Of a stretch of 64,000 bases of DNA, positions 1-64,000 are shown one piece after another. The notes below the pieces were generated by a model. The model searched no databases. It was not told where the DNA came from and was given only the letters and a program-made list of their open reading frames with translations. The position numbers and the translations under genes were made by a program. Origin of the DNA: Chlorokybus atmophyticus (lineage: Eukaryota; Plantae; Mesostigma and Chlorokybus algae). The number at the start of each line of letters is the position of its first letter. Within the stretch, counting starts at the first letter, position 1. The stretch covers positions 1 through 64,000 of the forward strand of contig RHPI01001442.1 of NCBI GenBank assembly GCA_009103225.1, given 5' to 3'.

Positions 1-204
1 TTGTGTCAAGGTCACGGTACAAGGCACCAGCTGTGTCTGTGTACATGACGTATTGGCGACCAGCAATGAAGACTTGAGGCTTCTTTTTGTAGATATGCAC
101 AAATACTTGCTTCACAGCAATGTAACTGTGGTCGTCTGTTACAACGTTATCAAAGCCTAGAGGCGACTCTGTTCTGCACAGTAGAACACAAAGCTTGGTA
201 GCAG

Positions 205-3200
205 TCAGACAGCAAGCACAACAGCACGTGTGAGGACAACAATAGCAAGCAATCTAACCTGNCCTAACCTATGAATCTCCCCATTAAGCAGCACAGCCTT
301 GTAGTGGTAAGCCGTATTCTGCACGAGATGCCTAGCATCTGCTCTGATGTGCCTGCTGACCATCTCAAACCGCTCTGAGCTTAGTGGTGTGGGTTGACCT
401 GGCAGCTGGCCAATAAGTATGCCTCGAGCAAGAATGTCTTGTGACTCAGACCGGTGTGGACACGTCTCAGCCTTCTTCCAGAGTTCCAAAGCCTTGCTTT
501 GACTGGGTGCTTCGTACCAGAAACCTCCAACACCGCTGGACACGCGATGGGACCGCAACTGCAGCTGAACGCGTGTTGCAAAGACCATGCCCGTGCGCTG
601 GTCTTCGCGCAAGACAGTAAGCAGCCGCTCGTACTACAAGCGTACATGTCGATGTATGTAGATGAACTCATACTCTTTGTTGTTGGTGCTGGTCTCCAAG
701 TGATCTGAGACAGCGCGCTCGAAGACGTAGCACCAGTACACATCATGGCTGCCGTGGCGGAAGATATTGTCCAGCAGATGACCTGCTCCAGCAGCATGCT
801 CTAGAGGTCTCAAGTTGTGGCCAAAGCATTCTTCTGAGTTGATACGCCAGTAACGCAGTAAGCTGTCTGCCAGTCTGAGGGTGTCTTCGGTCCAGCCATT
901 GAAGCGGGAGTGGCGATAGAACAGGCAGATGAGCTTGTGTAAGGACATGAAGATGTCGCGCATGTGCGACAAGTCAGCAAGCCCGTTGTCACGTAAGGTG
1001 CAAAGTCCTGCATAAACTTCTTGTAGTCTTCTGCCTTCCACGAGCCCAGCCTGTCTGTAATCCCCTTTGGAGAGCGCCCGGATCGCATTTCCTTGATCAA
1101 GGCTGCAGTGAAGTCCTTAAGCCTGGCCTCCACCAAGGGAACATCCACCACCCTTTCGTGCGCTCCCTTTGCAAAAACTGCATGGCAGAGGCCCTTCACT
1201 AGACCTTCACACAAGGTGTGCATGACGTCGTACACCACGTCCTTGAGTGGGCTGAAGCCATAGGCATGGTAGAGGCGCCACAGTTGGCTCCTGCCTGTGA
1301 CACCTGTCTCCATGCTGACTTGTGTTCCAATAGCAGGGGTAGCAGCAGTCTCCAGCTTATCAATGTTGGTCAGAGTCTCCTGTTCTTCTCTCTCGGGCCA
1401 TGGATGTCTTGAGTGCATGAAGTTCTGATCGTAGCGGTAGACCTTCTTCTGGTAGGTGTTGAGCTCCACTGCTTGGGAGTTGCTAGGACCAGCTGGACCA
1501 TTGCTGGTTGATGCAGCAGCACGCTTCTTGCTGGCAGGTTGCTTCTTCTTCTTCTTCTTCTTCTCAGCCGCCTGCTTCTTATTCCTGCTAGCAGACTTTG
1601 CCTGGCTGCTGGACTTGGAAACAGCCTTCTTGCAAGCAGACACCTGCTCGTCGTCGGACTCTGGAGCAGCCTTGCGCTTTACAGGCCTTTGGGCTTCTTC
1701 CATGTAGGGCTGGGCCTTACACCAGCATCTGCGGCAGCCCAAGATGCCACCATCTTTCATCTTCAGTATCTGACACTGGGCTGGGTGATCACCAGCCCAG
1801 ATGAGCAGCATCGCACGCAAGCGCGTGGTAGCACCGGCTGCTTGAGAGTGCAGGTCAGGGCAAACTTCAGAGGTGGGGAGGGCATAATTGCAGGTGAAGC
1901 CCTCAAGCAGCAGTGATTCGAGCTCGTCTATAAGTGGCTTCAGAAAGGGGTCCATGTTGTCAACCCCCTTGGGAAGCTGATCTTTGGGCACAAAACCCAC
2001 AGGAAGAAGCGAAGACGTCTGCGCGCTCAACAACTTGCCTCCGTTCAAGATGGCCACGTTGATCATCAGCGTGTTGCGGGGGCTGGTGCTGGCTGTGGTG
2101 AAGCCGTCCCAGTGGCCAATGAAGATGAGGTTCCTCGGGTCACCGCAGGCCATATGCTTGAAAGGACAGGTGACCTGCTCGCAGGTGCGACACCGAAACC
2201 TCCACTGCGGCCCATCATCACTGTCGCCTTCAGTGAAGTGGTGGCCTGGTCTGTGAACTGTCTGGCAGTGCTCGCATCTGACTGGCAGCCAGTAGGTCTT
2301 CTTGGGGTTGAAGAAGTCGGAGATCTCCCTCATACGAGCTCCATCCCAGACTTCATGTTGACTGGCAGGAGGTATTGCTGGATCTTTGTCAAGCCACCGC
2401 TCCCGGTGCAGCCAGGCCTGGAGCCATTGATGACAGATGGTTGGCACGCCCAACATAAGCTGCAACCTTGACCTGAGAGGGAGGTAGTAGAAACTCGTGC
2501 CTTCCTTGCGTTTCTGACTGCAGTCTGGGCACTGTTCTTTTGCCATGGCCTTGCGCTCCTTCTCGCGCTGCCGGTAGCTGGAGCGCACCGAGTCTTCGTC
2601 TTGCACAACGAGCTCAGCATTTGGATAGGGCTTGTCGAACAGGTGGCCGCAGGCACAGACAGAATAATGCAGTGTTGAAGGCATCCCCATGCGCTCAAAC
2701 ATGCCAATCAGGCTCTTGCAAGTAGTTGGCAGCTTGAAGCCTTCGCTCTTCTCATCGAACAATCCCTTCTTAGCCAAAGCCATCAGGGAGCTTTCGCCTT
2801 TAAAGAGGACAGGGAGCAGTTTGTTGAAGCAGTCCTGCGAGACTCCAGCTTCGTCTAGGATGGATGAGATCTCGATTATCTTGTCCAGGTAAGTTGTAGA
2901 CGTCTGCTGCAGATCAGGCAACTTGTCTGCATCAAAGCTGTCCAAAGTGGGTTGCACAGTGGGAATGCTCCTCAGCCGTCTGGCCGCCTCGTCTTTGGCT
3001 AAGTGCGCATCGATGACCAAGCGCGGCTGCATGATCTGCGACACAGTAAGGGTGTAAGCAACGTGCATGCATGGTCACTTGTTCATCAGCGCAGGCCAAG
3101 CGAAGCAACTTACCAAGCCTTTGCACTTGGAGCAGAGGCAAAGGTCGCGACTGAAGGTTGGAGGCTGCTCAGGCTCAGGCTCTTGGTTGCCAGAATGATC

Positions 3201-3596
3201 GGATTGCTCGGCGGCTCCAAAGTCCGGCGTCTCTTGAGAAGATTGTTCTGCTGTCTGCTGGTTGGACAGGTGTGGTTGATCTTCAGGCGCAGGCTCGGGC
3301 TCCAAGGCAGACGCAGGTGCAGGTTCGGGCTCCAAGGCAGACGCAGGTGCAGGCTCAAGCTCCAAGGCAGACGCAGGTGCAGGCAGCTGCAAATCACCTC
3401 CTCCTCCAGTGAGGTGCGGGCTGATGTTTGTTGGACGCGCTTGCTGGGCGGCCCTCATCTCTTTAAGCAGTGACCGTTTAGCACGTACACTGGCTTTGCG
3501 TGGCTTCCCACCAGCATGCTTGATTAGTGCAAGCGTTTCATCAAACTGCTCACGCTCGCGCAGAACAGCAGACTGTTGAACAATGCGTCCTGTCAT
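205..3596 (-). pseudogene. CACTA/EnSpm transposase pseudogene
   Basis: Exon 3596-~3114 splices in phase 0 (ttg|gtaag ... tcgcag|atc) to the long ORF. Motifs: FYYLPLRSRLQ, VWDG, RNLIFIGHWDGF, LKPLIDEL, GDHPAQC, GCRRC, YDVMHT, YWCYVFER. A frameshift near 985 (continues in ORF 634-1041) and an in-frame TAG at 634-636 (continues in ORF 205-612) disrupt it. Confidence 0.85.
3291..3384. repeat. 30-bp tandem repeat x3 in transposase exon 1 (EPEPAPASAL-type units)
   Basis: aggctcgggctccaaggcagacgcaggtgc and two near-identical copies read directly. Confidence 0.95.
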
Positions 3597-4988
3597 GGCT
3601 GCAGATGATAGCGTGTAAGTCGGACTTGAATACTGCTAACAGTGACAGCATATGACGGACAACTTGGGGGCTAATAATTGGCAGCAGCGGTCACTGATAT
3701 CTTGGATTTAGCAAACGAAAACGGAGCAACTACAAGCATTCACCTTGAACAAGTGAGATTGAATGCAAGACGCCCAGCAGCAAGCTAACAGACTGTAAGG
3801 GAGACACTCTCGACCAAGCCTCACTGACAGAGCAAACCAAGCAACAATAACAAGCTAGCATAGGCCTTACCAGCAAGAGCTCGTGAGCAGAAATAACTCC
3901 TTCTCCCCAGCAGCTTGTCAGCAGCTCCGCTCCGCAGCAGCAGCAATAGCTCCGCTCCGCAGCAGCAGCTCAGTTCACCGTCCTCGAGAACCCAAGAATC
4001 CAGACAGCTTCATCCAACCTGCCGCAGCTCAGCTCCAGCTCCAGCTGATGTGCAATTTTTGCCAGATCTGCTTCTTGGTAGAAGCAGCTTCTTCTCATAA
4101 GCAGCTCAGCAGCAGCAGCAGCAGTAGCTCACGCCACTGGCTTCTCCAAGTAAACCAGCAGCAGCAGCTCGCGCCGCCGCCTCCTTCTCTTCCTCCAAGC
4201 ATGCAGCTCAGCATCCGCTCCGACCCAGCTCAGCTCAGCTCCAAGGCTGCTGGTCGGTACGAGGGTGTTGTGCCGTTCTCGGCACAAGCCATTGATGTAA
4301 TCCGCTGCCGGTCACAGCGCAGGAGGAGAGAAGGCTGCTGCTTTGCTACGGTACAAGTCTACTGTGCCGCTCTCGGCATAAGTTTTCTGCACCGGTAGCG
4401 GCACAATGATTGACGAACCGTTAACGGATCGCTAGTCTCGTGCCGTGATCGGGATGTGGAACCTTGTACCGATCACGGCACCAGCTCTGTTGTGCCGACT
4501 TCAGCTTGGACTGTCTTGTGCCGTCAATGGCACAAGGGAGCAAAGGCGCCGACGCCGGCACAAGACTGCAGTCTGCGTACCGACCGCGGACGGCTTTTTT
4601 TACCAGGAAGTCCCGACGGCACAGCCTGGTTGTGCCGTCTGCGCCGAAGAAGTTAACTGCTTGTGCCGTGAACGGCACGCACTGCAGGCGCCATGTGACA
4701 TACTCTCACCACTGCCCGTACATTGTATATATTGTGCGCTTTTAGGTGCAAGACCAAACAATCAGTCGAAGGTTTGTACAAGCTGCATGGCATGTTAGTG
4801 TTGGCTTACGGCAAGAATTGCCAACTTTTGTCAAACGGCAAGGGTCACATATTAACAGCAGTGTAACGGCAAAGAAACTGCCGGCTATTGCTGTCAGCTG
4901 TCCGTAACTACCGGCTAACGGCCGTCTGTGCACATCGACCAAAGGGTAACTGGTTGACGACTCTCAGTGTCACAGCCCACTCGACCAC

Positions 4989-5089
4989 AAATGTAACGGG
5001 AAGGTACATTAAATTACCACTCGACCACAAAAGACTTGATGCTTTTATGGTCGATTTGTGGTAATTTTATGTACCTTCCCGTTACATTT
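4989..5089. repeat. 101-bp fold-back inverted repeat
   Basis: 32-nt arms aaatgtaacgggaaggtacattaaattaccac (4989-5020) and gtggtaattttatgtaccttcccgttacattt (5058-5089) with 1 mismatch. Inner stem tcgacca...tggtcga. Confidence 0.9.
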
Positions 5090-5421
5090 CCCCCCACTTA
5101 AGAACGCTGACGTCCTCGGCAGCTGGCGCTCTCATCAGCTGGGGAATTTTCTTCCCAGGGGTCTGATTTAGGGTCGGTCACCGGCCCCACCACCCAAGGA
5201 CCGGCCAATTTAGGCCCATACCGGTCAACGCGCGCATAGCGCTCCGCTGCCGGCCCCACAGGTCGCGTCGCCGCGATAGGCAGGTCGCGCCCTGCCGCGC
5301 CGATTGAACTGGTCAGTTCGGCGCGACTGCCATTAGGCAAGTCGCGACCCATCGATGATGGCACTCATAAAGTGACCATGTACGATGTTATTGGATCGAG
5401 AAACAACGACCGCGGAATTCG

Positions 5422-5489
5422 TGTGCAAGGCAGGAATCGAACCCGGGTCTCAAGCTCCGATGACCAATGTCACAGCCCACTCGACCACA
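5422..5489 (-). ncRNA. tRNA-derived Pol III cassette (SINE head or tRNA pseudogene), not a functional tRNA
   Basis: Minus-strand A box TGGTCGAGTGG (5487-5477) and B box GGTTCGATTCC (5443-5433), 33 nt apart. D stem gtc/gac and T arm present. Acceptor and anticodon stems do not pair. Confidence 0.6.
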
Positions 5490-7743
5490 AAAGACTTGAT
5501 GCTTTTATGGTCGATTTGTGGTACTCTAATGNCTGTACCTTCCCGTTACACTCGGCCGGTTAGTGCCACTGACAACCACTTTCGGCCCGCGGCCGTCTGC
5601 GTTAGTCCACTTAAGCCAACGGCAAACCCAACAGTCCAAAAGTAATATTTCAGGCAGCGACAGGCAAGCTCAGGCAGGCTCAGGCACCAGTCAGTCCCTC
5701 AGTCCTTAGTCAGTCACCGCGTAAAATTTGCGATGTACTTACTTGTTGGAACCAAGTGAATAGTGCTTGCTTTAGGCGCTCATAGCATGCACTGCGCTCT
5801 GTCATTTTTGCTGCTGCATGCTTATCTGCCTTGTCCACTCCCAACCATTTCTTTTTGCTTTAAAGAATGACGGACAATTTGTTGCGCTTGATTGTTTTCT
5901 TCAACTTGTTGGTGGCTTCTTGTGCCAGCCTATCCTGAGAGTAGTCCGAGTGCTTATCTGCTTTTTCTCTAGATGCACACGCTTGCGATCTGCCATCTGC
6001 ATGAGCACGTACGTTTATGCGCTTGCATGTAATGTCTTTGTGCACCTGCATTCATGTGGTTGTATGCAGTACGCTGGACTACACACGAGTGCAAGCATTG
6101 CACTATTATAACCAATCCATTTCACGCAATCATACAGCAATATGCACATGCTGTGTGCGTAGGTTGCCATACTTGACAGTCATGCAAGTGATAGGCAGAC
6201 GCTCTGCACAATCACAAACAAAGTACGTGATACGATGCGCTGTTGTGAAGGTCGACACGTTTGTAAACAAACCCAAGTACCTACTCAATAGCATTCAACT
6301 ACATGCATGCATTGCTGCTGACGCGCAGCAACTGCAGCAGGACATATGTGAACGTGCAAAAACACACCTTGTACTATTGCCGCCACCTTGATGTGCGGCT
6401 ACTTGGATCGATACGTTGCGCCAACCACTAATGACATAGAGTCAGCAACGCTACTGACGCCGCTGCGGCGGCCGCCGCCGCCGCTGCTGCGGCTTTAACG
6501 CCAGAACTGCTTGCTGTCAGTCTACCCTAATCAATGGATTGTATAATGTCTGCCCTTTTATAATGACGTTTGCTACTAGCACTCGTTGTCCTTATAAAGA
6601 GTGATAGTCATTATTAGGGGGCGACATCGCCCCATGTAAATTGGTTATGCGAGAAAATGTCACTACTGCGAGGGTGTCATTGAAACGAGTGTGATTACAG
6701 CGAGGGTAGACTGCAAAGAGACAGTCGCTCTCAGTCTCAGATATCGACATGGCTACAGTCCCATAGGTCCCCTAGTCCAAGCACGACAAAACGCAGACAA
6801 AAGAGTTTATAGGAACCCTCGGGCACCGACTGCACGGTGTCATCTTCCGCTTTTATCTGTATGACGTGGTGGAGGCGAACCCAGGCTCGGGTCACGTGCC
6901 GCGAGCGCTGGGCTTCGTCCTGCTGACTCGATGGCGGTTCCGATTGGCTCAATAGTCGACAGCAGTGTCACAGCACGTGTCCCCAATCCCGAATCGAGCT
7001 CGCACGCCCGCCTCTGCAATCAGCATATGCTGGCGCAGTGGAATCCATTCAGAGGGTTCGCATCATTCGCCGTTGGCGGTTGCGACCCTTTTTGTGAATG
7101 GGCCTGCACAGCCGCCACTTTTCACTCCGCCGTATTTCCCGCGCTTGTCCGTGGAAGCCGCAAGGGACTGCGGCTTCCACCGTGGGTAAGTTACGCCTTG
7201 GCCAGCAGTAACCGTATCCACGTCACTGTTGGGTTGTCGTATCTGGCCACGCGGCTAGTCAGTGGCGGCGCCGCAGCGGTTTGAGTGTGGCAGTGTTGTT
7301 GGCGGCGTCGGTGTTGGCGGCGGCGGCGAAGAAGAAGAAGCAGCAGCAGCAGGTTGGTGGCGGCGGTGTGCTGGAGGAGAGACTGTTCGGGCTGGGTTTG
7401 GACGTGTCTCCACGCGGAGGTTGGGTGCGCGTGTGTTACCAGCGACCATGAGTTGGCCGGCGGGGCGGACTATACCGCGGGTGGCGTCAGCGTTCCCTTG
7501 CGCCTGCGGACGTGCTTGCGGCTGTTGCTGTGGCGGGGTGTTTGGGGAGCCTGTGGGGGGACAGCTGGCGTAGGCCACCTCCCCCCTCAGGCTTGCGCTC
7601 CTAGTCTGCTCGTGTGTGTGTGAGCCCCTTCTTTCAAAGGGTTCCAAGCAACGTCTATTTTTACGCTAGAACATCCAGCGTTTGTACATTCTCTAGCTAG
7701 GGTTTGGTGTTGTATTACACCCTCACCGTAGTAAGCAGCGAAG

Positions 7744-9752
7744 ATGGGGAAGCAGCAGCTTGGCCGTCACAAGAACATGCTGTGTGAGGCAGTGCGCACC
7801 TCGCTGAAGGCAGGCACAGCCTCCTCCAGCTCCTCGTCCCTTACCAGCCTTGGGGACTGCGCTGGCGAGGAGTTTGAGTTCGATGAGCTCTTCACTGGAC
7901 AGTCGCCTCCAGGGAGTCCCAAGGCTTCGCGCTTCAGGCCAGCAGGGGATATGCCTGATGGTCACCTTGAGGTGAGCGCCAAACAAAACTCCACATAGCT
8001 TAAAACCTACCATACCTACCAAGGGCTACTACGTCTTGTAAACTCGGACTGGCTTGTTGTGACTGCCGCCAAGTGCACAGCGTTCAGTGCCACATCTGCA
8101 AGAGCGTTGTGTCACTGTTCTAACCACAACAATCTGTCGTGCTCATGTGTTGCGCTGTGCACTTGGCGCTGTGCACACATAAGCATAACAGAAACAGTTG
8201 TGCTTCTCATTTATGGCTACATTCTACGTCGCTCGCAAAACATTAGCAACCGTTGCTCTTGCTGTTGTACGCGTATTTGCTTCTGTAGACTGCTGTGCAA
8301 ATGAACCCGCAACACAAGCATACTGTAGCTGACAGTTATCTTCACTTGCCAGGAGCAACTGTTGGAAGTGGAGCAGCAATGCAGCTACAAGGAGCACTCT
8401 AGTGTTCTATACCCAGAACGGATCACACGCAATGCACATTCGCTTCTCGGGCCAACACCCGCACCTGCCGCATTTTCGCTTGAGCAGCTGCGGTCCCTGA
8501 AGGACCCTCAGCCCGAAGACGACAGTGACGATGGGCGTGACGTAGAGGTCTCTGCCGTCATAGCTGGCGTGGACAGGGAGGTTCCTGCGGGAAGCAAAAT
8601 GGGGCCTGGAGATTTTGAGCTGCTGCGGGTTGTAGGCAAAGGCGCGTTTGGCAAGGTCTTCCAGGTGGTCAAGAAGGATGACGGCCAAGTTCTGGCCATG
8701 AAGGTGAGCATGCCAGCTGTGTCTGTTATGTTTGCTTCTGTCACTCTGTTGTTCACCATTTAGTCGCTGTGCCTGTTTCGCTGTCTCAGCCCTCAACACC
8801 TTGTGGTATTGCCCTTTCTCATGTAGTATATGCCATGCAGGTTATGCGAAAGGACCAGATACTAGCCAGGAACCACACTGGTTACATGCGAGCTGAGCGA
8901 GACATCCTGACATCTGTTGAGCATCCCTACATCGTGGCAATGCGCTACTCTTTCCAGACCCCATCCAAGCTGTACTTGTTGCTTGACTTCATTAATGGCG
9001 GCCACTTGTTCTTCCAGCTGTACAAGCAGGGCATCTTCAACGAGGAGCTGACGCGGTTGTACACTGCCGAGATTGTCCTAGCCGTCGCCCACTTGCACAG
9101 CTTGGACATCATTCACCGCGATCTAAAACCCGAGAACATCCTGCTCGACACTGAGGGGCATGTGCGCATAACTGACTTTGGCTTGGCAAAAGCCGAAGTG
9201 ACAGAGATGTCTGCCACAAACTCCCTTTGCGGAACAATGGAGTACATGAGCCCGGAGATTATTCTTGCCAAGGGTCATGGCAAGCCCGCCGACTGGTGGT
9301 CACTGGGCATTTTGATGTGCGAGATGCTCACCGGCAAGCCTCCCTTTTACCACAAGAACAGACAGAAGTTGCAAGATCAGATAGCAAAGCAGAAGCTCAA
9401 GCTGCCCTCCTACCTCTCCCCCGCAGCTCACAACATTCTCAAGTCCCTGCTGAACAAAGACCCCGCCAAGCGGCTAGGAAGCGGCCCCACAGGTGCCGCT
9501 GAGATCATGTCACACCCATTCTTCAAGCCCATCAACTGGAAGCTACTGGGAGCGCGCAAGATCCCGTCTCCATTCAAGCCAGACATTGATGGCGACCGCT
9601 GTACCGCCAACTTTGATGAGACCTGGACCAAGATGCCTGTTGCCGATTCCCCCAGCGAGGCCCCTGCCGGCTTCACAGACCCTCTCGCAGACCCCTTCTT
9701 TGGTTACACTTACATCCGCCCAAATGTGCTGGACACAGTACTTGCTAGTTAG
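7744..9752 (+). CDS. S6K: Ribosomal protein S6 kinase (AGC kinase), 3 coding exons: 7744-7971, 8353-8703, 8841-9752
   Basis: GPGDFELLRVVGKGAFGKVFQV, HRDLKPEN, DFG, activation loop NSLCGTMEYMSPE, hydrophobic motif FFGYTY. All phase-0 GT-AG introns. Confidence 0.93.
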
Positions 9753-10361
9753 GACTCGAGCGACTGGAACAACTTCCGCATTTAATCCCTCTCCCCCGGC
9801 TGGCACTGTGGTTCAACAGCCTTTACTTTCAACACATTAACGCCAGCAACTGGCGACAATTTTGGCTCAGCGAGTTTTGTGTAGCTTACATAGCCTTACA
9901 GACTTCTTCGTTTTTGTACTTGGTTACATGAAGTGTGCACCTTGCGCACAGACATCAGGCTAATGATGATACCCTTACCCTGCTTCAGTTCTGCTTGGAT
10001 TGTATGGCTTTAGTTCTGCTTGCTGTGTTTCTGACTGTGCATGACGGCATAGCCACTGTTGCGACACAAAGGACAATTTTGTTCGCCGTAATGGTGTGAT
10101 TTATTGGAGGGTGTTGAATGAATCGGCAACTTCGCCGTGTGTGCTGCTGCACAAGCTTCATATGCCCTTGACCATAGCTATAAGACACATGGGTGCATAT
10201 TATAAATATAACTGATTAGCAGACATGGCAAGACCAGAGCAAAGGCATGCATGTGGTGTGACAAACCTGGGCAACTAAGAGAATCAGATGCTTAGCATTC
10301 AACGTGCACTGAAATATACAGCATACAAGTGCATAAACAGCTAATTTGCACGATAGCTGAA

Positions 10362-11889
10362 TTAATCACCATAGATACATAGCCTTCCCTTAGCCATCAG
10401 CTTCCTATAGGTGTAGTGCTCCAATGGCATGAAGTGAGCGACAGAAACGGAGTGTCCGCGCTGAAAGTACTTCCCTCCACTCATCCCTGAGAACCCATAC
10501 ATATCGACGCGTGTGCACAGCTCCGACATGATGATGACGAGGGCTGTCTGAAACCCTCCCGAGGGCTTCATTATAGACTTGGGCTTGGCCATGTTATACA
10601 ACTCTATCTTCAGTCCCCCCAGCTCACTTCCCGGTGGACCCCGCGTGACAAAGTACTTGCCGTTGATCTGCTCGGTGTTGTACTCGGGCGTGTGGCGCGG
10701 GAGGTACGCCAGGTCCGCCTTCATGTTGGCCTTCTTGCCGAAAGCCGTGCTGTAATTGGGCTTGACGATGATTACAGATGACTTCCGGCCGACATACTTC
10801 TCGTAACCCTTTATCGGCGTGTTGTAGCGAAACACCGTGTCGTGCGCATCGATCTCCTTACCCCTCGGTGGCTGCAGATCCAGATTGGGCAAATGAGTGT
10901 ACTGTGTGGTCACGCAGGTGCATCTCACTATGCATGCCACATACCAAAGAGCCACACACACACAAATACGCAACCACAAACCAACAATTGCACCCAACCC
11001 ACAGACCTGCCCACACAGGCACACACGCAGGTGCCCAGCCACCCACCCACCCACACGAGCGCGCGCACGCACGCACATACGCATGCATAGATGCGCAAAC
11101 GTCTGCATACAGTAACGCTTGCACACCCTACACGCACATACACGCAGACACGCCCACCCCCACACCAATCTCCACCTCTCACGCCACTGTCGACAACACC
11201 CACTCAACTTCCAACCGTGCACACACGCATGCACACAAGACCAAACACCAAACACCATTCCACCCACCCAGTACCTTGATAACATTCTCGCTGTTCCCCA
11301 CCAGCGCGCACGACCCGAGCGACCCCTTCCCTCCCGGCAGCAAGTGCGTCCTCGCCCACTCGTACACGGCGACCGCATCGATACCACTCACTTCAGCAAA
11401 CCTCAGCGCGGAGGGCGAGCCGGGCCCGAAGCACGTCCTTGACGTGATCGAACACGTTTGATCGAATGAAGCTATTCTATCAATGATGGCGTCCGCACCC
11501 GCCTTTGTAACTTCGCTCTTGAAAGGGTTGGAACTCTTTTTGCCGCCTTGACTTGGATCAAAGGGACACACATTGCGCGGGAGAGAGAAGGGAGAGTCTG
11601 ATGTTGTTGTGGAGGTTGCTGTTGGTAGGGTGAGGATGTCCTCCTCCTGGGTCTTTCTCCTGGGGTTGTTGTCCTTCTCCTCCTCCTTTTCCTCCTCAAT
11701 CTTGTCGTTGTTGTCGTTGGCAGTGTCGTCGGTGGTCTGTAGGGCGACGTGGCCGCCGCCGAAGCCGGCGCCAACCACGCCGCCGCCGCCGTTCCTGCCG
11801 GCGGCGCCGTAGTCGATGCTCGCAACGGCCAAGTCACGGAGGAGACGGCCGTGGGCACCAAGCTGGTGGAAGGCCGGGGCTGCGGGTAT

Positions 11890-11958
<69 letters not shown>

Positions 11959-12092
11959 GCCAGTTGTGATTGCTAGAATGATGGTAAGTGTTGTTGATTA
12001 CCTGCAAGTGATCGCCATTGGAAGGCTGCTCCGACGCATCCGAGCACAGCCGCCGCCGCCAGCAGCCTCCAGACCAGGCCTGTCTGCGCCAT
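10362..12092 (-). CDS. GT29 sialyltransferase-like Golgi glycosyltransferase, 3 exons (12092-12002, ~11880-11274, ~10874-10362)
   Basis: N-terminal anchor MAQTGLVWRLLAAAAVLGCVGAAF. Sialylmotif L (SCALVGNSENVIK|PPRGKEIDAHDTVFRYN), motif S (PSGGFQTAL...LCTRVDMYGF) and VS-like HFMPLEH. Confidence 0.88.
11891..11954. repeat. Compound (GT)n(GA)n microsatellite in GT29 intron 1
   Basis: Read directly. Confidence 0.98.
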
Positions 12093-12893
12093 GGACTCTA
12101 CTGCTCCACTCTACCACACTCAACTCCTCATCCGTAATGGGGGCTTCCTTTGCTGCCAGCCAGATCCGCCCTGCTGTAGCCTTGACCACCTCGCTTAATC
12201 AACGCGTGAACAGGTTCCGTCCCCCACCTCCCCCTCCTCCTCCTCCTCCTCCTTCTCCTTCTCCTCCTCTGGCGCCACCGCCACTGCTGCTGCCTCACCG
12301 CCAACCACCCTTATCACGTGACCAGACACTACCCTGATTTTATCAAACATGCAGATATACTGAAGCTCTTAGCCCTTGAAGATGTCCCGTTATCGAAGAC
12401 GCGTGGACGCACTTCAGCAGTCTAGCATAAGCCGATCCAACGCTGTACGGGGCTCCCAGCCGCAAGCGGTTCGCAGCACGAAGTAAGCAACAAACCGAAC
12501 CGGGAAAGAACTTTTCTGGCCAATGACGGACTTTCTCTGGCTCACCGCAGCCGCCGTGAACAATTTGAGAGTCGATGATGGACTTTTGTTGGTGGAGAAC
12601 AGCCTTGGTTGGTTAACCGAGCTGTTTAGGCCTGGCAGTCAGTGTCAGGCCACTGACGGTCCGCCAGGCTTGGGCGTCAGGCCGCGGCGGCGAGGTTGTT
12701 GGTGTGTTGAGTGAGGTCGGGAGGGAGGGAGGCATAAGGGAGGTCTGTTCTAGCTCACAGAAAGGGCCTGGGTAAAGCATTGTGGCGTGGCCTGGTCGTC
12801 TTGTGCTCTTGCTCGGCCCGGTCAGGTTGGACGTGGCTTGGCCTGGTGGCCTAGAGCCGAGCCGGCTAGCCTGGCCTTCCCTCCGCTGGGACA

Positions 12894-15239
12894 ATGTCGG
12901 CGGTGAGGGTAGCGCCGGAGGCTGTGTGTGCGGCGCCAGCTGTGACTGCAAGCAGAGGTTGTTTGGCCCAGACCAGGCCCAGGCAGCGTAGTTCAAAGGC
13001 TCAGGCCAGGCAGCCGGCGCTCAAGCTGCTATCAGCTGGAAGACGTTCATCTTCTCGCAATGCCCCGGCCTGGCCGTCGTCGCATGTCTGCAGGGCAGTG
13101 CAGGACGAGAGCGGTCAAGCAGTGGAGACCAGCACAAAGCCAGCTGTAAGCAACTTGTGTCCGTTTGCAAGCATTCCATCACTTATTGTGTGTGTCATGA
13201 CAACGGCTTAAGCGTAAGCAGACACCAACAGACATACTGTGTGTAGTAAACATGCTTTGTTAGCTGTGAAGCACTTGGACTGCTGCATTCGTGCTTTTGC
13301 ATTGACACCCCAAGGAATGACCACGAGACATGCACGGCTAGCACACGCAGCACTGCTTGCGTACACCCAGCCAGATGACAATTGAACACATACGACCACA
13401 ATCCATCAGCATTGCACTGAACAACAGGGCAATAATTCAATGTTGGAGTTGTGTACCGCATTGGACAACAACACAAGCATCGGGATAAGAGCGGTATGTA
13501 GTGCATACCAATAGTGATCCACACGAGCATATTGCAAGGCACATGTGCAAGACTTGCATTGCATGCGGGTCTCGTGCATGGTTCTTTCCAGCCAGTCAAT
13601 GTTTTGAAACTCAACACGAGCGTGTCAGGAGCACGTTGCTTAAAGCACTGCCTAGTCGCATTGTGTAACACTGTTTGTTTGTTATGGCCGATGCAGACAT
13701 CAAACGGTGCGAAGCTGAATGGCCTTGAACAGAATGGTTTCAACCTCCCTTCTAAACCCTCAAGTTTGTCAAGTACGTTCCTTCGTCAATCCATGCTTGT
13801 GTGTTGTGACCACTGCCGCCAGCTGGTTTAACAGATAGCTTGTGTAGTGTTGATGTGCATGGCTTTTGGGCAATGCTAGCGACACAAGTAGGTATACGGA
13901 GCTGTGACTGTTGATGTTATTTTCATCACTTGGTGGTTGCAGTAGTTGTCACAGTCCACTCTATATTGTGGCTGTTTACATCATCAGTTGTTCCAGTTGG
14001 GTACTCGCACTTGCCACGCATTCACAATCTCTAAGTCTGCTCTGTTGGGTTGTGTCAGCAGCTGATGTGGAACCTACTTCGTGGCGTTCCCCGGTTGTGC
14101 TCGCGGGAGGATCTGTAGCGGCTGCTGCGGGCGCGGCTGTCCTGGTCACCTTGCTAAATCCGAACATAACAACAGATGTGCGAAGTTTTTTTGGCGATGG
14201 CTTTGCTTCGGTACGCATCTTGTCTCTCTGACCTGCATGCTTCAGCAAACCTCTGCTGCATTACAGCAAAGCGTTACTTCCAAGACATACTAAGCATTTG
14301 TCGCTGTCACTGCAGTCGTTTCTGCTCATATTCTTTTCTGAGATTGGCGACAAGACCTTCTTCATAGCGGTAAGCTTGTTGTGTGCACATTAGATGTTGT
14401 ACAAGTGCTGGCACAATCAACCGTATGCACCTTGTCATCTTTTTTAAATGGTGCTCTCACACTAGTTGCATTAGATGCTGTTGGCGTTGCGACGATCACG
14501 AGCGGCCGTGTTCGCGGGCACGTTTGGGGCGCTGGCGTTGATGTCTGTGCTGTCGGTGGGTTTCGGCCGCGCATTCCACTTTCTGGACGAGGCGCTGCCA
14601 TTCCACACGGATGTGCCCCTCGATGACCTCGCGGCCATTGCACTCCTGGTTGTGTTTGGCATCCGCACGCTGCAGACGGCCTACGAGCTCCCCGACAACG
14701 CCTCATCCGAGGGCGAAAAAGAGGAGGTGAGTAGATTATTGGTGGTCATTGCGTGCGTGTGCTTCTGTGTATGCGCACGTGCGTGTTGCATGCGCGAGTG
14801 CACCTGTGTGTACGTGCATTGTGGCATCATGGTTATATGCCGTCTCAGGCAGCGGTGGTTGTGGCGGGCGTGAACAATGAAGGCGTATTGTCACTGATCG
14901 CCACAACTTTCACGCTCGTGTTCGTTGCCGAGTGGGGTGACAAGTCCTTCCTGTCAACAATAGGTATCTAACTGCTGGTTGACATCCTGCTACCAGCTCT
15001 TGACTTGTCTGTGTGCACTCGTGATTGAAAGTGCTTTGCGTGCAGCTTTGGCAGCAGCGGAGTCTCCATTGGGTGTGGTGACAGGCGCAATTGCCGGGCA
15101 CGGACTCGCCACAGCACTTGCCGTGTTGGGCGGGTCACTAATATCAAAGTATGTGTCTGAGAAGTACCTCGCGTACATAGGGGGTTCCTTGTTCTTGGCT
15201 TTCGCTGCAGGCACGCTGGTCGAGCTGCTGTTGCGGTGA
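12894..15239 (+). CDS. PAM71: Chloroplast GDT1/UPF0016 family Mn2+/Ca2+ transporter, PAM71-like, multi-exon
   Basis: Ser/Ala/Arg-rich transit peptide. Twin family motifs FFSEIGDKTFFIA and VFVAEWGDKSF. Segments such as LDEALPF..DVPLDDLAAIALLVVFG and SPLGVVTGAIAGHG match PAM71 as recalled. Confidence 0.88.
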
Positions 15240-15902
15240 TTAGTATGACCACTGCGATGACAAATCTATTCTTTGTTACATTTGTGACTGGCCGGGTTAG
15301 TGTTGGCTTGCCAGGCTATGCCGACACACCATGTGCCTCGCAGTAATGTAGTTGGGGTTGAGGCCAGCTGTTTGTAACTATAGGTGTATCAATGCAGCAA
15401 AGCAAGGGATTTGTGGTCCAGAACGCATATTGCAGCTGTCATTTGCACTGAATGCATCCGTCCCAGGGCTTCATATGAATCTTGTTACATTTGTTGCTGC
15501 TGTGTATCAACCAATTGGAATCACACCACGCACATTTTGCAAGTGTGCACCACGAAAGTGTAGCGCGACCACTTGTCATGCTTTCAAATGTCTTGTGTCA
15601 CCTTATTAAAATATCATTGACCTCAAAAGTACTACATACGCGATCAGTGGTTAGACTGCTGTTGCCGCCTTGTCGTGTTGTGGTTGTGCAGACATGTCCA
15701 TGTGGTCGATGGTTGCAATTGCTGTCGTTGGTTGCATGACACACATGGCTGCCATCCACATTCCCTGCAGCATCTCGTACACGCATGAGCCGGAGAAGCA
15801 ACATTGGTCAGTGATTGGCCAGTACCACTGACTCGATGCGAGCCAGCTTGACCTTCTGCCGCTGCAACAACTTGGCAGGTACATTATACTTGCTACAAAA
15901 GA

Positions 15903-18790
15903 TCACAGCCAGTCCCTAGGCTGCCTCAAAATCTCCACCAGCTTTTCCTCTTCCGAGCCGGCTTCCGGCACCACATTGTACCGCCATGCTATGAGAGGGG
16001 GAGCTGCACACACACACACCAACACATAATTACTTCATCAATCAAGCACACAATATCACAGTCACCAACTCAACTTGTTGCCTCACCTGAAACCATGATG
16101 GACTCTATGCGGCCCGTGTCGAGGCCAAAGCGCACGCCTCGGTCGTACAGCAGGTTGAACTCGAGGTAACGGCCTCTGCGCAGCAACTGCCACTGGCGCT
16201 GAGCGTCGGTGTATGAAATGCGTCCTCTCCGTCGCGCGATGGGAAGATAGCTCCTCATCCAACCGTGCGCCACGTCATCGATGAATGCAAAAGCAAACTC
16301 CAACCTGCATTGAGCGTGCAACGATGCTTGTGACCCAGTGACCCAATCATGCATGTTCAGGGGCTGCTGAGGTGAGCAAACACAACAACAAGGTCCGTGT
16401 TCTCGCACGCAAGGATGTTAAGAAGTTCACCATCACCATGTGTACCGACGTGTCACAAACAGGTGCACATGTGTGCGAGCACACATGTGCACCTGATTGT
16501 TTGTGGGATGTGCAGAACATGGTGTATGCACATGTACTCATATATCCACGAGTGCATGCCTGTGTACTCATACGTCTACCAGTGCGCAGTCATGTGTACT
16601 TAAGCACCCCTACGCCTGTACGTATAAAAATACACATGCGAGTACATATGCAGGTGTGTAGCAAACAACCTTTGCGCATGTACTCCACACGAGACCGTGT
16701 GTACCTGTTTATTCGTGTGCCTGTGTACATCACCTATACATGCTCGCATGCATGTATGTATGCTCACCCTTCCTCTCCAGAAGTCTCCCGTAAACCAGCC
16801 AGATCATCAAAGAATATGCCTCCAGTGCCACGGTGCTCCCTGAAAGTATCACCCCGCAAAAGTGATGACACATCACAGTACAGTACTCATACTGAACAAC
16901 AATCGAAGTGCTGCAACCGCAAATGGTGTGCGCATACTTTCTTGCGGGCAAATAGAAGTACTCATCACAGGAGCGCTTCAACTTGGCATAAAGCCCCTGC
17001 TCGTGCACCTCGCAGAGGTCCCGCCAGAACCTATGAAACTCCCTCTGATCTTCGTCAAAGATGTCTGCAATGCACCCGTCTCATGTCTTCTCACATCATG
17101 ATCATGCACAAAACACAAACCAGCGCTGCTCGTGCTGTAACACAACCGCACACTCACAATAAGGCGTCAAGTCAGCGCCGCCTCCAAACCATGCAGCTCC
17201 GTCATCAACCTGTTATTCCACGCACACAGGTCTCATAACGCATGTCCACACGCATGTCTGCAAGTTGTTTGTTTATTCACTGCAAACATGTTCCCTCCCT
17301 AACCATGCAAGCCAATGCCGGCCTGGTACATGGACTGGATAGGTAGAAGTGGATGATGTTATGTGCGCTCTGTTTGTTGGTTTTACCTCAAAGTACCTGA
17401 CATCACTGCGGAAGGTGGGCACGAGGGGAGACACCGAGTGAAGCACGAGGCTGAGCGCCGCAGCAAAGTAACTCTGCCCTGCCGACACTACAGACTGGCC
17501 CCTTCCCGAAATAGCCTGTGTAGTACGAGGCACAATGCGTAAGCGAACACGTGTGCGCATGTATGTGTGCGTGTGGGTGCACGTGTTTAATCAAAGCTTG
17601 GAGATTGCAAAAGCCGTGCACAGTTGGTATTGGTTACACTGCCATTGAACAAGAGCTCAAAGAGCCCATGCGCAATGTGCTCACACAGCACTAGTACTGC
17701 ACTACAACTGGCCATGACATGTGCACAGTCACAGTCACATGCATCCGAGTCTATCGTGCTTCCACGGCCAACACTGGACTACTGAGCAATGCAGGTGGTT
17801 GTGCTATCATCGTGTTGTGGACATCGTTGCTGGCATCACACTGTCCTCACCTTTGCTCGCTGTTCAGAAAGGGTCCCCCGTATGACCGACACGTTCACTG
17901 CGGCCTTCTCGAGTAGTTCCCCACCCTCCAGCACGCGCGTGAGGCCGTAGCTGCCTGCGTCCTCGCCGCGTTTCCAGCTGTCGCTGCAGAAGCGAAGGCC
18001 GCTGGGGTCTTCCGCCTCGAGGGTCGAGCAAATGTCGCCCTGCAAAGAGAGTACATGGGGTAACACAGTCGACATTGCCTTGCCTGTCACACTGGCCAGA
18101 CGTAGACACGTGCGCGCAAGAGCCAAACATCAACGCACTCGTGCGTAGACATGCGCGCAGAGAGAGAGTAGCTCGTCGCATGCACACCAAACCATACACG
18201 CACACAATGGCAATCCCACGTATGCGCCTGTGCGTATGTGGGCCCAGCACCACGCAGTTGTTGACGAGTGCAATTGAGTTATAGAGCACTAAAAGTGCGG
18301 AATTGCATTCATTATTTCTTCGCTGCAACAAACTCAGGCTGCCAATGCAAGACCAGATGCAGCAATGCGAACATGCACAAGTAGGTATACTTCATAAGAG
18401 TTTTGCTTATCTCCCGTGTTGCCTAAAACAGCCAGCATCACACTCAGCACTGAGCACCTGCAACTTGTTAACCAGCGCCTCCATCCTCTCCTGCATGCCA
18501 TTCTTGCCCTTCAGCTGCTGCCGAGTCTGACTCTCCTCCAGGGCGTGCGGCGGCTGCATGCCAGCGGCAGAAGCAGCAGCGCAAACGGGACTGCTCCAGG
18601 AGCGGCGCCATGCCAGCCTGCCGGCGCTGTGCGGGCGTCTAGGTAGTGCTGGGAAGCCTCCGCTGCCACCGCAGCAACTCGGCTGTAAGCTCTGTCTCAG
18701 TGTGCGCCGGAGGCTTGGGCTCGGCTCATCCCTCGGCAGGGACACCGCCACGGACCCGGCCGCTCCCGCCGCCGCCGACAGCTGCGCCAT
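15903..18790 (-). CDS. CPOX: Oxygen-dependent coproporphyrinogen III oxidase (HemF family), plastid-targeted, multi-exon
   Basis: LEKAAVNVS, PTFRSDVRYFE, WFGGGADLTPY, CDEYFYLPAR|EHRGTGGIFFDDL, RRGRYLEFNLLYDRGVRFGL, terminal PRDWL*. N-terminal transit peptide. Confidence 0.93.
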
Positions 18791-19765
18791 GGCGAGACAC
18801 GCACGCACACCGCCCGGCAAATACAACTTGCTCTGCATTGCCTCGCAGTCGTTCTGCTTGCTTCAGCTACACCAGCAGAAAAGCTGCTCATACGCAACAA
18901 TAAACTGACCTGACCAAACCAAACTGTACTAAACTAAACTTACTATCAAGCTCACCGACACTGCTGTAGTTAGCACAGCTCCGTGCTTGAAGTGTGCAGG
19001 CAAAACAACCTTGGTATGCTAACAGGAAGCAGTGTTGTGCGCACCTGCCTGCTGTGTTGAGTACAGTAACTAGTAAGTAGTTTGTAGCCTCCCTATTGTG
19101 TTATAAGCTGGGTTGGTAAGCACAGCAGTATGGGCAGGGAGTTTCAGTAACCTGCCTCACTACCTTAGGGTGGTAAGTTGCTTTCCTACCACGTGGTATG
19201 GTGAAGGAGGAACTTTTGTGCGTTCTGCTGCATGGCGTAAGCAGGCAACTAAAAGCGGTGGCGTATTGAACCCGAGCTTTGCAACCCGGTGGAAGCTGCG
19301 GCGACCCAAGCTGCTGTGGTAAGCATGACAACTTGTAATGGCAACGCAACACGCGTGCGCTTTGAATTGTGGAACAACTGTCTGCTGTGTGTGAGCAGGC
19401 ACAACGTGCAGTTGCTTATTGCAGCATACATTTGGCCATGCGTCGATAGGCGGATATCGAGTACCTCACACAGAGAAACAGAACACACAAAGTGCTGCCA
19501 AGCGCGTTGTCAAGGGGTGCAGACACTGGATGGGTGAGTGTGACATTCTCAGGGCAGAGCGTCGAGTTGACCCCTGTACATGCATGCGTGACTCAGTTCA
19601 GTGACAATCTCCAGCCAATGCACTTCATGTCAGAGGCCTGCCAACTGCCCTATGTAACCTTACCCCTGCCAAAACCACTCACACTAAACTTGTCGCAACC
19701 AAACCGTCACAACACAACAATCTCTCACTACTGACACTAGATCTACCACCACTCCCCCCACCCCT

Positions 19766-22700
19766 TCACCCCCCGTCCGTGCGTCTGCTCCGTCGTCGCC
19801 TGTGCCAAAACGCGGCCGCGATCGTGAGGCAGCACGCGCCGGACGCGAGCGGCACGACGACCCAGTTGAAGTACACGTTGGACGAGCGGGGATGGGATGT
19901 TGAAGTTGTCTCACTCAGCCTGCGCTTGGCCTGGGTTAAGGCTGGTAGGATGTCTTGGTGGCTGCTGTTGTTGTTGTATAGAACAGCTGGACTTGTGCGT
20001 GTCTCATGCCAGTCAGACTTGGCCGTTAACTTCAGTGTGGTCTTCTTGTGTTTTTTTTGTTTGCGCTTCCTCGGCTTTGGTTGTGTTGTGTCTGTTGGTT
20101 CTATGATGTTGACTATGTGTTCGTGTGGTGGCGTCGCAAACATGGAGTCAAGCTCGTTGACATCTCTGGGAGCATTGTCCTGCACTGCAGTCTCTGATTC
20201 TGGTTTGACGACTAGTGTGGCATCGGAGCTGCTCTCATTTGCGTACCCTGCAGGCCACCAACAAGTTGCAGTGTTGGCTACGGGCTGACATGCATCCATT
20301 GAGACTTTGAAGCCAGAGGTTTCTTGGAGGACCTCTGCGTGCTTGTGTGCAGGCGTGTATGCGTGTGTGCGTGTGTACATTCAAGCAGGCGTGCACGCGT
20401 GCGCGTGCAAGTGCTTGCGTGAGTGCGCGCACGCGTGTGTGTATGCACATGTGGTTGTACGCGTGTGTACGTCTGTGCGACCACGCACTACAGTATACAA
20501 GCCCAAGACAAAGCATACTTGTTGCTGGAGCAAGCTGCTTGGCAAGCGCCGACGCCATGTCATCCACCATGCCATTCCAAAAATGGGGGTCATCACACCT
20601 ACACACCAACAACTTTATCACCTTGCATGCACCAAACACAATCCCACCCACATACCCACAACAACCACCAACACTCACATGTGCGTGCAGTCGCAGCAGT
20701 CCGGCTCTGCCCGATCGATCCTCACGCACGACTGAAGGTGTAAGTCGAACCTCTTCATCGTGTGTGCATAGAATGGCACCACACTCACACTCTTGAACCC
20801 GTACTCGCAGACGAGCGCGTGCACGAGCATGTTTTGTCTCACAACACGGTTGCTCCACGCCACGTCCGCACTCATCTCCTCGCACACGCATTCTTTTGAG
20901 TGCGCGGCGTCGCTGGCGTTGTACGCGCCCGAGCGCGGGAAATGTTGGGCGCTCGTCTCCCGAAATAACACAATCTTGCTTCCAACATGTGGCTGTAACT
21001 GTGTCAAAAGCAGCCGCATGTCCGACTCGTATGTGTTCAACGCGTCTTCCTTGTAGTGCAACCCATAGTTGATAACCAACACGTCCGCCAGCGCCAACGC
21101 AGCGGCAACCACCTTCTGCGAATACGTATTGGACCGCACGTAAAAGAACGTCGTGTTAGATTCGGGCGCAGCGTGGACCTGTTGGGAAACAACACAGCAT
21201 GTGAGCAGAGCAAACACGTACACACTCTTGCAGATGGGTGCCAAGAACTTGACTCTGCGTTTGGTGGAACTTACGGTTTGACTGAATGAAAGCATGACCA
21301 ACTGATGGATGGATGAATGAACTCTGTAACCAGATAATACGAACGTGAGATTGAGCGACTACTCGTTTGACCATAGAAGAAAAGCGCCAACAGATGCACA
21401 CACGATTAGGTCGTTGTATGCACAAGTACACATCCCATGATGCTCTCAATCCAAACTCTCTGTCACACACAAGTCTGTTCTTGAGTTCAAGCAGCGCATG
21501 CGTGAGGGTATGAGAGAGTGAAGACTTAACGTGTGATCAACCAACCCACAACAACTCAGTGCCTCGAATGCATGCCCTGCCCAACACCCCACTCACCCTA
21601 GGTTGCGTCCCGCCCGCCCCCGTCAGCCTCCGATGCATCTCCCTCCCCCTCTTCTCATCCACGTCCCCGACTCCACCCGTACCGCTACTACTCGCCAGCG
21701 CGCAAAGGGTCGCGTAGTACGACTGGAACGAGATGGAGTCGCCGACGAAACCGAGGGTGGCGCCGCTTGACAACGATGATACGTCACGTGCAACAGCGCG
21801 GGCGGCGTCGGCGGTCACATCCTGCGTGCGGGGAGGGGGAATTATGTGCGCGTGCGTGCGATTTCCTACTGTTGTTCGCTAGCTTGCAGTAACTCTGTGT
21901 GCTGCAGTGTCTTCTTCTACCGCTTGATGCATCACATACTAAGCCATACCAAACAGCAACACATTGCAAGCACGACACTGCATCAAGCTGTACACCCAAC
22001 ATACTGCATCCCGCACGCTGCACGAGCAGAACCACTACACACACGCGCACACCCATCCCCTCCACCCACCCACCCACCCACACCCACACCCACACCCACA
22101 CCCACACCCACACCCACACCCACACCCACACCCACACNNNNNNNNNNNNNNNNNNNNNNNNNNNNNNNNNNNNNNNNNNNNNNNNNNNNNNNNNNNNNNN
22201 NNNNNNNNNNNNNNNNNNNNNNNNNNNNNNNNNNNNNNNNNNNNNNNNNNNNNNNNNNNNNNNNNNNNNNNNNNNNNNNNNNNNNNNNNNNNNNNNNNNN
22301 NNNNNNNNNNNNNNNNNNNNNNNNNNNNNNNNNNNNNNNNNNNNNNNNNNNNNNNNNNNNNNNNNNNNNNNNNNNNNNNNNNNNNNNNNNNNNNNNNNNN
22401 NNNNNNNNNNNNNNNNNNNNNNNNNNNNNNNNNNNNNNNNNNNNNNNNNNNNNNNNNNNNNNNNNNNNNNNNNNNNNNNNNNNNNNNNNNNNNNNNNNNN
22501 NNNNNNNNNNNNNNNNNNNNNNNNNNNNNNNNNNNNNNNNNNNNNNNNNNNNNNNNNNNNNNNNNNNNNNNNNNNNNNNNNNNNNNNNNNNNNNNNNNNN
22601 NNNNNNNNNNNNNNNNNNNNNNNNNNNNNNNNNNNNNNNNNNNNNNNNNNNNNNNNNNNNNNNNNNNNNNNNNNNNNNNNNNNNNNNNNNNNNNNNGTGG

Positions 22701-24219
22701 GTGGGTGTGAGGGGGAGTGTTGGTGTGGCTGGCTACTGAGACCATGCCGGCGTGTATGAGTGTGCGCGTGTGTGCGTGTAACTTGAGGAGTGTTGTGGCC
22801 GGCGGCTAAAACAGTCGGGGCATTGCTACGGTGCTGTGAGACTTGGCGAATGATGGAGAGTTCGCTGCATGGTACACAGAGGTGCATTCAGTCGATGCGT
22901 GCGTTCGTGTGCGCGTGCTTGAGTGTGTGCAGCGGGAACGCACAGTTGTTTCACGCATGATTATCAATGTGCATGTCCGTGTGCGCGTGTGCGTGAGCAT
23001 GTGTGCGCGGGTCATCACTTGCGCACATACTCGCACACAATTGATTTTTGGTACCGTGCACACAGGTGTCTGCATGCACATTTGTGTGTGACTACGTGCA
23101 CCCGCGTGTGTGCTCTGCTGTGACGACCAGTGAGTGTTTTACTGTTGACGACACGCTTCTACTACAGAATGTTAAACTTCAGCGGACCATTGCCTGAGGT
23201 TATACTTCAGCAGTCCCATATCTTACCATCACGAGCAGACACGCCACAACCTCTTTTTGGAACAACTGAACAGACCGCCTGTTTCGAACATGCTTCCCAG
23301 TGAGACACCTGCAAACCACATGACAGTGAGCAAGCAACAGCAGTCACAAGCAACTAAAAAAGAAGAAGAAGAAGTTGTTGGTGTGAAATAACAAGATGAG
23401 ATCTGCTACCACGTTAACTACCAGGTCTCCATATGCTGTATCTTAGAGATGCAGGGTGTGATGAAGTGGTGCGTTTCTAACCATGTGTTACACCATCGTG
23501 TGTGTTTTTGCCTTACGGAGAGCAGTCGAAAACATCTGGATTCTCAACTACTACAACCACAACCATAACCTTAGCTACAACCAACCTTCGCCTTGAGTTT
23601 GATGAAGGTCTGCTTTCCCGGCCGCCTAGGAGTTCAGCAACAGTCCGTTGTTGATGAATTGTGAATCAAACGGCGAGTGCATTGAGCCAGCACGACTGAT
23701 TGAATACAACAATCTTGTTAGGTTTAAATCAAACAACTTGTTTCCCAAACAATGTTCGGACAAAGCACGTGACCGCCACGCAGCTCCTGAAGCTAGATAC
23801 CCTGCGTAGCGTAACACGTTGCGCTACCGGATACCAATGAGATACCAAATCGTAATCGCACCGTTCGCAGTCACATTATCGGTCACCTGTCTTGTGTCTT
23901 ACTCCGTTGACCGCGGTTAGGAGCTTTCTGGCAGCAATTCAGCCGCGCGTTAGGTCTGAGTTTTATCCACCTGGCGGCGGCGGCGGCGGCGGCGGTGGCG
24001 GTGGTGGTGGTCAGGACGATGGCTGTGATGGCTGGCGCGGCGCTCAGGGTCGGGGGCGTCAGCTCCGTGAATGTGGAGTGCTACAAATACAAGTCCACCA
24101 AGAAGCACGAGAAGATGCGGCCCAGGAAGGTACCTGTACCCTAGCGGCGGCGGGGGTGGTGGCGGCGGGGCTGGTGTAGGAGGTGTTGGGTTGGCTGCAT
24201 TGGTTGTTGACTTGCACAT
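19766..24219 (-). CDS. Trichome-birefringence-like (TBL/PC-esterase, SGNH) polysaccharide O-acetyltransferase; 5' exons uncertain because the gene spans a gap
   Basis: GFVGDS (21732-21746), DVLVINYGLHY, VLFRETSAQHF, and DCTHM|C (DxxH) across a phase-2 intron. C-terminal hydrophobic segment followed by RRRR. The putative first exon (24219-~23970) has a hydrophobic anchor but its linkage is less certain. Confidence 0.75.
22063..22137. repeat. (CACC)n/(CACCCA)n simple repeat running into an assembly gap
   Basis: Read directly. Confidence 0.95.
22138..22696. other. Assembly gap (N run)
   Basis: N bases. Confidence 1.
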
Positions 24220-25543
24220 TCTTGGTCAGCGGTGGGCTGTGGTGATTGTGTGTCCAATTAATGTAGTATTGACAATGCCAAGCAGCAGTCGGTAAGTGCT
24301 GCCACCAGGCAAGCATAGAGGGTTTGCATCCCAGTATGCGCGATTCGGTCATAATTTCAATATTAGTAATTTCTGTCATAGATAAGAATGTGACAGCAAT
24401 TACAAAGGAGCCCATAGCTCCAGTCAACAGCTAGGGCGGCTTGTAAGGTTATCTTATGAAATTCCTCCCACCCACCGTTCTGCCTGTCCATGGATGGTGT
24501 CCCTTGCGTTAACCAATCCGCTGCAAGAAGAGTTGTCCACACAATCCTCATAATTACGTATGTACACAGCACAACCCAGCAGACAAGCGTCACGGCCCCG
24601 CCGTCTACCCCAACCTGCAGAACCTGCCCACCCCACCGCCGGAGTACACTGTCATCGAGAAGACGTCTCCCTCCAGCTGATAAAAGTAGTGCCAAGCAAA
24701 AAAGTAGTGCCAAGCAATGCCGGATGAACGCAATGGTATACATGCCCTGACTGAAGAGACTGGACTGAAGTGTTGGTGCTGAGGTCGTGGGGTAACCGGC
24801 AGCATGCGCCACATACAAGTGCTCACTCTTCAGCGCGTTGAGATTGACACATTATGAAATGCACCATTGACTTCTCTTGATCACAGATATATAGCTGATA
24901 AGCATGCTGCTGAACTCAGGCTTAGTGAATTGGAGATGACATTTTTGTTGCGGTAATGTTCTGATGCTTGGATGTGTTTTCATCCGCGTCATGTAAGAAT
25001 GGGTTGGGCTACGTTGATAAAGGCCACTGGTGACCAAGCAGGTGTGCATAATGTGCAAGAAGAAGTGTGCAGGGTGATCCATGCCTCGCAACATTGTATA
25101 CTGCTCTGGTGGGCGTGCACACAATCTGAACCCGTGCACAGCAGTGTGTGGTGGTGCACAAGCATCCTGCTGAGTAAATTGCAATGGAGAACACGGGGGA
25201 CGCCACGGCACTGACATGTCATACCATCATCAGGCGGTTGCTTTGTTTGCGAATGTTTAAAGAACTCAGCGCCATCATCATAAGCACAGGGGCGCACATG
25301 TGACAAACACCAAACAGCTTTCATTATCAACATACTTTAGGCCCTTTTGGCTGTACCACCTGCGCAAAGAACTACAGCCAACACGCATCAACTCAGACTG
25401 TAAACACCAGTCGCTACAACCCAATCAGAAAGCTAATTACCATCAACAGCTGCAAACCCTAAAACCTGCTGCAACCTACGGTCACAATTTGGCATCTCGC
25501 TTATTGCAAAGGAGCACATCAACTCGCGGGCTAAAACGTCACT

Positions 25544-27237
25544 TCAAAGTGACAAAAACTTCAACTGCTGCTGCTGCAGCTGAGGCGGCGGCGCCAGCAT
25601 TGGGAGAGGCTGAGCTGGCTGTGGTGTTGCGGCAACAGCGAGTGCCGAAGCGGGTGTTCCATTTGCTGAAGGACGTCTGTCACGTGGAACTGGGGGAGCA
25701 GTGTTGAAGCAGGTTCTCCACAACTGATCCAGCTGCCACCTCTCATCTTCAACAGCATCATAGTCATCGTCACCCAAACTGGCTATCGCACGCATACGTC
25801 GCTCAAGCAGCTCAGACAACCCACTCTGCTGCTTGACAGTGCTTGCTGCTTCACTTCCACTCTCTGCAAGTGCAGCGAGCACCATGAGCGCAGCCAATCG
25901 CACATCGCTGTTGTCGCTAGAGACCGCTGCAATCACAGATGGCATGATTCCAAGCTCCAACACACGCGCGGCATAGGACGAATCGTCGGCGATGAGGTAG
26001 TGCAGCAGCTGCAGCCCTTTGCGCTTCAATCGCAAGTCATCATTGTCAACAGCACCGCGCAGCCACAGTATTCCGTTCTCGTTGCGGAAGGTTAACAGCC
26101 CGTGCGGGTTGGAGCGAATCAAGCAGGAGACAGCTCCAAGAGCCCTCGTACGCACCAATGCATCCGGGTCCTGGCTGACAACTGCAAGGAGCTGAGGAAG
26201 CGTGTTGGCCTCCATAGCCAACTCTTGCACCTTTGGATTGTTCTGCACCAGTGTGCTCACCACCTGAGCATGTCAGCACACGGGTAAGTATGTAGACACG
26301 TAAACCCATGCAGCAAACGGAACCCAACACCACTACACACAAGGTCACAACCACAAGGAAAAGGTATAACAGCAACACCTGCATGGATACACCACTGGTT
26401 GTTGAGACGAAACCGCAAATGTAACTCACCTGTGCAGCGCGCTGCCTTACGGATGGATGTGCCGACTTCAGCTTGGCCAGCAAGGGTGGATACCCTCCGA
26501 CTGTGAAAAAGTCCTTAGCGAAGTCAATCTGCATCACGATATCCTCCAACTCCTCCATCAAAGACTCAAAATCCTCCACCACGACTTTGTGTTCACTCAT
26601 GAGAACGTCTTCTGGTATCTGCACAGAATCATGACTGCTTAGGTATGTGCTAGGCTATTTGCTGCTGCTGGTAAGTGCACCGACCGAGACTGGATTGCAA
26701 TGGCAACAGTTAGCGTTGGCTGGTCACTTCACTGAGTCATCAATGAAACGGAAGGTAAAGTAATACATGCTTGCATGTCCACAGGTGCATGCATGCATGT
26801 CTAGCGCTAGACGCAGCTTGCCAAAGTATAGGGTGGTTTGGGACTGCATGTACCACACAACCCTTCAGCGGTTGGTAGCAGTTGCCACCTCGAGTACCAC
26901 ACCCATACACATGCGTCTCCGCGCTAATCGACCGTACGGGCCTTCACCAGACCTCCCGCATGAACAGACTAGACAACAGCTTAACCGTGTCTTGCATGCT
27001 TTATGAAACACGCAAGACAGCGCAGCCGATGATGGGACCACACACCTGAAGCACGGACACGAGCTCCTTCAAGCGCTCAACAGGATCCAAGACGTGCGCC
27101 TTGATGGCCTCGCCAAGCCATGCCCTCTCCTCTGGCGTGGCTTGCCCAACGGCAGAGGAGGGCCCGTCCCGCTGCTGGGCCAGAGACCACTTCAACAGCC
27201 CCTCCCACTTGGGCACATCGGTCGCAGGCGCAGCCAT
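25544..27237 (-). CDS. FES1: Hsp70 nucleotide exchange factor Fes1/HspBP1 (ARM repeats), 3 exons
   Basis: N-terminal PKWEGLLKWSLAQ, LDPVERLKE, QIDFAKDF..VGGYPPLL, QNNPKVQ, RTRALGAVSCLIR. GT-AG junctions in phase. Confidence 0.9.
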
Positions 27238-27881
27238 CGTGTGTGAGCTTTCCCTCTCCCTCTCTCCCGCACGACAGCTTACCGGACCAGACCAGACCAG
27301 ACCAGACCAGACTAACAGCACGCCTGTAACCCTGCTCTACCAGCTCGCCGAGCTCCTCAAGAAAAAGCTCGCATAACCAGTAGCTCCGCAATATCTACAG
27401 CCAACCAGCTCGCAAGGTCGCACGCGTGGCCGCCGCCGCCACCGCTACTGCCGCCTTCACCTATGCCCGCAGCTGCATGCACAGCTAGCATCCTGGAAGC
27501 AGATTCCAAACTTCCAGGCACGGCGAACCTGCTAGAAGCTTCCGTTACAATTTCTTCTCTTCCTGGCCGACAGTAGGGTCTGTCAGAACCTGCGCCGACA
27601 GTCGACAGGTGTATTGCATACGGATTCTGTGCCGACAGGTTTACTGTTAGGGCGGGAGAGTGATCTGTCCTGCTGTGTCAGCAGTGCGTCCCAATGCAGG
27701 CGGAGGCAGTGGTGCAGGCGGCGGCGGCGGGGGAGGCGGCGACGGGGAGGGTGTTGGGAATGCGGCGGCGCAGACGGAGGCGAAACGAGCAGGTGGGGAT
27801 GGTCAAGTGCGCTGCGTGAGGTGCAGGAGACAGCCGCTGGGTTGGGTTGGGAGCTCAGTGCATAGGCAGGGGTAGGCAGCC

Positions 27882-30800
27882 ATGCAGGCGTCGGCGCTAT
27901 CGGCGAGGAAGGGCGCCTGGTGTCCCCGGCTGCAGGCTCGGGCCGTGTTTACGGCGCCGGGGGCAGCCTCCTCGTGCTCGTCGTCGTCGGCAAGCACCAG
28001 CGCCTTTGCGGCGTCCACGTCGGCGAGAACTTGGGGCGCAGCGGAATTCCCCCATCGCAGACGTGCGAAGAAGGCGACCGCTTATACCACGACCATTGTC
28101 CCAAATCATGGCGCTCGCATGGTCGTCTTGGGGCTGGGTCACATTCTGGCATTTGGTCTTGCCAGCTGGCGGCTTGTAGGCGCAAGATGCCCGGCACTGC
28201 TGTCGCTGCTGCCATCTGTACCTACTTACCTGAACTTGAGAAGGTAGGGTTGAGACACACCAACAGTGCGTTGAGTTGCATTGTGCGCCGTTGCACGAGT
28301 AGCCAATTGCGGTTACAACCACCATGCAGTCCTCATTGTGAAGTTGCATGCATGGTTTCTTGGTTGGAGGTGCCGTCCAACATGCATGCAATAAATCCAG
28401 CACACAAGCAATCCCTGTCAAGAGCGCCAGTTGACCAGTGCTTTAGGGTACAGTACCTGGTTCGTTTTGATTAAGATTGCCTGCTCAGTTCGGGGCTCGG
28501 TTGCCCTGAGGTCTCCAATAATGCATGTTTCAAACATTACAAGTTGTGCAGTTTCTTGAACGCCCAGTGGTCCGGTCCAAGCACCCTAAGCTGACGGGTG
28601 GCATGGACAAGATACTTTGCCATTGGTCACATGGCTGGATAGGCACTACACATGCATTGCTTCAACACTCGGTGCTGCGCCAGAAACGCGCAATTTGTTT
28701 GCATTGCCACAGGCACAGATTGAGGCCTGGCATCAGCATACGCAGTCTGCACAAGGTGTATTGGGAAGGATACTGATACTTCGATTCTTGCAGACGGTCT
28801 TTCCATGTTCGCCAAGCGTCAGATCCGCATTGCATTTTTCCAGACTCACTGGACCTCCCTTTGCCGCCGCCAACAATGCCCGGCCCTCGCCGACAGCCTC
28901 ATCGCCGTCGAGGAGTGCCACAAGCTTTCCCCTGGGATTTGCCAGGTGTGCACCGCAACTCCTCGCTGTATTTGGTACTGACAGCGTGCAGCGTGGTAGC
29001 CCAAGCAACATTTGAACACTGTTATAGCTGCGAGAGGTTGCAGTTCTTCACTTGTTACAGCGCTCAACAGCTATTGTTTGTCTGGCTCAGGCCATCGCGG
29101 CAACCGGCGAGCTTCAACACGGCGCAACGGACAGCGGCGCAGCAACCGCCCCGATGCTAACTTGATAGTGGCTTCTGATTCACCGCGAGACCTGCCAGAT
29201 GATGCGCCAGTAGCAGATGGGCAATTTGCTACGCCTGTTGATCTTGTCAAGGCTGTACAGAATGCAGCACAAATCTTCTTGACAGCACTGGAAGATGAGC
29301 CTAAATTGCGAGATGGACCAGGGTTCCTGCCCAATCCCAAATGGTTGGGATTTGATCGGAACAGCTGGATGAAAACTCTTGCCTACCAGGGCGCACTACA
29401 CGCGCTTATGCGAGCAGTTGTAGAACTGGTTGAACGCAGTGAGGGACGCGACAGAGACTCGCGCACAGCACTCTTACGCAGGTGCGTGTTGTGTTTAACA
29501 GTTGTTGTACGCTGGCAATTGCCTGTTCTGCTTGGCATGCTGACCTGCATTGCCAAACTCGCAGTTTGGGCCGACTATCAGTACCGCTGGAGACTGCTGT
29601 ACATGAGACATTATCCGCTCGCCGCCCTTCTGCACCTGCTTGGCTATGGGCTGGACCACATCCAGCAGCTGTTGATCTCTTGCGGGCAGCCTTGGAGACA
29701 GATCCTGTGTACACTGCCGCTATACAAGCTCAAACTGCCATGTACGTGTTATCTGTACTATTCCGTGTTGTTAGGTCACAGCTATACTTTGAGTACAGAT
29801 GCGGAATGGAAAGCCAAACATACATTGCTGCTGTTGCAGCTTGTGCCGCAGCTGATCAACCGTGTTATGGTTGTGCATGCAGCACAGAGAGGTGGCGCAT
29901 TGTTGGTGGTCAGCCACAGCAGCAACAAGTCCCCAGGACAGGGGTCGGCGCAAATAAGGCTGGGGATGCCGCCCTGTTGTCTTTGGGTGTGCGCGCTTTG
30001 GGCACGGCAAGAGCACTAGGGCAAGCATCTGTGTCATGTCCACCATTTTCCCTGACACTCACGGAGGAGACATCTCGACTCTTGACCTTGCTACTGTCTG
30101 TAGAGTCCATGGAGGTATCTCCACTCATGCTTGCTACATCAACAGTTCATACAGTTGCCCGCGTTATATAAGGTGCCGCCCAGTGGTTGTTTCACTCACT
30201 GCGTTGTTGCTGTGCAGGTGGTGTATGCGCAATGTGAGAAGGCCGATCTCCGCTCTGTGTTCTTACAACAGTTTGCTTCGAGGGCCGGTTTTGCCAGCAG
30301 CACTGAAGGCACTTCAGCAGAGCGGTCTTTTTGGGTGAAACTGGTCATGCAACAGCTGACCGATGCAATACGGCGGGAAGGCATTCTAACTGGCCTGCCT
30401 GAGGACGTGCAAGCTGAGGATTTGGCAGTATTTGGATTCTTCGCGTATCTCGGACGCAGTGCGAGGTTGTTCTTGGCACCTCGTGGTGCTGCGCACACAG
30501 ATGATGTCCTGGCCTCATTGTTGAGGTATGGTTTACATGCTTCTATAAGGCGGTTGCAGGCGGCTGAGGCGGCTCTGGCATGACATTGAGTTGCTTTGCT
30601 TGCTCAACTCACACTTCGCAGGTTCTGGGAGGGTGCCTTCGTGATTTACCATCAAGAAATGCAAGCGCTTGCCAACTTCCAGCTGTTTGTTGAAGTCATA
30701 TCAGAAGAGTTGGAGTGGCTCCCACTGTTCGAGCCGACAGCGGAGAAGGTGTACGATGATGACGAAGGCTTACCTGACAGTGCGCGAGCTGGCAAGAAGA

Positions 30801-32593
30801 ATACCAGTGGTTGGGATGACGAGGTGGAGAACATGCAGATCTCAGAAAACGCCATCACCACAGCCATCCAGACCTGCAGGCAATGGCTTGGGGACTTCTC
30901 ATCCAGCTGTGACTACATAAAGGACCATAAAACTTCTCCTGCAGCTGTCTTTATTCGCGACAGCGAACGCTGGATGCAGGACTGCAGGTCCCTACTTGTG
31001 TTGCGAGTGAGCGGGTTGCTGGCGGGAAAAGTGGCTGGTGTTGGGCGAGGCTTCAGCCGCATGCTCAATGCTGCCAGTCAGGTACGTTTGCATGCAAGCA
31101 CCACCTCAATAGTAGCCATGCGCGTGACATGCAGTAGTTCACATTGCTTGTGCTCTGTTTGCATGAACGCTTGACCATTTGTTGTCTTCAGGCGGATTCT
31201 GACTCGGATAGTGACGATGGGGAAGACACTCAGGAAGCAGAGGATGCTGGAGAAGCCTCAACATCTTCACCATCTTGGGATGCAAATCCTGAAGTTGTGC
31301 AGTTGGCGCAGAAACAACAGAATCTGCAAAACCTTGAACGGCAGCTTGAGGCCTTTGACGATGAGCTCCGTGGTGTTGAAAAAGTGATCAGCAAGTTGGA
31401 GTCTGTGTTGAGCAGCTCTTCAAGCACCTCTAGCAATGGCACAGCAGCCACAACAGAGCGCGCGCTTGATGACAAGCTGTCAACGGCCAGCTCGCAGTTG
31501 CAAATTATACGCAATCTGGTTCTAGATGTTAGGGCGCTTGAAGGAGCGCTGCGGGCAAAAGCAGTGGTGGCTGGTGCAGCGGTTGAACAAGGCATTCGGC
31601 AGGCGACAGAGCAGCAGCGACGCCGTCGGCACCGACGCAAGCGCAAGCAGCAGAACGATTTTGTCCTTTCCTGGTTGAGACCTCCGAAGCGGGATGACGA
31701 TGATGTTGGGACAGAAGCGGCAGAAGCAGGCACAAGCGAGCAGGATGGGAGTAGGGCAGACAACAGCAGCAGTAGCTATAACACGGTACTTGTGGTGGCA
31801 GTGGTGGCTTCCGTTCCGAGCTGCATGTAACCACTGCATCTCATTGCTAATGGCAATCTGCTTGTCTGGCAGGAGGAAGTGGTGTCTGAGTCTCGCCTTC
31901 AGACGAGAACACCTTCAAGTAGTATGGTGAGTAAGCAAGACAAGCCGTCAAGCCCCGGTGTGCGCGACTACTTTCAGCGCTCCTTAGAGCAGCTGAAGGA
32001 GGGAGGGCAGCACTACTGGCGTGGCACTCAGTTGCTGGCAACAGATGTGGCAGGCATGTTCTGCAAAGCTTGTGAACGCTTTCATGTGCTTTGCTATGTT
32101 TTCCTTGCAACCCCAAGCTGAAGGCGTCACAGTATCCCTTCTGAATTGTGGTGCTCAGGTGCCGCTGCACTGCTCAAGCGTGGTGTTGCCGGTCAACACC
32201 TAACAGACCGAGAGAAGCGCAAGTTGAAGCGCACAGTTGGGGATGTAGCCAATGTCATCCCAATCGGTGTATTGATGCTTCTGCCTGTTACACCGGCGGG
32301 GCATGCCCTCATCCTGGCAAGCATTCAGAAGTACTTGCCTTGGTTGATGCCCAGCGCGTTCGCTGAAGAGCGGTTGGAGGTGAGAACTTGTTGATGCCAA
32401 CTATTCCGCGCTATGCCGAATTTAGCTGACATGCAACCCTATGCAGATGATTAAGCGCCTCGAACAGATCAAGGCAATGCAGCCTATGCCTATTGAAGAC
32501 CAGCCCAGACCTGGCGACTCCACCAGCACCACCAACGGCACGCAACAGCTCACTCAAGGAGTTTCTCGGTCCGTTAGCCAGGGCAGTAGTTGA
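27882..32593 (+). CDS. Plant-type LETM1-like protein (organelle-targeted, C-terminal LETM1 domain), multi-exon
   Basis: Transit peptide. KWLGFDRNSWMKTLAYQGAL...GRDRD, VFGFFAYLGRS.RLFL, coiled coil, and C-terminal YWRGTQLLATDV...LTDREKRKLKRTVGDVANVIPIGVLMLLPVTPAGH. Stop at 32591-32593. Confidence 0.8.
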
Positions 32594-33289
32594 AAGACTC
32601 TCATGGCACCGACATGACAAGGAGTGCACGCTATCTCATGGTCTCTCTGAAAGCCGGTCCTGGACACAGGCATGGACAATTTCCTGTTTCACAGACAGGT
32701 GTGCCATCTTTCAGTGCCCACCATTTTTCGCATTGCTATAAGTAAACAATGCATTAGAGAAGATTGCTAGATCATGTAGGTTGTGACATTACGCTGTAAA
32801 TAGAGATCCCTTGTACAAACGGCGATGAAAAGCTCGCACCAGCTATGCAAATGCTGCAAATCCCTTTTACAAGAGCACCATTAGCAAAAGACGGCACATA
32901 GCTGCTAATCAGTGATAGTCATGTTAAGTATATGCTGAAGCTGATGCAGAACACTCGGCTGCTCGAGAGTAGAGCCAACAATTCGTCGGTATTGCAAAGA
33001 GTATTTGAAGGTGCCTTGTAGACATGTGCATCACAGGACAAACAAGGAAATCCAGTATCAGGTTACAAAGTTAGCATGAGCACATGGCCGCAGCCGTGCA
33101 GGAAGTGCCGACCGAGCGCATGCATGCATGTGGTGCGGAATGACAAAACCCTAAGACTGCAGAGCAGCAAACGGCATTGGTCAGAAGAGATGGTGGTGGT
33201 GGTGGACGAAAGGCGGCGAGGGAAGTCCGCTGGTCGTCGTAACGAGCTGTGGTAGTGGTGTCGGCACTCACATGAACGGCGATGTGCAG

Positions 33290-33420
33290 GTGACTCAACA
33301 TGCATGCATGCTGATCTAACGGGTGTCAGGGCAGATTTGAAGCTAGGTAGTGAGTTAGTCGCTGACTACGTGTAGCCCGGTGGTTGATAACCTTGGTGGT
33401 GATTGTTGATATGTGCATTG
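33290..33420 (+). repeat. Copy of dispersed degenerate repeat (CAG|GTRA...GCATGCATG..CTAACGGG...YAG|CCCGGTGGT)
   Basis: Same ordered motifs recur at ~57854, ~58348, ~58781 and ~60870. Confidence 0.7.
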
Positions 33421-33929
33421 CATTGGCATGTGTGCTGTGGATTGCATGTATGCACCACATTGCGTATCTTCTAAACAACAGGGGAAGCAACAACTCTCTG
33501 TTACCATTGTTATGCAAGTGTTGGCTGTTGGTGCTGCACCATGCCTAACCGCACACATCACACACAACCCTACATGCACATCCACACGTCACTATGCTAT
33601 GCGAGTCCGCCTCAGCTGTTGGAGGGCCTTGGGCCACAGGACCCCACCCTGGCACCAATGCTACAGCCACTGCTTCAAGATCGCCATTGCCTGTGCCCGC
33701 TGCAAGGCGCATGCCACGCGCTGACGGCAGATGCGGATGAAGCTCCCCAGGCCACGTGGCTTTGCTCCCCGTACTGTGAAAATCTGGCGCGCGCACAAGC
33801 GCAGCACGACACGCAACTGTGCTTGTGGCACACCTCATTGCGTACTTGGTACATAGCTGTCACAAGCAAATGGGCTGGCTCAAGCCCCTAGCAAGGCAAG
33901 CACAACACGTGTGCGGGGGTCGAAAACAT

Positions 33930-34273
33930 NNNNNNNNNNNNNNNNNNNNNNNNNNNNNNNNNNNNNNNNNNNNNNNNNNNNNNNNNNNNNNNNNNNNNNN
34001 NNNNNNNNNNNNNNNNNNNNNNNNNNNNNNNNNNNNNNNNNNNNNNNNNNNNNNNNNNNNNNNNNNNNNNNNNNNNNNNNNNNNNNNNNNNNNNNNNNNN
34101 NNNNNNNNNNNNNNNNNNNNNNNNNNNNNNNNNNNNNNNNNNNNNNNNNNNNNNNNNNNNNNNNNNNNNNNNNNNNNNNNNNNNNNNNNNNNNNNNNNNN
34201 NNNNNNNNNNNNNNNNNNNNNNNNNNNNNNNNNNNNNNNNNNNNNNNNNNNNNNNNNNNNNNNNNNNNNNNNN
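33930..34273. other. Assembly gap (N run)
   Basis: N bases. Confidence 1.
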
Positions 34274-37269
34274 GGAGGGGGGGGCATCGCCATAGGAATA
34301 AGTTATGAACTCGCTTGCAGTGCAACCACCCACACAGCTGCAGGTACTCACATTGAAGTAGGGAGCCCACGATTGTGCTATGCATAACCCACAAACATAC
34401 ATCACATAAGAGCACATATATTAAGCACAAGCGCTTGAGACAACAAGCAATCCTGCTCCTTGATGGCTTATTAACAACGCTTCCGACATGTATGACGCAT
34501 TTATAACCATGCTAATGGTGGCATTATTCTTGATGGTATCAATGTTGACATAATCTTTGGACGAGTTTTGACATCATTAGCATTAGTTGGCATTACACCA
34601 CATGCCCTTGTGGTATACGTTAACATCGGCGCCTGCTATGGCAATGAAAGTCGCTGCCATAGCAGAGCCACATGCATTATACATGTCCCATGTACATTAC
34701 ATATGGTATACGCACAAAGAGCGTTATACAACATAATTACGCCCAAAAATATAGCACTCAAGGTGGTGTAAATTGGCTATTTTCGACCTTCACAACAATG
34801 ACATTGCTTTAAAATACTGATTTCATGATTGTTTAAGCCTATAATGTTACGCTTGCATGCATATCATCTTGCATAGCGCAGAGTGATTGTATACACAAAG
34901 TCATATTATGTTAATGAATGAATGTTGTATCAATTCGCTATACACATTACACTGAGTGCAAATTGTTCAACTAGAATCCAATCAGTTGATGGTGACGCTG
35001 TGGGGCCCCTTTCAACGATCACAGTTGGGGGGCAGGCTGCTATCGAATTATTTATGAGTCACATCGCTATAACAAGGTTGGTGTAACACCGTCCATCGGT
35101 GTTAGGTTAACCAAGGAATGCAGCTGTGATGTCTGACTGAGCCCTGTTTAAGTTAACGGTGACAGCGCAAATGGGCTAGCCCTAACCTTGGAGCCCGCAT
35201 TGGCAGCGGCGGCGGCGGCGGCGTTGGTGCCCAGCAGCGTGGTGAGGGAGAAGGCTTCATCAGCTGAACACATACGCAGGTTGAAGGTTTACAGACTGCT
35301 GGGGACCGGCTGCATTCCTCCGATCTCTGCCGCTGGGGTTGTATACTATGCCGTACACTGGAAAGAGCCAGCTCGCTTTGGTAAGCCCAGACACCCTACT
35401 TCACGTCCCATTGTCGTGCAATGAATGCGGATGCAAAGCTAATGCAGATCATAGAACTACAAGGCTGTGCCTCCGCAGAGCACTGTTCAGGACTCACGGT
35501 TAGGGGTTACATGCAGTTGCTAGCCAAAGGCAGTACCTTTATTCCATGTTGAAAATCGTTCAGTTGCGACTTCTGTCTCGCCATGGAATAGCACTTAAAC
35601 ATGTCGCGTCCACCGAGTAGAAAGTTGATGTTGCAGCATGACGATGACAGTTTGCTACCAGAGCAACGATACCTTATACAACACTGTAGCCTACTGCTTT
35701 GCAGCATTCTACAGCTTTGCAGCAATCTTTCAATTTGATGCCATTCGAGCACACGGTCGGTTTATGCACGCATGTAGATCACTTCACTTGAGCCTGACAG
35801 GATAGGAGCTGGTCGAGTGTCTGCCGAGCTGAGGCTCAAGTGGAGCAACTGTCGACAGTTCCATGACATTGATTTGATTGCTAGTTTTGAACTATCATTT
35901 GTTCAGTATACCACCTGCTTCATGGATCTGCAGCGCATGGTCGTCTTAGCTTATGATTTTGCCTCTTGTTACAAGTATTACTGTTCATGAACTTCATGCT
36001 GCTTGCCGTCTATCGAGGCACACGTTGAATATGTATGGCGTTGTAATCTGCCCTTATCAACCCCTAGCAAGCAATGCTGCTACCCACCTGCTATGTGTAA
36101 TATCTGTAACTTATTGCCAACGTGCGTTGCAGGCGTGCAGGGTTAGCGCAGTGACCCTTGGACTGGTTTATGGCGCCTCAAAATACTCATGGCTAAAGGT
36201 ACAGCTAGCGGCACACTGCCAGTTCACCCCCTGATGACGTCTCCAGCATGTTTTGCAACTCACAGTTGTATTGTTGTGACTACATGGTACCTTGTGACAC
36301 ATGACAATTCCTGCCATGGTATCACCGCTTATCTGGCAAGGACATGTGTCTCACTGTAATGTGGTTTCATAGGGTAAAGTTGAGGCTGCCAAGAAGTCGG
36401 CAGCCAAAGCAGCAGCGAAAGCCCCGCCTGCCAGCCATCTAGCACCCGAGCACCATTGATGCAGCGATCATGCCGTGAGTATTGATTAGAAGTTCGGCGG
36501 CGGCCTTGATTGCCTTGCATTGCACCTCCATTGATGCACACTACGCAACGCGTTTGCGTTTGGGTTGTTCCACTACTGAATTTGTTGAGCGACATTAGTC
36601 ACTTGCTCTCAATGCTAGGATGAGCGCTAAATGATTCGTATTTTGTCCATGCTGTGTGTCCATTCGCATGTTGGATGTGAGCATGCAGGAGCGGGTGTAT
36701 CTGTGTGCATGCTGCTTGTCGGCTTTTTGGCTGGAGCAACTGTGCAACAATGTCTCAGCATATGTAGAGTATCTGTATGAGTTATCCAATGATGTATACG
36801 AAAACAGGATGTCCAAGAAAAGTATGTGTATAGCTGCGCCCATTAGTGGCATATGTAATTATTTGGTAGTGAGGCTTGAGATTCCACAGGGTAGCAACCA
36901 TGCAGCTGCAATTGACTTGCGTGCTGATGATGAATCTGATGGAGTCAGGGCAGACAATGGAGTCAGGGCAGCAGCTGCGAAGTATAGTTGTGGACTCCAA
37001 TGCGAAGCATCAGTAAGGTGCTTGCTTCAGGAAGTTCTTGCATAATAGATTGTAGAACAGCTCAAACCTATCATTCATGCTGCAGTTGCAAGTGCAAATC
37101 ACATAGCACCTGTCGCAAACCATGTGACCCATCCTGCTGCAATGTGCCCCAGTAAGCGTGCACATCACTTCGAGCTGATAGCATCATAGCATTGCAGTAA
37201 TAACAACAGCAGTTTGGAAAAGCAGCACAACAACCTCAAAGAACCCTTTGCGCAACATGGCAGCGTCCT

Positions 37270-40200
37270 TCAAGCTACGAGCTCCGTGTAAACGAGCTGG
37301 TCTACGATGAAGCAGTGCCTATAGTTTGCCGGGCCAGCAATGGACATCAACTCTGCCTTTACTTCCGCGGGGGCAGCGGGTCTCTTCGACGTCCGCACGC
37401 GCCGGAGGTAAGTGTACACCCGCTCGAAGCACGCCGGACCCAACGCCTGCAAGCACTGCTGCCGCCAACCCTCGGATGTCTGTACTCTGGAGGGCGGCAA
37501 TGGGTCCACGACAAGCTCCTCCTCAATCCGCTCTTCAACTGCACCAGCATTGTGTGTTTTGTTATCAAAGCCAGCATGTTGGCCATGTTGTTTGTGCGTG
37601 CTTAACACAACTGACCTTCTGGTGCAGGAGCGTCTTGCAGCCGCCTGAGCTCATGCACCAACTGTGTCCTGTCTTCCTGCTGCTGCTTCTCTTGGCGCAC
37701 AGCTCGGCTGCTGTCGTCGTCCGGCTCATACGCCTCAAAGTCATCTTCATACGCATCATCCACATACTTCTGTGCAGGACATTGAAAAACATTGGCGTTA
37801 CATGCATAAAGCAATGCGCCGGAGTTGACAATGCTCCAAGACGTCCTCACCTGGCGTTGTGCACTGGGCTTTTTCTTGGCCTGCTGCTGCTTGGCAACAC
37901 GCACTTTGGCAGCTGCCAGTTTGGCCGATCTTGGAGACAGCGGGCTTCCCTGCACATACGCTCCAATGCTTGTGCTACAAGCAAGGATCTATGAACCTTT
38001 TTGAACGCGATGCATGAATCACAATTGCAGTGCACTGTGCTACTTTACCTGCCGCGTTGCTGTGGAAGGTGAGGCGGGCGTGCTTTGTTGAGAGTGATGC
38101 ACAGGGAACTCCTCTGCAGGAGAGGCTCATGTCAACACTAGAATGTAGCGTGCGCAAAACCTTTACAGCATGGCAATGAGTATGAGCGTTACTCTCACCA
38201 TCACTGTCTTGTTCATCGTAGTTTACATAGCGGAGATTGGTGGCTTCGTGTGCGGTGTGTCTGTGGGACACCACACAACAAGAAACTTTATCACACATGC
38301 TCTGAACATCCATGCCTGAATGGTAAGGAGTTGCTGTACCTGCGTGTAGTGGCCGAGTGGCTGCGGCGAATGCTGTCCAGGTGACTAGACTGTGCTGTGC
38401 GGATTGGCCTTTCATCATACGAGGGTAGGGACGGTGAGTGGCTGAAGCCTGGGCTACTGCCTGGCCGCCTGCACACGCACACAGAAGAGCCTTGTTAGCC
38501 CACAGGCAGTGAGTGTGATACTGATACATGTTCAATTGCAGACACATTTGGACTCATAGACCCACACATGTAGACACACCTGCACAGCAGGTACTCATAC
38601 ACACACGCACAGTGCATGCACACACGCATGCGCACGCGCGCAACAGCTGAAGGCCTCACCTAGAGCCAAGTGGGCTGTCTCTGCTATGCTCCTCCGATGA
38701 CCGGCTCCTGTCTAGTCTCTGTTGCTGCGGACCGGCACTGTTGCCTCTGTGTCCCGGCTTGGGCGAGCCGCTTCTTACAGGTGTCTCGTCCCAGCTGCTG
38801 GTGCTCGCTGGTGGCGAGTCCCGCGGGGCCAACGAACCCACAAGATATATCGAGTCCGGCCCGTCAAAGCTATCACGGCCCTCTCGTTCATGACTTTGCC
38901 TATCCAGTTGACAAAATTTGCTCAGGAAGTTGGGTCAAGCCATTGATCATCATGCCACGCACACTTAAGGCATTGGAAGTTGAACGATGCGTGTGCAAGG
39001 AGATTAGCGTACCAATTGTCATAGTTGTTGTGGTACGTTGGCGGCGTCTCATATGCTTGGTCGAATTCGTGATACGAGTGACCATTTGTGCCGTTCGATG
39101 TCGGTGCTGCCGGCGAAAGCGAGGTCGCATGAAACTGTGGGAAACAACATGACAATTTCAACTCGCCACCCGGCGCAGTGACGTGTGCGCGTGCATGTGT
39201 TGTTTGTTATACAAATGCGCGGACCTCGCGAAGGTAACGTAATTTGGCTTCGGAGCGTGATTGCAGACTGGAGCGGGCAGCATTGCGCAGCAGAGCCTCC
39301 TGTTGAGCAGCCCTCTCCTGCTTGCGGCGTCTCAACCGCTCGCTGGGGCTCATATTGTCCAGTGAGGAGGAGGAGGATTCCCCGCCTCCGTCGCTTCCGC
39401 TGGGCACTTGTGTGCGCACGTTGTGCAAAGGACCTCTGTTAGCTCCCGTTTCAACAACAACGTCGCGCTGTTCACGCTTTGCATCCGCAGCGTTCTCTTT
39501 GGAGCCATTCAATCTGCGCAGATTGCTGCAAAGGCAACAGAAGACAAGTCAGTAAACCACGACAAAGGCAAACATTGCACCGATGTATAATGTGAGGTTT
39601 CCAGATGTTGTACCATTGTATTTGCAGCATTGGAATCTGTGCACGCATATGCGAGGGCACACGCATATGCGAGGGCACGCGCATGTACATACACACATCT
39701 GCACCTCTTGAACTTGAGCTCCTGTAGAGCGCTGGTCTGGGCCAGCTGGAGCCTCTTGAGGTGCTCACTGACGATGTCAAATTGGAGGAGTTGGGACGCG
39801 GAGGGGCGTTCTGCTGGGTCACGGGACAGCATCGCGTCCACAAGGGCGGTCATGCGCGGGCCGTACCGCTCCGGCACCGGCGGGTTGGTCCCGGCGACTA
39901 TTTGGAATATCAACGACAACAAGTTCTGCCAAGAACAACGGGTTGGGTTGTATTCAAGTAAGGCAACATGGTCATTGTTGTCTGGTGCTTACATCGGCGT
40001 CAAAGGCGTGCTTCAGCGTGAGGCATTCGTACAGCACGCAACCGAGAGACCATATGTCTGACTTGTTAGAGTACCTGCCAGCACGCACAGTCAAGGAAAA
40101 GTGTTCAGTAAAATAGGCATGCACATGTACATGCATTGATGCCATCTCACTTGTTTGCGGATGCATATGTGTGCCATTACCGTTGATTCTGGCAGCATTC

Positions 40201-41876
40201 CGGGCTCATGTAGTACGGCGTGCCGGTCACCGTGCTTGCAAAGTCATTCGTGCCTTCTAGTACTTTGCTGATGCCAAAGTCAGCTGCGCTCAACAAGTCA
40301 GTGAAACAACAAGTTCAGCAACTGAGTAGTATAAACTGTGCTGGGACTGCTTGATGCAGCTATGTGTCAACACTGTGTGTCCACGCCGACTGCACGCACT
40401 GCTGTACTGTGGTTGATTTGATGTACCTATCTTGATGATGCCTCCAGCGGCAAGGAGAATGTTCTGCCACACAACCCACAGTAAGAGACCCTCTGCGTGG
40501 GCATGTAAATTCATCATCGCTGCTGTTCAGAATTGCACCTGCGTCTTTAGGTCGCGGTGCAAGATTTTGGCCCCATGCACATGGGCAAGACCCAAGGCAA
40601 TTTGAACAAACCAGTCCATTATGACCTGCACGAGACACCCGTATGAAACCAACACCAATGCTGCATGCTGATACCAGAGTCATAACAACCAGTATTGTCA
40701 GAATAGTACAATGTGCTGGTACCTCCAATGGGAAAAACGTGCCGGCGGCTGCTGCCTCTTTTATCTTGGTGTACAGATCCCCTTCTTCACAGTAGCTTGT
40801 AACTATGCACAACCTTCATGCAAGGCTCATAGTAAGTGCACTATCGTGTTCAGAGACTCATCAATGCCTTGTTCAGTCTACCATGATTGCAATGCCGAGG
40901 GATGCGGTTATGGCTGATTGAAGCAAGTTGTAACCATCAAGCACCTAAGGACGCATGCATACACGCAAGCAGTCGCACAGTTACCCACTTCCTCCATATG
41001 GCAAGCACTTACTGGTTTTCATGCAGAAAGCTCTCCTTGTAGCCTATGATGTTCTGGTGCTTCAACTTGGCAAGTGTTTGAGCCTGCAGAGTTGTTATTA
41101 CCACTATACGAATTATTACAATACCGACTGTCACACTACGTAAACGCTTGAACTGTCGTAGCTCACCTCACGCAGCGCAGTTTCGCCATCAGCCTGCTTG
41201 GCAGTGGGGATCATCTTGATGGCGTAGGTCTGCTTCTCTTTTCGGTGCTTCGCAAGATGGACCGTCCCGTAATTGCCCTGCCTGTTTGATCAAGCACAAC
41301 AGACACACATGCCTCATTCATCAACACTGTTGGAAGTTGTTATTGGGAGTGATTGGTTGTTATCATTGCTGTGTGCGCACACCACAAGCCAAGCGGGACA
41401 GTAGGCTCCTGCTGCTGTTGAGTCAAGCGATCTGCCTTTGGAATTGTGAAATATTGATTATTGGCAGACGCAACGGCAGCTTCAATTGTCGGCGCTTTGT
41501 GCACAACAGACAGTGTGTTGACCTTTACGCAACTGGACAATCGAATCACCTCAATTGTAAAGTTCTATGTGCTCAATCGTGAATACTGTTGCAGACTTGC
41601 ACAGCTTGAACGTAAAGTATGCCTTGTGGCGGGGTTACCTAACTGCCTGTGTCACGACCAGCTTAGCTAACTGCTGGCACCACAGCTTGCAGTTGGCAAA
41701 GCTGGAGCATGATGTTTTTCACGCTATGCTAAAATGTCGAAAAGATCACGCTTGCAGCTGCCTTTGTAAATGCTGTCGAGCTGTTAAGAAGCTCAGCACA
41801 CAACCAACCCTCATCTCATATCAGCTCAGAGCAGCTCAGCTCACCCAATGGCCCGCACGATCTTGTAGGCGTCCAT
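37270..41876 (-). CDS. NEK: NIMA-related (NEK) Ser/Thr kinase, many exons
   Basis: Spliced [11 protein letters not shown]|[51 protein letters not shown]|[37 protein letters not shown]-terminal [14 protein letters not shown]...DQLVY domain. Confidence 0.92.
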
Positions 41877-43656
41877 GACACTGTGCTGGGTTGTTGCGAA
41901 GGATCGCAGCTGATCGTCGTCACTTGGCGCTTCCTCTGAAGCTAACAGCTAGCTTTTCCCTGATCGGGCACCATTCCCCGCCTCTCAGAGGCCGAGGAAG
42001 CACCCGCCTCCGCCGCCTCCGCCGCTGCGGCGGAAGCGGCGGTCCTGCTGTGCCCGCTCGTTGCTGCTGACAGCGAGCAGCGGAGAGGCTGTCCCTTTCT
42101 GCGAGTTTCCTATTTGCCTGCTGCTTGCGCTCACGTGCGCATTCAACCGGAGTGAATCAGCCTGCAATTAGGCGTCAACTACCCCTTGTTTGTTTCACGA
42201 AGGTCATGCATCGATTGGCAAGGCCAAGTTTGCATACACAATATGGTGAACTAACATGGCAATGTGCAAGATCGAGTTAACGTTGATCGTAATGTACATT
42301 AAGCTATATGTTATCAAAAAGGGAGGTTTTATGTTGAGTCATTATAATCAACGAAGTTACAGTTTGTTAAGTAATCTGAACAATCTTAATAAACACATGT
42401 ACATTGAACATTAATGCCGCTTTAATCTTTGTGTAAGGTGGTGTTGCGTCGTAAATGAATGCAAATGCATTGATTTTAATCTGACAACATAACAATATTT
42501 AAACACATTTCGTACCGTTCTGATAGTGTGTACTACTACTAGCTGTTAACATTATGGTGTCTCATACCATGCTGCTATTTCCCACCCCTCACTCCATGCA
42601 TGCCGCAACTTGCGCATGTTAAGACAGTAAAGATGTAATCGTGTGCAATAAATATTAAGCAAAGTGCTGTTGTTCGAATGGGTATGGTGCATGATGCCCC
42701 TCAGCACTAACCATCATGATGCGGACATTTCGCTCACCATAGCAAACATAAGAGTTGCAATCATGATATAAACATATTGCGCGATATGCGCAGAGTACAG
42801 CTAATGTCCATATGACACGCACGATTGCGTGGCAGGTGAACACATATGCATGTGCATGCTTGCATGGCCAACGGATAGTAGGGGTAGTGTAATGTACAAA
42901 AGGTGCAAGAGGGAATTGTGTTGAAGTCTTGCGGTTTGTTCAACTTTAAGCTCCATTGCAGCTTGGCTGCGACGCATATTGGCAAACAATACCGATATCC
43001 GTGTCTAATTGAGCTAGACCTACAAGTATCGGTGTCCAATCTGTTTGGATATCGGTGAGTCCCAGCAGCGACATTTCAGCTCAGTTTATTGACTAACCGC
43101 GTTTGGGGGTGGATCAGTGTTAACGGTGATTCCTCCGGGCCCTTGGCGAAAGGTGCAAGCTCATTGGTGCATCTAGCAAATGCTGGCAAAACGTGGTGAA
43201 GCCTGCCAGAAGCCGTGTATGTAGCAGCAATAACATTTGCACTTGAGTAGCTAAGTAATTGACATGTTTGGAACCATTCCGTGATGTGTAATTATGCCAA
43301 CTTAGCCAATTCTACTCGTTATTGCATTGCATGCATCTAATCCTCATATAACTTGCCATTCGTGCGCGCATGCGCATGCGCACGAATGCCATATCACATG
43401 TTGGTTTTTGTAAGTCATGTGTGTCAAGTATTGATATGATATGTGCATGATAAGTATACATACAGGCTGCAACAGCATGTACAGCAAATGAGGATATGTC
43501 ACCAAAGTACATCAACCTACTGTTGCTGGTTGGCGGGGTACGTGCTTGGTACAAACCAAGCGCTACCTAACTGGCTATGCATGTACTGTTCATAAGTGAC
43601 ATGCCTAGCTGCAGCACGCAACTCGGGGAAGGGGGGGGGGGGGGGGGGGGGGGGGG

Positions 43657-43720
43657 NNNNNNNNNNNNNNNNNNNNNNNNNNNNNNNNNNNNNNNNNNNN
43701 NNNNNNNNNNNNNNNNNNNN
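43657..43720. other. Assembly gap flanked by poly-G tracts
   Basis: N bases. Confidence 1.
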
Positions 43721-43848
43721 TTACATTTGTATTAAGGGGGGGGGCGTGCAGAGACGTGTGTGGATGCGGTGCTCTGCTGACTGGGCATGTAATGTTGGGA
43801 GCGCAAGTCCATGGCAGACGCGGGGACAGGCATACGTGCAAAGCTTTG

Positions 43849-46653
43849 CTAACTGCCCATGGAATAGGCCTGTGGCTGAGAGTGGACAGAAGTGTGAGCA
43901 TGCATGTGCTCATTAAGCACCTGCTGAAAGTAAAAGTCGGTGTCGCTGAATGGGCCCAAGCCAAGGGTAGGAGGTGCAGGCTGATTGAGCACATGAATGT
44001 AGGTGGGTGAGAGCGTGGGGTGGTCCAAGTTGAATCCCGTCAGCACCTGGTCGACATCAGCCTCGGGTGCATGGGTGTATTCATCATCATAAGCAACATT
44101 GTAAAGACTGTGAAGGGCAGCATCAAACTCATCAGGCTCAACATCCTGAGTTGGCTCCTCCGTCAGCATGGCATTGGCCCCCTAGCTGGTGTTGTCGTCA
44201 TGCTCATCAAGCTGCTCTTGTTGTGGTCTGCAAAGTGCATGAATTGATCGCTCGCACATGCAGCATAACTACCTGCCAGATGTGAATCTCAATGTCATGT
44301 AGCAGATTGTCTGTGTTACTCACAACAAGCTCAAGGTATTTACCTCGTTGGCGGAGGAGTGTAAGCCAACTTGATAGCCGTCATCATGCTCACAGTGGTA
44401 CAGCTCATGCGGTTGCGCGGTCAGAGTGAAACCAACCCATCAAGGAAAATGTCCTCTCCGGGGCAGCTGCGTGTGGCACAATGTCAAGAAGCAGCACTGC
44501 AAGGTTGACTAGTTCTTTCGTGCTTGCTTGGCAAATACTTAGCCACCACGCTCTGACATTAAACTCTTCTCCCCCTACTGGTGCAATGAAAGGGGGTAGA
44601 GAGCTTATTGTACATCTGCATCTGCTTGAGCAAGCGCTGAACTTTTCTTATGCCGTGCCCTCTCTTTTTGTGCAGCAGTCCAGCCTGCGCGGTGAGCATT
44701 GCCGCTCTTAAGAACCTACTATAAACAGCAACAACACACAGCACCATGCAGCACAACACAGCCACACACGATGTGACTTTGTACAAGTGAACTCACCTCT
44801 TGCAAGTAGCTGCCATTTCGCAGGGTCGTCAGCAGCATGCTTGTAGCGGGGGTCAAGGAAGAGGGCTAACCTTGCCAAGGGTTGTATTCAAGACACAGCT
44901 GCAAGCAACAACCAAAGCACCTGCAGGGAGGTTGATCTCCTTGATAGCTCTGGCGAGATAGAGCCAGTATCGGGTTATATCAGCCAGTGTGGCATCAGCT
45001 GCTTGCACAGCCATGATGATTTTGCTGAATGGCTGCAGCAGCTCACACAGTGACGCCAAGCCTTCTCAGAAGGAGTGGTTGTCAATGATGACAACAAATG
45101 CATTGTTCTTCATGACATCACGGTGTTGCTTACGCACCAACCTCAAGGGGCCCTCCATACGTTGCACAGACTCTAAGCACTTTCAACAAGCGGAACCAAC
45201 TCATTGACAGAGCATGCATAGCAATAACCAGCTTGTACATGCATATGATGATTTGCCACTCTCTCACACCTATGCACGGAAGTGAAGCGGGTCTTGTTAA
45301 AGCTGTACAGTGTGGTGTTTATCCCATCTGCTTTGGCAGCGTTTTTTAGTAGAGCCAGAGGCCTATGTGATGCGCGGAAGTATGTCACAATCTTTTGGGC
45401 ACTCATAATGATGTTCTTGGCCCATGAGTAGTAGCCCACCACAAAGCCCATTGCAAGAAAAAAGCCATGCATGTAGCACCTGTGCAACAACATGTGCTGT
45501 CAAGCATATGTACAACCATTACTCACGCACGTTGACTGACAGTAATTTACCGCAATTCAATGATGTGCGTATAGTCCTCTTTGCCGACTAGCAACTTCCT
45601 AGCTGCTTTCATGTTGGCGGCATTATCAGTGACCAAAGCTGCCACCTTTGTTGCCCCAATGCGATCAATGCACTCACAAAAAACCTCCGCAATTGAGCAC
45701 TTGCATGAGCACATGCGCCTTCATGTGCTGCACGCCACAAGCACAAGCATGCGCAATGATTGATTGAAGGTCGTCAGCAAGTGTGCCACACGTTCAATGG
45801 TAATCACCATACAACCATACACTGACTGGTTGTTGACATTCGTTAAACCGTCAAGGGTGATGGTGGCGTTGATCTCCCCCTTCATACGCTCTGTGAACTG
45901 GTGCTGCACTACTGCATGTTGGTCGACCAACAACCTAGTTTGCAACTTTGTTGCACTTGTCAAAGCAAGCATGCATAGCTGAGCACGAGCGTTCAGGCAC
46001 ACATGTACACGCTCACGTACATGCACATACATGCAGACTGGCACGCATACATATGCAATTCCTTCATGTCTACACTGTTGCGCACAATGAGAATTACCTG
46101 GCAGTGTATATAAAGGGCGCAACGTCTGCACAAGATCAGTGAAGTACTTGCTGTTAGCAACGTAGTATGGTATGCCGCACATGACGAAAAATATCAACGA
46201 CTTGGCATCCAGCTCATCACACAGTCCTTTACCAAGTGAGCCACTTTCATAATGCGCAGTTATGGAAGATTGCTCAACTCTACGCTTGCGCCTCCCACCA
46301 ACTACATTTGCCGATTGTGAAGCAGCCCTGCCACGCTTGGCAACTAACGCTCCTAATGTTGCACTTCGCACAGGCTGAGTTACCGACCTGCACTCTTCTA
46401 TGGTGTGCCTCTCCATCGCCTCCACACGTGTATCCTTGTACTGCTTGCCGCAGTAGTTGCACTTAGCTCCAGGGCGCCTGTTCCTGTTGCCCATGCCCTC
46501 CATCTCAGTGAAGTGCGTCCATATCATGGTCGTGGGCGCACCACCAGGATATCGTGGGGCTGGGGTTAAGGCGCTGTCTTTGTGCTGCAGCGTGGACTCC
46601 TCCTCCTCCTCTTGGTTGTCCTCAGACAAGCTAATGGCAGCGTGAGTCGCCAT
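43849..46653 (-). pseudogene. BED-zinc-finger hAT transposase pseudogene, intron-containing
   Basis: BED finger WTHF...CNYC...H....C. Catalytic TLDG, VTDNAANM, CYMH, KTRFTS and APERTFS (~44455). In-frame TGA near 45068 and frameshifts (~45740, ~44410). Confidence 0.85.
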
Positions 46654-46721
46654 GGCCGGTAACGCCGCCGCCGCCGGCGGCTAGCAACTGCCTCACAGGG
46701 CGGGCGGGAAGGGCGCGACAC

Positions 46722-46803
46722 TTCGTTGCCGTTGGCGAAACCCCACTGTTCCCGCCAAATTCGAACTTGGCGGGAACATTGGGGTTTCGCCAACGGCGAC
46801 GAA
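46722..46803. repeat. 82-bp spacer-less palindrome upstream of the hAT transposase start
   Basis: 41-nt arms with 3 mismatches, compared base by base. Confidence 0.92.
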
Positions 46804-47474
46804 CAGACACCCTTGGTGCAACTTGGCGAGAGTGACGGCGAAACACGCATTGACGAAACTTCGTAGAAGCAACGTTAACACTGGGGTGGATGCTTTCGAA
46901 TACGGTGGCCATCGATTACCGTTGCGGTTACGATTGTGCCGTATACGTACCTCTATACCCAAAGCGTCTCTAGAGACGGTGTGGTATGTGTGGTCGAGAC
47001 GCTCAGCGTCTCTGCCGGTCGGCCTATGAACGGCACGTTATAAGTCCCTAACCTAACAAGTATCTATATCGGTTACCGACTGGTGATATTGAGACCTTGC
47101 AAAGGCTTGAATATCAGCAATCTTTACTCTCCTGTGGGTGGGCGTTGCTAGCGTGGGCGGCGGCGTGGGCGGCGGCGGCGGCGGAGGAGGCGGCGGCGGC
47201 GGCGGCGGAGTTACTAGTGCTAGTGTACTTAATGCTAGTTGTGCTTGACCGTGGAGGGCCCCTCCTCTGAGTTATATGATCAGTGGGCAGGGCACTGGTT
47301 AGTTTTGTTCCTTGCTGCACTGGTGAGTCAGTTGATACGATGCTTGTGTGTGCGTGTGCGTTGAGTTACGTGCATCATGTGCGTTGCATTGCGTGCAAGC
47401 ATGCGTGTGTATATGCGTGTGTAGCATACGCATGCGAAATTGTTGCTTACATGCATAAGTGTGTATGGCATATT

Positions 47475-47756
47475 GTGACATGTGGGGTTGTGTTGGCAGC
47501 ACCTCTGTTGATTGTTGTGCGGCAAGGCCTTCGACACTCTGTCAGCTGCTGCATGATAGCTCAGGTGGGTGGTGTAAACAGCAAGTTGCTATTGCGTGCA
47601 TGTGGCACAGCACAGCTTGTTACTGCATTGTGTGACATGTGGCATTGTGTTGGCAGTACCTCTGTTCATCGCTGTGCGGTAAGGCCTTTGACTCTGTTAG
47701 TTGTCGTATAGTAGCTCAGATGGGTAGTTGGGTGTCAACGGCAACTTACTATTGCA
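47475..47756. repeat. Degenerate ~157-bp tandem duplication upstream of the Crypton ORF
   Basis: gtgacatgtgg..ttgtgttggcag.acctctgtt...aaggcctt...tagctcag at 47475 and again at 47632. Confidence 0.85.
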
Positions 47757-48160
47757 TTGTACATTGTGGGGAACACTGTGCATTGTAGCAAACACTGTGC
47801 ATGTGGCAAACAGTGAGTGTAGCATGGGCTTGTTATCGTGGTTTGCGCAATGCATTTACATCACGTGTGAGTGTCAGCAGCTGCTACTACGTGTTCCATG
47901 TGTGTAGCATGCGTGTGTGTAGCATGGGCCTTTCACTGCATCGTCTGACACGTGTGATTAACGCTGTAGTATCTGTTGCTCACCAATGCGCGACAAGGCA
48001 GCAAGTGCCTCAATTGCCACCAGCAAGACACTGTCAGGTGGTGCTAGCTTCACAGGTGGGTGGGTGGGGTGGTGGGTGGCAGCTTGCTAATACGCTGTGC
48101 ACGCCTGCAACGTTTGTGCAATGCGGGCATGCATGCGACTCATTCATCAAGTGCAGGATC

Positions 48161-51100
48161 ATGGCTTGGCGTGGAGCTCTGCGTCATGTAAGAGTCCTGA
48201 GTAGCCTGCAAGGGCTGCACGTGTCCAAGGCTTTTGGGGATGGTATTGAGTTTGCGGCGGCTGCCAAGGTGTTGAACAAGGGGCATCACAATGGAGAGTC
48301 AAGTCTCTCTCCATCGCGCATTCTGCCTGCATTCACCTCAATTGCTGCACCAGCGCTATCAACACCAGTGACCAACACCTCTGCATTCAATGCATCTTCA
48401 TTGTGGTTGCCCTTAGCGGCATTGGCAGCCATGGCTGGCGGCATACAAGTAAGCGCTCACGGCAAGCCTTGCTTAAGTACTATGAAGTCTTGTACTGCAA
48501 GACAACAACTTCTTACGCCATCTACCGTTGCAGGCCAACATGAGTAGCGATCATGAAGATGAAGAAGCAGAGGAGCACGGGATGCCCCCATCCCCCAGTT
48601 CTGCACCGGGCGTGCCAACAGTGGCGGACATATTGAACCGCAAACACAAAGAACGCCCGTCCAATACTCGTGTGAAATATCAGCGAGGACTACGGTTGTA
48701 TGAGGTATAGACTTGTAATGCTAGGCAACAGTACAAGTGTCAATAGCTATAGATTTGAATGTTTTGCAAGTGTAACTTCAATTGTAGGAGTGGTGCACTC
48801 GACATCGACTGTCCCTACGCATTGAAGCGAGCATTGTGGAACGCTTCATGACCGAGCATCATGAGTGGGCATGGAACAAGTTGGAAAACTGCATGAAGAG
48901 TTTGCAGGATGCCGCAAAAGATCAGGCAATGCGAGACGGCAATGGCACTATACCAATCAACTTGCGCAGCATTCCCATAATCCAACGAATCCTGCGAACT
49001 GCACGACAAAGCATATCAGAGACCGCCAAAATGTAAGCTAAGCTTCATGTTGATTGCACAACCATGATGCTGATCTAAAAAACAAGAGCATGACTTATTA
49101 TATCAACAGGGAGTTCAAGGACCGGTTAGCTGGGACGGCTGCAGAAAGTTACACACCTGCTCAGTATCAGAGCATGAATGAGTATTGGCTTCACAAAAGT
49201 GCAAACGCTACTAACATTGCGAAGCAAGCCGCTGCGTTGAGAGCTCGGTAACTGTCATGCTCGGTGCCATATTGCGGGGTTATGCACGTGTCGACATGAT
49301 TGTATTGGTCAGTAGGAGTGTCACCATCATTAACAGTTGCTAAATGCGTGAGCAGGCTGGATCTTGCAATGCGTCATACTTGTTTATCGCGCGGTGATGC
49401 CGTCAGGGCAGCAGAAGAATGCGATCTGTACAAGTATGATGTGGGGACTGGGTGCTTAGGACCGGATCAAGGCGTGATACTCTGTTTTGTGTCACGCAAC
49501 GGAAAGATGAATAAGGTGTGCATTTGCCTTTTGTTTCCAACCTTAAGCTTTCATCTCACACCACTTGTGCCACAACATGCTCAGTATAGTGTTGCGCAGA
49601 ATGGCAATGTGGAGTACTTCGGCGGGCTGCGACACTGGAATCCCATGTGTGACATGCACAATGCACTGGCATGCACTTTCTTCCACAAGTACCACATCGC
49701 GCAACGCCCATTCCCTTCCTTTGAATCGCGACAATCTTGGTACGCTATGCGCATAGCATTGTGCTTGCATACAATACTTAATTAATAATGCGTGCAGGTA
49801 TGGCGAGCCATTGTTCCCTGGTGAGAGGACCGGAAAGGCTATCAGTTACAGACAACAATACTTGAACTCCTGTGAAGCATTCAAAAATTGTGGCATCGTC
49901 ACCGGCCGCGCCAAAGTACACGCCCCGCGCAAAGAAGCGAGTCAGCAAGCCATGAATGCCGGGTGAGTTTGCACTACTTTGTGCCATTCCCTTGCTGTCC
50001 ACACCTCAGCACTGGGTTGATAGGGCAAGTGAGGAGGGCATCAAACAAAATGGGCGGTGGAACAACGAGCACTTCAACAAGTCCTATGTCACACAGCTCC
50101 ATGTGGGTACTTGTGCTGTAATAGCAGGTTATGGGCATCAGAGTCACGAGCATAAGCATGTGCTGGCCCGATCACGGTTTCCCTTACCCGACAACATTCG
50201 TAAGTGCATCTTCCCGCAGCTGGAGGAGCATCTTGCCTCTGTCATGCAGGTACCTTCTGTTGAATTCTTTTGCACATAACTTGCTCACTCTAAGATGTGA
50301 TGCAATGGCTTTGCCACATGCAGTCAAGTGTTGCACTGTATTGATGTCGGCACACGCTTTACACATGCATTCCTGCAGCGCTGCTTCGATGGTCCCGACG
50401 AGGTGCGAGACTATGCTGCATACAAGCATCTTCTCATGTTGGACTATCTGCGAGATGTTATCGGACAGGTAAGCATGTGTATATCCTTATCAACAAGTGC
50501 AGTCCGCGATCATGCGTCTTGTGTATTGCTTATTAGGATGTCGCCATCATGCGCAACGGTTGTGCAACTGCGCGGCGGTACCACATACGGCTGCACAGAC
50601 CTATCAGTTTGTGACCACCATCTGTTCAACACGCCACAGTTCAATGCGTGGGCCAACACCGTCGTCGCCGCTCACGACCAGTCCATGCAAGAAGCAAATC
50701 CGCAATATGAAGATTTGCCGGATCGGGTATGTATGACACACAACTGCTTGGTTGACTTGCTGTTGTACAATGTGTATCACGGTTTGTCCCCTTAAGGTCT
50801 ATATATGTTCTGGTCGCGCAGCTAGCGCACATCATGCGCGGCAACTATGCATTAATGACCGTGACCAAAGACCGCATTGTGGACGTCGCCTGCAAGCTTC
50901 ATCGTGTCATTACAGCTATCGACGCCGGCTTTGCAGCGACACAGGCAGAAGTGAAGGTTGTGGCTGACTTGGTGCGAAAGCTAGGTGCCGGTATGGGGGT
51001 GTCTTTGCCTGCAGATGTGGCATCAACAGCTGCTCGTGAAGAGGCACCGTCCGCACCATCACCGTCACGCAAACGCGCACGTGCCAATGATCCCCGTCGT

Positions 51101-51535
51101 GCTTCTGATCCATCATCAGCGGCAGGCGATAATGTCACTCGGCAATCAGCACCTTCTGTCGCCGCTACCTCTGTACCCACCAAGTATAGAATGAAGATTG
51201 ACTTACCAACCGTGGTAGCGGTGTGGCAAGAATACACGACGGGCATAGATGGTGGGCCGGCAATCCGCGACTTGGATGACAAGTTCAAGTCCACTTGGCG
51301 TTGCGGCGATGAGCGCATGCGCAAGCAATACGGCAAGCGCAATGTTCTGTATAAAGCTATCAAGGAGTTGGCGGCATTGCGGGACATCAGTGAAGACATG
51401 GCAGCACAACAGTTGGATCAGCAGCGGCAAGAGCAGCAAAAGCCAACTACAAACGGCAAAGGCACCAGACCATTGACTGTAGCGGAGCTGACTGAAGTGC
51501 TGCGCCCCAAGAACAGGAAAGAAGTTGGTGAATAG
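48161..51535 (+). CDS. Crypton tyrosine recombinase (YR + GCR1_C), ~11 exons, no disabling lesion seen; alternative start at 48540
   Basis: DRLAGTAAESYT, LRAR|LDLAMRHTCLSRGDAVR (Arg I), RNGKMNK, GLRHWNP, KVHAPRK (HxxR, 49919), GRW, FNKSY (Tyr 50085-50087), IFPQLE, and YRMKIDLPTVVAVWQEYTTGIDGGPAIRDLDDKFKSTWR (GCR1_C-like). The exon junctions checked are GT-AG and in phase; one small middle exon near 50536-50562 is tentative. Confidence 0.85.
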
Positions 51536-51649
51536 CTTAGCTGATCTGGTGCAATAAGTTGATCATTTGTGCAGTCACTCATTCAAGTAGCTTGCACATG
51601 CGTATGCGCACCCCCCCCCGCCCCCCCCTCTTACACACACACACACACA

Positions 51650-52172
<523 letters not shown>

Positions 52173-52744
52173 NNNNNNNNNNNNNNNNNNNNNNNNNNNN
52201 NNNNNNNNNNNNNNNNNNNNNNNNNNNNNNNNNNNNNNNNNNNNNNNNNNNNNNNNNNNNNNNNNNNNNNNNNNNNNNNNNNNNNNNNNNNNNNNNNNNN
52301 NNNNNNNNNNNNNNNNNNNNNNNNNNNNNNNNNNNNNNNNNNNNNNNNNNNNNNNNNNNNNNNNNNNNNNNNNNNNNNNNNNNNNNNNNNNNNNNNNNNN
52401 NNNNNNNNNNNNNNNNNNNNNNNNNNNNNNNNNNNNNNNNNNNNNNNNNNNNNNNNNNNNNNNNNNNNNNNNNNNNNNNNNNNNNNNNNNNNNNNNNNNN
52501 NNNNNNNNNNNNNNNNNNNNNNNNNNNNNNNNNNNNNNNNNNNNNNNNNNNNNNNNNNNNNNNNNNNNNNNNNNNNNNNNNNNNNNNNNNNNNNNNNNNN
52601 NNNNNNNNNNNNNNNNNNNNNNNNNNNNNNNNNNNNNNNNNNNNNNNNNNNNNNNNNNNNNNNNNNNNNNNNNNNNNNNNNNNNNNNNNNNNNNNNNNNN
52701 NNNNNNNNNNNNNNNNNNNNNNNNNNNNNNNNNNNNNNNNNNNN
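52173..52744. other. Assembly gap (N run)
   Basis: N bases. Confidence 1.
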
Positions 52745-53190
52745 TATATATGTGTCTAGGTGTATTTGCCACCCAGCAGCGCTCAGCAAATGACGACGCT
52801 GGCGCGGACGGGCGTCGACCGTCGGCCCGGGGTGAGCGCCGACGGCGCGGCGCTCGGTTAACCGAGGGCGGCCGCTCGGCCGTTGGGGCGCCGGCCTCGC
52901 GCGCGGCTGCCGGCCTTTCCCGCCGGTCGGGCCCGCGGGGGCCACGCGGGCCGTCTCTGCGGCCTCCTGGCGACGGTGCGGGCTTCCGACTCCGTTTTGG
53001 CTTGGCCAGCGCTCGGGTGAAATTACGCTTTTGTGAGTTACGCCCTGTGTGGGTTACGTCACTTACGCCCCGCTGGATTTTTGGTGTGTCAGTAAGGTCA
53101 CTGGGCCAGCAAGCAAAGCCGCCACGACTCCATGCATCATGCATGAATCATGCAGCATGATGCATGGTGTTCAACACTGTTGAATCAACA
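52745..53190. other. Very GC-rich, palindrome-dense non-coding block, possibly a transposon terminus
   Basis: ctcggttaaccgag, repeated TTACG(C/T) motifs at ~53024-53070, ccatgcatcatgc/gcatgatgcatgg and ttcaacactgttgaa. No credible ORF. Confidence 0.45.
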
Positions 53191-54419
53191 GCGAAATCCG
53201 CTTTAACTCCCCTTCATTATGGTTGCCTCATGCATTACTGATGTACAGATATAAATTGTGATTAAAGTTTGATGCATGCAATAGTAATACACGTACGTAT
53301 GATCATGCAATATGCAGCTTGTTTAGGTATTTGATATTTTTCTTTTGTCTGTTGTTTAATATATAAAAAGAATTACGACTTGTATTGGATGCGCATTTAC
53401 ACACATATGCATTTCAATTTTGTTTATTACAAAACGTCAATTGTTGTGAATAAATCGCATGTTGTTTTTCAACAAAATGTGCAATTTACCACTCAAGTTA
53501 TGTGTTGAAACATTACAGTCAACAATAGCATAGCATTCTTATACATTTTTATACACCTGAAAAAGTTAAATTGGATTACATGACCATGTAGTACACGTGA
53601 CACCTTAAGATAACACTCAAAGATCTGATTGTGTATAGTGTAGCTATTTTACGATTGTACCATCAGTTTGTTATTATAATACAAGCAGCAAAGTCAACAT
53701 AGTTCTTATTATTAGCAATTGCATATGCGATTGCATCGGCGTATACAAATGCAAAATGTGCAACATAATTATGTTTTTGCACTATCACAAGTATTGATGA
53801 CTATTATCATTTCAAGTTGATACTTTCAACTTAATCATGATTTTGCATGGATATTTAAAGAGAAAACACATGACGTTATATGATATAACTCACAAAAAGG
53901 AAAGGCTAGCACTGATGGCAACGCATGGCGTGTGTGCGAAACCACACGTGTAGCCTAGGAGTTTTGTATGTGAGAGCATGATAACAATGGTGTGCTGAGT
54001 TCATGTATACCGGATATGCTGCCAGCAGTTGTAGACATGCATAACATCACTCACAGCACGTCAAACATCATGCAAGCAAGTATGTCGCGAGTGCGGTGTG
54101 ACTGGCATGCGCTTGGCTCGCCTTGCAGCTGTACACTACAGTTTTTGCATATACAGTTAAACCGCAAAGAGTGCATGACGTTGGTGCCCCTAGTAAAACC
54201 CCATTGAGAATATGCACTTAACGTGGATATGTACGTCTAACGAGTGGCTGTTGCCCGTGGTTTGGCCTTCGGTGTTAGTGAATTTTACGCACTAATTGCA
54301 TTTCAACGGTAATATTTGCTGCTGTATGCGCTTAGCGAATGTGCACTTACAGCGGCTAGACTGTATGTCATTACGTATCTACTCTTATATTGTGCAAACA
54401 ACCACTAACTTGCACATCC

Positions 54420-54780
54420 TTGCATAATGCGCCTGCACAGGGCCTACCAGGTCCTCATGCAACGCAAATCAGGCAAGCTAGGAGGAATTTGCTTGAGTTG
54501 CCCAAGTTGCCTGCTTAGTTCAACCAGACCAAATCGACACTTGTCATCTATGCAGAACTCAGTGTTACCAACAACAGTCCACGGTGGTCTGTTGCTGTGG
54601 AACCCACAGCGCTGTTGCGCCACCGCGACAAGCACGACAGCTGCAAAAGCAGGCTCAATGCACCACTGAACAGTGCACTTCAGCATACCGCCGATATGCG
54701 CATTGCACTGTTCCATGACAACTACCGGCGGTATGCGCAGTTGCTACTGAAATCAGTGCATGTGTGTAATACCGCCCTAA
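54420..54780 (+). pseudogene. Possible non-LTR retrotransposon relic (post-RT region)
   Basis: KSTLVIYAELSVT...ALQHTADMRIAL weakly resembles the post-RT segment of RTE/RTEX/L2-type ORFs as recalled. Interrupted by stops. Confidence 0.25.
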
Positions 54781-54874
54781 GTCACCACTTACACAACAAG
54801 ACAGTCAGCACCCGATGCACAACATCATGAATGTAATCTACAAATATCTAGGACCTAACCAATCTGATCACCTA

Positions 54875-55687
54875 TCACTCAACATTGTAGCCAGTCAGAC
54901 TACCCCTGCGTCCAACAATCTCGCCAACAACGAATAGAGCATAACACTCCGCAGCAAACAGCAGGCCCGTGCCAACCGTCCTCGTGCTAACGTTATCCAA
55001 GTCATCCCAGATCTTTTTCACTTGTTTCACCTCTTTCCGCATGGTCTGATATCGTCCTGGGATGCTGCCCATACCAGAGAACACAAGGTTTACATTTGTA
55101 TTAAGATGATGAACATCACATGCAAATGTCAAGTGCTCACACTGGAAGATGACTTGTGTATTTGAATAGGAACTATGGCACTATCACAAGCTCACCAATG
55201 TGTTACTTCGTGCTACCCTAATCGTCGCACTATACGTTATGGTGATTTAACGTCAACCTTCAATGACCTGGTAAACGCTTATTACAACAGCTAACGCCGT
55301 GTTGCTGAAATCAAACTGACCGCCGAACAACAACACATTGCTCAAGTGCGCACAATAGGTACAGCCAATAATCACGAGAATATTGCGTACAAGCTGAGGG
55401 AGAGATGGTGTAACTTCGTTTGAGTAGCCAGCGTATACAAGGCGTGATAGCAAAACATCAGCAAAGACATACCTTGCAAGTCGAGTGTACAGTAATTGCT
55501 TAGACAGCTCGGCGCATTTTTCTGGGCTGGGGTCCTTGACAATGTACTGCTTGTTGTTCTCAAGTAGACTTTTGTAGGCGGCCTCCACGTGCGTGCCAGC
55601 AAACCCGCCTGCCTTGCGCAGCGGTGCCGTTGCGCTCGACAACAACTTCTGCGCAGAAGTAGCAACAGCCTTCGCAGCCCCTGCCAT
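54875..55687 (-). CDS. ATP20: Mitochondrial ATP synthase subunit g, 2 exons
   Basis: YKSLLENNKQYIVKDPSPEKCAELSKQLLYTRLA|SIPGRY...LFAAECYALFVVGEIVGRRGSLTGYNV, matching plant-type subunit g with the GEIVGR motif. Confidence 0.9.
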
Positions 55688-55761
55688 GCCGCCCTCCTAC
55701 TGATCCCAGGCCGCCGCCGTTGCCACCGCTGTCACCGCGCCCAGCACATTGGGGCTTTACT

Positions 55762-55976
55762 TTTAGGGTTACCGATGCCAGCTTTGTTCAGCGGATATCA
55801 TGCTCCTTATTGATAGACGCACCTGTCGAAGCGATATCTGCATTCTGATCGGACGGGTACGATTGCGTTTGGCTTCGCCGCCATTAGGGTTGGTGCCGAT
55901 GCACACTGCGGCTGCAACGAAAAACCAGCAGCAGGGCATATCTTAAGCGGAGGCCAAGGCGGCGGAGTAAACCCTA
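55762..55976. promoter_or_regulatory. Bidirectional promoter of ATP synthase g and RPS19 with telo-box motifs
   Basis: TTTAGGGTT 55762-55770, TTAGGGTT 55884-55891 and AAACCCTA 55969-55976 lie between divergent ATGs about 400 bp apart. Confidence 0.55.
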
Positions 55977-56084
55977 CACGAGCCCTCTTTGAAGCCGGAG
56001 GACGCCGCCGCCGCCGCTGCCGGCGCCGCGGAGGGCGAGGAGGAGGAGGGTGTTTGAGGACCTTTGGCTCATATCTTGCCCAGT

Positions 56085-57268
56085 ATGGCGGCGAGGACTG
56101 TTAAGGATGTACAGTCGCACGACTTCGTGACGGCGTACGCGGCCCACCTCAAGCGCACCGGCAAGCTTGAGGTGCCTGCCTGGGTCGACATTGTTAAGAC
56201 TGGGTCATTCAAGGAGCTGGCGCCCTATGATCCCGATTGGTACTACATTCGTGCTGGTAAGTGCAGCACGCCGTGTGCAAGTTAAGCGTTCTCGCATTGC
56301 TCTACATAAGTTCCACGATGGCGCTCGTAACATGCTACGTAGTTGGGAGGCCTTGGTATCGTGTTCTGACTGTCAAGCAGATTATAAAATGTTAACATGG
56401 GCTGAGTTTAATCCCGCTGTGCATTTGGCACAGCGCTTTTCCAGCAGTTAGCCAATTTTGGAGTGACTACGTTACATGACGGCGTTAGGTGCACATCTTT
56501 TACTCTCGTGGTGCTAGTGCGCCGTAGGTACGTTTTCTGCCTCCTATCAGCTAGCGCTGGAACCGTTTCGTGTAGCCTTGGGTGACCGAGAGCTTGCAAA
56601 TTGTCCACTAAGGCTGTGCATTAGGGCTATGCCTCCAAGGCTTGCTTCGTTATGCACATTGGTCAGCTCCGCATAACTTGGTTGACAGCTTGTAGCTGCT
56701 GGCCATAGCTCATGTTACCTTTATTGTTGGTCTGCGCTCAGTACGCATCACATTGCGCATCCTTGCTGCATTGGGGCAGTTGGCAATCATGCCACCCTCT
56801 TAGACGTTGATTAACATTGTGTTTCCTACGTCTATCAGCTTCCATGGCGCGCCGCATCTACCTCAGGGGCGGCATTGGGGTTGGTGCCTTCAGGAAGATT
56901 TACGGTGGCCGTAAGAACAATGGAGTGATGCCACATCACTTTGCTAAGAGCAGTGGCTCTATTGCGCGGCAGTAAGTGTTCATGCTGCAACGGGGTAGCC
57001 TCTTGCACAGTTGGCGTCTGGCGAGCGTTTCATGCTAGTGTTGTGACATCATCTGTGCCTTTGCCAGTATACTCAAGCAGCTGGAGACGCTGAAGATCGT
57101 GGAGAAGGAACCCAAGGGGTAGGAAAATATGTCCATTTATCTTGTTACCAGTATGGTATTGCAGTGCTGACAAGCATGTTCTGTGGCAGTGGGCGCCGCA
57201 TCACCGCGGATGGCCAGCGAGATCTTGACCGCATTGCTGGACGTGTTGGAGAGCCTGCATCTGCTTGA
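56085..57268 (+). CDS. RPS19: 40S ribosomal protein S19 (eS19), 4 exons
   Basis: [45 protein letters not shown]|[47 protein letters not shown]. Confidence 0.97.
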
Positions 57269-57853
57269 TTGTGTATTTGCTTACCTGCTGGAATTAAGTG
57301 GTTATGCGCAACTTTTGTGGTCACTGCCTGGTGCGATGGGTGAATGTCGCCTTGCCAGTAGCGCGTCAAGGCATGTATGCAGTATGTTTGTCACAGAGCA
57401 TCTGCACTGGCTGGGTTGCATTTGTAATTTGGCGGCAAGGCTCTTATATATAGCCCATCAAACTGTGTGAGGTCAATGTTGATATTCTGAAAGTGTGCCT
57501 GCAGTCAATTGGAGGATGTACGTTAGGATTGCGCACTGACTTAAGCTTTCCAGAATGTGTCTTAATGCCGATGGAACAGTGTCAGTGCCTGTGCTACCCA
57601 TATGCTGCGAAACTTGTATATATTGCTAGGGTCGGGTGCCCTAAAAGTCAGCTATTTTTAGCATGTGCATGGCTGGTGTCAATGGCATTCAACGCAGCTC
57701 CTATTTCATTATATAATGGATCTCATTAACGTTTTCAACATGCGAACACAGCAAACCACTGCGTGTACATCAGCATATACGTGGTTTGCAGCTTCCATCT
57801 TTCACGACTCGTACACACACGCACGCAGGCATGAACACATAGCCGCGGCGCAG

Positions 57854-60800
57854 GTGATCGCTGGACACCATGCATGCTGGTCGGACTAATGGGGTAAGGG
57901 CTTAGCGTGTTACGTAGAGTAGGCAGACCAGTGGTGAACTGCTAGTGTAGGGTGTAAGCGTGGTATGCCCATTCCTGCATGTTGTGTTGATGTGCTGTTG
58001 CTTTTTCACACTTTGCATGTGACTAATCCAGCATACAATCTTTTGTACTCTGCACGTTTGTGCTGTGTTGCTGCTGTGCAACCTGACTACGTGAGCCTGA
58101 CGCTGCTCCTGCCTACCGCAGGTGATATTTGTATATATTGAGGGTGACAACATGGGCAGCCCAGCAACGGCAAATGTGGAACGAGACAGGAGAAATGGGC
58201 GCAGACATAAAGGAGTGGTGGGGGAAGAGAGGAGGTGTGGGGGGAGAAAGGAGAGTGGGAGGGAGAGAGTGGGTTGCGCTGCACTACACTGCATGTCACC
58301 GCTGCCTGCACATTAACGTCCCACTGACTGCAACAAGTGTTGCACAGGTAATTACTTGACTAAACAGCATGCATGCATGACTGACGGGGGTGGTGAGTAG
58401 GTAGATAAGCGCTAGGCGTAGGAATGAGGCAGTGACTGCAGTGTATATAGCCCAGTAGTTGTGTATGTATGATTGCATGTGTGGTTTGAGTGCAATGTCA
58501 CATGATATGTGCATGCCATGTGTATGGTTGCCTTGCATGCATGACATCCCCGTTGCATCTTGTGAATACATACATACATACATACATAGGGGATGAATCA
58601 TATTGCACACATGCAGTCCGTGCACACTCATGTCATGCAAGAAGCAAGCACAGTTGTATTTACATTACACACGAGGCCATCACACTATGCTATGCTAAGA
58701 CCCTATGTGCCATGCAGTGCCGAGGGTGTATGATCGAAGCAGGCAGCAGCAAGCAATCACCTGTTGCGCAGTTGCGCAGTGCATGCATGACTAACGGGGT
58801 AGCCAAGTAGTAGTAGCTTAATGTGTTAGAAGTACTTAGCCCGGTGGTGAAATAGCACTGCAACTGCTGCTGCTGACTGTTGGCATGCGGTGTGTGCATG
58901 ACAATGTGCATGTCGGATGCTTATCACCCCATGCATACGGTCTTATCAGCATTCCATCTTTTGTACACACGAGCGCCAGGTCCACGCGCACTGTCGCTAG
59001 TGCAATTGTGGGGGATGTCGGTGGTGATTAGTACCCAGCCTGGCACGAGCGCCGCAGCCGCAATACATACATCGCTTCATTACCACCGACGACTGCCAAC
59101 CGGCTACATGCCGCTGGCAGACTCGCAAGCAACTGTTCAAACGTCTCTTCTCAACCCCGCGCGCCCGTCACAATGTGTTTCGCATTTGTCTGATAAGCTG
59201 TGCCACATAGTATGGTACTGCATGTGTCATGCATGGCAAAGTACTGCATTGTTCTTTGCCAGTCATGCACTTTCACATCATACTAGCACATTCCACCTAT
59301 CGCCATGCAAGTGATTGCCGTACTCGGTGTCTTGCCAACTTCATTGGCCACGCTGTCGCGCACATGGATTAGCACTTGTAAGGTTTGCATGATGTTGAGG
59401 CAATAACAGTGCAGTGACTGCACGAAAGCAACATTACAACTCACAGACCGACCAAACCCACGAGTCCGTTGCAACACAGTGCAAGGTAGCGTTAGCAGCA
59501 AGGAGCAGCAGGCAACGCAATACCAGACAATAGCAACATCGGCAAAGAGAGTACAGCGGATGTGCTGGGCCTCCTCAATCCAATGGCAGCAACAGCAGCA
59601 TCACGGAAGGAACAGGGGCTTACCTACACACAAGAAAAACGCCGCAGTGAGCAGGTTGCCAACGGGGGCAAGTTCACACTGCGGCCATTTTCGTGCTTGT
59701 ACTGCATGCATGTAGCGCGCAAGACCACTACAGCAGCGGCAGCGGCCGCCATAGCCGCTTCACTCGCACTGCACAACACAGCACTCCCCTCCGCCTCATC
59801 TCCAAACCCCTGCTTGCTGTTGCTGTTGCTGCCGACTTCAAGAAGCCTACGGCCTGACCCGACGCATGTGCACACATGTCTGTTCCACACCCTTCTGCCC
59901 TTGTTCAACAACAACCCACCCGCCGGTGTACCACATGATCACTTGCATTTTCTGTACACACTGCACACACTAAGCTATGGCACATAGGCTTGCATCGCCC
60001 TGTTGTAGTAGAGTTGCCGCTCCCCTGCCTGGCTGTGTTAACTGTGGATTGTTGCTGTGTGATGTGTGTGTAATCTTGTGCACCTTGCTTGTGATTGGGA
60101 AGCCTATGCATGTGAACATTATGCACACTCGGTCGCAGGCGGTCTCAAAGTTGTGTCTTGTGGTTTGGTGCGTGGTCACTAGATCCGGTCATCAACCACG
60201 CATATCCCCCATGCGCAACGATAGCAACGTCAGTTCTCTCTCTATATTTCTAAACGCAATGCCATGCCCTAGCGGCGTATGTCCATTCCTAGCAGTACAA
60301 TGATAGCATATACCTTTTATACACCCTTATCTGCACATGCATGTGTCGTGCTTGTTGCACACAGCATTTGCATCTTCTGTACACACAAAAAATGCAAATG
60401 ATGGTGGAGTGCACCACCACACCCGATGCACGGGGAGCAAGCTGCCTGAAAAACCAAGCTTGCCCATGCCAGATGCATCAACACCCAACCCCACCACCCA
60501 ACCCCACTACTTATACCTAACCGGCAGCAACGATACAACGCTGCAACACCACTATGCAGTGCAGTCTTGCACTGCGCACCGGCTGTGACGTGACACAGAG
60601 GGAGCCAGAGCAGGAGGGACCCTGCCTCACACAGAGCGGCAAGGGTTACAACACAAGCATGTGAAGGCGAAGGCAGACGTGGGATGACTGAGTGGGCGTG
60701 GGAGGAGGGAGAGGGGGCGTGACAGGAGAGGAGAGAGACAGGGGAGGAGGAGGGAAGAGAGAAAGAGAGGGGAGAAGGGGAGCGCATTTGCACGCTGCAT

Positions 60801-61260
60801 TGTCCTGCTGTAACGCTGCTCTGCGTCCATCCTACGTTGGCCTGACACTATTGCTGGTGCCGTCTACAGGTGATTGGGCATACACACATGCATGCATGAC
60901 TAGCGAGGCAGCCAAGGAATTGTAGTAAGTGAAGAAGTACATAACTTTAACCCGGTGGTGAAATGGTATTGTGACTGCCACTGACTGTTTGCATGCTTGG
61001 TATACGGCACAACATGCATGACTGATGCTTGTGACACTATGCATGCAATCCTACGAGCACATCATGTATTGTATATCATACACGCCTACACCAGTTCACA
61101 TTATTATGGCCTACACAAGCAGATGTCAGTTACTCAACTGACAGCGAACTAAGGTGGCAGATACCTCATCCCATCCCACACCTTGTCGTACAGGATATGC
61201 TGCCAGTAGTTGTAGACATGCATCACATCACTCATGCCAAACAGCATGCAAGCACACTGT
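57854..61260 (+). repeat. Cluster of degenerate copies of the dispersed intron-like repeat family with purine-rich tracts
   Basis: GCATGCATGACTAACGGG-like at 57870, 58371, 58781 and 60890. AGCCCGGTGGTGAAAT-like at 57925, 58449, 58838 and 60949. GA-rich tracts at ~58190-58270 and ~60695-60782. Confidence 0.7.
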
Positions 61261-62127
61261 AACACAACCACCAGGCTATACACACTGTTTGTTTAAACCT
61301 CACTACACTACACTAGTCTAGACCTCCCCGTTAGACATGCATTCATGCGTATGAGTAGTGCATTACCTGCCCACATGGGCTCTGTTAGTTGGCGTTGACA
61401 ATGGCAGCTACAGCAGCAAGGATGACGACTCCCTCCCGCCTGCTCTCCCTTCCCGCCACCAGCTCAGCTCTGCGCAGCAGCTGCCGCTGCATCGTCTCTT
61501 GTTACCCTAACCCTCGCAGTGCAGTGCCAATGTCAGCACTGCACCGCGCAGGGCCTCTACGTGGCATTTAGGCAGGTGGTCGGTGGGGTTGCTGTGCGCA
61601 ACACGCCCTGCTCGCTGCGCAGTATACAACAGAACGGCGAGGGGATGTACAAACAATGCGCAGCAGTATGTGTCAAGGTGGGGGGAACGGGAACGCCAGC
61701 ACCTACCGTGGTACATTGGTTGTGGCTGTGGGTGGAGTATACTGTAGTGATGTGACGATTACCAACAACAAAGAAATTAGCTTATTTTTCCCTGGGTAGA
61801 TAAAGAGGTCAGGTGTTATTGTGAGAGGCAGCTGACAGACTACCTCAACAGCATATGTCAGCATAGGTAGAGACCAAGGCAACCTTCAGGTTCATGCTAC
61901 GTCGAGCACGCCGCCAAGGGGTAATGAGAAGCAAAGTGTTCGATGCTTGCTTGGCACGCTGTGGAGAACACTACATGTCATCTTAGCCACCCCAGAAGAG
62001 CAGAACTGGTGATACGCAACTACGTAAAATGTATATCCACGACTAGCTAAGAGCTGTGTTGGCATTGCTGTCAGCAACAGAAGCCACACAGCTGGCATGT
62101 AAAGCTTGGTACGAGTGGGATGCGTCA

Positions 62128-64000
<1,873 letters not shown>

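Follow-up and report, generated by a model that had tools for sequence, protein, structure and literature searches.

The recombinase locus in the window, the whole 64,000-nucleotide stretch of DNA analyzed here, is a copy, broken by a frameshift, of an intron-rich CryptonF transposon that is present several times in Chlorokybus atmophyticus (JGI Chlat1). The full reading, in which the sequence ahead of the start codon is most likely 5' sequence of the element itself, is given a probability of about one in two. Eleven exons make up the gene, which encodes a tyrosine recombinase of the CryptonF type carrying a GCR1_C domain; this bears out the identification of a Crypton tyrosine recombinase in an earlier sequence-only reading of this DNA.

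Gene Structure and Family Assignment

All of the exons lie on the forward (+) strand. Exon 2 (48534–48704) carries the canonical start codon (48540–48542; MSSDHEDEE...) and an RPxNT..Y motif. The tyrosine-recombinase core is distributed over exons 3–9 (48788–50468), as placed by the gene model and a collinear BLASTP alignment, with exons 3–5 at 48788–49032, 49110–49247 and 49356–49515, and exons 6–9 at 49600–49739, 49798–49962, 50024–50249 and 50379–50468. Exon 10 occupies positions 50537–50726, and exon 11 (50822–51535) contains SPSRKRAR (51059–51082), the GCR1_C domain and the stop codon.

BLASTP E-values among the CryptonF-like proteins P0073, P0086, P0144 and P0107 ranged from 4.6e-36 (P0073) to 4.4e-24, and the window protein is collinear with full-length CryptonF-like proteins. 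Alignment with the same four proteins revealed that all of the catalytic residues are kept (R, codon at 49390; H, 49919; R, 49928; W, 50058; Y, 50085). Pfam analysis yielded a full-length match to GCR1_C (PF12550; E-value, 8.8e-18) at about 51182–51430, as well as weak NDC10_II matches on exons 6 and 8. The recombinase would cut and rejoin DNA site-specifically through the tyrosine (codon 50085), acting with the R/H-x-x-R/W residues, and the C-terminal GCR1_C domain would bind DNA.

Relatives in the representative protein library share at most 43% identity and are mostly fungal-type multi-GCR1_C or CryptonF proteins. No match was returned by the homologous-protein search with the last-exon ORF (233 aa) or when exons 8 and 11 were compared with viral and metagenomic sequences, and the exact-sequence look-up of four window ORFs gave no entry. 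Between 47712 and 53160, no other ORF of at least 60 aa was found beyond the recombinase exons, their out-of-frame or antisense overlaps, and microsatellite or gap frames. No inverted repeats flank the recombinase gene, and no terminal inverted repeats were found at the hAT boundaries.

Self-BLAST of 47000–52100 revealed no second copy inside the window. Further copies were found in X2, a DNA run of the same genome, where contigs of 90–99% identity overlap the coding region beside contigs of 99–100%; in the same run, the leader region (the putative exon 1 described below) has single-copy depth, and the coding region is deeper owing to the other copies. A relative of the window copy is transcribed and spliced in X1, a run that bears the name of this species, with introns 9 and 10 removed. 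In exons 8 and 10, most of the changes that separate the X1 transcript from the window copy are synonymous, so that the coding sequence of the family is under purifying selection.

Frameshift in Exon 10

Exon 10 of the window copy is 190 nt long and shifts frame near 50558, running into TGA at 50612–50614 on straight reading. In the spliced relative from X1, the corresponding exon measures 198 nt and is in frame; compared with the window, it carries an extra A after 50558, an extra A after 50559, and AAGCTT after 50691. An X2 DNA contig is also without the AA near 50558. Substitutions 3' of the shift are mostly synonymous in the shifted frame. Because of the 2-nt deficit, exon 11, with SPSRKRAR and GCR1_C, is out of frame with exons 1–9 in the window copy. 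The sequence-only reading had joined the C-terminal half, including the NLS-like SPSRKRAR, to an N-terminal leader, and the break in exon 10 undoes this junction; it had also called the enzyme catalytically intact, which is correct for the catalytic residues but not for the reading frame. The window copy is disabled by the 2-nt deficit, with the stop at 50612–50614, and its maximal product would comprise 468 residues (566 with the leader), without the DNA-binding domain.

Canonical Start and Upstream Open Frame

Met 48540 aligns with Met1 of the full-length CryptonF proteins P0073, P0086, P0144 and P0107. Since this residue corresponds to residue 1 of its relatives, the leaderless form is the normal protein of the family, which begins at ATG 48540; the suggestion that a second in-frame ATG provides a leaderless product is in agreement with this alignment. 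Five intervening ATGs lie between 48161 and 48540, and thus leaky scanning cannot yield both isoforms.

Upstream of the canonical start, a putative exon 1 (the "leader"; 48161–48448, + strand) of 96 codons begins with an ATG in A(-3)/G(+4) context and is without a homologue. It is followed by a putative intron 1 of 85 nt (48449–48533, + strand; GTAAGC...TTGCAG), with the donor CAA/GTAAGC at 48449 and the acceptor TTGCAG/GCC, the intron ending at 48533; introns elsewhere in the recombinase gene are 58–129 nt long, and introns 3 and 9 use the same donor hexamer. The predicted joint between the leader and the recombinase is in phase 0 (...GGIQ/ANMSSDHEDEE), and an in-frame stop within the putative intron (48483–48485) closes the recombinase frame upstream. 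Hence, the 96-codon ATG frame, the GTAAGC...TTGCAG pair, the phase-0 join, the basic acid-free N-terminus and the second ATG noted in the sequence-only reading are all present. The frame is open for 96 codons from its ATG, as had been described, but its full extent is 252 codons (47789–48544), since it continues through the intron to TAG 48545–48547. When unspliced, it overlaps and would block the canonical ATG, so that any transcript reading in from upstream would yield the recombinase in fused form only.

The codon-usage log-ratio of the leader is +0.187 per codon in frame 0 and negative in the other two frames; along the sequence it rises above zero at 48161 and drops below zero after about 48430. 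This score was matched by 0.2% of the open 96-codon stretches in local shuffles; a similar score occurs in about 10% of the real non-coding ORFs in the window, and 30-codon windows scoring at least 0.2 are common in non-coding DNA. When the upstream 1200 nt were dinucleotide-shuffled, 8–10% of the shuffles contained an ATG leader that was in phase, at least 96 codons long and followed by a GT(A/G) donor; with a GTAAG donor the proportion was 0.3%. An in-phase leader of at least 96 codons with the observed codon score was found in 0 of 4000 shuffles. The GC3 of the leader (0.50) equals the flank value; that of host genes in the window is 0.58–0.72. The frame stays open for 124 codons further upstream of the leader ATG (47789–48160), where no frame scores as coding; therefore, long open frames arise here by composition alone. 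Both the frame and the splice signals surpass what shuffled sequence yields, and the upstream frame, real in the DNA, looks like an exon.

Targeting-Peptide-Like Features of the Leader

Residues 1–26 of the leader include three Arg and one Lys and no Asp or Glu; such basic acid-free N-termini occur in 8–9% of the ATG-started window ORFs. RVLS is found at residues 11–14, and a hydrophobic stretch (SLWLPLAALAAMAGG) at residues 80–94. The helical hydrophobic moment (0.456) corresponds to the 88th percentile of window ORFs, and basic composition together with R-x-L-S is found in one of 194 window ORFs, the leader itself. Cleavage at the R-3 site would leave a presequence of 13 residues, which is below the usual length range of presequences. 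In this plastid-bearing alga, the proposed mitochondrial targeting is no better founded than targeting to the plastid. Translation of the leader is considered doubtful, and specifically mitochondrial targeting improbable; under the preferred reading, the arrangement does not represent a mitochondrial adaptation.

Searches for a Leader Transcript or Homologue

The leader had no Pfam match, no homologue among proteins of 53–168 aa, and no usable match in the ESM Atlas; tblastn on the window and BLASTP against 163 proteins likewise returned nothing. In run X1, no contig was found on 46700–48525, and the joint 48448/48534 was not seen. X3 and X4, RNA-like assemblies of the same species, contain 82% of the sampled words of a kinase exon located 40 kb away, and neither was reported to contain 47900–51600 at a threshold of one twentieth of the words. 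Use of the leader exon, as had been suggested, thus found no backing in a transcript, a homologue or a second copy.

Candidate Element Ends

A candidate left terminal direct repeat (48113–48146, + strand) consists of TTTGTGCA, 17 nt and ACTCATTCA, and ends 14 nt before the leader ATG. Its candidate counterpart on the right (51566–51585, + strand), composed of TTTGTGCA, 3 nt and ACTCATTCA, starts 31 nt after the stop codon. This composite motif occurs only at these two positions in the window, with P of about 0.03–0.08 against real-sequence controls, a value that is only suggestive. The direct repeat did not stand out when the 5' and 3' zones were aligned locally without bias, and CAYCG, the target motif of CryptonF in Chlamydomonas, is absent from the candidate ends. 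With only 14 nt between the candidate left repeat and the leader ATG, an mRNA that includes the leader would have to be driven by a promoter beyond the element. CryptonF insertions in Chlamydomonas show a preference for 5' UTRs, which would suit a promoterless element. The 393 nt from the candidate left end to the canonical ATG (48147–48539) most likely belong to the 5' region of the element itself; they contain the open frame and a good GT..AG pair, the latter possibly marking a real 5' intron whose end lies 6 nt before the start codon.

Alternative Explanations of the 5' Region

It is possible, if rather doubtful, that the leader serves this Crypton family as a genuine first coding exon, spliced at 48448/48534 and adding 98 residues that resemble an organellar transit peptide, which could be mitochondrial or equally of plastid/thylakoid type (the hydrophobic core ends in A-M-A). 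Transcription would then begin in the flanking DNA, and an internal start site would provide the leaderless form. The coding-like codon usage bounded by the ATG and the donor, the good ATG context, the strong phase-0 donor (GTAAGC) and acceptor (TTGCAG/G), rarely combined in shuffles, and the crude presequence features, jointly rare, all point in this direction, as do the candidate direct repeats, which enclose the leader, and the expected blocking of the canonical ATG in unspliced transcripts entering from upstream. However, homologous proteins begin at the second ATG, the searches yielded no transcript, homologue or second copy of the leader, about 10% of the real non-coding window ORFs come near the same codon score, and the GC3 is that of the flank. 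The five intervening ATGs preclude leaky scanning as an isoform source, the presequence implied by the R-3 site has only 13 residues, and basic acid-free N-termini are found in 8–9% of the ATG-started ORFs here. The fuller scenario, in which the spliced first exon gives the CryptonF recombinase a cleavable organellar peptide (for mitochondria or plastid), the nuclear form arises from an internal start, and a promoterless element starting almost at its ATG is driven by a host promoter after inserting close to the 5' end of a gene, appears improbable.

Another explanation, also unlikely, regards the leader as the first exon of a host gene in or beside which the Crypton was inserted, producing a copy-specific chimera through the acceptor before the Crypton ATG. 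The single-copy depth of the leader in X2, set against the extra depth that other copies give the coding region, would agree with such an origin, and so would the 5' UTR preference of insertions in Chlamydomonas and the weak significance of the direct repeat; yet no + strand continuation was detected at 52745–54900, a region partly hidden by a 572-nt assembly gap, the leader exon is not in the X3 and X4 transcriptomes, and it has no match among proteins of 53–168 aa. Its GC3 of 0.50 is, moreover, lower than that of the host genes here (0.58–0.72). For the captured host exon of the sequence-only reading, a donor gene was not found, and the candidate repeats, weakly significant as they are, lie outside the leader and would put it inside the element. 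Very improbable is a domesticated, organelle-acting Crypton, that is, a single functional host gene sending an active recombinase to mitochondria. The locus is not a domesticated gene because the family is multi-copy, and the window copy is frameshifted, with a stop at 50612–50614 and loss of the DNA-binding domain, and was undetected in the same-species transcriptomes X3 and X4. The mostly synonymous differences from X1 in exons 8 and 10 indicate purifying selection on the family, but an active transposon family would show this too. A frameshifted copy of a multi-copy CryptonF transposon is the preferred reading of the locus.

Significance

Through this locus, one of the earliest-diverging streptophyte algae is seen to carry an intron-rich CryptonF family. 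Were the leader both genuine and functional, it would provide the first case of a tyrosine recombinase that is encoded by a transposon and directed to an organelle, and would suggest a possible route by which nuclear mobile-DNA enzymes rearrange organellar genomes. In this Ala/Arg/Ser-rich genome, a transit-peptide-like frame ahead of a gene should be accepted only with support from transcripts or conservation.

Comparison with Known Systems

None of the papers in the searched library names a Crypton and Chlorokybus together. CryptonF elements have been described previously (Goodwin et al. 2003; Kojima & Jurka 2011, PMC3212892), and CryptonF-1_cRei of Chlamydomonas reinhardtii is an active CryptonF (PMC9977147). 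Similar to these elements, the locus combines a tyrosine recombinase with a C-terminal GCR1_C domain, is collinear over the full length, retains R, H-x-x-R, W and Y as catalytic residues, belongs to a multi-copy family, and may have a short direct repeat at each end. It differs from described CryptonF elements in its host, an early-diverging streptophyte alga, in its ten or eleven introns, in the frameshift of the window copy, and in an extra frame lying upstream, with the potential to contribute 98 residues. With blocks of 8 + 9 nt, the candidate terminal repeats are also longer than the usual 5–6 nt.

Crypton-derived host genes (yeast Cbf2/Ndc10, Gcr1 and Hot1/Msn1; animal KCTD1, ZMYM2-4, QRICH1 and WOC) share the NDC10_II-like recombinase fold or GCR1_C. 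These genes are single-copy and conserved, and most of them have lost catalytic residues, whereas the window locus retains these residues and is a broken copy from a multi-copy family.

Dual organellar and nuclear/cytosolic isoforms arise from two in-frame starts or alternative first exons in UNG1/UNG2 (uracil-DNA glycosylase) and plant DNA ligase 1. As in genes of the UNG1/UNG2 type, a presequence-like extension precedes a second Met at which the relatives begin. In contrast, five intervening ATGs rule out simple leaky scanning here, and the UNG1/UNG2-type isoforms are known from transcripts and localization, whereas the searches here returned no leader transcript. An organelle-encoded DUF3504/CryptonA-like gene likewise ties a Crypton-type recombinase-like protein to a green-algal mitochondrion; that gene, however, resides in the organelle genome, whereas the window gene is a nuclear CryptonF.

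Structure of the Recombinase Gene

The pieces downstream of the putative exon 1 (leader; 48161–48448, + strand) can be combined via GT..AG introns of 58–129 nt into an 11-exon gene model. Pfam analysis revealed a GCR1_C domain in exon 11 (E-value, 8.8e-18) and weak matches to NDC10_II in exons 6 and 8. Exon 11, used as a query against 1.84 billion representative proteins, retrieved the full-length CryptonF-like proteins P0073, P0086, P0144 and P0107, with which the spliced model shows full-length collinearity (BLASTP, 4.6e-36 to 4.4e-24). Based on alignment with these four proteins, the predicted catalytic residues are present: Arg (49390), His-x-x-Arg (49919 and 49928), Trp (50058) and Tyr (50085). 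Residue 1 of all four relatives aligns with the Met encoded by the second ATG (48540–48542), and the recombinase frame is closed upstream by a TGA (48483–48485) within the putative intron 1. Thus, the second ATG does give a leaderless form, as had been proposed, but this form is the normal product of the family, and the leader would be a 98-residue addition to it.

The frame is open through exons 1–9 and into the beginning of exon 10, where a +1 shift near 50558 leads to a TGA at 50612–50614. The contigs of sequencing run X1, which are 90–95% like the window, show precise splicing of introns 9 and 10 and are thus RNA-derived. Compared to the window, they have one additional A after each of 50558 and 50559, plus six letters following 50691, and their exon 10 is in frame (198 nt, versus 190 nt in the window copy). 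Since the two A are also missing from a DNA contig of the same genome (run X2; 99–100% like the window), the 2-nt deficit is probably real, with the caveat that X2 is possibly the sample behind the assembly. In exon 8, 7 out of the 10 listed differences between the window and X1 are synonymous; those in exon 10 are mostly synonymous when read in the shifted frame, which identifies the frame kept by the Crypton family. Translated as it stands, the window copy yields 566 residues from 48161 or 468 from 48540, both products being without GCR1_C and without the NLS-like SPSRKRAR (51059–51082).

Copy Number and Expression

Additional X2 contigs with 90–99% identity were found across the Crypton coding region, their introns being more diverged than the exons; the locus belongs to a family of transposons rather than being a single host gene. 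An internally deleted relative is represented by a 640-letter X1 contig in which 48668 is linked to 49991 through a single intervening letter, 1322 nt being absent, and intron 8 is retained; it is unspliced RNA or DNA from a diverged Chlorokybus sample. The recombinase described by the sequence-only reading as catalytically intact has kept its catalytic residues, but the copy is not intact, and its suggested domestication is contradicted by both copy number and frameshift.

Expression was compared on assembled contigs, with a host AGC-type protein kinase exon as a control (8682–9749, + strand; 356 codons; Pkinase E-value, 2e-64, with Pkinase_C). Beside this exon lies a glycosyltransferase family 29 (sialyltransferase-like) ORF (10365–11387, − strand; E-value, 4e-12). 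In the RNA-like runs X3 and X4, which bear the same organism label, 82% of the sampled kinase words were present, while neither run reached the holder threshold of a twentieth of the sampled words for 47900–51600. The leader exon alone, if present, would account for about 8% of these words; thus, neither the copy nor its leader exon is detectably expressed there. X1 contains just 15% of the kinase words, from which we infer that its source is a diverged strain or cryptic species. The X1 contig ends at 48560, with nothing on 46700–48525, and X1 thus carries no information on the leader.

The Leader: Chance or Coding Sequence

The leader agrees with its sequence-only description base for base: a 96-codon frame extends from the ATG at 48161 to CAA at 48448, followed by GTAAGC, and the acceptor TTGCAG ends at 48533, before GCC AAC ATG, so that removal of 85 nt joins the leader and recombinase frames in phase 0. 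Of its first 26 residues, three are Arg, one is Lys and none is acidic; RVLS occupies residues 11–14, and the last residues are SLWLPLAALAAMAGG. The open frame holding the leader is longer, comprising 252 codons (47789–48544), and unspliced it continues to a TAG at 48545–48547, overlapping the second ATG. Five further ATGs lie between 48161 and 48540, which makes two isoforms by leaky scanning impossible.

The coding character of the leader was assessed by statistics picked after data inspection. A codon-usage log-ratio trained on exons 2–11 gives +0.187 per codon in the leader frame versus −0.38 and −0.28 in the remaining frames, the same frame pattern as in the true exons (0.23–0.46), and the sliding-window score is positive from 48161 and negative past about 48430. 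Only 0.2% of open 96-codon stretches in local shuffles match this score, a GTAAG donor with an in-phase leader of at least 96 codons arises in 0.3% of shuffles, and none of 4000 shuffles combined such a leader with its codon score. Basic composition together with an R-x-[FYL]-[SA] site occurs in 1 of 194 window ORFs, the leader itself.

Other measures point to chance or limit the weight of these statistics. Among real window ORFs, about one in ten non-coding ones match the leader's codon score, and 30-codon windows scoring at least 0.2 are common in plainly non-coding DNA. A codon model trained on the host kinase gives −0.06 for the leader, and its GC3 (0.50) equals that of the flank. When the upstream 1200 nt are dinucleotide-shuffled with the acceptor fixed, 8–10% of the shuffles yield an in-phase ATG leader of at least 96 codons with a GT[AG] donor 50–200 nt away, and 8–9% of ATG-started window ORFs carry four or more K/R and no D/E within the first 26 residues. 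In front of the leader ATG the frame stays open for 124 more codons; this stretch is non-coding by score in all three frames. Searches with the leader gave no Pfam match, no homologue among 53–168-aa proteins, no usable Atlas entry and nothing else within the window. The DNA upstream of the Crypton contains a direct repeat of 130 nt (47468–47595/47625–47755; 78% identity) and 2.9 copies of a 19-nt tandem repeat (47758–47812); both lie in G+T-rich, A-poor DNA, a composition that makes + strand open frames longer by chance.

Mitochondrial targeting, as proposed for the leader, is not established: cleavage at the R-3 site would yield a presequence of 13 residues, and the leader (Ala/Ser-rich, then a hydrophobic core ending in A-M-A) looks equally like a plastid or thylakoid-type signal in this plastid-bearing alga. 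A stop-transfer or lumenal signal on a DNA enzyme would make little sense.

Element Ends and Flanking Regions

Exactly two copies of a composite motif (TTTGTGCA, 1–30 nt, ACTCATTCA) are present in the whole 64 kb, and both are on the + strand. The candidate left direct repeat (48113–48146, + strand) ends 14 nt before the leader ATG, and the right one (51566–51585, + strand) begins 31 nt after the stop. Both flanks are low-complexity, TG/CA-rich DNA. The candidates resemble the short direct repeats found at the ends of Cryptons (PMC3212892), but measured against real sequence the match is no more than suggestive: 2.7–8% of other 118-nt pieces have two 8-mers in common with the 5′ zone in the same order, and unbiased local alignment of the 5′ and 3′ zones did not single out the direct repeat. 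If they do mark the ends, the element would measure 3.47 kb with the leader inside, a point against capture of a host exon at the site, and an internal promoter would have no room before the leader ATG.

A perfect (TG)259 microsatellite (51654–52172) begins 119 nt past the Crypton stop and enters an assembly gap (52173–52744), so that the sequence immediately following the element is visible only in part. Farther downstream lies a head-to-head pair of host genes, encoding mitochondrial ATP synthase subunit g (54875–55687, − strand; PF04718) and, by sequence, ribosomal protein S19e (56064–56285, + strand). The subunit g exon, 4 kb downstream of the Crypton, is 100% identical to the JGI Chlat1 protein Chrsp238S03639; the host is strain CCAC 0220 of Chlorokybus atmophyticus. 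On the other side, an intron-split hAT-like gene (43849–46653, − strand; BED zinc finger PF02892, E-value, 2e-4) starts at 46653 and points away from the Crypton; a search for its terminal inverted repeats found none, and a 41-nt near-perfect palindrome (46722–46803) lies immediately ahead of this start. The longest open frame anywhere in the window (813–3074, − strand; 754 codons), with just a weak Transposase_21 (tnp2, CACTA-type) match (E-value, 0.0035), may be another transposon gene.

The safest reading of the locus is an ordinary CryptonF copy that was disabled recently; the protein of its family begins at 48540. The 393 nt ahead of this ATG are most likely the 5′ region of the element, perhaps with a real 5′ intron ending 6 nt before the start codon. 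Translation of the leader appears rather unlikely, and would require transcription entering from outside the element. None of the papers in the collection searched names Crypton together with Chlorokybus. Green algae are known to carry CryptonF elements, which are active in Chlamydomonas (PMC9977147), and the window protein shares with its four CryptonF-like relatives a short acidic N-terminal stretch followed by the RPxNT..Y..EF..WC motif.
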